Source of the DNA: Amphiscolops sp. MND2022
Lineage: Eukaryota
Reading direction: 5' to 3'
DNA: 64,000 bases
Assembly (NCBI GenBank): GCA_964187785.1
Contig: OZ076409.1
Span: 2,294,001 to 2,358,000, forward strand
The stretch's first letter is position 1. The number at the start of each line of letters is the position of its first letter. The notes under the pieces are model-generated. The model worked only from the letters and a program-made list of their open reading frames with translations, ran no database searches and was not told where the DNA came from. Made by a program: the position numbers and the translations under genes. Shown piece by piece: positions 1 through 64,000 of this stretch.

Positions 1-723
1 AACTGAACCACAATCTGTTCCTTCTTTTTAGCGTAACAAACAACCGGATGGGACTAAAGGGTACTATACCTTTTCGACTCATTTTCGGGTACTGTAGAAG
101 GGAATACTTGACACTTTGAAGTCTTTGCGCTATTTTTGAGCCTTAGGTATGGCGCTGACTTATGCTGTCTGTTCCCGGCTTGTTAGAATTAGAAATTTTT
201 GGACACAATCGAAGTTTGGAGTGGAATGATTTTGCTATTTTCCGCCCACATATAATGGGGGAGGAAAATCATGATCTGTGTTGCGTTTTTTTTACGAATT
301 CGGCCAAATCTCTTCCCAGTTTCTTCATCGACCTCACTTATTACTTGACTATTTTAGTTACTTGACTATTCTAGTTTTTCTATTCGAGAAGTTATTGGCA
401 CTGGAGTATATATAGTTGAAAACATTCAATTTTTTGCGAAATTCTTGCAATTTTGTAAGATTTGCAAATTTCAGCCGAGAATGGTACAAAAAATCCATAC
501 AAATCTTATAAAACAAAACTCTTACAAAATTTGCATCGTACGATTTGAAGAAATATTTTTCAAAAACCGGTACCAGCCTATTAATCAGAAAAAAAATCAT
601 GAGAGCGATAAATGATACTATCCATTTCCATACTCTCAACCTCAACTTTTCGCGACAAAAGAACCCTATCTCAGTTAAGGCCAACACTACAGTAGACAGC
701 AGTAGCAATGGGAGGGTTAAGGG

Positions 724-1954
724 CAGGGATTTACATTTATTAAATGCATTATTAATGCATCTCGGCATTCAATAAATGTTAGTGAACAAAAAATTCATTT
801 ATTGCATTTATTGCAATTAATGTAAAGATTATTGCATCATAAAATCATTGATTATTGTTCAAAATTTTTTGAACAGTTTCAACAGTCCAAAGCACTTTGT
901 TCATAGCCAAAACCGGATCTCTTTCACTATATCCCCCCTTACAGCAAAAAGGGGGAACATAGTGAAACGCTATTAAATGCATGTATTGCACATTCTAATA
1001 GCGCAGATCTGCTCTTATTTAGCAGCGCTTCTGATTGGCTGAGAGGTGATTTTGATAAAAAGAACCAATAAAAAGTGTGGATAGTTATGACGACATCAAT
1101 TGATTGACAGAATAGCATGAGAGATTAGCCAATAGGAGATAAATATAAATGAGCCACAAACATTTATTTTCTCTAGGGGGGACATAGTGTAACGAGTGAT
1201 ATAGGGGGGGGCATAGTGAAAGAGATCCCGAAAACCATTTGTCCTTCGAAATCTTCAGGGGCCATGGCAAATCGATCTCCCAATGTAATTTTTGCTCTAC
1301 TGAAAAAACGTTCAATCTTATTGCTGGTGGGGGAACCCAAGAAGAATTATACCGTTTTTTCTCTTCCACTGCTTTTAGGGCTCTCGCGGCAAAATCTGTT
1401 TGAATTGTGGTATTATTATTACATAAGGTTAATGTGTACATTAACTCGGTACTAACATTCATTACATGTTAATAAAGGTTCCAATGCATTAACTTAATAC
1501 ATTAAATATAATGACATTTAATGCAAACTCATTGGTTACATGTCAAAATCTCCTAAGTCAAAATCTCCCAAGTTAAAATCTCCTAGACCTTAATCTCCTA
1601 GGTCAAAATCTCCTAAAATTAGAATAAAAGAAACTCATCGAAAAACAACTCGCCAACTTAATTGAAGCGGAAAGCTGTTCGCTTAGGAACAAAGGCTAAC
1701 CTCAATTTTCAACCATTTTCAAACTTAATTGCAAACCTTCACTCATTAGTCAATTATGTAATAATCTTTCAATGACTGTCTCAGCTTTTAATGCTTAATC
1801 AAAGTTACTTTCACACTATGAAATTCAATTTAGGAGATTATGACCTAGGAGATTTAGGTCTAGGAGATTTTAGCCTAGGAGATTTAGGTCTAGGAGATTT
1901 TAACTTAGGAGATTTTGACCTGATACCAACTCATTTAATATTTATAAATCCCTG
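724..1954. mobile_element. hAT-type non-autonomous element carrying a nested MITE
   Basis: TIR CAGGGATTTA...TAAATCCCTG; 8-bp TSD GTTAAGGG at 716-723 and 1955-1962. Confidence 0.85.
1534..1927. mobile_element. Foldback-like MITE (MULE- or Merlin-type) with 15-bp subrepeats in its arms
   Basis: GG...CC termini; inverted arrays of AAATCTCCTAGGTCA-like units; 8-bp TSD AACTCATT at 1526-1533 and 1928-1935. Confidence 0.8.
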
Positions 1955-1973
1955 GTTAAGGGTTATAAGTTAC

Positions 1974-2138
1974 CGGCTGAGCTGGTGGAGACGGAGGTTG
2001 TGTTTGACTGGGCCTGGCAGGTGGACAGTTCAGTCTGCACACTCTCGCGCCACTTGCCCAGCAGCTGCAACAGAATTCGCAACATGCTCTCCAGAGTGGC
2101 CGGCATCGTGTCCGGGATCTCGCGCACAATGAACAATA
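1974..2138 (-). CDS. fry: Furry homolog exon (gene continues beyond the window start)
   Basis: FIVREIPD....LESMLRILLQLLGKWR matches FRY FLLREVND....LDSSLKLLLQLLTQWK; canonical sites. Confidence 0.92.
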
Positions 2139-3244
2139 CTAAACACAACAACAACAAAACAGTCAACAAACAAACAAGATGGCATCTACACAGCGCTTCA
2201 ATTTACACGGCTGTAATTTCTGCCCTGGTTCAATGTATCAACATGCGTTTTAAAAATCGTTCAAAACTGAAATATCTACCTTGGTTCAATATATCACCAT
2301 ACGTTTTGAAAATCGTTCAAAAATTGAGCAAAAAATCAAAAATTCAAACAAAAATCATTTTCGCTTTCTTTATTTTCATTTTTCAACAATTTTTGCTATC
2401 ATATAATTGAAATATCGGCGGAAAATTCAATGAAAATTCGAACCCTTGTTTTAATCGTATGCATCTGAGAGGACCGAATTTTCAAAATTTATCATCTGGT
2501 TAATTTGTATTTCTCCTTATTCGTACTATTTCATTCGGTCTGTCCTTCGCGATACGAATTAGGCGGATTCAACTGTTGTAAATTTACGAATGAGAATCAC
2601 AAAATAACCGTATACTACTTAGGTCGTTGCGAAATGGGGTCTCAGATACATACAAGTTAAGCGAAGATCCGAGTTATCCGGAAACGAATTAGCCGGAGTG
2701 ATTGTCCTTATCATCAACAAAACAAATTAACAACTCCTTCGTGAAAATAGGCTCCTCCGGGGCACTGTATCATTTCTGCTTTCATCTTCAATAAAAGAAT
2801 CATATCTGGAATACCAATACACTCCTGTGTAATCATTATTTAGCGCACAATTGATCACTGTACAAGTTTACACCGCCTTTAATTCTCGGACTAAAGCAAA
2901 TATAACTACCAAGCGTAGACGAAGTTTCGCATTCGCATTTGAATGCAGGCGAAGCTCTCGGCGAACGGATAACTAACACTCGTTCGCTTCATTTCATGAA
3001 CTCGGCGTACGAATGCACAATTATTACTCGTTCGCTTCATCGCACGAGAATTGAATTGTCGTCGGCAGGTTGAGAAATTTAATTCTCACGCTTACACTCA
3101 CTGCCGAACAAATTATCTGAATTTTTCAGTAGGCACTCGGAATTACGACGAAAATCGTACTGAAAAAAGTTGCATGATTGAGATTTCAATTTTATTCGTG
3201 CTATCGCAGAAATAATAAAAATGAAAGATGGTTGTGGGGCTGAC

Positions 3245-3394
3245 CTAGTCTGGTGATGACAGCGGGTCTCCAATCGCGCAGTTCTTTCACGATGTTGCCC
3301 ATGTGGGATATTGCCAGTGCCCTCAACTCGTCCTCCGAGTGATCCGCCAGCCGACAGAGCAAGTCAAGCACTTCATTGGTCGACGAAATCGTGC
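3245..3394 (-). CDS. fry: Furry homolog exon
   Basis: EVLDLLCRLADHSEDELRALA...DWR matches FRY [21 protein letters not shown]...DWR; canonical sites, phase 1/1. Confidence 0.93.
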
Positions 3395-4034
3395 CTAAAG
3401 CATGCCACGAGTGACGAACCAATCAAAACAAGACGCCCGCTAAGCACCGGGATATTTTCCTCCCTTTTCGCCTTCATCACTTGAGCCATGGCTATTTTGG
3501 GAGGGGAATAGGATCTAAATAATAAGATCTAAAATTTAGTGATTTTAGATCTTATTCCCGTCCTGAAATTTTAATCTTATTTCCCTTAGATTTTATTCCC
3601 ATTTTTACTTTAGATCTTAATCCCATCAGATTTTATACTCGTCCTGAAATTTTAGATCTTGTTCCCTTTGGATCTTATTCCCTTTTTTGACTTTAGATCT
3701 CATTCCCCCCTCCTACTAAAATAGTCAAGTAACTAAATAGTCAAGTGATGGAGCGTGGAGATTTGGCAGAATTTGGAAAAAAAACGCAACATAGATGATG
3801 ATTTTCCTCCCCATTGAAAATGTGGGTCGGAAAATAACAAAGTCTCAAGTGTCACTTTTTGGGGTTCAAAAACAAACTTGAGAATTCACCAACGAAACAT
3901 CATCATAGTCTCGCGCTATCTGAGGATTATCAGATCGCTCTTAAATGACAACCATCCAGAAATCATTTCAATTCCACGAGCTGTTTCCATTCAAGGAAAC
4001 TCAAGAAATCTTACCTGAACTCATGCTGTTTTAG

Positions 4035-4472
4035 GGTACCAAAAAGATAAAGACACGCAATTTGGCTTTTCAGAGCGCAATAACTTAGGTAAATATCATT
4101 TTACAAAAAAATCTCAGCAGCAAAAGTCTGAAATTTCGATCAGAATTACAAAAGTATTTTTAGTTTTGAAGTCAAATCAAAATTTCAAGTTATATCACAT
4201 GGTATGTTGAGGAGTTTTGGACATTTTCGAACTTATTACGTAATATCTCAGAAACTACTGGTCATTAGAAAAACCTCATTGGATCAATTTTGTGGCCGTG
4301 ACACCGCTGTTCTTTAAGTGTTATAACTTTCTGTAACTTTTGTTTGATTTCAAAACAAAACATGCCCCTGTATTTCTGATCGAAATTTGAGTATGTTTCA
4401 CTCCTGGGATTTTTATGTCAAATTCTTATGTAGAACTTATTGCGTGAAATCGAGTGTCTTTAGCTTTTGGTA
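4035..4472. repeat. Old, diverged inverted-repeat element (MITE-like)
   Basis: Imperfect inverted arms, e.g. AAATTTCGATCAGAA vs TTCTGATCGAAATTT; boundaries approximate. Confidence 0.45.
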
Positions 4473-4656
4473 TAGCATTTTCTGATGATTCAGAATCAAA
4501 ATAAAATTTATTCAATTTATTGTATATTGATTAACATATTGTGTCAACTAATTTAGGCCGGAACTATTTTAATTCTGCGTATTAGCAGAATATTCGGAAA
4601 ATATCGCAGTGCCACTGTAACTCTTGTTGTATGTGTATGGATGATGGATGACTAGC

Positions 4657-4769
4657 CTGAAATGTTGTTTCCAGAGGGGGCCACCAGGGGCTGGGGGAGG
4701 AGACGTGGGATGGCGGCCACACATGCTCGGAACAGATCCAGTTTGGGCTTCTTGTCCGCACCCGCCAGG
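4657..4769 (-). CDS. fry: Furry homolog exon (GC donor; not in the ORF-track frame)
   Basis: Manual translation gives [21 protein letters not shown], matching FRY [21 protein letters not shown]; the phase requires TCAG|GCTAGT. Confidence 0.95.
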
Positions 4770-5772
4770 CTAGAACGAAAAGTAGAAGAACCTTTGAACA
4801 AACAAGGAATATGCAAATGAAATTTGTAATTGAGTTGGCAGGAAAAAATAGAGAAACAAGCTGGGAAAGTTTCAACTAGGCGCCAAACCCGGAACTCAAA
4901 AAGCGCAAAAACAATTCAAAACTTGCTGAGATACATTGTCCTAATTTGTAAATTGCCTTCCACTTACCGATGTTTTCCAGTTTTAGTTTATAGGGCCGTT
5001 ATTGACAATGTAAGGAGGCTCCGCAGCTTGCAGCGTACTGACACCCAAACTCTTTTCACTGACACGCCCTCCGTGTAGTAAGGGCAAAAAAGTCGTTTCT
5101 TTTACTACACCAAACCCCGGTTTTAGCACGCGCGGTCCTTGTATGAATTAAGTAAAAAGTAAAAAATAGGAGAAAATCATTCAAAACTTGCTAAGGTGCA
5201 GCACTAAGAAAATTTTGAAATGTTCATTTGTGTCAAAAAAGATCAGAGATGACCTTTTACTCTTAACCTCGCCAGTGCTAAACAAAACCATTGGCAGTCG
5301 ATCAAAACAGTTCGCAGCTTTCATTATGTGGGAGGCTCATTATTGAATGAATACGGTAACCGTTCCGTGCTATGTCAATTGGCCGACTATAACTTCAAAA
5401 CAGCGGTATCAGACCTAAAAATGGAGTTTATATATCTAAAACATTAAACTAGGTCAGAAAATGAAGCTGCTTTTGATTCAGACTCTTTTCATTTTTTGGA
5501 TCCTTTTAAATGATAATTTGTAAGCGTGTTTACAATCATTTTTGATGCATATCCAAAAGGATTGGGGATGTTTTAAAACATGTTTTGAAGCATTCAAAAA
5601 AACACGTTTCAAAACAAAAGATCAAAAAACGTGTTTTTAGTGTTTTTTTAAAAATACTTTTATATTTCAATTCAAATATTATATTTCTTTATCCTAATCC
5701 CTACTTTGCTTTTCAGATACAAAATGTGACGTACTAAAGACGCCATCTGGAGCAAATTTACACTTTTATTAG

Positions 5773-6018
5773 TGTAGAATTCTGCTGCACTGGCAGTTGA
5801 TCTATGTTTGCGCTATAGCTTGATAGCAAAAATTCTTGGACAGGATTAATCAAATTAAATTGATCAAAGTGACTAATATAGATTTCAAGAAAACAACTAG
5901 TCAACGTATTTCGCGCTAAAAAACAATCAATAATTATGAAAAGTTTTCATCAGTATTTACAAAAGTGTTCATGCGTCAAATCATGGAATAATAAGTTAAA
6001 ATGAAATAATATTCAACA
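5773..6018 (-). repeat. 3' LTR of the BEL/Pao element
   Basis: Direct repeat of 8610-8859; preceded on the minus strand by the PPT. Confidence 0.92.
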
Positions 6019-6059
6019 TACCGCACCCCTTGATCGACATCAATTATGGAAAGAACTCA

Positions 6060-7775
6060 ATGCTATTTAATTGAAAGTTTCCTCAGTTTTATAACTGGTC
6101 TAATCATTTGTCTGGTGAAAGTTTTCAGTTTAACAACTCTTGTAATATCGTCGTTTCCGGAGTAAAGTTCCATTACTCGTAGGTAAGCCGCTTCTGTCGC
6201 ATTATTTCACTTCATGTTTTTTGCGGCGCCACGGAAGATGATGGAAGTCCTTGTCAGTTGCATCTATTTCAACCAAATGATTGCCGACGATTGTAGTTTC
6301 TTGAAAGATTTTCTCACAACGTAACTCTACTTCAGTTGGCAACTTTCTTCGAGGTAGAGTCTCAACTTCCCAAAAACCTTTTGCCTTGCCGCCGATACCA
6401 CTCAGGTTCAAGTTTACATCATCTTTGTTTAGATTCAATGCATCAACCAATTTTTCAGTGATAAAGCTATGTTGCGAGCCACAATCCAATAAAGCCGGGC
6501 ATTGTACAAGTTTATTTTGCGAATCAATTACAGAAACAATAGCAGTAGGAAAAACTAAATTGAGTATCGTCATTTGTTGTGGTATGGGTATTTTCAGTAA
6601 AGTGAACAGAGGCAGTATCAATCCGATGTAACAATGTGTTGTGTTTTATGTTACAGGTTTGGCAAGACTTTTTCGAGGTACAACACTTGATACTATGACC
6701 TTCCTTCAGACAGTTAAAGTAAAGTCGAAGTTCTTCAATCCTTTGATGTCGTTCATTAAGTGAAAAAGACAAGAAAGCCGGACAAGTGTATATCCGATGT
6801 GCCTTTTCACACACAGGACAAGACATTGAATTGGACTGATGACTTTGACAGGTTTCTCTTTCAGCCCTTTTTTCTCGCGTTGACTGGCGAGTGGTTTCTA
6901 AAGATCAGCCAGATGCCTTTAATGCACGAGCACGACATTCGAGAAAATTTCTCAATTGCTCCATTGATTGCAATTTTCCATCAGCATTACTCAACTGCCA
7001 TTCACGAGCAGTTTCGGAATCCAGTTTTTCGGAAAGTATATGCACCCAAACGAAGTCAACTTTTCGTGTCAATTCCCAAGGCACTACGAAACATCTCATT
7101 CTCATTAAAAATACCAATGAGTTTCCTCAGGCTGTCTGCACTGTCTTTCTTCATCGAATCAATTTTGAAAATGTTATATAAATGCGCTTTCGTGATCAGA
7201 AACTCATTATCGTATCGATCTTTCAAGAGTTGAATGGCTGCATCATAATTTGCTTCAGTTGTAGGCAAAAGAGAAAGAACACGTTTAGCTTCTCCTTTCA
7301 AAGCACCTTTGAGATAGTGAATCTTTTGTACTTTGGGTAAAGACTGCTGTTCGTGCACAGTTCCTTTAAACATATCAAAGAATGTTTTCCAATCTTTATA
7401 CTGACCATCAAAAGAGGGTAGTTCAATTCGAGGAAGACTAACATTGTCACGGTGGTTTGAGCCAAGCGATGATGTTTCGCCGACATCAGATGTATGTTCT
7501 GCAATCCACTTTTGAATACTTTTCATCAACGATTTTACCTGCTGCAATTTGAAAATTTCCGCATCTAAGGCCTCGTCAGAAGTTTCAGTAGCATCGAGAA
7601 TTTTAGCTCTTTTTCCAGTCAGTGATTCTAACAGCGTTTCTGCTAGTAATCTATCATCCGCTGTAATTTCTTCAGTGGGCTTCGTTTTAATTTTGTCGAA
7701 CTCGTTGCCCTTTCGAGTAACAACGCCCATATGACTCTTTCGAGAGGCTAGGAGTCTTCGTGTTTCGTCGGACAT
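6060..7775 (-). pseudogene. BEL/Pao gag-pol remnant (DUF1759 gag, Zn knuckles, aspartic protease, integrase C-terminus)
   Basis: LPRIELPSFDG..DWKTFFDMF; CPVCEKAH..C and C..C...HNTLLH knuckles; ALLDCGSQHSFIT protease; RIMELYSGNDDITRVVKLKT tail; frameshifts; most of RT and IN deleted. Confidence 0.92.
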
Positions 7776-8029
7776 TGTAGTCCTGTTCTATGTATTTCAA
7801 ATGAGGAGGAAGCAATTATCGTTTTTCCGGTTGAGCACAGCCCCTTGTAGGCAGGTCAACGGAAAGGAACGACAAAAAAGGCGATTGAATTCACGTGAGC
7901 ACGGCCCCTTGCAGGCAGGACACTTAAATTAAGGCGAGACAAATGAGGGAAAATCTGGTTAAAAAGGATATGTAGTTTATTCCTTTCAAAAAGTATGAAC
8001 AATTTTGCTCTGACAAGGTTTTTCGAACT

Positions 8030-8556
8030 TCTTAAAAACTTTTCGTTAAGTAATTTGAAGACTTTTGCGAAAGCTCCTTTCTCAAAGTGACAGATCTTTG
8101 GATATATGCTTCAAGTCGTAAAGGTAAGGTGAGATGCCAACAAAAACTATGGGTTGCTTCTGTGAGTCGCAAAAAGCGTTGAGCTCAGCGTTTAATTGCA
8201 AAACTTTATGCTCCAATTCTTCAGTACCTGGAGGCGGTACTCCAACAATGGAAACTGTTAAGGTGAGCAAAAGAAGTGCTCGAGGTAGTTCAAATATTTC
8301 TGTTGCAACTTCAATTGGTTCTTGAGCTGATCGAAAAGTGCCGTTTTTCGATTAAAAATTTTCTAATGCCGTAACCCCCCCACAAATAATATAATATAAA
8401 CCTATTGAAGGGTGGTAGAAAATCCCAAAGATCTTGAGGGCGAGCTCCAGATACAGACAAAACGTCAAATGAAACTGTTTTGAACCTTTTCAGAAGTGAA
8501 TCTGACAGAATCAAAAACTTTGAGCTGCTCTTCAGGTAAATACTTTTTCGTACCAT
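8030..8556 (-). pseudogene. SGNH/GDSL esterase-like ORF inside the LTR element
   Basis: ILSDSL (block I), SVSGARPQD (block II), LWGG (block III region), SIVGVPP, LNAEL, and a frameshifted KD..HF..G (block V). Confidence 0.6.
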
Positions 8557-8588
8557 ATGAAAGAATTAGGAACGATCTAACCAATATC

Positions 8589-8606
8589 ACGTCGAGAGGG
8601 TCACCA
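8589..8606 (-). promoter_or_regulatory. Primer binding site, probably tRNA-Trp
   Basis: TGGTGACCCTCTCGACGT, 3 nt inside the 5' LTR; similar to the complement of the tRNA-Trp 3' end (TGGTGACCCCGACGT). Confidence 0.7.
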
Positions 8607-8609
8607 AGA

Positions 8610-8859
8610 TGTAGAATTCTGCTGCACTGGCAGTTGCTCTTTGTTTCCGCTAAAGCTTGATAGCAAAAATTCTTCGACGGAATTAATCTCTTTTTGATCA
8701 AAGTGACTAATATCAAAGATTTCAAGAAAATAATTAATGAGCCAAAGTATTTCGCGCTAAAAGTCAATCAATAGTCATGAAAAGTTTTTATCAGTATTTA
8801 CAAAAGTGTTCATGCGTCAAATCATGGAATATTTAATTAAAATGAAATAGTATTCAACA
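8610..8859 (-). repeat. 5' LTR of the BEL/Pao element
   Basis: Direct repeat of 5773-6018; followed on the minus strand by the PBS. Confidence 0.92.
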
Positions 8860-10302
8860 ATTAGCTACCGGCGGTAGAGATAAAGCTAAATGTAGCAAAG
8901 TGAATACCAGTATAGTACTTTGATTCAACGCATGAGATAACACTGGGAAAATTGCAAAGGCCGAAAACGACAAGCCAAGGCAAATGCAAGTGAACAATCC
9001 GGACAATCAAATGAACAAGGTCCATCTGAACCGAAGAGAAAACAATCTGTGATTTCGGTCCTGACCATAGCACCATCTGTGCAGAAGAAGGCTGAACTAC
9101 AAAGAGATCGTGCTCTTGTGGCTATCAATGCTCCTTTCAGAGCAGTAGAAAATAACGAATTAACAAAGTTATTGAAATCATTGCGACCCGGTAAATCAAT
9201 ACCAGACTGAATGAAAGTGGTAGGGCTACTCCCAAAAACATTGATGTCGCTAAGTTTCTGCGGAATAATCATGGTGCTCTTGGCGAGTTGGAAAAACTGG
9301 GAATGGAAAAACCACCTATGCCGATAGAAACAAGGTGGAATTCGATGAGAGACTTGATGGCCTATTACGAGAAAAACTTCTCTACAACTGCTGTTTATGT
9401 CCAGAAAATTGGAAAGTGGAGAAGTGTGGAAAACTTGCTTTTCTGTACCGACAAATGAACAATCTGTAAAATAACATTAAAAACTTTTTTTTCAACTCTG
9501 ATATCCAACCTTTGATTCGATGCAGATTATAGTTGCACATCAAAATTGAGAACATTTTCACTGATATCCAATCATTCAATTGAGTCGTCTAACTGCACAG
9601 TCGACCACTTGAGCGGTCGGCCAACTACACGGTTGCCTAGCTGTTCGTATAACCGAACGAGCTTTAAGAACCAATATAAAGCCGATCTCAAACCAGATTG
9701 GTCGACGAAATAGGCAAACTAGCACTTTGACGTTCAGTTACTCTGATCTGCTGTAAAGTTACATAACAGTTTCATCAATCAAATCTCGTTATCGAATGGA
9801 GTGACCAGTCACAATTGAGAATTCCATTCGGTTCTGCTATAAATTTATTTTGCATCATCACCGTTAGTGATTAGAGTTATTTTGCATCACAACCTACCAC
9901 CATAGTACATCATTGTAGTTACTGTTTCCAAACGTATCGCTCTCTGAGTTGGTCAAGTTAACAGCGTAGTCAGAACAAATGAAAGTTACTGCATGTAGAT
10001 TCGGTTAAAATCACGAAGGGCCATAGTCCTGTTACGTTAAAATCACAGCTACCTATACAGCCTAGCAGTAGCTGTGATTTTAGCTGAACAGGATTTTAGC
10101 CGCTTGTAATTTTAACCGAATTAACTTTCATTTTTCGGACTACATGTAATGTTACATAATAGTTACGAAATTGAAGCTTCTTTCTCAAGTGGTTTGGCCA
10201 ATTACAACTGATAATTCAATTTTATTCTGCTATAATACTATTCGTCTCTAATCTCGTTCGGCTATAACATATACCACCACAACCTAGCAGCACGAAACTT
10301 AC

Positions 10303-10550
10303 GCAATAGTGATGTCACGATGTTCCTTGGCCGGCGATGAGCTCATGACGTAAGTGAGCATGGGTTTGCCGATCTGGCTGTCTAGCTGGAACAGAATCAC
10401 GCCCAGGGCTCTGCACACGGAGCCGAAGTAGGAGCCCAACCCGCAGTTCATGGCGGCCGTCTCTGTGAGGTTGTGGGTGAGGAAGGTACGTTTGGACTTC
10501 TGCAGACACCCAGACGGCAGACTGCTGTTGTTCATGGGCATCGGAGGGGC
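10303..10550 (-). CDS. fry: Furry homolog exon
   Basis: PPMP...LPSG..KRTFLTHNLTE..A...GL..Y...V.RAL..IL.QLD.QIG matches FRY; GTTAG| and GC|GTAAGT. Confidence 0.94.
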
Positions 10551-10618
10551 CTAACGAACAACACACGACCATTTAACATCACTGGACTGAACTCAGCAGA
10601 ATATCTCACATCTAATTA

Positions 10619-10781
10619 CGGTAAACCCTCGATTATCCGCCACCTTTGGTCAACCGCCACAAATCTACGGGGACATTTTGCTGTACCACCAGTGTCTAAG
10701 CTCGCTTGATTAACAGCCACTCTCACTTATCCGCCATAATTCGCGCTGGACCGATGGTGGCGGATAATCGAGGGTTTACTG
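10619..10781. mobile_element. Tc1/mariner-type MITE
   Basis: 26-bp TIR C(G/A)GTAAACCCTCGATTATCCGCCACC, flanked by TA on both sides. Confidence 0.88.
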
Positions 10782-11547
10782 TAGTTTGGACACAAATCAA
10801 TGGGACCATACTTCTTAATTTCCCCCCTAAGCGGCGACAGGGGGGAAATAAGAAACAAGGTTCAAATATCGTTATGTCGACATCGTTTGAGCTGACACTT
10901 TGGTCCAATAAAATAATTGATGTCGAGATGATCCTAATTTTTACATTGACTGAGAATAAAAGTTGCTGGTTTTTATGCGGAGAAAATTTGCGCCAAAATA
11001 AGGGCTTTCGTATACAACTTAAGCTTGTTATAGAGGTGAATTTTTGCTTTTTCGTCAGAAAATCAAAACGTTCGGGTAATTTTTTGCTGCAAGTGTCGAA
11101 CAATTCTAGAGCCGATTCTCTAAGTATTTATAGCCTTATCAATTTCTTTCATTCGCCAAAGAAGTTTTTTCAAGCATAAAAGTTGTTTTCGTGTTGGGGA
11201 GGGAGTGTACGAAACAAGGTGTACCTGGGAGGAAATAGAAACATGGTCCAATCAATGTAGTATGTCATGAACGAGAAGAGCTTAAAAATAGATCATGGTA
11301 AATTTGAGTGAAAATTGGGTAAGTTTTATTTGATGACTCAAATCGGTCCAATGCTTTTGAGAATATACCACAAAAATGTCAATTTCACATTGAAACTTCA
11401 AATTTTTTTACTTTTGTTGTGGGTATGTATGTTGTTTTAGTTGGAACAAACAAGGCAAAACGTCCCAATTAGGAGAGAATTCCGTAGACAAAGAATTCAT
11501 CCACCAAGCTATACGGAATATTAAAAACTAATAATACGGCATAGACA

Positions 11548-12038
11548 AACAAGACGGGAAAGTCGGCGCCATATCTTAGGCTCAAAAAGCGCAGTTTTTG
11601 AAATATGCGTAGGACATTTTCATGGTAAACTTCTGTTTTCGAACCTCCGCATCCTCCTTACAAAAACGCAATATAGTTCGAATATAACGTCAAACGTTCG
11701 GTTATAGCGCTTTATTCCGGATAATATGAGGGGGGACTTCGATAAAATCGACGGAGGGGGCCCTTTGGAGACAAAAAAAAATTCGAAAAGTCGCACAGTG
11801 CCGAGAAAAATTGAAAGGGAGGACCTTTCAGACTCGTCCGGTTTTGTGTTACGTTTATACGTTTAAAAAGTAAAAAATGAAAGGGGGGAGGGGGGACCCT
11901 TTGCAATAACTTAGACGCGTTTACCGGGTATTAGTTTAGTTGAACAAATTGAACAAAAATTTCGTCGCGTTCGAGTCTGTCTTAAAACAATTAGTGACTC
12001 TAATTGTCGGGCTCTTTTTCTAAACGCGCCGACTAAAA
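11548..12038 (-). mobile_element. Helentron-associated non-autonomous element (HINE/DINE-1-like)
   Basis: Subterminal IR AGTCGGCGC/GCGCCGACT, AACAAGACGGGAA end, flanking T-run, GGGGACCCTTT core repeats. Confidence 0.8.
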
Positions 12039-12835
12039 AACAAACTCGTGAGCTGGCTTTTCAGATCTCAAAAAGCATGTCAATCGAAGTATCTGAGACG
12101 TTTGTTTTGCAATGTAGCTTTCAAAACTCCTAAATTGGTCATTACGATACATATGCCGCAACGAACTAGCAAGATCTTGCTAGTTCGATTAACAGCCAAT
12201 AAAAACGCGTTATTATTTCAAAGACGCGTTACGTGTTTTGCTCGTTACACTGTGTGTAACTATGAAATACTTTTTAGAGGAACCCATTTTGATTAAAACG
12301 GTATTAATCAAAATGGATTCCTCTAAAAAGTATTTCATAGTTTTTCGAATGGAAAGATTATGATTGGCGAGTGTTACAAACCCGAAGCGGATCGTTTCAT
12401 TCGGGAATCAATTCAAGAAAAAATTCATAATCAACACAGACTACACACACTTCCATCTCTTCCACAAAATACAGACAAAATTGCGCAAAATAAATCAGAT
12501 TCTTTCATGGGAACTTTTGCACGCAATATCCTGCGCAATATCTGGAGAACCATAAAGCGAAGTTCTACAGAAGTAGTACAACTTTGTTTCCCTAACTTGA
12601 AAAACCCCAGTCAACAATTTTCACAGAATATTTCAACTTTTTTGAACAGAAACAGATGCTCTGTCTATTTTCATATACTAGTCTTCCGCTATAAAATTGA
12701 CTCCTTGAACCCTGGGCCATCAGTACCTACAACGGCAATGTGACGACCACAACTTGAACATTGTTTCACGTGACATAGCCCCTGATTTAAATATACTTTG
12801 AAAAACGATGAGAGGAAGGAGGGAATGAAAGAAAT

Positions 12836-13550
<715 letters not shown>

Positions 13551-16445
13551 TTATTAATTTGTTGCCCGAGGGCGTACAAATTTCAAACAATAAAGAAAAT
13601 GATAATTAGCTAGTACTAGATGTATAAGCTTTACAGATAATACCGCATAGGGCGGAAAGTTTTTTGAGTAATTCAAAATTCACGGTGTTCATCAGCTGGT
13701 CAAATTTCACCATATTCGGATACGAGTAATAAAAATCCGGGAGAAGTTCTACCCTACTATCTTTGAAAAATATTCACATATTATAATCATTTGATATTCA
13801 TCCGCTTTACATTGCTTACAGCAAAACGGACAAATTTGATTATAGTTGTCAGTGATTCTCTGTCACTCTCGGCGAGGTGTACGGTGCGCAGCGATATTGG
13901 CTTAGTTGCACCCTTTGTTTACCCTTCATTTTTGTAGATAAGGTTCTAGAAGCAGCCGATGTTTGAATCCCCTATAGCAGTCGCAAAGTGAGGTGGAATG
14001 TAGCATCGTATGCCAGGACTGAATAGCTAAGTCTTCACATTGTCGCTTTATATACTTCTTGAACTCGGCGTCTCTGATGTAATTCACGTATGTATCTACC
14101 ATAGGTATTCCGCAGCTAACCATAATATATTTCACACTCAGTATCCATTTGTTCTCATATTCGTTGGAATTGATTAGCCAAAACATAGAATTCGCAAAAC
14201 TTTTTTTATCGTACGATTCACGTTAGATTCATCTGTGACGACAAAGTTTAGGGTTCTTCAAGGAGGTGAAAAGTAAGAAATAAGCCGGGAAGTTTGTTGA
14301 ATATGCAAAGGGACACTTTTGTGGAAATTTTATCAATAATACAACGCCAAAAAATACCCGAAGGGACAATCATAAGACTAGAAAACCGTTTTCACGCCAA
14401 CCTCGAAACATCAAAAAAAAACAATTTTGCAATAATGACGACTTTTCTTTCCGTAAAAAGCCTCATAGTGCCGAAAAACCCAAAAAGATACCTTCGAAGT
14501 TCCATTTTCGAATTGAGGCCTTTCTTGTGGCCGCGTCTTTTTGATGAGCTAAAACAATGGAGGCGCGGGTATGGTCCTGCGCCGACCCTTACCAAAATAT
14601 ACTCCTCCAGGACCCTCAATATGAAACGGTCTCAAGAATGGCCCGCCAGAAAATTCTGAAAAATTGCATGTGGCCACCAATTGGCGAGCAATGAAACGTC
14701 TAGGGGGCCATTTTTCCCAAATTCCATTGTGAGACGAGATAGGCGCAAAAAACGTCTGCAAAATTGGTCATTTTTCACTTTTTCACCTTTGTAAGCCTAA
14801 ATATTGTTCGCAGGTGCTCGGAGCAGTTCGCACGTGGACAGTAATATTGTTCAGCGTTGCTGAAAGAGTGCGTGGACAAAAGTTCGTCCCGATCGGATTA
14901 TAATTGACTGTGCAATAGCCAATTTTTCGACGCATTTTTTCGAAGTTTTTCGAGAACCCATTTTATCTCTGCCGTTTTTTGCCCAAAATTTTTCCGAGAC
15001 ACTCTCCTAACGACCTCCCACGGCCGAATTTCCTCCCAGCAGAACCATTCGGCCCTTTTGCCGCAGTTTCAGCGTTCCCGGTTTCCGCGGGCAGAAGATC
15101 AATGTCGAAAAAATTTCAAAGTTTTTCAAACTTCAGGCTTCCCAAATTTAAGAAACTTCCACACAACTAGGATTGCAAGTGGATGCATGTTGAAAGTACT
15201 CAGATAGACGAGAAAAAGACGCTGTAGAACGTATCTGTAACTTAACTTGACGTTAACAAATGGGGTTTTGAATGTGAGCTTGCTAAGGGGTCCGAGTGTC
15301 AAAAATTGAAAATGGAGTTGTTCGATTGCAACAATTCTACTAAAATAGGCGATGTAGGTATCAGTAGGCGAAGCAGGTATCTTCATTCACAAAGGAACTT
15401 TGCTGTGAAAAGTCAATCACTGATCCCGCCATAGAGTCTTTTCTCAACAATCGATTTGATATGATAGACAATATTCGTCAAATTGCAGCTGAAAATGATT
15501 TGCCAGGATACTTGATCAATGGATGGTTTCGTGGATATGATACAACAGTTTGCAAAGTGCCACAAGCATTCCGAATACTACCATAACAAAATTGAAAGAC
15601 TTCTACGAAACTACCGAAACGCAGAAAGAATTGCTACGAGACGTCAAAAATTTGTCCGTGACTTCAACGTCAACCTCGTTGGAATTTTCATCTATTGAAC
15701 TCCCTCCCAGAAAACTCATAACAGCTGTTTTGACTACTGCATCAGTTGCCTTCCTTTTTCTAAGTCTTCCTGCCTTTGCAGAGTCTGTTGTTATTCCGGA
15801 AAAAAGCCCAGCACTTACTTCAATGCTGCAAATCCTTTACAAATTGAACGATCCAAAGCCAATTTGACTGTCGTAATTGCTTGCTTGTGGTGTACTACAT
15901 CAGCTACTCGAGACAATTCGCCGCTTTCCATTGCGCCAGTAATTGCTGATCTCAGAATTACGACCATAGCTGTTGTTGAGTCTTTTGACAACTTGTCAAC
16001 GTTATCGCAGGCAACTGAAGTAATCCTAGTTGCTTCAAAAAGGATCCATTTTGAACCAAAAAAAATTAAAGGTTCCAACAGTGACAAAGATTTCGTATTT
16101 ATCATGCTATACTCTAGTACTGACTGTAATGGGTCGTTTATTTACTGCAATTGGAGCTCAAACATCTACTGGAAGGTCGATTTGCGTAAAAAGACGATAA
16201 GGAAGCACCAGAAGTTGTTACCACCCAAGGTCAGTTTAGCTATTCACTGATTTACTGCCAATTACCATTCGAAACAACGCCTTTCAAACTAAACGAAGCC
16301 CAAACATCTGTCAAGTGCCCCCAGCATCAGTTACCATTCTGTCAAGAGTATATTAACTCTTCTTATATGTGTTCATTCGACAGAAAATGTAACTGCAAAG
16401 TGATTTGGAGATGCCCAATAGAGGACTGCAGTCTGTGTTTATGTA

Positions 16446-17158
16446 AACAAGACGGGAACGTCTAAAATCCGGGCCAAATCTAAAGCTAAAAAAATTGTTA
16501 TAGGGGGACCTTTAGGGTTTTTTTAAAAATCCAATTTGTTGCGGTGTGTAACGTCTCAAACTTCGGATATAGCGTGCTGGGACAAATGGAAGCGCTTTCC
16601 GAACCCCCGCCTCCTCCTTGGTAAAACAGAATATAATTTGGATATAACGTCAGAAATTCGGATATAGCGCTTTACTCAGGATATAACGTCCAAGTTTCGG
16701 ATAGTTTTGGAAAAAATTATTGGTAGATATATATTGAGAAAACCGAATTTCAGACGAAAAATGACAATTTTGAACAGTCTCATAGTGCCCAAAAATCTAA
16801 AAGAGGGGACCCTTTGGGATTTTTAAATATCTATTATGTTGCAAAGTATTTTGAAAAATTGAAGGGGGACCCTTTGGAGACAAGAAAATTCGTAGGAAAA
16901 GTGGCACAGTGCCGAAAAAAAACTCAAAGGGGGGACTCTATAGTCTCGTCCGGTTTTGTATCATACGATAAAAATGGAGTAACTGAAAGGGGGGACACAT
17001 TGCACTTTCTTAAATGCGCTCCACGTTCGCCGATCCAGTACTTAAGTAGTTCTGTAAAAAGTGTCCACTACGCATACATTCTGTGGTCTGACGAAAAAAC
17101 AAGAAAACTTGCCACTGTAATAGTCAGGCTCATTTTGATAAAATGCGCCGACTAAAAA
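16446..17158 (-). mobile_element. HINE copy
   Basis: Stem-loop AGACGGGAACGTCT at one end, GCGCCGACTAAAAA at the other. Confidence 0.8.
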
Positions 17159-17259
17159 CACCACCTTCAATATTCCGAACTTAATTCAGTTTCACTTTAA
17201 TCAAGAGAAGCACCCACTTTAGATTTGTTAGCTCCCTCTGCGTCGACAACTTCAGCATT

Positions 17260-20200
17260 TCATTTTGATACCGATGTCGGTTCATCATACATACCTTTGG
17301 AAAAAAAACGAACTTTTGGGTAAAGACGTTGTGTCAGTGCATGTATTGTTGAACAATATATCTTTTGTGCTGGAACGCTGTCATCCATTTAAACAGTGTG
17401 CACGATTGAAGCGATTTTTTCCAGCGATCTTTGTGCCTTCATCCAACCTCTTCCTCTTCGCTTGTACAATTAGAAGCGTTGTTGTTTCCGTTCAGTTTTA
17501 ATCATCAACTTCAAGACGGATCATACCATTCTTCATGTATGCCAATGACAGACAGTGTCGAGATTTTGGTTTCGCAATTTACTTCAATAATTTAGGACAC
17601 GGTTACGTGACCCTACTTTGAGGACATCGTCGACTGGTAAATACATACATCAAACGTGGAATACAGAGCAATGGAACAGACAAAGAACAAATATTTGACA
17701 GTACGTGCAATAGTTTTCCTCCAAACACGGAAATACGAGTCGATGAGTTTCCTGCTGCCACGCGTTCAGAACGAGTGTCTTTTTAGTCGGCGCTTCATGA
17801 AGTGAAACGCGACTATTATAGTGGCTTTTCTTTTTTTTCAATCCACACGAACTGACCAAAATAGTTCTTCAAAGTTCTACAAAATATTATTGCACCAAAT
17901 TGCACTATGTGGTCTAGCGAACTGAACCAAAAAGTTTTTTTTCCTGTTTTTCCGCGTAACATACCATACCGGGCGAGACTGAAGGGTCCCCCTTTCAATT
18001 TTTTTCGGCACTGTGAGACTTTTTTTTCGAAATTAAAATTTTCCCCCATTCAATTTTTTGATGTTTTGCGACAGAATGGATGTTGAAAAACCCCAAAGGT
18101 TCCCCCCTTTCAGTTTTTTCGCATTGTGAACCTTTTTTCCTGAATTTTTTTGCCTTTTTTCTCTTTAGCGCGCCAGGGGCCTTTTCTCTCCTAAGGGTCC
18201 CCCCTTCAATTTCTTTGATATTTTACAACAGATTGGGCTTTTAAAATCCCAAAGGGCCGCTCCTTTCAGTTTTTCGGCATTGTGAGATTTTTATCCAAAA
18301 TTTGTTTTTTCTCCGAAGGGTCCCCCTTCAACTGCAACAAAAATGGTGAAAAGTTCGGAAGTGTCCCCCTTTTAGCGCGCCAAGCGGTCCATGTTTTGAG
18401 TATGTAATTTTTTCGAATTTTTTTTCGAAAAATTTTCGATTTCCGAAAACTGTAAAAGAGAAAACTTGACACTTGGAAGTCTTTTTGCTACTTTTGAGCC
18501 TTGGATGTGGCGCCGACTTGTTTTTTACTCTTCCGTGTAATCAGAAAAGACAACCTGGAGTAGCTTCCTTAAAACTAGCAATTGATGGTAGTTTCCAAGC
18601 AGCTAGTGTTGAACGCAAACGTGTGAATCAAGCATACCTGCCAACGTTTGCCCGTAACTGGTTCAGAGCAGTCAAATTTTTGATTGAGTTACTTTTCATT
18701 CGTCAGAACATCACCAGGGAAATCCGCAAGCTTTGAGGCAGAGCAGAATTTCAAACTATAGCTGGTAATATACATCATTATCATATACTGATATGGCTAA
18801 TTGAATGATCGATAAACAAATTCGATTTAGTTCAATCACGCCCTGTTGAAAATCGCTGATTCTTCCTTCCAATTTATGAAAGACGAGGTGGAAATGTACC
18901 AATTGTACGATGAGTGCATTCGCTTGCACACCCACTGTGGTGAAAAAGCAAATGGACGTTGCAGGAAACGAAAAGACCTTGGAGGAAACAAAATTTGTCG
19001 TACCCTACCCTAAAACACTCACTGGGTAATGGACATTGAAATATCCCCACGAAGCCCCACAAGTTCTCGAAAAAAAAATGAAACTGGGAGCAAAATACCG
19101 GGAACTCTTTTTGGACTGAGACCAGCTGGCCCTTTAAAATGTGAAAGTTATGTATGCAGCTACAAAAGGAGAACACATTTTACCCACTAGTGGTGTTCTC
19201 TTAAGTTGGACAAGATCCAACACAAATTTATTGATAACAGATCATTTTTTGTAGCTATTCATCTAGTTACACATCAAAGACAGAAGAGATGCATACGGTT
19301 CCATTTTACCTAAGGTAAATCATTCCGTCTAAGAACGGAGGGTATACAAAATAGATATCTTGCATCCGCTCGCATCCCGAACCAATTGGAAAAAGACCAT
19401 CAACGAGATGTAAAGAAATAGGATTGTGGAATAGTATCTCAGAGAGTGTCTTCTGGATATTCCCAATGCCCTACGTCATAACAAATATGGATATTGTACT
19501 TGAGCAAAACTTCGCCCTGAACTACAAATCTACCTCTGCTGAAAGTTTCTCCTACATCCTACAAGAAACTGACAGAAAAGGAGAAAACTATGGCTTTTGA
19601 CTTGCAATCTTCAGGACAAACAGACGATTGCATTTCATCGTTTAGTATAAGGCCTCCTGAACTTTGCCCGTGCAGAATGTGGAACTATTCTATAAATGGT
19701 TTGTCTTCGAGCACAGAAGAATGAACGTTACAACTTTGAAGGAATTGTTTTGGAACAACTATTTCAAACCATCGACAAATGCCCGCGGTTGGCAAATTGA
19801 ACTGCGACAAAGTGCAATAAATACTTTCCGTCAATTCTTACAAGCAAACAGAGACAAAAGATTTGAAGACGCAGTTTCTTACAACCTATAAATTCTTCAA
19901 CTCTTCCAAACTGAGAACTGTTACAAAAACACTTTCGTGAGTGACAAGTCCAGTATTTCAAATAAAAAACGAGGAGGTAGTTTTGGCTACTGTTAACCCA
20001 AGACGGATAGTTAACTTTCTTGTTGCTTTTGTGCTTCGGTTTGGGTTTTTTGACACCGAACAAGACCTCTTCCTATCACTCCTGAAATCTTATGTTAATG
20101 GAAAGTTACTGGACAAGGTGCTTTACACAAAGATGACTTCTTAACATACGTGATGAAACATACGTCAGAAACGAACTGATCTTTTTGCTGGGCGGATCCT

Positions 20201-22250
20201 TGTCATTTTCATCCAAACTTTGGTCAGCAAAACAGGCAGTTTCCATGCTTTCACAACCTCAAGACAATTTTATTTTGGAATCTCCTGTTGATCTTATATC
20301 TGAGAAGAGAGACACAATCACTGATGCCGTTAAATCTTTTCCTGTAAAGACATGTGTTCAGTGCGTTGCAACGATTAAAGATATCCTTTATGCCACAGTC
20401 GTTGAATGTTTCCTTCGAAAAAACTGTTAGACAACCTGTCCTTGCATTTGAAACGGATCAACCGTTGGCATCTAGAAAAGAACAAACCGAAGTATTCAGT
20501 TTTTTACAATCAACTGTAAACAGGGTTCTGGCTGGAGAATCAACAACAGTGAAAAACAGTCACGTTGTGATAGGTTAGTAATTGGTCTTTGTTTGCAGTC
20601 AAAACTCTCAATCGTTATCGATATGTGTTACATTTTTGATAGAGTTTCAGGTATCGCTGGAACTGGTAAAAGTCATTGGTGTGGTGTTGCCATGGCGTAT
20701 GTTATTTGTAATAGTCTGGTAACTTAGGTAACGAGTCTTTCTTCAAGAAGAGCAGCACTAGTTGGTGGCGAGCACATACACCGATTGTTTGTAATATTTC
20801 TGTTCTTCGACTTCCTGAGGCTGAACTTGGGAATCAAGCTATCACCAAATTAGATGACGTGAAGCGTAGAATGTTCCTCGAAAAATTACAGCTGTTATTT
20901 ATTGAAAATGTTAGTCTTATTCATGCAGAGTTATGGGTAACTATTGATATTGTGCTACAGTTGATCAGAGGGAATGAGCTTCCATTTGGAGGGTTTTTAA
21001 TTATTGCAAATGGTGACTGTTGCCAATTGCCGAATCTTTCGAGGACCGACATCTTCCAATCTAGCGGCCTTTTGTTAACATCACACTTCCACTTTCTTGA
21101 ACTAGTAAGGATGCACGATATTCACGGTCAAGAAATTTTAAGACTTCTGGAGCGGACATGTGGCACCTGAAGCTATTGAACGCATCTGTTCCCCACTTCT
21201 ACAACATTGTATATTCCATGACACATGGGACACTGTTGATAATAAAATGATCATAGAAGTTTTCGGGAAAAGGTCAGCAGAACGACAGGCACTGTTAAAT
21301 CATCAAAATATGATTGAAGCTTCGGGGGTTCCTCTAGTTTTGTCGCAAGCAGAAGACGAAATGTGTCTAACGGAATCTAACATGTTGCGCGTACCTGATT
21401 ACAGTGCGACGCGAACACTGAACAAGATGTCAAGGGAACCTGAAAATCTTATTCTTTACGATATTAACACGAAACTTAGCGAACTGTACCCAAGTAGATT
21501 TATTCATTTTCAATTCGCTAACAGTAACCAATAACTCTTTCGTTAAATAATTCCCAGAGCCCACATTCAATAAAACAAGAGATTCTCGACCACAACATTT
21601 ACACAAATTGGCCTCAGAAAAGCTTTAACAGGTGTGACGGATTCGTCTTCCCTTCCAATAATGTTTCCATTCGACCTTCGCAGTTCCCTTTGTGTAATTA
21701 CGTGGCGGCCTCGACAGGGCATAAACTAATGGGCGACACTTTCTCGGATCTTGCAACATCAATATCAGCGGCGAAAACAAAACATTTTCTGTGGTTGACA
21801 TCCCAAATGAACGTAATTATTAGTCGAGTGCATCAACTATCATCGCTGCATTTTGTGGGAGGAAAAACCCAAACACGAAAGGCAATATACCGCAATAAGG
21901 AAAAAACAGCCACTTTTGTGCCTTGCTCTTATAATCGCAATCAATTCGAAACATCAAAAACAGAAACTGGATTTGTATACTTGTTGGTTAGTTTGGTGGA
22001 CAAAACTTTTTCGACATCTCACCTTGATGAAACATCTGACAGCTGGTCCAAAACTCTCCGGAGTTGCAATTCAACAGAAGATAGTTCAATGCTAGATCAA
22101 TCATGGGCAATGGGCTATTTTGTTTGGCAATTCCACAGATGCTCCGACAGAAATCATTGCCCACTGTAAATTAAAAGCTGCATCTCCTCGTTGGAACACA
22201 AAACTTTTGGTATTGTTGTAGTTCGAAGTAAACTGCTTTTGGATGGCATG
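17260..22250 (+). pseudogene. Decayed Helitron/Helentron RepHel (HUH Rep + PIF1 helicase + GIY-YIG-like C-terminus)
   Basis: Rep motif 1 LFFTLPCN (~18520), motif 2 RAEFQTIAGNIHHYHILIW (18740-18796), motif 3 Y.SSYTSK (~19256). Walker A GIAGTGKS (20650-20673), LLFIENVSLI, PFGG..IIANGDCCQLP, ASTGHKLMGDT, QMNVIISRV. Many stops and frameshifts; the 5' part probably extends to ~15400. Confidence 0.88.
17780..18520 (+). mobile_element. HINE copy lacking the 3' stem-loop
   Basis: TTTTTAGTCGGCGC...GGCGCCGACTTG, running directly into Rep motif 1. Confidence 0.78.
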
Positions 22251-22405
22251 TTTCCTCATTTGTATAATTGTGTGACTGGTAAAATACAACACCTAACAAT
22301 TTTTGGGGTTAAAAGAAGTCACTTCAAAACTTTAACATCACTATTAGAAACAATGATTTTGACCCTTCTCTTTTGTTGCAATCAGCCATGTTGTAAATAT
22401 GAAGT

Positions 22406-23749
22406 ACAACCTGGAGTAGCTCCCTTAAAACTAGCAATTGATGGTAGTTTCCAAGCAACTAGTGTTGAACGCAAAAGTGCGAATCAAGCATACCTGCCAA
22501 CGTTTGCCCGTAACTGGTTCAGAGCAGTCAAATTTTTGATTGAGTTACTTTTCATTCGTCAAAACATCACCAGGGAAACCCGCAAGCTTTGAGGCAGAGC
22601 AGAATTTCAAACTATAGCTGGTAATATACATCATTATCATATACTGATATGGCTAATTGAATGATCGATAAACAAATTCGATTTAGTTCAATGTTCGGAA
22701 GAACATTCTCCACGCCCTGTTGAAAATCGCTGATTCTTCCTTGCAATTTACAAAAGACGAGGTGGAAATGTACCAATTGTACGATGAGTGCATTCGCTTG
22801 CACGCCCACTGTGGTGAAAAAGCAAATGGACGTAGCAGGAAACGAAAAGATCTTGGAGGAAACAAAATTTTCTAACCCTACCTTAAAACACTCACTGGGT
22901 AATGGACATTGAAATATCCCCACGAAGCCCTAGAAGTTCTCGAAAAAAAATGAAACTGGGAGCAAAAATGCCGGGAACCTTTTTTTGGACAGAGACCAGC
23001 TGGCCCTTTAAAATGTGAAAAAGTTATGTATGCAGCTACAAAAGGAGAACACATTTTACCCATTAGTGGTGTTCTCTTTTGTTTGACAAGATCCAACACA
23101 AATTCATTGATAACAATAAAATCATTTTCTTGTAGCTATTTATCTAGTTACACATCAAAGACTGAAGAGAATGCAGATGGTTCCATTTTACCTGAGGTAA
23201 ATCATTCCGTCTAAGAACGGAGGGTATACAAAATATATATCTTGCATCCGCTCGCATCCCGAACCAATTGGAAAAAGACCATCAACGAGATGTAAAGAAA
23301 TAGGATTGTGGAATAGTATCTCAGAGAGTGTCTTCTGGATATTCGCAATGCCCTACGTCATAACAAACATGGATATTGTACATGAGCAAAAATTCGCCCT
23401 GGATTACAAATTCAACAAAACAGCTCAATGCTAGAAGGTCAATCATGGGCAATGCGCTATTTTGTTTGGCAATTCCACAGTTGCTCCGACAGAAATCATT
23501 GCCCACTGTAAATTAAAAGCTGCATCTCCTCGTTGGAAAACAAAACTTTTGGTAATGTTGTAGTTCGAAGTAAACTGCTTTTGAATGGCATGTTTCCTCA
23601 TTTGTATATGTGTGTGACTGGTAAAATACAAGACCTAACAAATTTTGGGGAGTTAAAAGAAGTCACTTCAAAACTTTATCATCACTATTAAAATTAATGA
23701 TTTTGAACCTTCTCTTTTGTTGTAATCAGCCATGTTGTAAATATGAAGT
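22406..23749 (+). repeat. Diverged partial duplication of the RepHel region
   Basis: 22406-23409 repeats 18550-19528 and 23409-23749 repeats 22068-22405; the helicase core is absent from the copy. Confidence 0.9.
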
Positions 23750-25280
23750 GTTGATACTTTGAGACTTTGTGTGATGACATACAATTTATACAGCTTATCA
23801 ATTTGTACAACTGGCCAAGTTGTTATTGATGATACAATGAAAACCACATGAAAAAGACTTGCTTGAGAAATATACTGAACAAGACTGACTGGAAAAGACA
23901 ACGACAACAAAATATCGAGACTCAGCCAGCATGTGCTACAGTTAATTCAATGCTGTAGCCTTTGTCTCGTTTCCTCTCACTTAATGTTCAGTACATATGA
24001 CAGAAGGCTATATTCAAATACCTAGGCAGAAACTTTCTTCACTTCTTAATGTGTTGTCCGCGAATCAAATTCAACCAAGAAGGATTGATTTGAAAATTAC
24101 CATGTGTCTCATTTTTGTTAGAAAAGTTCCTTGAAAAATACTATTGATATGAATATAAAATTCGAGACTGCCTAAACGAACAGAGATCGAGATTTGCAGA
24201 CTTCAACGCCAGAATACTTCCTTACTTCTTCTTAAAAGCTATTCAACTTTACAGCGTTTACTGTGGTTCATCATTTATCTGATCTTTCATACATTGCTTA
24301 TCTGGTAGAATTGAAGCTTACTTTTTCAGAGGAAACCCTCTGCAAGTAACCCCGTCGTGGGCGCTACTCAAGTTTTCCTTCCGATTAAGTTGTTCAAAAC
24401 CCGAGATCAAGTAACTACCACAACATTACAAACAATTGATTCAAACCACCCTGTCGAAAGAGGGCTACACCGACTTTACCGTTAAGGTTGTCTCGCTGAA
24501 GCGCCTTGTGGCTTATGCGAACATCGTCAGACAGCCAATATTTTGTCACATTAGTAGCCTATTGATTTTTTAAAACATTTTTTTCTTTTCACAGCCAGCC
24601 TTGCAGTTGTACAATCACTTTAAAGCGGACCTTCAAAAAGACCAAAGCTTTCAAGTTCAAAAACCTAATGCGCAAATGAGGAATCCAGTGTTCTGGGATG
24701 TAATGAAGAAACATCAAAACCAGTACAGGAACAAAAGTTGCCCTATGCACCCTTGCAATATGGAATGAAACTTATTATCAAGTTTATTCTAGTTAACGGT
24801 ATAACTCTTGTCATTCTGTGGTCGAATTAAAGTTCGCTTCATGCATGTCTCATTCGACAGGATCTTGCAGCAATCAAACGATTTTCACAATTTAAAAAAT
24901 TTGATATTCCAAAACTCTTAATGAGCATTCTTTAATTAACCCTATGAGTTTTATTTTTTAATTATCGATCGTTCTAAACACATAGTTGCGTTGAAAGATG
25001 GTTTATGTGAATTCGCTGGCTATGACAAACTCTTTGTTAGAAACTTCAAGAAAAAACTTGCTAAAAAACCTGCATTTGATTGATAAAAGATTTGTAACAA
25101 TCAAGCAACTATTCTTTCTTGAAAATGGCAAATGTTTCATCAATACGTGAATTTTTTCCACAGTTATCAATTGAACAGTTGTCATCTCTATTTATTGATC
25201 GTCAACACTAGCCCCTCACCCAGCCGATTGTGACTTCCGGATGCTTCTTTTGTGCTCTAACAATGAGTGGCATGAATAGA

Positions 25281-25980
25281 AACAAGCCGGGACCGGCCCA
25301 AGTCGGCGCCATATCCAAGGCTCAAAAATAGCAAAAAGACTTCCAAGTGTCAAGTATTCGTTTACAGTAGTCGAAACTCGAAAATTTTTCGAAAATTTTT
25401 TTTTTGAAAAAATTACATACTAAAAAAATGGACCGAGTGGCGCGCCGGGGCTCGCTACCGCGAGCCCCTGGCGCGCTAACGTCTCACAATGCCGAAAAAC
25501 TGAAAAGGGGGACCCTTTGAGGTTTTTCAACATCCATTCTGTCGCAAAACATGAAAAAATTGAAGAAAAAAATTTTTTTATTTTCGGGAGAAAATCTCAC
25601 AATGCCGAAAAAAACTGAAAGGAGGAACCCTTTGGGATTTTCCAACATCCATTCTGTCGCAAAACATCAAAAAAAATGCAGGGGGGACCCTTTGCGGAAA
25701 AAAAATTTCGAAAAAAAAATCCGAAAAAAATGTCTCGCAGTGCCGAAAAAAAATGAATGTTTGGGGGGACTCTTTGGTCTCGCCCGGTATGATATGTTAC
25801 GCGGAAAAACAGGTAAATTCATTTTGGTCCAGTTCGCTAGGCCAAATGGTGCTATTTGACACCATAATATTTTGTAGAACTTTTAAGAACTATTTTGGTC
25901 AGTTCGTGTGGATTGAAAAAAAAAAAAAAAGAAAAGTCACTATAATAGTCGCGTTTCACTTCATGAAGCGCCGACTAAAA
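25281..25980 (-). mobile_element. HINE copy (GCCGGGACCGGC stem-loop subfamily)
   Basis: AACAAGCCGGGACCGGCCCAAGTCGGCGCC...GCGCCGACTAAAA; close inverted homolog of 17780-18520. Confidence 0.85.
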
Positions 25981-28900
25981 ACAGTGCATTGATTTATTTG
26001 TTCCGTTCTAGCATATTTTTGAAATTTTACCACTGTTAAAGCGTGAAAGAAGTTACATGCCAACGCTAACATCCTGAAAATTGAAGCAGTTTCAAACTTC
26101 CAGAAAGTTTTTTGATGGTCTAAAAGCATGATTTTGACGTGAAAAGTTTTATTTTTGAACTAAAAACAAACAGTTATTGTAGTGGAAAAAGATGAACTAA
26201 AACATCATAGCATTACACTACGTTTTCATCTAAAATAATTGTTTACTAAGATATCGTGGAGCATTTTTTGAAGAAAAAACGCGACTTTATCAAAGTTCCA
26301 CTCCGGTTGTCTTGTTAACAACAATGTGCAACCTGAAAATGAAATATACAATGAAAGTAACCAGTATTCCTACATTTTTTCATTCAACGAAGACTGTCAA
26401 ATCAAAGAGTAGTTTGAATCGCATTTTGCCACCACGCGGGGCTTCTTTGTTCGATTAGTGTGATTTTTTTCAATTTCTTTCCATTACATATAACCCAACC
26501 TAAAAACAATTAAAAGTACCGGCATGACACAAAAACACGACGCAGTTCAGTATCTTTTCACAGTTTCTGGACTATTTAGAGCTTCATAACTGCTCATAGC
26601 GTTGTAGCATCGTAGCACCATTAATCATTTACAGTAAGTTCAGTTGACGGAATCATCTGAAGATATTTCCCCAAACAATAGATTATTTAATAAGTTTCAG
26701 TGATCCCAAAACTATCTCTTGGTGATGTTGTGAATTACAGCTGCCATTCGTCTTGAAAATCTTTTTTATCCCGTTAATATTTCATTTATGCCACCTTTAT
26801 TGAATATTTCCCGAAACAACTTAAAACAGGGACCTAACGTATGTTTGTCTGAATCAGTTGATGATACATAAGTGTCTCGAAAAGTTTCAATTTTCACGGT
26901 TTCCTCGATCTAATCAATGCGTAAGTTGGTGTCGCGCATTTCCACGGCCAACAGGGTCGACGTTATTTTAAATTTAACTCATCAAGAAAAGCTAGCATTC
27001 CTTGCTTTTTTAAAACACTCGCATGTTAAATCTTCTCTGCATTACAATAACGGTCACTTTGGTTTTCGTAATGATTGTTTTGACGTCCACTGATCCTAAT
27101 CAGATTCCGGATTCTATAATTGTTCTGAGCAAATGTATTTCCCATTTTTTTCAGATTCGTCATCTAGTGAATTGAAAATATCCTGTCCTGAACATTTCTA
27201 GATTCTTAGTGAAAGTTCCTCCGAGTTAACTAGCGATTGAAAATGAATACAGGAGTCTTTAAAAGTTCTGATTCCTTGGACCGCGGTATCGAGCGAGTGA
27301 ACAGGTTCGAGAGAATAACATTTGCCCAACTGATCTAAGATGCGGACAAGCCAAAGCGATATGTTATCAAAGCAACATATTTGTATGCGAGTAAGTCGCA
27401 GAAGAAAAACAGGATGTTCCCACCAGCGCGTCGTATATTGACGCAAGCGAACAATGAAATATCTACATTCGATCGCTTTGTTTGGAAATCCTGAAGCTCC
27501 ACACGTTGTAATTTCCTTCATGAAGACACCTGCAGGAACGAAGCAGAATTTACGGTTCAGCAACCACTTAGCTTAACTGCAGGCCAAAATGTTTATATAA
27601 TCATGCCCCGCGTGATCTCGTACTTGGGACCTCAGAACCCTGAAACTATGAGTCTAGATCCCATTATCCCTGTTGAAACGGCCATAACGTCTACATTTAT
27701 TGTTCTCCCGCCTACTGAAGTGGATGCTCCCAATTACATCTACTTCGATTTTTTCACAAAAACTCTGAACATCTTTGCGGCCACTCCCAAGGACAATGTG
27801 TGCACCGGATTGTTTTGTGATGCGCAAACAAACACGGCCTCATGTCCCTGTACGACGTCGGATCCGCACAAGCACTGGGCACTTGGGGTAACTTTTTCAT
27901 GTGACGAATTCAAGGACATCGCCAGGGACAAGGTAACTGTCACATCAATGAAAACGGCAGCAGTTTACATAAGCCGAGAGAAAATACAGTGGCCCCTGAA
28001 TTGGATGAGAAAACTACTGCCACGCTTACCTTAAAAATTTCAGTTTGAACAATAAATTATAGTCAACTTCAAATTTATCCGTTTCGTTAGACAAGGTGAT
28101 TACTTTGCATTTTTATCAAAAAGGCCATCTTCAGCCAATACTAACTGCTTTGATTTTATTAAAACGTTCAATTTTCACATTACTGTTTCCTCCTCATTAA
28201 TTTTATCTCCTGATTCGTTTGACGAATCAATTATTCAGTTCAAAACCCTTCTTCTCAAACTATCCGATTCGTTAATTACCTAATTTTTTTGTACTATATA
28301 GACGTACAATATGTTTGGTTTGTCATTTGGCTCCTTTATTTGAAATTGATTTTCAACTATTATTCTTTTTTCATCCCAGTAAAACAAATTCGCGTTACGT
28401 CTGCAATTCACGAAAGGAAACATTAATTACAAACAGAACACGCAGCCAAACAGAACACGCAGCCGACGCATGCCTTTCGACGACGTATGCCACAACCCTC
28501 ATGCCACGTAGTCTTTTCCGCTAGGTCGACATCCCACAGGACTTTGAACTCACCAAAGATGTCACCATTACGACTCGGAAAACGGTTTTCTTCTACAGAA
28601 AAAGCTTCAAAAACCAAATGTATAAAACTGATAAATTCGAAAATTTCAAAACATTTTCTTGAAAAAAGATTCTCCGATAGTCGTATAGTGTCCTTAAAAA
28701 TTGAAGGGGTGTTTCGATAAAAAAAGTCGCATAGTGCCGAAAAAACCCAAAGGGCCACCCTTTGGTCTTCACTCTGTTTGGCCTTCGCTCTCTTGGTTTA
28801 GTGTGTGACTCGAACACACGTACTCCTGCTTCTCAGGCCCCATCAGCAGGCCTGGAAATTTGCGTTAACCCGTAGGACAAATTTCGAATTTTTATGATTC

Positions 28901-29364
28901 ATTAAAACTTGACACTGTAAGAGTCGTGCGCTTTTTCCAAGAAGCGCCGACAAAACATTGTTTCGACACCGCTTTGTAAAATCATCAGAAGTAATCCCCC
29001 TGTTCTGAAAAACAATTTGCAACCACATTGCAGTTTGATTCGGTGGCAACAAAGGAAATGAAACACGCCCCTTACACCTGAACAGCACAATTTGCTGAAT
29101 GAATGAATATTTAAATTCGTATTCGTTGCCATACTCCGGCTTACAAATTACAGATTTAGCATTTTACAGCGAACGTAGTTGGTAATTTGTTTACAAAACA
29201 TAGGTAATTTTATATAATTTGGAGGTGCAACTCAAGTTCATCAACTTACTTAGTTTAAGAAGATTTGGGTACTTATGAAACTCTTCCGCTAAATACTTTC
29301 CCACTCTGACTTTAGGCTCTTACAGACTAAAAGTAAAAGATGAGAGGTACGAAGGAAGACGAAC

Positions 29365-29639
29365 CCTGGGAGATGAAATGGATGATTTTGACGTAGATGA
29401 TTAGAGGCATGTCTCTGGGGTTGATGTTGCGCGAGTTCTTGGGAAAGAGGTTGGAGATGATTGGCTGCAGCTTCTGTCCTGTGATGACGTTGTCCTCCTT
29501 AATACGCACCATGTACACCCACAGTAGTCGGTACAGGGACTCCAGGGCGGCTCTGCTGATTTTAGTGTCACGGTGTCTCAAGTTGGACAGACAAACGTTT
29601 GTGAAGCTGGTCCATTGTTGCGTGAAAAACTTGGTATGA
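29365..29639 (-). CDS. fry: Furry homolog exon
   Basis: CLSNLRHRDTKISRAALESLYRLLWVYMVRIK...LFPKNSRNINPRDMPL..YVKIIHFISQ is a near-diagnostic FRY segment. Confidence 0.97.
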
Positions 29640-30191
29640 CTGAAATCGTGAAACGAAACGGGATCATCAATCACTAACCATCAAAAAAGAAACCACACGG
29701 ATTCAACAAAATACTGCTGGAAATGTTGTTCAAGGTGAAAGATAACGTTGACATATACCTTACAATCGGCAGCTACTGATAGATTCCAAAAAGTTGAAAC
29801 TTTTTACCAATTAACACGAAAGTTGTCACTTAAAGTGTAGTTCACTTAATTTAGCTGAGGAAACAAACACTGCCACGAAGAGAGTAAGTCCAGCCCGATG
29901 TAGACTTTGTCAGAAAAGGACTTTCATAATGATGAAATGGAAGCGTGAAGTGAGACCCAAGTCCCTTTAAACATAAATCCCCCCTTGAAATACCTTTCAA
30001 GGCGTGCGTATGGCAGTGGGAAGTCTTTTTGGGAGACGTGTTAGCTTAATGAAGTTATTCAATATAACTGTATTTGAATGTATTTGCTCCTGATGAAATA
30101 AATTATTATTATTATTATAAGACCCGATGGATGATACATGAGTAGACTTATATATTCCGATAATTACAAAAAAGCATAAAATTGATGATCC

Positions 30192-30430
30192 CTGATTGCT
30201 AGGAGACAGGTGACGAGAGGGAACATGGCCACCATGTGTTTCTTCTTCTCAGCAGCTTGTCGCGTGCCTTCGAAGTAGGTCTTGACCAGGTTCTTCACAG
30301 CCGGGATGTTCACCTCGTTCTTGACCACAGCCGCTACCGGCAGAAGGATCTCAGCCAACAGCCCGGCGAACGCGTGTCTGATTTCCTTCTCTTTGCTCAG
30401 CACTGGGTCCTGGAAGTACTTCGCTAGCTC
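30192..30430 (-). CDS. fry: Furry homolog exon (3' boundary uncertain: 30192 or 30168)
   Basis: KEIRHAFAGLLAEILLPVAAVVKNEVNIPAVKN...KKHMVAMFPLVTCLL matches FRY [29 protein letters not shown]...KKHSLALYPLVTCLL. The homology-predicted donor is GG, not GT. Confidence 0.93.
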
Positions 30431-31301
30431 CTGCAAACACAAATTTAAGCAGTGGCCCCTTTGGGTTTTTTCGGCACTGTGTGACTTTTTATTTTTTATT
30501 GAAGCACTTTCAGTTTTTAAGCGAGGTCACACAATCTAGAAGCACTTTATATGTACTTTCAAAACATACAAACAATTTTCCATGAACACAAATCTGTGAT
30601 TAAGAAATCGCCCCCCTGTGGCGTTCTCAGCCAATTAAAATTGTTTATTTGCTCCCACTCTCAAGTTTGATTGGCGCAGCAAGTGGAATTCATGTAAACT
30701 GAGGAAATTTTACCTTTTGAACTTGATATTTCGAAAACGGTTGTTCATTTTTGAAATTAAAATACATGGATTTAAAGAAGTTAATTGGCATAAAACTTGC
30801 CAAACGGTCAAAAATCGGAAAATGAACAGCAAAAGTCACAATTTTGCTCAACATCAGCTAGAGCGTTGGTCATTTGTTTGTTTTTCTATCAAATGAAACA
30901 AACAAACAGTTTTTTATGCAATTAAACATGTTTTTTGGTTTTTTATTACTTTTTATAATTTTTCCACTTCAAACTAAAAAAAACTGACTTTATTGTTTCT
31001 TAATCTTTAATTACATTAAATGTAAATTAAAGAAAATTATTTCTTGTTTAATTGGCGATACAAAAAGCAGAGTTTGGCTGCCTTTTTTATCCAGTTGGCA
31101 TCTCAGCTTTGAACGAACTGAACATAAACGAATTTTTGAACATAAACGAATTTTTGAACATAAACGATATATCACATTCAAAAAATAGGGAGTGAAAACA
31201 AGCAAGTCTTTTCATGCTTTAAAAGAACATGGCTATTCATGGCTACAATTTCGATGAAACCGTTTACTTAGAACAGCACCGCGTCCAACCTCATTTTACA
31301 G

Positions 31302-31813
31302 TTTTTAGTCGGCGCTTTTGTTAGTGAAAAGAGCCCGACTATTACAGTGGCTAGTTTTTTTTTTACTTTTTTTCCGTTAGACTACAATCCTCGCCCTGAT
31401 TGGTCCGCTTTTCTTACAACAGAAACTACTAAAACTACTAAGGCCTAAGGCCAAGTCGGGCCAGAGGAAACTTTGTGCAAAGGGTCCCCCCTTTCATTTT
31501 TTACTTTTTCAAGGAAACCTACAAAACCGGACGTGCCTAAAGGGTCCACCCTTCCGATTTTTTTTTCGGCACTGTGAGACTTTTTTCTCTCATTTACTAA
31601 TGTCTCGAAAGGGTCCCCTTCATTTTTTTGATTTTTTGCAACTGAATGGATGTTGAAAAAGCCCAAAGGGTCCCCCTTTTACAATTTTCGGCATTGAAAT
31701 TTTTCTAAATGATACTTTTTTGTTCTCAAAAATTGCTTTCTTTTCAGTTTTTAAAAACTTTGCGCTTTTTGAGTCTTATATATAGCGCTGACTTTAGACG
31801 TTCTCGTCTTGTT
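31302..31813 (+). mobile_element. HINE copy
   Basis: TTTTTAGTCGGCGC...AGACGTTCTCGTCTTGTT. Confidence 0.82.
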
Positions 31814-32808
31814 TGTCTTTCGTATCATTTCTCTCACTTGAACAATTGAATTACTAAAGAATGAGCTGACACAACTAATGAAAAAACAAGACGCCCACTA
31901 AACATCGGGATTTTTTCCGCCTTGTCAAGAAAAATCAGGAGGAGGCGAGATTTGAACACACAACCTACTGATTGATAGTAACTGAAATAGTCGAGTAACT
32001 AGAAGTCAAGTAGTAGATGGAGATCGTGGAGTTTTGGCAGAATTCACCATTAGTAACTATTTGACTATTTTAATTCAAAAATAGTCAAGTATTGGATGGA
32101 GATTTGGAAAAATTTGTAAAAAAAACGCATCACAGATCATGATTTTCGTCCCCCCTTAAATGTGGGCGGAAAATAAAAACAATAAATTATCTTATTCAAA
32201 TCTCAAAATGTTTAATAAAATGTTTTAAAACGTTTCTTATTGATGTTTTAAAACGTTTTTTATTGGCGTTTTAAAACATGGTTTTAAAACAGGCCAACAC
32301 TGATCAGTTATTTGTAACTCTCTCGATTTTAAAAATACTAGTGTAAATTTTAAGAAATACTTTTTGTAACTTGGCTCCCTCGATTCACTTTTAAAGTTCT
32401 TCTTTACGTGATCCCTTATTTCGAGGTTTATGTTAATCCTTTCCTCTCGGCATCTCAAATTCTTTTTTTTTCGTTCATCAAACCTCCGTTTTGTATTTTG
32501 TATTTAGCGGAGTAACCACGTTGGAATCCAGATATTGATGATTTTCATTTTCATTTCGGAGAAGATTCCTTCACGAAAAAAAAGGAAAAATCATAGGTTT
32601 TAGAAAAAAGCCAAGTCGACATGACACAAAAGGTATTCACATGTACTGCATGGAACAATAATGTTTCATTGGGTGTCAATGACGCCCCCCCCCCCCAACA
32701 TTGGTTTACATGTACTGTATTCACGAACTGTAACATTTCATTGGGTGTCAATGACGCCCCCCCCCCCCCAAAAAAAAACATTGGTGTAGTGTAGAAACAC
32801 TGACTAAC

Positions 32809-32977
32809 ATGGAGGAACTGGAAAGACATGTCGAACTCCTGAATAGGAAACATTTTCACGCGGAAGAAGCGCAGCCCCATGATGAGACATACGAAGGCCT
32901 GTGTTCTCTCCGGGGAGGCCTCGGCTCTTTTGAGGTTGCGGAACTCGCCCTTGAACCACGTGGTTATTGACCGGAAC
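32809..32977 (-). CDS. fry: Furry homolog exon (MOR2-PAG1 N-terminal domain)
   Basis: LIMGLRFFRVKMFPIQEFDMSFQFL matches FRY [31 protein letters not shown]| and CAT|GTTAGT. Confidence 0.96.
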
Positions 32978-33773
32978 CTGCACAAAACCAAAACAGGAAC
33001 TTCAACGTACTTTCAATTTATTAGAAAAACTATTGTTCATATTTCTCCCGAGTCTATAGACTATATTGTATAAACCTAGTTCTATACCAACCTATACTAC
33101 CAGTTTAGCTAAAGGCCCGACTATAACAGACTCTTTCAAAAAAGCGTTTGCCGGCAATAAAAACTTAACGCTTTGTATTTTTTCCACTACCCTCCCCAAC
33201 CCCCCGGGAAGGTTATACATTTATGGGAGAAAGATGAAGATTCTTTCAACAGACTCTACAAAGATTTTTGTCATCTAAGAGCAGTATGTTTCAAGCTACC
33301 CAATCCATAAAAAGCTCTTTCCTCAATAATTCATTCCAACCACTTTCAATTCCTGTTCTTTTCAATTCCTGTGAGTGCAAAACTATTTCAATGCCCCCAA
33401 GAAGTTTCCAATCGCAATCCGCAATGACGAGAATCCCCTCCGGTTTGAAATAGGAAAAACTGACATTTCACGACTCAGGGATAACGAAAATGCCTGGCCC
33501 ATACATTATCAACCAACGCTCATAACTTTCGCAAAACCAGTCATCTCTCTTTGCGCAAACCCCAACTAAAACCTTTTCATGTTAACTACCAACTTTATGA
33601 CTGGTTGAAAGGTCCCTCCAACGGAACCAAAACGTTGTCCCCCATCGAGGCAGATGATTCTTTAACAAAAATTTAATTCCGTTCTTTCCTTTGACTTTCT
33701 ACACCTTTTTCGCCACTTAGATGAGGTTTCAACACAGGTTCCCTGTGTTGCTTTGGCAATGTAACGCCGCATC

Positions 33774-34123
33774 TTAGTCGGCGCTTTTCATAGAAAACGC
33801 AGACTATAGTAGTGACTTTTCTTTTTTAAGACAACGAAATGACAGATTTTATAAGCTTTATAAGCTGACTTGAACTAACACTAAATGCCACACTACTTCT
33901 ACTGGCACTTGAAATAGAGGTTAATTAGGCTTTTTTGAGGTCCTCTACATTTTTCGGCACTATGCGACTTATCGGAGACCAAAAAAATTGAGAAAAATTT
34001 CGAAACTTTTTCAATTTTTCCCTCATGCGGGTACTGTAGAAGAGAATACTTGACACTTTGAAGTCCTTTTGCTATTTTTGAGCCTTAGATATGGCGCCGA
34101 CTTGGGCCGTTCCCGGCTTGTTT
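33774..34123 (+). mobile_element. HINE copy (short)
   Basis: TTAGTCGGCGC...GGCGCCGACTTGGGCCGTTCCCGGCTTGTT; related to the partial copy at 1-184. Confidence 0.8.
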
Positions 34124-34807
34124 TCATGAAACATTTTACATCCTTTTGCTTCACCTAAGTGTGCTCCTCAACTGTTTTCGAAAGTACCACATACAAACAC
34201 AATCCTTGCGCTTTTTGAATCCCCAATAGGACACTGATTAAGGCCGCTGCCGGCTTGTTCATTCGTGTAAGCTTCCCAGTAAGTTTTACACCACCCATTT
34301 TTCACAATAATTTCACAAAGTAACTACAGTTACAAGCATATGTTTTGTGAAATCGTTGAAAACATCACATCAACAATATCGACGTACGAGAGCTCAGAAA
34401 AATAAAAATCCTCTAGAAAAAACATGTAAAAACGATAATACCTAGACAACCCAGTCAGACAAGAGCAACTCAAACTCCATAGAAAACAGCAAAAACAAGC
34501 CTCACTTGAAGTAATCAGTAATTATCCAGACAAAGAACACGCGGGGGTAGTATATTTGAATTCCGAAATTGCGCTTCGATCAATTCGGTGACTTAGCGTT
34601 ATATCAGCCAATATCGAAAATATTGGTTGTATGACTCGGTCGACCTTCAAAAAAACCAGCCGCTAGACTAGTAGTGGCACGTCGCTCCGCTTTGCTTCGT
34701 TCTTGAATTTAGGGCAGTAGGAGTATGTGGATGTAGCTGACTACGTTATAGTAATAATTTCGATGAACAAATTTTCGGGTCTAACTAAAGGCTCCCAACA
34801 CGTGTAC

Positions 34808-35037
34808 CTGGTCTTGACGAGCTCGCCAATAAGCTGTGCGTAGAGGTCAGCCACCGTGTTAAGCAGACTGAGGAGCGAGGGCCGTGACGTCACAGAGCGG
34901 CGTCTGTGAGAGAGTTTGAAGTAGTGTTTGAAGGGGATGGCTTCTATCCTGACTAACAGCTCCTCCTCCACCGGGTGCTTCTCTAACTGCTTGCACGCCT
35001 GCAGTAGCGACATGCCGAACGCAAAGTCCACGTACAA
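34808..35037 (-). CDS. fry: Furry homolog exon
   Basis: LYVDFAF..LLQACKQLEKHPV...VADLYAQLIGEL matches FRY LAIDFIF..LIEVLKQIPLHPV...VADLYAEVIGVL; canonical sites. Confidence 0.95.
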
Positions 35038-35819
35038 CTAAAAACAAAATCACTGCATCTACATACACTCTTTTATGCAAAAAAGGCGGGACCCTTTAGA
35101 GACATTGAAAAATTTTCAAAAAAAAGTCGCCCAGTGCCGAAAAAATTGAAAGGGGGCCTTTGGTCTCGTTCGGTTTTGTATGTTACGTTAAGAAAAAAGA
35201 AAAAACAAAAGGGGACCCTTTGCACTAAGAAAAAAAGGTCGCTGTAAGAGTCGGGGATTTTTTACTTCACAAAAAGCGCCAACTGAAAACGAAAACATCT
35301 ACATACAAAATTGCATCTTTTTCGAAAAATGATAAATCAAGACTATTCAGTAGATATAAAAAGTTTCGAAATTGATAAAACTTTACAAACAAATTGATTC
35401 TCAAGTCACTGAAATTTCGAAAAAACTGAAACTTCATATCCTGAAAGTTTCGCCTTCCAAATGTTATTAACTTCGAACGTCCTTGAAAACTGCCAAGAAA
35501 TCTCAGCTAATGAACGTTTGGATTTGTGACACTTTTCAGAATCCTCGAATTTTTGAAATCCACTTCACGGCCACTGAGGCGCGTCATCTAAAAACGCGAC
35601 TGTGTGCACAACTCAAGAAAAGGCAGTGTGATTGAAACAGGGATAGTTTTAGGCACAAAAAACCTCACAAAAAACATCGCCTAATTTGGCAAAACGTAAT
35701 CCATGCTAAAATCCCAACAAAATTTCTTGCAATATTTTGAATTGAAGATTTTTGAAGACCAAAAACTGTACACTAAATGTACCAATTCTTTTTCTGACAA
35801 AAATTTGAGTGGAGCGGGA

Positions 35820-36231
35820 GGCTCTTTTCTGTCCCCCCCCCACCACCAAAATTTTTGGAAGTAAATTTCCTTAAAAACTTTATACTAGCCTAATTAAAAG
35901 TATAAAACCTTCTTTCATAACGGGAAGTTAACGTCTATTAGAGATTTTTTGCTTGAACAAAACATTGTTCACGCATTTTGACTATACTTATGCTCGTATT
36001 AAGTGTTTTTCGATGACTCAAAACAGGAAGCTGTTTATTTCTTTATCCAAAATGCGTGACTACATATTGAAAAAGTGTGAACAAAGTTTGTTTCTGAATT
36101 CTAAATTGTCACACTGAGAATAAATGTAAAATTGAAGCTTTCTGGTTTGTATTCGAAACATTGTTATAAGATTTTCACTAATTTTTCAAAAAAAAATTGG
36201 TGGTGGGGGGGGGGGGGAACAGAAAAGAGCC
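35820..36231. mobile_element. MITE with GG termini and 8-bp TSD (Merlin- or MULE-type)
   Basis: TIR GGCTCTTTTCTGT-C(n)-ACCACCAA; TSD GAGCGGGA at 35812-35819 and 36232-36239. Confidence 0.85.
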
Positions 36232-36250
36232 GAGCGGGATTCGAACTCAC

Positions 36251-36358
36251 GTCTCTCTTATCGAGCAGCACTTGTTTGGCGGATGCAGAGGAGGAGGCGT
36301 GGGGGGTCGAAGAGGAGAGCCACGAGAGGGTGTGGTTGCGAGAAGACGCCGAAGTCAC
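36251..36358 (-). CDS. fry: Furry homolog exon
   Basis: 108-nt phase 0/0 exon (TGTCAG| ... GAC|GTGAGT) ending LLDKRD, which corresponds to FRY L.ERRD before LAIDF. Confidence 0.88.
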
Positions 36359-36392
36359 CTGACAAAAATCAACAAAAGACAACTCATTTATA

Positions 36393-36630
36393 ACAAGACG
36401 CCAGCTAAGCAGCAGGATATTTTACGCCTTTTCAAAAAAGTCTGACAAAGGCGTTATTCGAGCCCACTTCCTACTGCCTTAGAGGCAGATGCACTACGAA
36501 CTGAGCCATAGAAACGAAAATAGTCAAGTAGATGGAAACAGTGGAGATTTGGCAGAATTTGGAAAAAAAACGCAACACAAATTATGATTTTCCTCCCCCA
36601 TTCACAAATAAATTTATGTGGGCGGAAAAT
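36393..36630. repeat. Second dispersed family (copies near 230-390, 3427-3840, 31886-32175, 37400-37754) with a tRNA-like segment
   Basis: Shared AACAAGACGCC..CTAAGC end, AAAATAGTCAAGTA units and TGTGGGCGGAAAATA end; minus-strand TGGCTCAGTTCG...GGCTCGAAT resembles A/B boxes. Confidence 0.65.
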
Positions 36631-38520
36631 ACCAAATGAGCAGGGAAGTTTGGGGTTGTCATGAGAAAGTGACTCAGTGACGCGAACTGCCAGATGCAAT
36701 CAAATAGGGTCCCTAGTTGAATCTGTTGGGAAGTTTTTCATGCTGCCTCCAAGCATGTAAGGCTGTTTTTTTACAGAACATGGAAACTTTTGGGAGCCTG
36801 CTTGGAAAAACTTTATAGTTTTGATGCATGGAAGTTTAATTAGGAGTTTTATAAAATTATGACGAATTTGCTTGGCAACCTACAAAAACTTGTAAAAAGT
36901 TCAAGCAGTTTCAAGCAGGGGTCAATCAACTCGAATCCGTAATGCGGAAACTCTCTCTTGAGTTAACGAAGCACGAGGTAGGTTTTCTTCGAACAAACCG
37001 GGAACGGCACAAACAAACAGGATTGTCGGTGCCCCGTTAAAGACTGAAAGTTCTCAACGTCTTACAGTTCAGAAAACATCGAAGGGAGGACCCTTTAGGT
37101 TTACAAAAAAGCCTTTTCTATACTAAAACAAAAGCATTATAAGCGAGAATCCTTTTGTGGAATGATTTTTTTCAAGTTTCACAGAAAACCCGATTATGAA
37201 ATGAAAAATATATATCCAAAAAAAGTCGCACTGTGCCGAAAACCCGATTCTTCTTCTTGTTCAGAAAGGAGGTTTGCTCGATTTTGTGCTTTCTTCCCTC
37301 CCATTATAACTGATTAACAAAGATGTATAGATACGTGTGCGTAGACACAGGGACATGTGTAGATATCAATATAATGAAACAGTAAAAAAAACTCGATTAT
37401 TATTTTCCGACCCCATATTTTATAAATGGGGGAGGAAAATCATGATCTGTGACTCGTTTTGTTTCCAAATTTTGCCAAATCTCCACAATCTCCACCTTTG
37501 ATAACTTGACTATTTTATATAGCTATTAGTAACTAAAATAGCATACAGCGGGAATGATATCTAAAGTCAAAAAAGTGAATAAGATCTAAAGGGAGTAAGA
37601 TCTAAAATTTCAGGGCGGGAATAAGATCTAAAATCACTAAATTCTATCTAGATCTTATTCTTTAGATCCTACTCCCCCTCCCAAAATAGCTATGGCTCAG
37701 TTGGTGAAGGCGAACAGGGAGGAAAATATCTCGGTACTTAGCGGGCGTCTTGTTTTCATCTTTTACCGTGTTTCAGATTCATCAGAACCATCGAGAAACA
37801 ATGACGGTTGCACGGAAAACAATATTACACCAGTTTTACTTTAAGTGAAGCAACTTTACACATTAAGTGAATCGACCAATAAATTTGAATTGTCTCTCAA
37901 CTATAGCGCTGCTTTCAAATTCCACATTGAGTGAAAACTTTTCATTTTAAGTGAACTCTTGTTGCGAATTAGAGAAAACGAGGCAATACAATTTCAATTC
38001 CAATGAATCAAATTATTCCAATTTGAACGAATTAATCGCCGAGAAATACTTTTTTTCAGTAGGCAGCGAGAAAGAAAAGCTGAAAAGTGATAAATGAGTT
38101 TTTTTGCGATCACCAACAGCTACTTTTGTTTTCATTGCCCAAAGTGATTTTCCTCATTCATTTGAAATTGAATTGACTAAACTTTTGATTGGCTTTCCCA
38201 AGTTTGTTACCTCTTCTCTAGATTCACTTGAAATCTAATTTGCTTCACTTATTTTGAAATTGAATTACTTTTGTTGTTAAAGTAGTCGTTTCTAATTGGT
38301 TGTCAACGCTTCGATGGTATTCAACTAAATTAGAATGCTGCTATTCATTTGAATTAAAATTGGTGGTCACACCTGTATTTTGGGCGCTTTTAACGTTTGA
38401 CACTTTTGACTGAGTATTTTGGGCGCTTTTGTCTGGTGGTAACCATAAGGACGGCGGATGGTGGGCAGCGGTTACAGCAGGGAAGAGAGTCAGTACTTCC
38501 TATGTAGCATGACCTATGTA

Positions 38521-38928
38521 GGTTACATGACATTTCGTCCTATACACTTTCAACCTATGCACTTTCAACCGTTGCCATTTCAACCGCTCACAATTTCAAC
38601 CTATTGCATTTTCAACCGTCCGCCGGCCGTTTCGACCTAAACTAATTTTGGCTATTTAGTATTTATACTTAATTAATTGTAATTATTCATGAAGAAGCCA
38701 AAACGTATCGAAAGTGGCGTAAAAATTAGCACATTTGAATTTAGAAATGTATGAAAGTTAAAACCACCAAAATAATTATGTAACTAATTAGGATCCATTA
38801 GCCAAAATTAGTTTAGGTTGAAATTGCGAACGGTTGAAAATGCAATAGGTTGAAATTGTGAGCGGTTGAAATGGCAACGGTTGAAAGTGCATAGGTTGAA
38901 ATTGCATAGGATGAAATGTCCTGACACC
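38521..38928. mobile_element. Foldback-like MITE with 15-bp TTTCAACC subrepeats
   Basis: GGTTACATGACATTTC...GAAATGTCCTGACACC with long inverted arms; same family as 41490-42379; no clear TSD. Confidence 0.78.
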
Positions 38929-38945
38929 AGCAATACAATACGTAC

Positions 38946-39074
38946 CTGGTCGTACCACTGGAACAGCCCCCTGAGAATGGAGGGCAGAGAATGTTCCGCC
39001 ACTTCGTACAGCGACTCCAACAGCTGATCGTACACCGGGTCGTCCCCGAACTGCAGACACTTGCACGAGTTGGA
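38946..39074 (-). CDS. fry: Furry homolog exon
   Basis: KCLQFGDDPVYDQLLESLYEVAEHSLPSILRGLFQWY matches FRY KSLQRGEDPQFDQ...CLPSILRTLFDWY; canonical AG/GT, phase 0/0. Confidence 0.95.
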
Positions 39075-39651
39075 CTGAAATTCATGACGTATTTATGACG
39101 TCATCAAATGCATATTCCTACTAACGAGCCCCTACTAATGAGAGAACAGATAGATAGATGTCAACTCCGGTTGTAAAGAAATACGTAAATTACCAATTAA
39201 CTAAAAAACTACTACTAGGATTGAGTTTGAACCAAATTGAAAGTTTGAACCCAACTGATTGCTTTTCAGAGTCCAAGAGCTTATGCTCATTTTTCGTCCT
39301 TATTGGATATGTTACTTATGTATTGTGTATCGTTCGAATAGTAAAACGCTGTATATAGAACTTAGTATCCGATAAAATAAACCAATCTTTTCTTACTTTT
39401 CCAGAGAAGTGATACGTATAGGAGTGAGAGCCCAAGTTTCGCTCATTTCGTTGTACAAAATTGGCTATAGCCAAAACAGAATAATTATAACCGACTCCGG
39501 AATAGCCTTTTCTTGAACGCTGTTAATTCCTATCAATACAATGAAACTTTTGGTAATTGCTAATACGACGAAACTTCCCACGGCGAAATTTCCGTCTACC
39601 GCTGAATCCTTGACTTCATTTCGGCCCTTTAGTTATAAGGACGACATGTGA

Positions 39652-39784
39652 ATGTCAGAGGATATCATTACTGGTTTACCTGGATATCTTTGAGGATGTC
39701 ACAGGATATCATTACTGGTTTACCTGGATATCTTTGAGGATGTCACAGGATATCATTACTGGTTTACCTGGATATCTTTGAGGA
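39652..39784. repeat. Three copies of a 44-bp tandem repeat spanning an exon-intron boundary
   Basis: GATATCATTACTGGTTTACCTGGATATCTTTGAGGA recurs at 39661, 39705 and 39749. Confidence 0.95.
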
Positions 39785-39973
39785 GCAAATCTTCGATCTT
39801 CAAGTTGATCACAGCCACGAACTGGGCCATGATGAGTTTGAGCACGTACTGAGCTGGCTCCGAGTCCAGTTCCATTGTGGCAGCCAGAGATCCCCCATTC
39901 ACAAGAGTGCCAGACGTGTCACTGAAAGACTCCATGTTGCCAACAGAGGCCAGCGATGACGCAATACTGGCTC
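39768..39973 (-). CDS. fry: Furry homolog exon
   Basis: PAQYVLKLIMAQFVAVINLKIE resembles the FRY/FRYL N-terminal PGEYVLKSLF..F....E.KI motif; TTCCAG| acceptor, CAG|GTAAAC donor. Confidence 0.9.
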
Positions 39974-40652
39974 CTGGAACCAAAAAATATCGGTTTGAAT
40001 ATCACGAATGGCCCATGTTACTGATAAGCTGTTGAAACTCATTTTTGCGGAAAACGTGAAAAAAATTTTGTAAGCATATGATGATAGGAAATAATGTCAA
40101 TTTCATTGCAGGGGTTTCATTGCAGTCACATATTGATAGAAACCCGAAGTTCCGAAGGCCTTACATTACAGTGCTGTGACAACGAAATGGTAGATAAGAA
40201 ACATTCTAATGAAATTTCAGTGCAAATTGCTGAAAAACAACTTAGAAGAGCAGTTTTCCGTAAAAAAGTTTCTTAGAATTTTATCAAATTTGAAAGATTT
40301 TTGTTTGACGCTTCTGTTAGCATTATTGACGAAGTTTGAATATGATAATTTCATATGCACTAAGATAGGGATATGCATCTAACTAAAATCATTTTTGCTT
40401 TATGTTCCATTTCTTTAATGAAAGTTGTTTTCTGTATTGCCCTCTTCAATTACAGACCTTTTCTGGGTTCTATTTAGTTTTCAGCTTAAGTCACTTAATT
40501 GATCCCCCAGTGCAGAGGCTCCAAGAGGTGCAAAATCTTGTTCTCTGTCCTTATTGAATACATTCAACCTGAAGTTTTTAATTATTCATGTGTTATTGTG
40601 TTAATATTATATTCAATTTTAAAAAAAAACTTTCCTCTTTTTCACAGAACTG

Positions 40653-41139
40653 AACAAGACGGGAACGTCTAAAGTCGGCGCTATATCTAAGGCTCAAAAA
40701 GCGCAGAAGACTTTTTAAAAAAAAAACTGAAATTTTTGATTTTTTTCTTTCAGAAAAGGTCGCATAGTGCCGAAAAATGTAAAAGGGGGACCCTCTGGGC
40801 TTTATTAACATATATTCTGGTGCAAAATATCAAAAAACTCGAAAGGGGGACTCTTTTGGCATTAAAAAATTTTAGAAAGTCACACAATGCCGGAAAAAAA
40901 TCGAAATGGGGGACCCTTTAGTCTCGTCCGGTTTTGTAGGTTACGTTAAAATAGTAAAAAATGAAAGGGGGCCCTTTTGCACTAATTTCCGCTGACCTGA
41001 CTCGGCCTTATGGTAGTAGTTTTAGTAGTTTCGATTGTAAGAAAAGTGGCCCAATCAGAGTGAGATTGTAGTCTGACGAAAAAAAAACTAGCCACTGTAA
41101 GAGTCGGGCTCTTTTCACTAGAACAGCGCCGACTAAAAA
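40653..41139 (-). mobile_element. HINE copy
   Basis: AACAAGACGGGAACGTCTAAAGTCGGCGC...GCGCCGACTAAAAA. Confidence 0.85.
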
Positions 41140-41489
41140 TAGGGGAGTCTTGCATTTACGAGCCGCGGCTTGTAGCTAATAGATAGAATAAACGTTGCTC
41201 CTCCTCAGTTTTTGTGTTCGGTAATCGTCAGTTGTGGTTCTTTTGAGCTCCTGTATTCCCAATGTTTCTGCCCCATTAGTGCGGTTTTTGCAATAATTTT
41301 TGAAATATCGCTTTACTACCTAGGCGTTCAAACGAGACCACAACTATATGGACATACACGTACGTCATACGATTTTTGTTTGGTTATACGTACGTCATAC
41401 GATTTTTGTTTGTCATACGAACATGTTTTTTGGTTACATGACATTTCGTACCTCATACGATTTTTGTTTGTCATACGAACATGTTTTTT

Positions 41490-42379
41490 GGTTACATGAC
41501 ATTTCGTCCAATGCAATTTCAACCTATGCAATTTCAACCGTCGACAATTTCAACCTATAACATTTTCAACCTTCCGCTATTTCGACCTATACTAATTTTG
41601 GCTAACTACTCCTAATTCGGTTGAGTTATTATTTCAGTATAATAGTTAGTAATAAATCAAAGCTCTAAATATTGGTATTTTTATTCGGCGCTTTTCTTAA
41701 AAGAGCCCGACTATTACAGTCACTCATTTTTTTTATTTAAGACAGACTCGAAGCGACGAACGTTAAAATTAACGTTCAACTACTAAATACAGTACTAAAC
41801 TACTGGACCGCTAAAGGCAAACGGGGAGCGCATTCATTTACTTTTTAAACGTTACCTACAAGCCCGGAGGGACTAAAGTTCCCCCCCCCTTCGATTTTTT
41901 TTCGGCACTGTGAGACTTTTTCGAAATTTTTTTAATGTCCCCAAAGGGTCCCCCCTTTGACTTTTTTGTTATTTTGCTACAGAATGCGTGTTTATAAATC
42001 AAAAAGGGTCCCCCATTTACATTTTTCGGCACTGTGCGACATTTTTCGAAAGAAATTTTTTTTTCGAAATTTTCAAGTTTTTTTCCGAAAAAAACGTTTT
42101 TCGCTTTTTGAGCCTTAGATATAGCGCCGACTTGAGACGTTCCCGTCTTGTTTCATGAAGACGCCAAAACGTATCAAAATGGCGTAAAAATTAGCACATT
42201 TGAATTTAAAACTGTATGAAAATGAAAACAACCTAAAATATTTATATAACTAATTAGGAGTAATTAGCCAAAACTAGTATAGGTCGAAATTGCGGAAGGT
42301 TGAAAATGCAATAGGTTGAGATTGTCAACGGTTGAAATTGCATAGGTTGAAATTGCATTGGTCGAAATGTCATGTTACC
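41490..42379. mobile_element. Foldback-like MITE interrupted by a HINE (41678-42152)
   Basis: Arms homologous to 38521-38928; the nested HINE ends AGACGTTCCCGTCTTGTT. Confidence 0.8.
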
Positions 42380-42759
42380 ATTTTTTTATTCCGTTTTTTT
42401 CTAACTGTTATGTAATCCGTTTTTAATCCATTGCAAAAAAATTGAAGGGACCCTTGGGGAAAAAATTTTTTCCGGAAAAAAAGTCTCACAACGCCGAAAA
42501 AAACTGAAAGGGGGGACCCTTTGGTGTCGCCCGGTATGGCATGTTACGCAGGAAAACAGGAAAAACCTTTTTGGTTCAGTTCGCTAGGCCAAATGGTGCA
42601 ATTTGGTGCAATAATATTTTGTAGAACTTTTGGTCAGTTCAGGTGGTCTTAAAAAAATAAAAACACTGACGAAAAGCCATGACTATAGTCGACTCTTTTC
42701 TAAAGAAAAGCGCCGACTAAAAAGCATATTATATTGCTTTCCTTTTGAATAATACCAGG

Positions 42760-43024
42760 TCCTTTCCTCTCGGCATCTCAAATTCTTTTTTTTTCGTTCA
42801 TCAAACCTCAGTTTTGTATTCAGCGGAGTAACCACATTGGAATCCAGATGTTCATGATTCTCATTTTCATTTCGGAGAAGATTCCTTCACGAAAAAAAAA
42901 GGAATAATCATAGGTTTTAGAGAAGAGCCAAGTCGACATGACAAAAAAGGTATTTACATGTACTGTATTCACAAACTCTAACATTTCATTGGGTGTCAAT
43001 GACGCCCCCCCCCCAAAAAAAAAA
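42760..43024 (+). repeat. Dispersed direct repeat of ~32437-32780
   Basis: CCTTTCCTCTCGGCATCTCAAATTC...GGGTGTCAATGACGC(n)AAAA occurs at both places. Confidence 0.85.
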
Positions 43025-43518
43025 CAAGCCGGGACCGGCCCAAGTCGGCGCCATATCTAAGGCTCAAAAATAGCGAAAGGACTTCAATATCTCAAAGTAT
43101 TGGTGAGTTGGGGACCCTTTTATGAAAAAAAAATTTTGGAAAAAAAAGTCTCACAATGCCGAAAAAAACTGAAAGGGTGGACTCTTTGGGGGTTTTCAAC
43201 ATCCATTTTGTCGCAAAACATCAAAAAATTGAAGGAGGGACCCTTCGGAAAATTTTTTTTCCGGAAAAACGTCTCTTAATGCCGAAAAAAATTGAAAGGG
43301 GGACCCTTTGGTCTCGCCCGGAATGGTATGTTACGCGGGAAAACAGGAAAAACCTTTTTGGTTCAGTTCGCTAGGCCAAATGGTGCAATTTGGTGCAATA
43401 ATATTTTGTAGAACTTTTGTAGAACTATTTTGGTCAGTTCAGGTGGTCTTAAAAAAACACTGACGAAAAGCCATGACTATAGTCGACTCTTTTCCAAAGA
43501 AAAGCGCCGACTAAAAAA
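43023..43518 (-). mobile_element. HINE copy (partial duplicate at ~42430-42722)
   Basis: AACAAGCCGGGACCGGCCCAAGTCGGCGCC...GCGCCGACTAAAA. Confidence 0.85.
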
Positions 43519-43527
43519 CAGGTCCAC

Positions 43528-43673
43528 CTGAATGGGTGAGTCCGCCTGTTGTGTCTTGAGAGAAGGAGGAGGGGTTACCCACAGCACTGGGGGTGCCACT
43601 GCCCCCGCAAGGAGTGCCGGGCAGACAGCTGAAGTTGAGGGGAAACACTGACTCCGTCTCCGTCAGGGTTATC
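43528..43673 (-). CDS. fry: Furry homolog, probable N-terminal low-complexity exon
   Basis: GC-richer island with acceptor TTTAACAG| and donor TCAG|GTGGAC; the phase-1 end joins in frame to the exon starting at 39973. The peptide (ITLTETESVFPLNF...THSG) is not itself recognisably conserved. Confidence 0.65.
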
Positions 43674-43730
43674 CTGTTAAACAGCAAAACAAACTTGACT
43701 TCCTCTCTTATCATATGCTTCAATTGAGAG

Positions 43731-44049
43731 CAAGGTTGGCCAAAATAAAACATGGGTGTTTTAGAACACGTTTTAAAACAGTTTTAAAACACTGTTTTAT
43801 TTGGAATAAAATACAGTCCCATCATAGGTTTTTTCATTTTATTTCATCAGGTCCATCCACTCTGATCTTCGCCACAGGCTTGGAGTTCAGAAAGTTGAAA
43901 AACTTAATTTTGTGATGCGATATTTGAATGATATTGAATAAGACCCTCCTTTCAAGTGTTTTTCTGTCTTTGTCAGAGGGAATTTTAAACATGTTTTAAA
44001 ACGTTAAAAACGTTAAAAATTAATTTAAAACATAGAATGGCCAACCCTG
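43731..44049. mobile_element. hAT MITE
   Basis: TIR CA(A/G)GGTTGGCCA; 8-bp TSD ATTGAGAG at 43723-43730 and 44050-44057. Confidence 0.9.
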
Positions 44050-44804
44050 ATTGAGAGAGTGGAAACTATTGCATATTTCCAATGGCGGCACTCTTACTAA
44101 ATTGCGCTTGGATGACTCGGAAATCTCATTGTGGTTGGTTGAGTTTTTTCAAATATGCCAAAATGTATAAATGAACAAAAATGTATCAATGTCGAAAGGA
44201 TTATATATTTTTCGAAAGTTTTTTTTCCAAATATTGAGGACATTTAAATCAACTTTTGTTTTTACATTCAGAAATTTGTCAACAGAAAAACTTATTAATT
44301 ACAAAAAGACACAGGCGCTCAAAACAAATATAGAAGAACAGATAACTTTGAAAAACTTCATCCGACAAGTTGAAAATATTAATTAAAAGGAAATAATTGC
44401 AAGTGACTTCTGCGTGAACCAAAGAGTCCCCTTTGGCGTTGTGTCAGCGTAGTAACCCCTTAGAGGGTTATTCTTTTTAAACATTTACGAAGGAGTTGCT
44501 AAATTTCAAAATCGTATCTTAACCCTAAATGGACCAGGACCGATCCAAAAATCTGGTGTTTAAATTTTACACCGCAATATCTCCTAAACTATTCAAGTCC
44601 GACAAACAATTTATAGAGCGTACGAAAGAGTACAATCAGGGCTTTCAAATCAATTTTCAAACTGCTGGGCTCCGGACTTTGCGCCAAAACTTTGCACGCC
44701 TTGCGTCTCTGATTGCATTTCAGCATGTTTCAACACATGCTAGGGAGTAGTGGTGGTGTGTATGCCTTGAGTTTTCAGCGTAGTCGGGTCCTAAATTAAA
44801 GTAG

Positions 44805-44884
44805 AAAAACATTTTTGTTGGTGGGGCTCGAACTCGGGCCGGTGGGGTCGGAGTCGGATGGCTTACCGCTGGGCCACGGTGAGC
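44805..44884 (-). ncRNA. tRNA-like Pol III cassette in the left TIR
   Basis: Mirror copy with a better B box (GAGTTCGAGCC). Confidence 0.5.
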
Positions 44885-45039
44885 TGAAATAGCTTGAATT
44901 GTACTTTCATATAAAGCGTTCTGAGCTCATAGCGGCGTTTACATCAGTTTGCTGAGTATGTATTAATGGGTAGGAGGTATTTCTGCACCAATTTAAAAAT
45001 GAAACTGGGTTTGAAAGATACATATACAGAAGATCGATT

Positions 45040-47838
45040 GCATATACCCAGTATATGCTCATGTATATCCAATCTCACCCGCTTTTGACTAGTGTTAGGG
45101 TTCTATCTCTTGGAAGAGATCACGTATAGCTTACATATGCCAAAGTATTACCAGACTTAGACACTTTTGAAGGTTGTTAGCCTTCGATAAATTGGAAGAT
45201 AGAGTGTATATACCCAGTGTATGCTCCTGTATGTCCAATCTCAGACACTTTTGACTAGTGTTAGCGTTCTTTAGCTTGGAAGAGATTACGTATAGCTTAC
45301 ATATGCCAATGTATAACAAGTCATAGACACCTTTTAATGTTGTTAGCATACTATATAGCGGAAGAGAGACTGTATATACCCGGTATATGCTCATGTATAT
45401 CCAATCTCACCCGCTTTTGACTAATGTTAGGGTTCTATCTCTTGGAAGAGATCACGTATAGCTTACATATGCCAAAGTATTACCAGACTTAGACACTTTT
45501 GAATGTTGTTAGCCTTCGATAAATTGGGAGATAAAGTGTATATACCCAGTGTATGCTCCTGTATGTCCAATCTCAGACACTTTTGACTAGTGTTAGCGTT
45601 CTTTAGCTTGGAAGAGATTACGTATAGCTTACATATGCCAATGTATAACCAGTCAAAGACACCTTTGAATGTTGTTAGCATACTATATAGCGGAAGAGAG
45701 ACTGTATATACCCAGTGTATGCTCCTGTATGTCCAATCTCAGACACTTTTGACTAGTGTTAGCGTTCTATAGCTTGGAAGAGATTACGTATAGCTTACAT
45801 ATGCCAATGTATAACCAGTCTTCGACACCTTTGAATGTTGTTAGCCTTCGATAAATTGGAAGATAGACTGTATTTACCCAGTGTAAGCTCATGTATATCG
45901 AATCTCAGACACATTTGACTAGTGTTAGCGTTCTATATCTTGAAAGACATTACGTATATCTTACAAAAGCCAATATATAACCAGTCTTAGAAACTTTTGA
46001 CTGTTGTTAGCATACTGTATACCAAAAGATACTGTATACACCTAGTACATGCTGATGTATAACTAATCCCAGGCACTTTTGGCTAGTGTTAGCGTTCTAT
46101 AACTTGAAAGAGATTACCTATAGCTTACATGTGCCAATGTATACCAATCTTAGACACTTTTGAATGTTGTTAGCATACTATATAGCGGAAGATAGACTGT
46201 ATATATCCGGTATCAGCTTTTGTATATCCAATATCAGACACTTGTGACTAGTGTTAGCGTTCTATATCGAAAGACATTACGTATGGCTTACAAAGACCAA
46301 TGTATTACCAGTCTTAGACACCTTTGAATGTTGTTAGCCTTCGATAAATTGGGCGATAGACTGTTTATACCCAGTGTATGCTCCTGTATGTCCAATCTCA
46401 GACACTTTTGACTAGTGTTAGCGTTCTATGGCTTGGAAGAGATTACGTATAGCTTACATATGCCAATGTATAACAAGTCATAGAAACTTTTGACTGTTGT
46501 TAGCATACTATATACCAAAATAGACTGTATACACCTAGTACATGCTGATGTATAACTAATCTGACACTTTTGGCTAGTGTTAGCGTTCTATAACTTGAAA
46601 GAGAGTACCTATAGCTTACATGTGCCAATGTTTAACCAGTCTTAGACAATTTTGAATGTTGTCAGCATACTATATACCGGAAGATAGACTGTATATATCC
46701 GGTATTAGCTTATGTATATCCAATATCAGACATTTTTGACTAGTGTTAGCGTTCTATATCTTGAAAAACATTACGTATGGCTTACATAGACCAATGTATA
46801 ACCTGTCTTAGACACTTTTGAATGTTTTTAGCCTTCGATAAATTGGAAGATCGGCTGTTTATACCCAGTGTAAGCTCATTTATATCCAATCTCACCCGCT
46901 TTTGACTAGTGTTAGGGTTCTATATCTTGGAAGAGATTACGTATAGCTTACATATGCCAAAGTATTACCAGACTTAGACTCTTTTGAATTATGTTAGCAT
47001 ACTATATACCGAAAGATAGACTCTATATGCTCGGTATATGCTGATGTATATCCAATCTCAGACACTTTTGACTTGTGTTAGCATACTATATACCAGAAGA
47101 TAGACTGTATATACCCTGTATATGCTAATGTATATCCAATCTCAGACACGTTTGACTAGTGTTAGCGATCTATATCTTGAAAGAGAACCTAAATCTTCTG
47201 CATTGTCATGTATATCTAATCTCAGACAGTTTTGCATAGTGTGTTAGCCTGTTGAATACTGAACGAGAGACTACCTAAATCGTGTATACGATAATGCATA
47301 CCCAATTTTAGACCCTTTAGCATGATGTTAGTCTACTATACACAGAAAATAGACTGCATACACCCTAAATAAGCTCATGTATATACAAACATGGACACGT
47401 TTGACTAGTTTAGCGTTCTATTTATTGAAAGAGATTACCTAAACCCTCTACAATTTCTTGTATATCTAATCTTAGACACTTTTTCTTGGTGTTAGCCTAT
47501 AAACACTGAAAAATTGACTGCACAAATTGTGTATACGCTAGTGTATAACCAACCTCATACACTTTTGCATGATTAGTCAGTACTGTATACTGAACGATAG
47601 ACTGCAAATGTCTCTTGTATATCCATCGTCAAGCAATTCTGGACAATTTTGGCTGGCATTAGCCTTCTATCTATTGGAAGATAGACCGCATGTAACCAAC
47701 AAGGCCTCACGTATTTTCAATTTTGGACGGACTGCATGTAACAAGGCCTCACGTATTTTCAATTTTGGAGGGTTTTGGCTAGCAATAGCCTACTACATAC
47801 CGAAAAATAGACTGCTTTTGACCTGAGTAGCGTCACTC
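45040..47838 (-). repeat. 166-bp satellite array (two ~83-bp halves, 332-bp higher order) in the left TIR
   Basis: GACTA(G/A)TGTTAG recurs at 45087, 45253 and 45419; the array degenerates inward and is cut by the gap. Confidence 0.93.
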
Positions 47839-48038
47839 NNNNNNNNNNNNNNNNNNNNNNNNNNNNNNNNNNNNNNNNNNNNNNNNNNNNNNNNNNNNNN
47901 NNNNNNNNNNNNNNNNNNNNNNNNNNNNNNNNNNNNNNNNNNNNNNNNNNNNNNNNNNNNNNNNNNNNNNNNNNNNNNNNNNNNNNNNNNNNNNNNNNNN
48001 NNNNNNNNNNNNNNNNNNNNNNNNNNNNNNNNNNNNNN
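47839..48038. other. Assembly gap (200 N)
   Basis: Run of N. Confidence 1.
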
Positions 48039-49449
48039 GTTCACGATTTGTAAAAAAAACTCTCCCAAATAGAAGGCTCCTTGGGTCCAGGGGACAATAA
48101 GAATTGCTTTCCATATTCTTTTGTCGAAAATGACTGCCTGGGTGGAACAATGAACTTGAAATGTTTGCGGAGTAAATCATCAATGATGTCTTTGACAAGT
48201 AAAGTTTTGATTATTTTTTTTCGGAAATTGCCACACGGAGTAGCGTTCTTCTGAGTTCATAGATTTTTTGGATTGTGAACTGGTGAACATCAAAAATCTT
48301 TTCAACGATTTCGCAAATGGTTTCGTTAAATCATGGGAAACAGGAAATGCTTCCGACAACTGCCGCCAGTGGCGAGGTGTAGAAGCATGGAAACCACGCT
48401 TTCCCTTTTTGTCTGCGAATGATAGCCGGTCGCAACCATGCTTGTAGTAGTGTATAGGTAACCCAAGTGAATCTGCAAAAACTAGGTCATCATCTTTTTT
48501 GCGGCCGAGTAAAACCCAATGAGTGAATTTTTGATTCGCTTTGTCTGAGTTTACAATCAAGAATGATTGGCAATCGATATAAAGAGGAATGTGTCCGCTG
48601 CATTGACACCTTCAAAATTGTACTAGAGACGTACGCATCTAATGATTAGACGCCACAATTCTACCTCATCAATCATTTTTTTAGTCTGAATTCCAGTTTC
48701 GGTAAGGCGGTTTGTTGAGAATTTTGTCAACCTTTTGGGTTCATTTCACAAGAAAAACTCTGCTCGTTAGTGAAATTCTGAACTTTAGTCGTACAATATC
48801 TAATTGTTTATTGGTTTGTTACATGAAACTAATATTGAAAAACTGCTGGTTCCATTCAGGTATGATGATCAAACAAGTTCAATTGCATTTTTTTGAATTT
48901 CAATTTGACTCAACACAGAGGCTCGAGCCCCAATTTAGATCAGTACGGGGACTCGCAAGAGCCAGTCAATCATGAGAGAACTGATAAGTCTTCAAGTCAC
49001 TATTGAATAATCGAACCGAAGTGACAGAAATGTTCCTGTTGAGATATATTTGAACCGTCTTATGAACTGCTAGGCAAAAAGGGAAAGCGTGGTTTCCATG
49101 CTTCTTCTACACCTCGCCACTGGCGGCAGTTGTCGGAAGCATTTCCTGTTTCCCATGATTTAACGAAACCATTTGCGAAATCGTTGAAAAGATTTTTAAT
49201 GTTCACCAGTTCACAATCCAAAAACATCTATGAACTCAGAAGAACGCTACTCCGTGTGGCAATTTCCGAAAAAAAAATCAAAACTTTGCTTGTCAAAGAC
49301 ATCATTGATGATTTACTCCGCAAACATTTCAAGTTCATTGTTCCACCCAGGCAGTCATTTTCGACAAAAGAATATGGAAAGCAATTCTTATTGTCCCCTG
49401 GACCCAAGGAGCCTTCTATTTGGAAGAGTTTTTTTTACAAATCGTGAAC
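48039..49449. repeat. ~370-bp inverted duplication (48039-48411 vs 49076-49449)
   Basis: Near-identical reverse-complement copies; the ORF track shows the same peptides on opposite strands. Confidence 0.92.
48412..48676 (-). pseudogene. Adenain-like (Maverick PRO) cysteine protease, truncated
   Basis: MIDEVELWRL...FEGVNAAD (with a stop and a frameshift), then IVNSD....THWVLL....LVFADSLGLP; the catalytic Cys region is missing. Confidence 0.78.
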
Positions 49450-49768
49450 TATAGCACAAAAGTCTCGAATATGAAAAATGGAAACGCTGCAAGCCAAATC
49501 AAAGATGTCAAAAGTGATGCAACAATGGAACTCAACAAATTGATGATTTCTCACTCCAAGCTCAAAAACTTTCACTTTCATCCTGAAGAAAGTCCTATTA
49601 CCTTCCTCATAACTAGGGTATAACGCTAACAGCTCTTCTGGAAACTTAGAAAATTTGATTAATTGAATTCAAATCTTTTGAGGAATTTTCCAAAGAGTAA
49701 TGAAATATACAATAAAAAACGAAGACATAGTTACACAAACGGAAAACTGAAACACTATTGTAAGTTCG

Positions 49769-50149
49769 TCACAACCCTGTCAGGTCCAACTGTGACACTT
49801 GAAAAGTCGGTTTTTCACCTTCACTCTTTTTCATTTTCTTTGGGGCTGGAGGGCAATCCTTCATTGTGATGATTTTTGATTTCTTTGGTGTCTCAGATGC
49901 ACACACTCGCTTTGCGTCACCTATATTGTTGTAAAGACTGGTTGAACCATCGTCAGGTGACTCGGGCGAACCTTTGATACCCCAGTACCATTCCAGTGTT
50001 TCCATGTCTGACAGGTAGCCTATCTGGTTTTCCGTAAAAGGCACATTCCGGCAGTCAATTTCGTAAAGCAGCTGCCGCACGGCTGAGGGTAACTCGAACC
50101 GATCATAGATTATAGTGGTCGAGAACGGTTCTTCGACTGTGTCCGTCAT
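49769..50149 (-). CDS. Hypothetical 126-aa protein in the Maverick core
   Basis: ATG-initiated intact ORF (MTDTVEEPF...) with a basic NLS-like tail PPAPKKMKK. Confidence 0.55.
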   Translation of the reverse strand: MTDTVEEPFSTTIIYDRFELPSAVRQLLYEIDCRNVPFTENQIGYLSDMETLEWYWGIKGSPESPDDGSTSLYNNIGDAKRVCASETPKKSKIITMKDCPPAPKKMKKSEGEKPTFQVSQLDLTGL

Positions 50150-50896
50150 GTTGGTAGTTTGGGGTGTAATCTTTGGCGAATATTCAGTTCTCAGCAGTGA
50201 AAACAAATCTTTCGGAATTGAAACTGCTTTTGATTGACCGAACGTCTTCCCATAAATCTTCTTCGACTATTGCTATTGTTCTGGTAAACCAAGTTTCGTA
50301 AAACGTGAATCTTGAGTGATTGTTGATACATCTGAAAGTCTGCAACGGTAGTTTCATGGTATCTGGAAAGCAGAGAAAATGAAAGAAAATCCGTTTTGTT
50401 GGTCAAAAAGTCACTTTACAAAACTAACTCACTAGATTAGCGAGAGACCGAGACAGGCAGATTGATAAACAAATATAAACAATTAGGCACCAAGCACTAA
50501 GCCAGATGTTTATGAAATTCAACTTTTGAACAAGTTAATGCTTGAACGCCTATCAAACCGATTTAGCTTTGTAACCGTTTTTATTACTCAACCACAAGAC
50601 TCGATCGAAGTATGTTAGTAATTGCAATAAACTAACTTGTTAAAACGTGTACCACTTCAGCTACATTTTTGCTGTTTTTTTTGTTTTTCAGTGATTCTTG
50701 CTTTTCTGACTCAATCCAAAATGGAAATTGAAGTTACACTGGATCATCCAAGATGTGAGGATCGTTCTGCCTAATATCCAATGCGTGAAAACCCTTTTAC
50801 TAGCTAAGCGCAATCAATGTGTGTGATCAAAAAAAAGTTGTGAATGCAGATTAAATTCGATATCAAAAATAAACCATAAGAAGCATTGCGGACAGA

Positions 50897-51475
50897 TTAT
50901 GACGTTTCAGAAGCATCAAATGAGAAATATAAGCTACTAGAGCTAATACACCCGTAACCATGATCAAGAATGTCTAGTATTTTGTACAAAGTTGAAGCAG
51001 AGGGGCCTTGGGACAGTCGCTGGAATCTTATAAGTGAAACAGTTGGTAAAACACAAGTTTGAGTACTTTTGTCTCGCCTGATTTGAACCAGGGGAACTTT
51101 ACGTCGAGCCTGGGTCAGCAACATTTTGTTCTCTTTCACGTTGTACTGCATCGCCATATGCAATCGTTTCATCACTTCTCCATGCATTACGAAGCCGGAG
51201 CAGTCCGCTAACAAGAGACAGAAAGTTGAGTAGAGGCAAGGTACGTTGTAACTGTTCCTCTTCTCCGAATCACATTCAAAAAGAACATGGTAATGTGATG
51301 GTTTATCAAAACCACAGAGATGATCAGAAGTCGACGCATGAATACCGAACGCATAGTTTGATCCCGATGGAATATCCAGTCCAATCCTTGGTTCATTTTC
51401 AAGCACGAGGTACCGGAAATTTTTTCGATGCTGTTTGAAATAATCAGGATGTTGTTCGTGCATTGCTTCAACCAT
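50897..51475 (-). CDS. HUH-motif protein (Rep/NS1-nuclease-like?), 192 aa
   Basis: Intact ORF with YAFGIH...PSHYHVLF (HUH plus hydrophobic strand; 51281-51295). Confidence 0.55.
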   Translation of the reverse strand: MVEAMHEQHPDYFKQHRKNFRYLVLENEPRIGLDIPSGSNYAFGIHASTSDHLCGFDKPSHYHVLFECDSEKRNSYNVPCLYSTFCLLLADCSGFVMHGEVMKRLHMAMQYNVKENKMLLTQARRKVPLVQIRRDKSTQTCVLPTVSLIRFQRLSQGPSASTLYKILDILDHGYGCISSSSLYFSFDASETS

Positions 51476-51856
51476 GATTTTTTCACAAACCAATGAATTT
51501 CTGAAACATTATCTATAGCGAATGCAACTGATTGAACAGAAACATGGCTGAACAATTCTACCACATGCAAATCGCGACTAAGATTACAACCTTCAATTTG
51601 ACTCAGTAGACGAACCAACACTAGTGATTTTTTGCTCGTTTTAAATCTTTGAATGAGGTGCAAATGTCAACTTGAAAACCCACCACTTATAACTTTTCAA
51701 ACATGTAGAGTAACGGTTTGTACTCCACCAATCTGTGAAGACGACTCAAAGTTTTCATGACTACAATTTATTAGCCAGAATAGAGTGAACGGAAAACCAA
51801 ATACAGCAATATGTAAAAAATCATGACTTCAGAAAGATTTAGAGATTAGTTGTCTT

Positions 51857-52207
51857 TCATATCGTGGTCTCTTTGCTTTTTCTTCCCGGCACATCCGGAT
51901 TGTTTTCTTTGACTCGCTTGTTTGGCTTCTCCCTCATTGCGTCTTCAGAGCTCACAGGTCCTAATCGTATATTCTCTGTATTTGCCATCAAAAGTTGAAA
52001 TTCTTTAACAGCCAGTGCTACCCTTTGTTGCATACAAAAGTTGTCCCGATCATCTCTCCGTTTGAACAATTTTATTGTGATGTAAGTGCCGCCAGAACTT
52101 TGATACGTGTTTGTGGTGACTCGGATCAGCCTTTTTTCGGATGTAGCCACATCAACATATGCATCTCCGAAATCTTGATCTTTCAGCAATGTCGTACCGA
52201 AAATCAT
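51857..52207 (-). CDS. PC4-like ssDNA-binding protein, 116 aa
   Basis: Pattern KRLIRVTTNTY...TYITIKLFK....QRVALAVKEFQLL follows the PC4 beta-beta-beta-beta-helix layout. Confidence 0.6.
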   Translation of the reverse strand: MIFGTTLLKDQDFGDAYVDVATSEKRLIRVTTNTYQSSGGTYITIKLFKRRDDRDNFCMQQRVALAVKEFQLLMANTENIRLGPVSSEDAMREKPNKRVKENNPDVPGRKSKETTI

Positions 52208-52939
52208 GGTTGTATCACAGGTCGCAGGTTACTTTCAAAACGAGTATCTGAAAAATATCAAAAACTGTGAGGTTGGAAACATAAGAACATCAGCGGAAAA
52301 AATTGCAGTCAGTGGAAAATGAAGTTTCGAAGGAAGATAAAACGAAAAAGATTTCAAATCGAACTTTAAACTAGAGTTCTGCTTTATTGAAATATGGAAC
52401 TGACAAAACTCAAGCAACTAAGTTTTTGACGGATATTATTCAATGAAACTATCAAGGCTCGTTATCAGTTCGAATCGAACCGCCTGAGTATTGACCGTTG
52501 ACTGCGTAGATGTGTTTACGAAGGCTCAGGTCTGGAGCGTCACGCTGAAAACACTTGAAACTGACTCCGCAACAATGAATGGTCACTCTTCTTTTCTGTG
52601 TGCTGATTCATGTTTCAGCACGATTAAACATGATGAATGCAATTGTTAGACGTGAATTTTTCATATTTACATCTAACTCGTTCTCGATTCGCATCTAGCG
52701 TTGCTAGTGATCCAACATCGTGCTTTGTTATCCGAAAGACGTGTCTGGAAAAGACTGTATAACTGTTTAATTCAACACATGACCACCGTGAATAAATTGC
52801 TGAAAATAGATGAAGACAATCCAAACACTTGGATACCCAAAAACTATGTTTGAGTGCGCGCAAGCATAAATAAAGAATATGCAGTGCATCTGCCACAATT
52901 GATACGATTCCACTTCCTATGATTGCATGTAACTGGGCC

Positions 52940-55900
52940 TATACAGGATAAAAACAGTCGATTGTTCATAACTTACCAGGCTAACACCAGCCAAAAGTGT
53001 CAAGGATTGGGTTCGATTTTAAAAAAAAGCATGTACGGTATTCATCTAAATCTCAATTTATCTCTCTATTCTATCTTTCTATCAGACAGTCTGTCCATTC
53101 ACACTGAGCGGGTACCGGCCGAAAGCGTCTAGACATTAATGTACATGAGCATCAGCTGAAAATATACTTTCTAGGAATTTCTAGGATGTAGTAGGCTAAA
53201 GCTATCCAAAAGTACCTAAAACTGTTTGAAGATGGGTATATAATAGACATATGCAGTGTATCGTTCAACACAGATCCAAACTAGCCAAAACATTCTACGA
53301 TTCGAAGTTGGTACGCATAGATTGGATTTATACAGTCCATCTTTCATCATATAGTAGGTTAACTTCAGTCGAACCTGTTCAAGACTGGAAATTCATGAGC
53401 ATTTATAAGATAAAAGCAGTCTATGTCGCAGTAGAAAGTAGGCCTTTGCCGGCCGCAATCGTCTAAAACTGGATATATGTGACGCTATTTCGGTCAAAAG
53501 CTAAAATTTTCAGCTTGTAGTTTGCTTTTGCTAGCCAGAACTGTCTCAAACTACATACGAGAGGCTTTGTAGGTTAAATGCAGTCTGTCCTTCAATAAAC
53601 AGTAGGCTAATCCTAGCCAATACTGTGTAAAAATGTTCATATACGGTAATACATAGGATAGTTGCAGTTTATCGCTCAGCATATAGGAGGTTGAAACGGT
53701 CAGAACCGTTTACGATTAGAGGTACCCGAACATATACTTGCTATATACAGTCTATCGTTCAGTAAATAGTAGGTTAAAACTCGTCGAAACTGTCCAAGTT
53801 TCGAAACTCATGAGCATTCATAAGAAAATGCAGTGAATCTTGCAGTAGAGAGTAGGCCTTTACCAGCCGCAACCATTCGAAAGTTGATACGTCAGAGGCT
53901 CTTTAGATCATTTGCCGTCTATTTTGAAGTAGATAGGAAGCCATTGCTAGCCTAAACTGTCTTGAACTGGAATTACAAGAGGCTCTGTGGAATATATAGT
54001 CTGTCTTCCAATAGACAAAAATCTAATGCTAGCCAAAACTGTTCAAAAATGTTCATATACGAGTATACATGTGGCATTTGCTATCTATCGTTCGGCATGA
54101 AGCATGTTAGAACCAACCAGAATTTCATATGATTGGAAGTACCTAAGCATCTGTTGGGTATTTACAGTCCATCGTTCAGTAAATAGTACGTTTGAACAAG
54201 TCGAAACAGTCAAAGTTTCGAAAAATAACAGTATTTATTAAAGAGCACTGTATCTTTCAGTAGATATTGGGACATTGCATCTGGAATTGTCTAAAATTGA
54301 ATAAGAGTGACGCTACTCAGGTCAAAAGCAGTCTATTTTTCGGTATGTAGTAGGCTATTGCTAGCCGAAACCCTCCAAAATTGAAAATACGTGAGGCCGT
54401 GTTACATGCAGTCCGTCCAAAATTGAAAATACGTGAGGCCTTGTTGGTTACATTTGGTCTATCTTCCAATAGATAGAAGGCTAATGCCAGCCAAAATTGT
54501 CCAGAATTGCTTGACGATGGATATACAAGAGACATTTGCAGTCTATCGTTCAGTATACAGTACTGACTAACCATGCAAAAGTGTATGAGTTTGGTTATAC
54601 ACTAGCGTATACACAATTTGTGCAGTCAATTTTTCAGTGTTTATAGGCTAACACCAAGAAAAAGTGTCTAAGATTAGATATACAAGAAATTGTAGAGGGT
54701 TTAGGTAATCTCTTTCAATAAATAGAACGCTAAACTAGTCAAAAGTGTCCATGTTTGTATATACATGAGCTCATTTAGGGTGTATGCTGTCTATTTTCTG
54801 TGTATAGTAGACTAACATCATGCTAAAGGGTCTAAAATTGGGTATGCATTATCGTATACACGATTTAGGTAGTCTCTCGTTCAGTATTCAACAGGCTAAC
54901 ACACTATGCAAAACTGTCTGAGATTAGATATACATCACAATGCAGAAGATTTAGGTTCTCTTTCAAGATATAGATCGCTAACACTAGTCAAACGTGTCTG
55001 AGATTGGATATACATTAGCATATACAGGGTATATACAGTCTATCTTTTGGTATATAGTATGCTAACACAAGTCAAAAGTGTCTGAGATTGGATATACATC
55101 AGCATATACCGAGCATATAGAGTCTATCTTTCGGTATATAGTATGCTAACATAATTCAAAAGAGTCTAAGTCTGGTAATACTTTGGCATATGTAAGCTAT
55201 ACGTAATCTCTTCCAAGATATAGAACCCTAACACTAGTCAAAAGCGGGTGAGATTGGATATAAATGAGCTTACACTGGGTATAAACAGTCGATCTTCCAA
55301 TTTATCGAAAGCTAAAAACATTCAAAAGTGTCTAAGACAGGTTATACATTGGTCTATGTAAGCCATACGTAATGTTTTTCAAGATATAGAACGCTAACAC
55401 TAGTCAAAAATGTCTGATATTGGATATACATAAGCTAATACCGGATATATACAGTCTATCTTCCGGTATATAGTATGCTGACAACATTCAAAAGTGTCTA
55501 AGACTGGTTAAACATTGGCACATGTAAGCTATAGGTACTCTCTTTCAAGTTATAGAACGCTAACACTAGCCAAAAGTGTCAGATTAGTTATACATCAGCA
55601 TGTACTAGGTGTATACAGTCTATTTTGGTATATAGTATGCTAACAACAGTCAAAAGTTTCTATGACTTGTTATACATTGGCATATGTAAGCTATACGTAA
55701 TCTCTTCCAAGCCATAGAACGCTAACACTAGTCAAAAGTGTCTGAGATTGGACATACAGGAGCATACGCTGGGTATAAACAGTCTATCGCCCAATTTATC
55801 GAAGGCTAACAACATTCAAAGGTGTCTAAGACTGGTAATACATTGGTCTTTGTAAGCCATACGTAATGTCTTTCGATATAGAACGCTAACACTAGTCAAA

Positions 55901-58900
55901 AGTGTCTGATATTGGATATACAAAAGCTGATACCGGATATATACAGTCTATCTTCCGCTTTATAGTATGCTAACAACATTCAAAAGTGTCTAAGATTGGT
56001 ATACATTGGCACATGTAAGCTATAGGTAATCTCTTTCAAGTTATAGAACGCTAACACTAGCCAAAAGTGCCTGGGATTAGTTATACATCAGCATGTACTA
56101 GGTGTATACAGTATCTTTTGGTATACAGTATGCTAACAACAGTCAAAAGTTTCTAAGACTGGTTATATATTGGCTTTTGTAAGATATACGTAATGTCTTT
56201 CAAGATATAGAACGCTAACACTAGTCAAATGTGTCTGAGATTCGATATACATGAGCTTACACTGGGTAAATACAGTCTATCTTCCAATTTATCGAAGGCT
56301 AACAACATTCAAAGGTGTCGAAGACTGGTTATACATTGGCATATGTAAGCTATACGTAATCTCTTCCAAGCTATAGAACGCTAACACTAGTCAAAAGTGT
56401 CTGAGAATGGACATACAGGAGCATACACTGGGTATAGACAGTCTCTCTTCCGCTATATAGTATGCTAACAACATTCAAAGGTGTCTTTGACTGGTTATAC
56501 ACTAGCGTATACACAATTTGTGCAGTCAATTTTTCAGTGTTTATAGGCTAACACCAAGAAAAAGTGTCTAAGATTAGATATACAAGAAATTGTAGAGGGT
56601 TTAGGTAATCTCTTTCAATAAATAGAACGCTAAACTAGTCAAAAGTGTCCATGTTTGTATATACATGAGCTTATTTAGGGTGTATGCTGTCTATTTTCTG
56701 TGTATAGTAGACTAACATCATGCTAAAGGGTCTAAAATTGGGTATGCATTATCGTATACACGATTTAGGTAGTCTCTCGTTCAGTATTCAACAGGCTAAC
56801 ACACTATGCAAAACTGTCTGAGATTAGATATACATCACAATGCAGAAGATTTAGGTTCTCTTTCAAGATATAGATCGCTAACACTAGTCAAACGTGTCTG
56901 AGATTGGATATACATTAGCATATACAGGGTATATACAGTCTATCTTTTGGTATATAGTATGCTAACACAAGTCAAAAGTGTCTGAGATTGGATATACATC
57001 AGCATATACCGAGCATATAGAGTCTATCTTTCGGTATATAGTATGCTAACATAATTCAAAAGAGTCTAAGTCTGGTAATACTTTGGCATATGTAAGCTAT
57101 ACGTAATCTCTTCCAAGATATAGAACCCTAACACTAGTCAAAAGCGGGTGAGATTGGATATAAATGAGCTTACACTGGGTATAAACAGTCGATCTTCCAA
57201 TTTATCGAAGGCTAAAAACATTCAAAAGTGTCTAAGACAGGTTATACATTGGTCTATGTAAGCCATACGTAATGTTTTTCAAGATATAGAACGCAAACAC
57301 TAGTCAAAAATGTCTGATATTGGATATACATAAGCTAATACCGGATATATACAGTCTATCTTCCGGTATATAGTATGCTGACAACATTCAAAAGTGTCTA
57401 AGACTGGTTAAACATTGGCACATGTAAGCTATAGGTACTCTCTTTCAAGTTATAGAACGCTAACACTAGCCAAAAGGGTCAGATTAGTTATACATCAGCA
57501 TGTACTAGGTGTATACAGTCTATTTTGGTATATAGTATGCTAACAACAGTCAAAAGTTTCTATGACTTGTTATACATTGGCATATGTAAGCTATACGTAA
57601 TCTCTTCCAAGCTATAGAACGCTAACACTAGTCAAAAGTGTCTGAGATTCGATATACATGAGCTTACACTGGGTAAATACAGTCTATCTTCCAATTTATC
57701 GAAGGCTAACAACATTCAAAGGTGTCGAAGACTGGTTATACATTGGCATATGTAAGCTATACGTAATCTCTTCCAAGCTATAGAACGCTAACACTAGTCA
57801 AAAGTGTCTGAGATTGGACATACAGGAGCATACACTGGGTATATACAGTCTCTCTTCCGCTATATAGTATGCTAACAACATTCAAAGGTGTCTTTGACTG
57901 GTTATACATTGGCATATGTAAGCTATACGTAATCTCTTCCAAGCTAAAGAACGCTAACACTAGTCAAAAGTGTCTGAGATTGGACATACAGGAGCATACA
58001 CCATACACTGGGTATATACACTTTATCTCCCAATTTATCGAAGGCTAACAACATTCAAAAGTGTCTAAGTCTGGTAATACTTTGGCATATGTAAGCTATA
58101 CGTGATCTCTTCCAAGAGATAGAACCCTAACATTAGTCAAAAGCGGGTGAGATTGGATATACATGAGCATATACCGGGTATATACAGTCTCTCTTCCGCT
58201 ATATAGTATGCTAACAACATTCAAAGGTGTCTATGACTGGTTATACATTGGCATATGTAAGCTATACGTAATCTCTTCCAAGCTAAAGAACGCTAACACT
58301 AGTCAAAAGTGTCTGAGATTGGACATACAGGAGCATACACTGGGTATAAACAGTCTAGCGCCCAATTTACCGAAGGCTAAAAACATTCAAAAGTGTCTAA
58401 GACAGGTTATACATTGGTCTATGTAAGCCATACGTAATGTTTTTCAAGATATAGAACGCTAACACTAGTCAAAAATGTCTGATATTGGATATACATAAGC
58501 TAATACCGGATATATACAGTCTATCTTCCGGTATATAGTATGCTGACAACATTCAAAAGTGTCTAAGACTGGTTAAACATTGGCACATGTAAGCTATAGG
58601 TACTCTCTTTCAAGTTATAGAACGCTAACACTAGCCAAAAGGGTCAGATTAGTTATACATCAGCATGTACTAGGTGTATACAGTCTATTTTGGTATATAG
58701 TATGCTAACAACAGTCAAAAGTTTCTATGACTTGTTATACATTGGCATATGTAAGCTATACGTAATCTCTTCCAAGCTATAGAACGCTAACACTAGTCAA
58801 AAGTGTCTGAGATTGGACATACAGGAGCATACATTGGGTATAAACAGTCTATCGCCCAATTTATCGAAGGCTAACAACATTCAAAGGTGTCTAAGACTGG

Positions 58901-60000
58901 TAATACATTGGTCTTTGTAAGCCATACGTAATGTCTTTCGATATAGAACGCTAACACTAGTCAAAAGTGTCTGATATTGGATATACAAAAGCTGATACCG
59001 GATATTTACAGTCTATCTTCCGCTATATAGTATGCTAACAACATTCAAAAGTGTCTAAGATTGGTATACATTGGCACATGTAAGCTATAGGTAATCTCTT
59101 TCAAGTTATAGCACGCTAACACTAGCCAAAAGTGCCTGGGATTAGTTATACATCAGCATATCCTAGGTGTATACAGTATCTTTTGGTATACAGTATGCTA
59201 ACAACAGTCAAAAGTTTCTAAGACTGGTTATATATTGGCTTTTGTAAGATATACGTAATGTCTTTCAAGATATAGAACGCTAACACTAGTCAAATGTGTC
59301 TGAGATTCGATATACATGAGCTTACACTGGGTAAATACAGTCTATCTTCCAATTTATCGAAGGCTAACAACATTCAAAGGTGTCTTTGACTGGTTATACA
59401 TTGGCATATGTAAGCTATACGTAATCTCTTCCAAGCTAAAGAACGCTAACACTATTCAAAAGTGTCTGAGATTGGACATACAGGAGCATACACTGGGTAT
59501 ATACACTTTATCTCCCAATTTATCGAAGGCTAACAACATTCAAAAGTGTCTAAGTCTGGTAATACTTTGGCATATGTAAGCTATACGTGATCTCTTCCAA
59601 GAGATAGAACCCTAACATTAGTCAAAAGCGGGTGAGATTGGATATACATGAGCATATACCGGGTATATACAGTCTCTCTTCCGCTATATAGTATGCTAAC
59701 AACATTCAAAGGTGTCTATGACTGGTTATACATTGGCATATGTAAGCTATACGTAATCTCTTCCAAGCTAAAGAACGCTAACACTAGTCAAAAGTGTCTG
59801 AGATTGGACATACAGGAGCATACACTGGGTATATACACTCTATCTCCCAATTTATCGAAGGCTAACAACCTTCAAAAGTGTCTAAGTCTGGTAATACTTT
59901 GGCATATGTAAGCTATACGTGATCTCTTCCAAGAGATAGAACCCTAACACTAGTCAAAAGCGGGTGAGATTGGATATACATGAGCATATACTGGGTATAT
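52940..60000 (+). repeat. 166-bp satellite array in the right TIR, inverted relative to the left
   Basis: Reverse complement of the left array; 54305 pairs with 47838; contains a ~1.9-kb-period duplication (54601 vs 56501); strongly degenerate at 52940-54900. Confidence 0.93.
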
Positions 60001-60157
60001 GCAATCGATCTTCTGTATATGTATCTTTGAAACCCAGTTTCATTTTTAAATTGGTGCAGAAATACCTCCTACCCATTAATACATACTCAGCAAACTGATG
60101 TAAACGCCGCTACGAGCTCAGAACGCTTTATATGAAAGTACAATTCAAGCTATTTCA

Positions 60158-60237
60158 GCTCACCGTGGCCCAGCGGTAAGCCATCCGACTCCGACCCCAC
60201 CGGCCCGAGCTCGAGCCCCACCAACAAAAATGTTTTT
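60158..60237 (+). ncRNA. tRNA-like Pol III cassette in the right TIR
   Basis: A box TGGCCCAGCGG, B box GAGCTCGAGCC, T5 at 60233-60237, TATA-like TTATATGAAA ~25 nt upstream; the cloverleaf stems do not pair. Confidence 0.5.
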
Positions 60238-61400
60238 CTACTTTAATTCAGGACCCGACTACGCTGAAAACTCAAGGCATACACACCACCACTACTCTAG
60301 GGTCACTTTGGCCCAAACTTGATACCAGTGGGATAAAAGGGCCACAAACGAAAACTGGAAAAACGGAAAATCTGCGCTCAATTTTTTTTCTGATTTTTTG
60401 GTCCCATTTTCTTGATCTCGGAGACATCATGTCAATATTCTGTGGAAAAGTTCAAAATGCTATGTAAAATCGTCTGAAAATCCTATTGAAGAGTTTTCTT
60501 CACCATACGGTCAGCTGGTGCGTTTAGAAGTTTGCAGAATTTAACTGGTACGAAATCGTACCAGGTCCATTTAGGGTAAATGTTTTTTCCAAAAAGCCTA
60601 ATTTTACAGCTTATTTTTTCCGAGATTGTAGAATGATTCCGAAATCAACAATATCACGGGCTTCGATAAATTCAGGGGGGGGTTGATTGAACAAAATATT
60701 TCTCATAAAGTCTGACCAAAGTAGACCAAAATGAGAAAAACATCAATTTTGAACTAAATTTGGCTAAAAATGGCCCATCTTACTCTAACAATTTTCATCG
60801 CATAATTTTCAAACAAAAATATTTGTAAACTAGATAGAAATCGAAGAAACTTTTACTTTGACCATTTTTCACAGGCACCGCCGTTTTCGAGATATTCGAT
60901 TTTGAGATTTTCCTTATGTTGCTTTTAATGGCGGATTCCCAAAGCGTCGAATATTCAAAGCGTCGAAATTTTGCAAGCTATTCATCGCGCCCAAAAATAA
61001 TTAGTGAACGCTTCTGATTGGTTGAAAATTGAAATAAGAATTAAATTTGTTGAATTTGTGTGCTACACAGCATCGAACTAATTACGATAACGTAGTCAGC
61101 TATGTTCACATACTCCTAGTGCCCTAACTGCAGGAGCGAAGCGAAGTAGAGCGACGCGCCATATGGCCATGCCTCAATGTTGTTACTTGGCGAAGGGAGC
61201 GAAGCGACCGAGTCATACAACAAATATGCTAACCTCTTCAAATAATAACCTGAAAATAATCGCTGATATGGAGTTTTTCGACGCGATGAATACTTTCGTT
61301 TAATTTCGACTCAATGAATAGCCTCTGCTTTTAATAATATCACTAATTGACCCAAACAGTAGAATATTGAAATCAGAAAGGGAAGCAAAATAAAACCAGC

Positions 61401-61547
61401 CTGTAGTTATTGAGGTCATCCACGTGAGCATCATTGAGCACGTCGTTCTCTTCGGACGAGAGCGGATTGTCTTCGAAGGCAGCGTCGTTCTCTTCCGACA
61501 AGTCTTCGTCATCGCCACCAATGAAAAACGGCCGCGAGTGAGAGGAT
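61401..61547 (-). CDS. Putative upstream acidic exon, possibly of the furry gene
   Basis: Coding-like island SSHSRPFFIGGDDEDLSEENDAAFEDN...NNYR. The phase-2 end AG|GCTGGT fits the 1-nt start of exon 43673. No homology support and no in-frame ATG. Confidence 0.4.
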
Positions 61548-63212
61548 CTGTCCAATCAGAAGCGAGTATTAGAGACCTCGTAAAATTCCAATCAGTCAAT
61601 GAAAAACATTCGAGAAAATGGGGTCTGTTGAACTAAAACTTGGACAACAAGAAAGGACTTAAATGCGTCATCAACAGTGAATTAAGTCGCTTGTAGCGAA
61701 AGCGCAAAAAAGCGAAAGCGACGACTGAAATTTGCGCTTATCTAATTGGGTAATTGGTCAGAAATTATAGCTATTTTGGTTACAAAAAGTGCCAAATTCT
61801 AACAGTGGCAAGTTTTTTTGTACTGAGAATTTCACCCGACATTGGTACAATAGAAAAATTTGTCTCTGGTGGTGGTAGTTTGTTGAGATAAAGAAGTAAC
61901 CGATCGAAATTTTCAAAAGTTCGTAATGTTTTTCAAAAAATTGCAGCTTTTGAGAACCAAAATTCGCTGAGCCAGCGTTTTCTTCCAAAAAGCGCCGCTT
62001 AAGCGTGCCAGTCATACGCGCAACAAGCGATGAGCGCGTTTTTTTGGGAAAACCTAATTCACTGGTCATCAATTATGATGAAGGAAACAATTCCTTGAAC
62101 TAGCACCTCAAGTATGGAAAAACTAGAATTCTGTTAAGACGTCTATTCGGAAAATTTCACATATGTGAAACTCACATCGGACATTGTCGGGAATCTGAAA
62201 AAGAAGCCGCGGCTTCTAACCCGATCAGAAGGTAGAATCAACTTACGTACTTTACCAATCCCTTATTCTCCAAAAATGCCCGCAATGTTTTGAAACTGTG
62301 TGATTATTTGTTGCTGTAGATTTACTTGTTCACTTAAAAAGCAAACTTGGAAAAAAAAACTTGCTTTATTTCAAAAATCAATTGAACAAGTTTTATTGTT
62401 TAAAAACAGGTTTTTCATTTTTTTTCGCATCAGAGTTCATTTGGCGACGTAAAAACTTTGTGATGTTTTTTGTTTCGCTCAACTTTGTTGTGAAGTGGAA
62501 ATTCCGATTTTTCACACTTCCTCTTCCCGGCGGCTATGAACCAATTTGTTCAATATTCGGAAGCAATTACAGCTGTGTGAAGATCAGAATGGAGATCATT
62601 TCAAGCACCTAATGTAAATGAAAGAACTTTAAATGTATCAAAACCACAATTTCCATTTATTGTTCAAAATCTGTTAAAAAATTGTAACGTTCTGAATAGT
62701 AGTCATTGAGATATTTGAAATTAAAAATGACACATACCGTGTTTCAGCGAATACAGGCCGCGGCTTAAAAGTTTTTTCCGTAGCGATTTTGCGGCCTATA
62801 TTTGCAAAAATACGCAGTTATGGCATTTAGGATAAAATTGTCAGGGTAAATGCGGCTTCTAATCAGTTGAGTATCCCTGTCTAGCAATGCCAGGAAACTG
62901 CTGATTGGTGGTATAAGTTCAGATGGGGTGCACATTCGTCCGGGAAAAGTAGCAAGGCACATGCTGTGGAGGGAATTTCCCGCCCAGAAATTGCCAAGAG
63001 TCTCGTCTCAGCAGGAAGTGTGACCAGACGGAGAGTAACTGCCACTGGCCTCAATTGAAGTCACGCAATAGGACAGTAATTCCCGGAACATATGTGTTAG
63101 AAGCCCCCGTAACAATGAAACACTGAGGAAAATGAAGAAAAGAGAAAGTACGATACAACTTGAAAAGATGAACATGATGGAAACGTGAGGGTAAATTCTA
63201 GTGAAAAGAGAT

Positions 63213-63976
63213 TCAACTTAGAAAAACTCGATGTGGTCTCCAATCATATTGGGCGACGGGTTCTGTGGATTTGGTCTCCTGGACAAGGTCATGCCATAGG
63301 GCTATGATAGTATCCAAATGGCCTCCATGGATGAGTCCGAACCTGACCAAATTGAGATGCGAAAGGATTTCCTTGCTAGGGGAATTGGCTGAGGTTTCCT
63401 CTGAATTCTCTAATTGCCCTATTCGTAGGAAGTACTCTCCGAGTTTTGGTGCCACAGGGTATTCTCTTCTGGCTCTCTCCTTGGCGTACTTGAGTGACGT
63501 CCCAGTAAGCTCGTTGCAGTGCTTGTCATACAAAGGTAGTCCCGGGGTTTCCATCCGGATTCTGTGCTCCTTTACTAAATGAGCGTCGGTACGGCAATGA
63601 TGCAGAATTTCTAAGGGCCCCTTCGTTTTCAAAGAAAGTTCCACAAGGCATACCCGACAACGGTACTTGTGGGGATAGCGGGCAGCGTCAGCCGGCGCAG
63701 TCGCAAAGAACTTGAGTGTGTCGTGGTTTAGCACGTTTTGCAGCGGGAAGCTTCTCAACTCGTTTGTTCTTCCGCTTTAGGGGCTTTTCGGCTTCACGAG
63801 GAGTCTCTTCACAAGACGAAAAATCGGTTTCGGTCTCACTCGTTGACTCCGAGGCGCTTGAACAACTATCCGCTTCCTGGACCAGCTTACTCTTCTTTAC
63901 GGGAGAGACCTTTTTTACACTAGTGTCCGTAGGCTCTGGGGACGGGCTAACGTTTGGTGGGGTCCCGGAAGTAACA
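63213..63976 (-). pseudogene. Frameshifted TE-like ORF with a BED/U1-type zinc finger
   Basis: Ser/acidic/basic N-terminal segment, frameshift near 63720, then CRVC-x(15)-H-C-x(4)-H (YRCRVCLVELSL...ILHHCRTDAH). Confidence 0.55.
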
Positions 63977-64000
63977 CTAAAACGTGAATGATTTAATCTC

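What the first reader, a model, noticed from the sequence alone, without database searches (positions are those of the whole stretch)
50897..51475. Intact HUH-motif ORF inside a Maverick-type element
The 192-aa ORF has YAFGIH...HYHVLF, the spacing seen around motif II of HUH (rolling-circle or parvoviral NS1-type) endonucleases, with downstream tyrosines (SYNVPCLY) but no clear YxxK. HUH nucleases are not part of the canonical Maverick core. If real, it may reflect gene exchange with ssDNA viruses, as in bidnaviruses, or an alternative origin-nicking or hairpin-resolution step. The call rests on a short motif only.
Basis: inference. Interest (0 to 1): 0.7.

Follow-up and report, generated by a model that had tools for sequence, protein, structure and literature searches.

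The report
Rep-fold gene in palindromic Maverick satellites
A family of giant mirror-image Maverick elements that have no polymerase, integrase or intact capsid gene keeps, under strong selection, a gene predicted to fold like the DNA-nicking Rep proteins of small viruses but likely without their cutting tyrosine, so these elements likely persist as parasites of full-size Mavericks.

Summary
The 192-aa ORF and its His motifs are real. H46, C54, H61, H63 and C80 are kept in 93-98% of 80 homologues. A confident model ranks HUH/Rep and polyoma/papilloma origin-binding domains first, but only weakly (best Z 5.3). No tyrosine is conserved (at most 68%), so Tyr-based nicking is doubtful. The host element is Maverick-type (AGTAGT//ACTACT ends, 6-bp duplication) but is not a full Maverick. 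It belongs to a family of polymerase-less palindromes of about 15-17 kb, whose arms (7.8 kb in the copy measured end to end) each carry a PC4-like gene, this gene and a third ORF; 49 inward-facing pairs were found. The same three genes sit between protease and pPolB in some full Mavericks of this genome (34-38% identity). dN/dS is 0.08-0.12 even among polymerase-less copies. Best reading: a Rep-derived metal-binding DNA-binding helper of Maverick replication, kept by a long-lived satellite lineage that borrows polymerase and integrase. An active nickase is not excluded. No description was found in the papers searched.

The parts
44740..44745 (+). Left 6-bp target-site duplication CTAGGG
44746..47838 (+). 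Left arm as assembled: AGTAGT terminus plus 83/166-nt tandem array (45018-47438); ends at an assembly gap
47839..48038 (.). 200-N assembly gap; the left copies of the three genes, present in gap-free sister L073, are absent or hidden here
48039..49449 (.). Centre: inner inverted repeat (48039-48414 / 49072-49449, 97%) around a piece of the capsid-gene end and protease-gene start (48411-48728), 87% identical to full Mavericks L088/L091
49769..50357 (-). ORF3 (about 197 aa in sisters, no family found); in this copy split between two frames near 50200-50230
50897..51475 (-). The finding: 192-aa HUH/Rep-like-fold protein; conserved H46, C54, H61, H63, C80; no conserved Tyr
51857..52207 (-). 116-aa PC4-like candidate ssDNA-binding protein (lead-level evidence)
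54305..60296 (-). Right arm matching the left: 83/166-nt tandem array (54705-60024) and ACTACT terminus; array about 64% and a 128-nt end segment 82% identical to full Mavericks L087-L092
60297..60302 (+). Right 6-bp target-site duplication CTAGGG

Best explanation
The ORF encodes a conserved Maverick accessory protein that is predicted to have the HUH/Rep fold and likely binds a metal through its conserved His/Cys set but likely lacks a catalytic tyrosine, so it would act as an origin- or hairpin-binding replication helper beside a likely PC4-type ssDNA-binding protein, and it is kept under selection by a family of palindromic, polymerase-less elements that likely live as satellites of full Mavericks. 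Shown: the conservation pattern, the synteny in full Mavericks, the palindromic anatomy, 6-bp duplications, purifying selection. Predicted: the fold. Inferred: the element is excised and copied by a helper's pPolB from its Maverick-type ends; a displaced strand would fold back on its own long arms into a duplex; the three-gene module would help the satellite compete for helper replication; a helper integrase reinserts it. The nearest elements by ends, tandem array and centre piece are full Mavericks (L088/L091) in which the module was not detected.
For: Fold: domain model pLDDT 91, pTM 0.84; 14 of the top 15 of 48,161 chains are HUH Reps or large-T/E1 origin-binding domains; the top 31 rows of the second look likewise, best Z 5.3, rmsd 3.2, 77 aligned; Foldseek's top hit is RepB of pMV158 (E 0.01-0.03). 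His spacing 46/61/63 matches RepB's 39/55/57 metal ligands (PMC5030251 passages). No Tyr column above 68%; of 65 rows with all five His/Cys, 10 have neither Y82 nor Y111. Tyr-less, DNA-binding HUH folds have precedent in polyoma- and papillomaviruses (PMC6668415 passages). Synteny PRO><HUH<PC4 | ORF3> upstream of pPolB in L094, L097, L100, L105 (pPolB mostly missing in the L094 copy), and PC4-HUH-PRO in an unrelated metagenome contig. dN/dS 0.11 between palindromic subfamilies and 0.10 and 0.08 within the MATH-centred subfamily (p 3e-6, 6e-8). Palindromic copies form their own clade (SH-aLRT 100, quick tree). 49 inward pairs, 0 outward. 6-bp duplications at 6 of 7 elements examined.
Against: Structural scores are in the range that a common alpha/beta arrangement can give (Z under 8; Foldseek E above 0.001). 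The profile comparison with a single RepB sequence found only the 12-residue motif (prob 2%). All 10 in-genome copies checked keep both Y82 and Y111. Metal geometry could not be inspected. The PC4 call is a lead only (Atlas 0.88-0.89; Pfam PC4 in 3 of 52 members, best E 0.006; no PDB sequence hit). A full-length parent close to the palindromic clade was not found, but searches were capped at 150 rows.
Confidence: 0.5

Rival explanations
1. The protein is an active HUH endonuclease with an unusual nucleophile (Y111 on the helix after the last strand, placed as in Y1 transposases, or Y82 or a conserved Cys) that nicks and resolves the fold-back hairpin or the element's ends.
For: Intact His triad; literal YxxK at 111-114; Y82 and Y111 present in 10 of 10 in-genome copies; a palindromic genome plus a candidate SSB suits hairpin resolution; a REP-associated Tyr transposase appears among weak hits (Z 2.2-2.3); in the distant group a Tyr aligns with C80.
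Against: Y111 is Phe in 14 of 78 rows, in rows from different branches of the tree; Y82 only 48/80; insertion leaves integrase-type 6-bp duplications; no helicase fusion seen (top 150 hits at most 318 aa; none among 558-2000-aa proteins, weak evidence).
Confidence: 0.22
2. The palindromes are passive copy-back debris; the selection signal was inherited from full-length parents that are extinct or were not sampled, and the gene worked only in those parents.
For: The window copy is decaying (ORF3 split); the centre is a broken piece of capsid and protease genes; many copies carry stops; searches were capped at 150 rows; a chimera with an ATPase-bearing Maverick exists (L069).
Against: Low dN/dS holds between copies that share the same polymerase-less, MATH-centred layout; both arms of an element carry their lineage's substitutions in 4 of 5 subfamily-B elements; the closest full-Maverick homologue found is only 34-38% identical.
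Confidence: 0.15
3. The protein is not HUH-derived: it is a small zinc-binding alpha/beta domain whose HxH and fold resemble Reps by convergence.
For: Z at most 5.3; no sequence-level link (Pfam Rep_OBD in 1 of 80 members at E 0.08; none in PDB); two conserved Cys are not Rep features; RRM/ferredoxin-like folds follow at Z 2.4-3.7.
Against: Rep-fold entries from plasmids and from gemini-, circo-, nano-, smaco-, parvo-, polyoma- and papillomaviruses fill the top ranks in three searches; the upstream His and the HUH fall at RepB's spacing.
Confidence: 0.13

Closest known systems
RepB of pMV158-family plasmids (Rep_OBD, PF01719; PDB 3DKX)
   Same: Predicted fold; upstream His plus HUH at nearly the same spacing (46/61/63 against 39/55/57); top Foldseek hit.
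   Different: No conserved Tyr; two conserved Cys; much shorter path from HUH to the following helix; no significant sequence match.
CRESS-virus and parvovirus Rep nuclease domains (WDV, FBNYV, PCV2, AAV)
   Same: Best VIA matches, Z 3.5-5.3 over 72-94 residues.
   Different: Stand-alone protein of about 200 aa, no SF3 helicase fusion seen, motif III not conserved.
Polyomavirus large-T and papillomavirus E1 origin-binding domains
   Same: Rep fold without a catalytic Tyr (PMC6668415 passages); Z 3.4-4.7.
   Different: Those lost all three motifs; this family keeps the His set.
Mriyavirus and Zora-type PLV HUH endonucleases
   Same: HUH gene in a double-jelly-roll virus relative, with an SSB in some genomes (PMC11253617 and bioRxiv 10.64898/2026.06.19.733378 passages).
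   Different: Mriyaviruses lack a DNA polymerase and keep motif III; here the gene lies beside pPolB in Mavericks and lacks a conserved Tyr.
Mavericks/Polintons and their non-autonomous derivatives
   Same: (AGT)2//(ACT)2 ends (PMC8097293 passage), 6-bp duplication, core genes in the full elements. Non-autonomous Polintons are known (recalled, not from a call).
   Different: Arms of 7.8 kb in the measured copy against 46-1,447 bp in vertebrate Mavericks and about 100-360 bp in full elements here; arms carry three selected genes; no pPolB, integrase, ATPase or intact capsid gene.

Membership tests
HUH endonuclease (Rep class) | HUH motif conserved | tested here: met
   H61 74/79, H63 74/80
HUH endonuclease (Rep class) | Rep-type alpha/beta fold with HUH on a central strand | tested here: inconclusive
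   Rep folds rank first but best Z 5.3, Foldseek E 0.01-0.03; HUH at the start of strand 62-67
HUH endonuclease (Rep class) | Conserved catalytic Tyr (motif III, YxxK) | tested here: not met
   Best columns Y111 53/78, Y62 53/79, Y82 48/80; K114 23/80; 22 of 80 rows have no Tyr in helix 81-90
HUH endonuclease (Rep class) | Metal-dependent ssDNA nicking with a covalent adduct | not testable with these tools
   needs biochemistry
HUH endonuclease (Rep class) | SF3 helicase fusion (eukaryotic viral Reps) | tested here: inconclusive
   none seen; the longer-length search is weak evidence and skipped lengths below 558 aa
Maverick/Polinton | AGTAGT//ACTACT termini and 6-bp duplication | tested here: met
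   window and 5 of 6 sisters; the sixth terminus was not resolved
Maverick/Polinton | pPolB, integrase, ATPase and capsid genes (autonomous element) | tested here: not met
   none by tblastn in the window or in the gap-free palindromes L031, L034, L037, L043, L046, L073; the window has a 200-N gap
PC4-type ssDNA-binding protein (neighbour gene) | PC4 profile or fold | tested here: inconclusive
   Atlas 0.88-0.89 to PC4 clusters; Pfam PC4 in 3 of 52 members below cut-off; no structure predicted
Satellite of a helper virus or element | Replication and packaging depend on a helper | not testable with these tools
   inferred from gene content, shared ends and duplications

The most novel reading that the evidence does not exclude
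Mavericks have their own satellites: self-complementary, snap-back elements with two copies of one helper end that maintain a Rep-fold/SSB replication module, swap termini between helper families and carry captured host genes such as a TRAF-like gene. The Rep-fold family is a new HUH branch that cuts or holds hairpin DNA through a His3/Cys2 metal site without the canonical tyrosine.
Probability: 0.35. Interest if true: 0.85.

Novelty: new variant of a known kind. Interest (0 to 1): 0.68.

Why it matters
How Mavericks excise, start replication and handle displaced single strands is untested, and their core gene set names no origin-binding or ssDNA-binding protein. A conserved Rep-fold plus PC4-like pair next to pPolB gives concrete small proteins to assay. 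A polymerase-less lineage that keeps these genes under selection points to parasites of Mavericks, not mere deletion debris, and a His/Cys Rep fold without a fixed tyrosine would be an intermediate between nicking Reps and the purely DNA-binding large-T and E1 domains.

Tried and rejected
Foldback/MULE-type transposon, first suspected from the repetitive arms: rejected by the AGTAGT ends, 6-bp duplications and Maverick-derived centre. Pfam on the ORF and on 80 homologues: nothing significant. PDB sequence profiles for the ORF, the PC4-like gene and ORF3: nothing. ESM Atlas for the ORF: unnamed clusters only, low recognition. Viral contigs: 58 pattern matches, none confirmed. Plasmid tblastn: none. 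BFVD Foldseek: best E 0.01, the named rows are Reps. Homodimer job with zinc: no answer. RNA runs: no RNA holder listed. Longer fused forms: none scored, weak evidence. A recalled likeness of ORF3's CPPAPKK to plant SIAMESE inhibitors: no paper held both terms, so left as recall. PC4-like gene dN/dS within subfamily B was uninformative (0.67, p 0.5, 84 codons).

Full report
Observation. The frame 50897-51475 (-) is open for 192 aa and holds the motifs quoted. The pattern H-x(10-20)-HUHUU occurs in 1,192 of 100,000 shuffles of the protein, so the motif alone is suggestive only. A word-based search gave 48 homologues; a profile search gave 348 clusters at 50% identity, of which the top 150 were at most 318 aa long. 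I aligned 80 of these sequences, chosen for covering the N-terminal domain and for diversity (A2). H46 (76/80), C54 (76/79), H61 (74/79), H63 (74/80), C80 (78/80) and G99 (74/80) are conserved; no Tyr column exceeds 68% (Y111 53/78 with Phe in 14; Y62 53/79; Y12 49/79; Y82 48/80).

Fold. AlphaFold2 gave pLDDT 81 for the whole protein (20-row alignment) and 91, pTM 0.84, for residues 1-120 (95 rows), with the HUH at the start of strand 62-67. Against 48,161 representative chains, 14 of the top 15 were HUH Rep domains or large-T/E1 origin-binding domains, best Z 4.9. In the second look the top 31 rows were of these kinds, many being repeat entries of the same proteins, best Z 5.3, rmsd 3.2, 77 aligned. 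Foldseek ranked RepB of pMV158 first for both models, at E 0.01-0.03. These scores are low enough to arise from a common arrangement; what persuades is the uniform ranking together with the His spacing. RepB binds Mn2+ through His39, Asp42, His55 and His57 and cuts with Tyr99 (PMC5030251, passages); the ORF has His46, His61 and His63. By eye, from the RepB sequence printed, Tyr99 falls near L87/L88 of helix 81-89, where Leu is found in 70 of 80 rows at position 88; this register is inference. Sequence methods found no link.

The element. Long inverted arms built on an 83/166-nt tandem unit flank the ORF. The ends are AGTAGT at 44746 and ACTACT at 60296, with CTAGGG duplicated on both sides, the (AGT)2//(ACT)2 form reported for Mavericks (PMC8097293, passages). 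Five of six sister elements also show 6-bp duplications; the sixth end was not resolved. The window copy has a 200-N gap at 47839-48038. Gap-free sisters show the plan: terminus, tandem array, PC4-like ORF, this ORF, ORF3, short centre, then the mirror image. In one copy the arms are 7.8 kb at over 99% identity around a 1.5-kb centre. The genome search returned 150 scored rows of 444 candidates; after dropping 10 rows by hand as overlapping or adjacent fragments, 98 of 140 places form 49 inward-facing pairs (median 7.1 kb apart), with 0 outward pairs. Subfamily A (the window's) has a piece of the capsid-gene end and protease start at its centre; subfamily B (75% identical protein) has a TRAF-type MATH ORF (Pfam E 5e-19). 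tblastn with core genes from full Mavericks found no pPolB, integrase, ATPase or capsid gene inside the palindromes, apart from the chimeric locus L069.

Full Mavericks. The genome holds many pPolB elements (93 rows shown, 1,908 candidates). I examined 13 loci. Four carry the three genes between protease and pPolB, as PRO><HUH<PC4 then ORF3>pPolB> (L094, L097, L100, L105; 34-38% identity); three of these were picked by ATPase similarity, L105 because of its hit to this ORF, and the L094 copy has lost most of pPolB. Five carry a distant relative near one end with the same H..C..HxH pattern (profile-profile probability 82%, E 1e-5). Four gave no hit (L088, L091, L103, L065). Of 47 copies closest to L100's protein, 31 have a listed ATPase within 9 kb on the other strand and none forms an inward pair. 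A metagenome contig repeats the order PC4-like, HUH-like, opposing protease-like frame (the protease label there rests on recalled motifs). So the gene is a lineage-specific Maverick accessory gene. The window's end segment (82%), tandem array (about 64%) and centre piece (87%) match L087-L092, a family in which the module was not detected; subfamily B ends differ from one another and partly match L102/L104.

Selection. Nei-Gojobori dN/dS for this ORF is 0.11-0.13 between subfamilies A and B (dS about 1.2) and 0.10 and 0.08 in two comparisons within B (14 and 17 synonymous against 5 and 5 non-synonymous changes; p 3e-6 and 6e-8; both use L037). ORF3 gives 0.21-0.26, the MATH ORF 0.48 (p 0.004-0.005), and the PC4-like gene within B was uninformative. 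Very recent copies show a few non-synonymous and no synonymous differences, as expected for decay after insertion. In 4 of 5 subfamily-B elements both arms group with their own lineage (6-13 differences in about 2 kb within, about 30 between lineages); L046 is an exception with 115 between its arms. A quick tree of 48 proteins puts the four palindromic copies and five unplaced database proteins in one clade (SH-aLRT 100, stem 0.57), apart from the three full-Maverick proteins included (the careful search did not finish, and the distant group was left out).

Mechanism. Shown: conservation, synteny, anatomy, duplications, selection. Predicted: Rep-like fold. Inferred: a metal-binding, DNA-binding role without Tyr chemistry, working with a PC4-type SSB during protein-primed strand-displacement copying; the palindromes would be copied and reinserted by helper pPolB and integrase, their displaced strands folding back into duplexes, which would also keep the arms alike. 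Genes under selection in an element that cannot copy itself are what a satellite would show. An active nickase remains possible because all 10 in-genome copies checked keep Y82 and Y111.

Literature. Searches: polinton+HUH+PC4 (1 paper), polinton+HUH endonuclease (14 listed), maverick+polinton+HUH from 2019 (11), polinton+non-autonomous+palindrom+TIR+satellite (5), maverick/polintovirus/satellite/defective/helper (11), polinton+ssDNA-binding terms (5), preplasmiviricota+HUH+terminal protein (0); these were seen as listings with abstract starts. Passages read: PMC11253617 and bioRxiv 10.64898/2026.06.19.733378 (active HUH in mriyaviruses and some PLVs), PMC11296320, PMC6668415 (inactive HUH folds in large T and E1; bidnaviruses replaced HUH by pPolB), PMC5030251, PMC8502044 and PMC8097293 (no 'HUH' in either main text). 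None describes this family or such palindromes. Supplements were not examined, and the unnamed accessory-gene clusters of PMC8502044 or repeat databases could already hold the family without a function. That non-autonomous Polintons exist is recalled. Earlier scan notes held nothing on this protein and two notes on other Polinton features in this genome.

Verdict. A real, selected gene with a probable HUH-derived fold and doubtful nuclease chemistry, in an unusual palindromic Maverick derivative. New variant of a known kind; interest 0.68.

Noticed in passing
L037:4893-5930 (-), L046:4227-5198 (+), L084:5736-6767 (+): Subfamily-B palindromes carry a 346-aa ORF ending in a TRAF-type MATH domain (Pfam E 5e-19) with dN/dS about 0.48; it looks like a captured host signalling-adaptor gene kept by the element.
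   Followed up: partly
window 49769-50357 (-); L031:7087-7677; L100:6949-7623; L106:489-1187: ORF3 homologues share an S/T-P site, then a CPPAPKK-like motif and a basic tail; a likeness to plant SIAMESE cell-cycle inhibitor motifs is recalled only. The gene lies just upstream of pPolB in full elements.
   Followed up: partly
L069 (G000:C3:58115000-58124999): Chimera: left genes, ATPase and part of the next gene of an L094-type Maverick joined to a subfamily-A arm.
   Followed up: partly
L052:5479-6342, L057:4899-5852, L060:4704-5726, L061:4560-5543, L049:4956-5351: Distant H..C..HxH homologue next to one end of another Maverick lineage; a Tyr aligns with C80 in the profile comparison.
   Followed up: partly
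L088:6992-9998, L091:1577-3524, L056:2938-6832, L059:2888-6750: pPolB reads as two consecutive frames in these copies, at the same place in L088 and L091.
   Followed up: no
L087:8807-9436, L093:8670-9242, L099:8396-9001, L102:8234-8842, L105:2065-2733: A 190-200-aa ORF starting with a 'DFEGF' motif lies upstream of the ATPase in several Maverick families; it recalls DEDD-type exonucleases (from memory, untested).
   Followed up: no
L089, L090, L095, L101, L104, L106: Each full Maverick family has a tandem array (83-84, 104, 108 or 176-nt unit) between pPolB and its end; the palindromes carry the 83/84-nt type at both ends.
   Followed up: partly
L049:5355-5864; L050:3478-7305: Weak Pfam hints, below cut-off, of a phospholipase A2-like ORF and an endonuclease VII-like insert in pPolB.
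   Followed up: no
window 11769-43419 (families D14, D15, D19, D20): A dispersed 50-135-nt repeat family with a GGGGGACCCTTTG-like core occurs about a dozen times outside the element.
   Followed up: no
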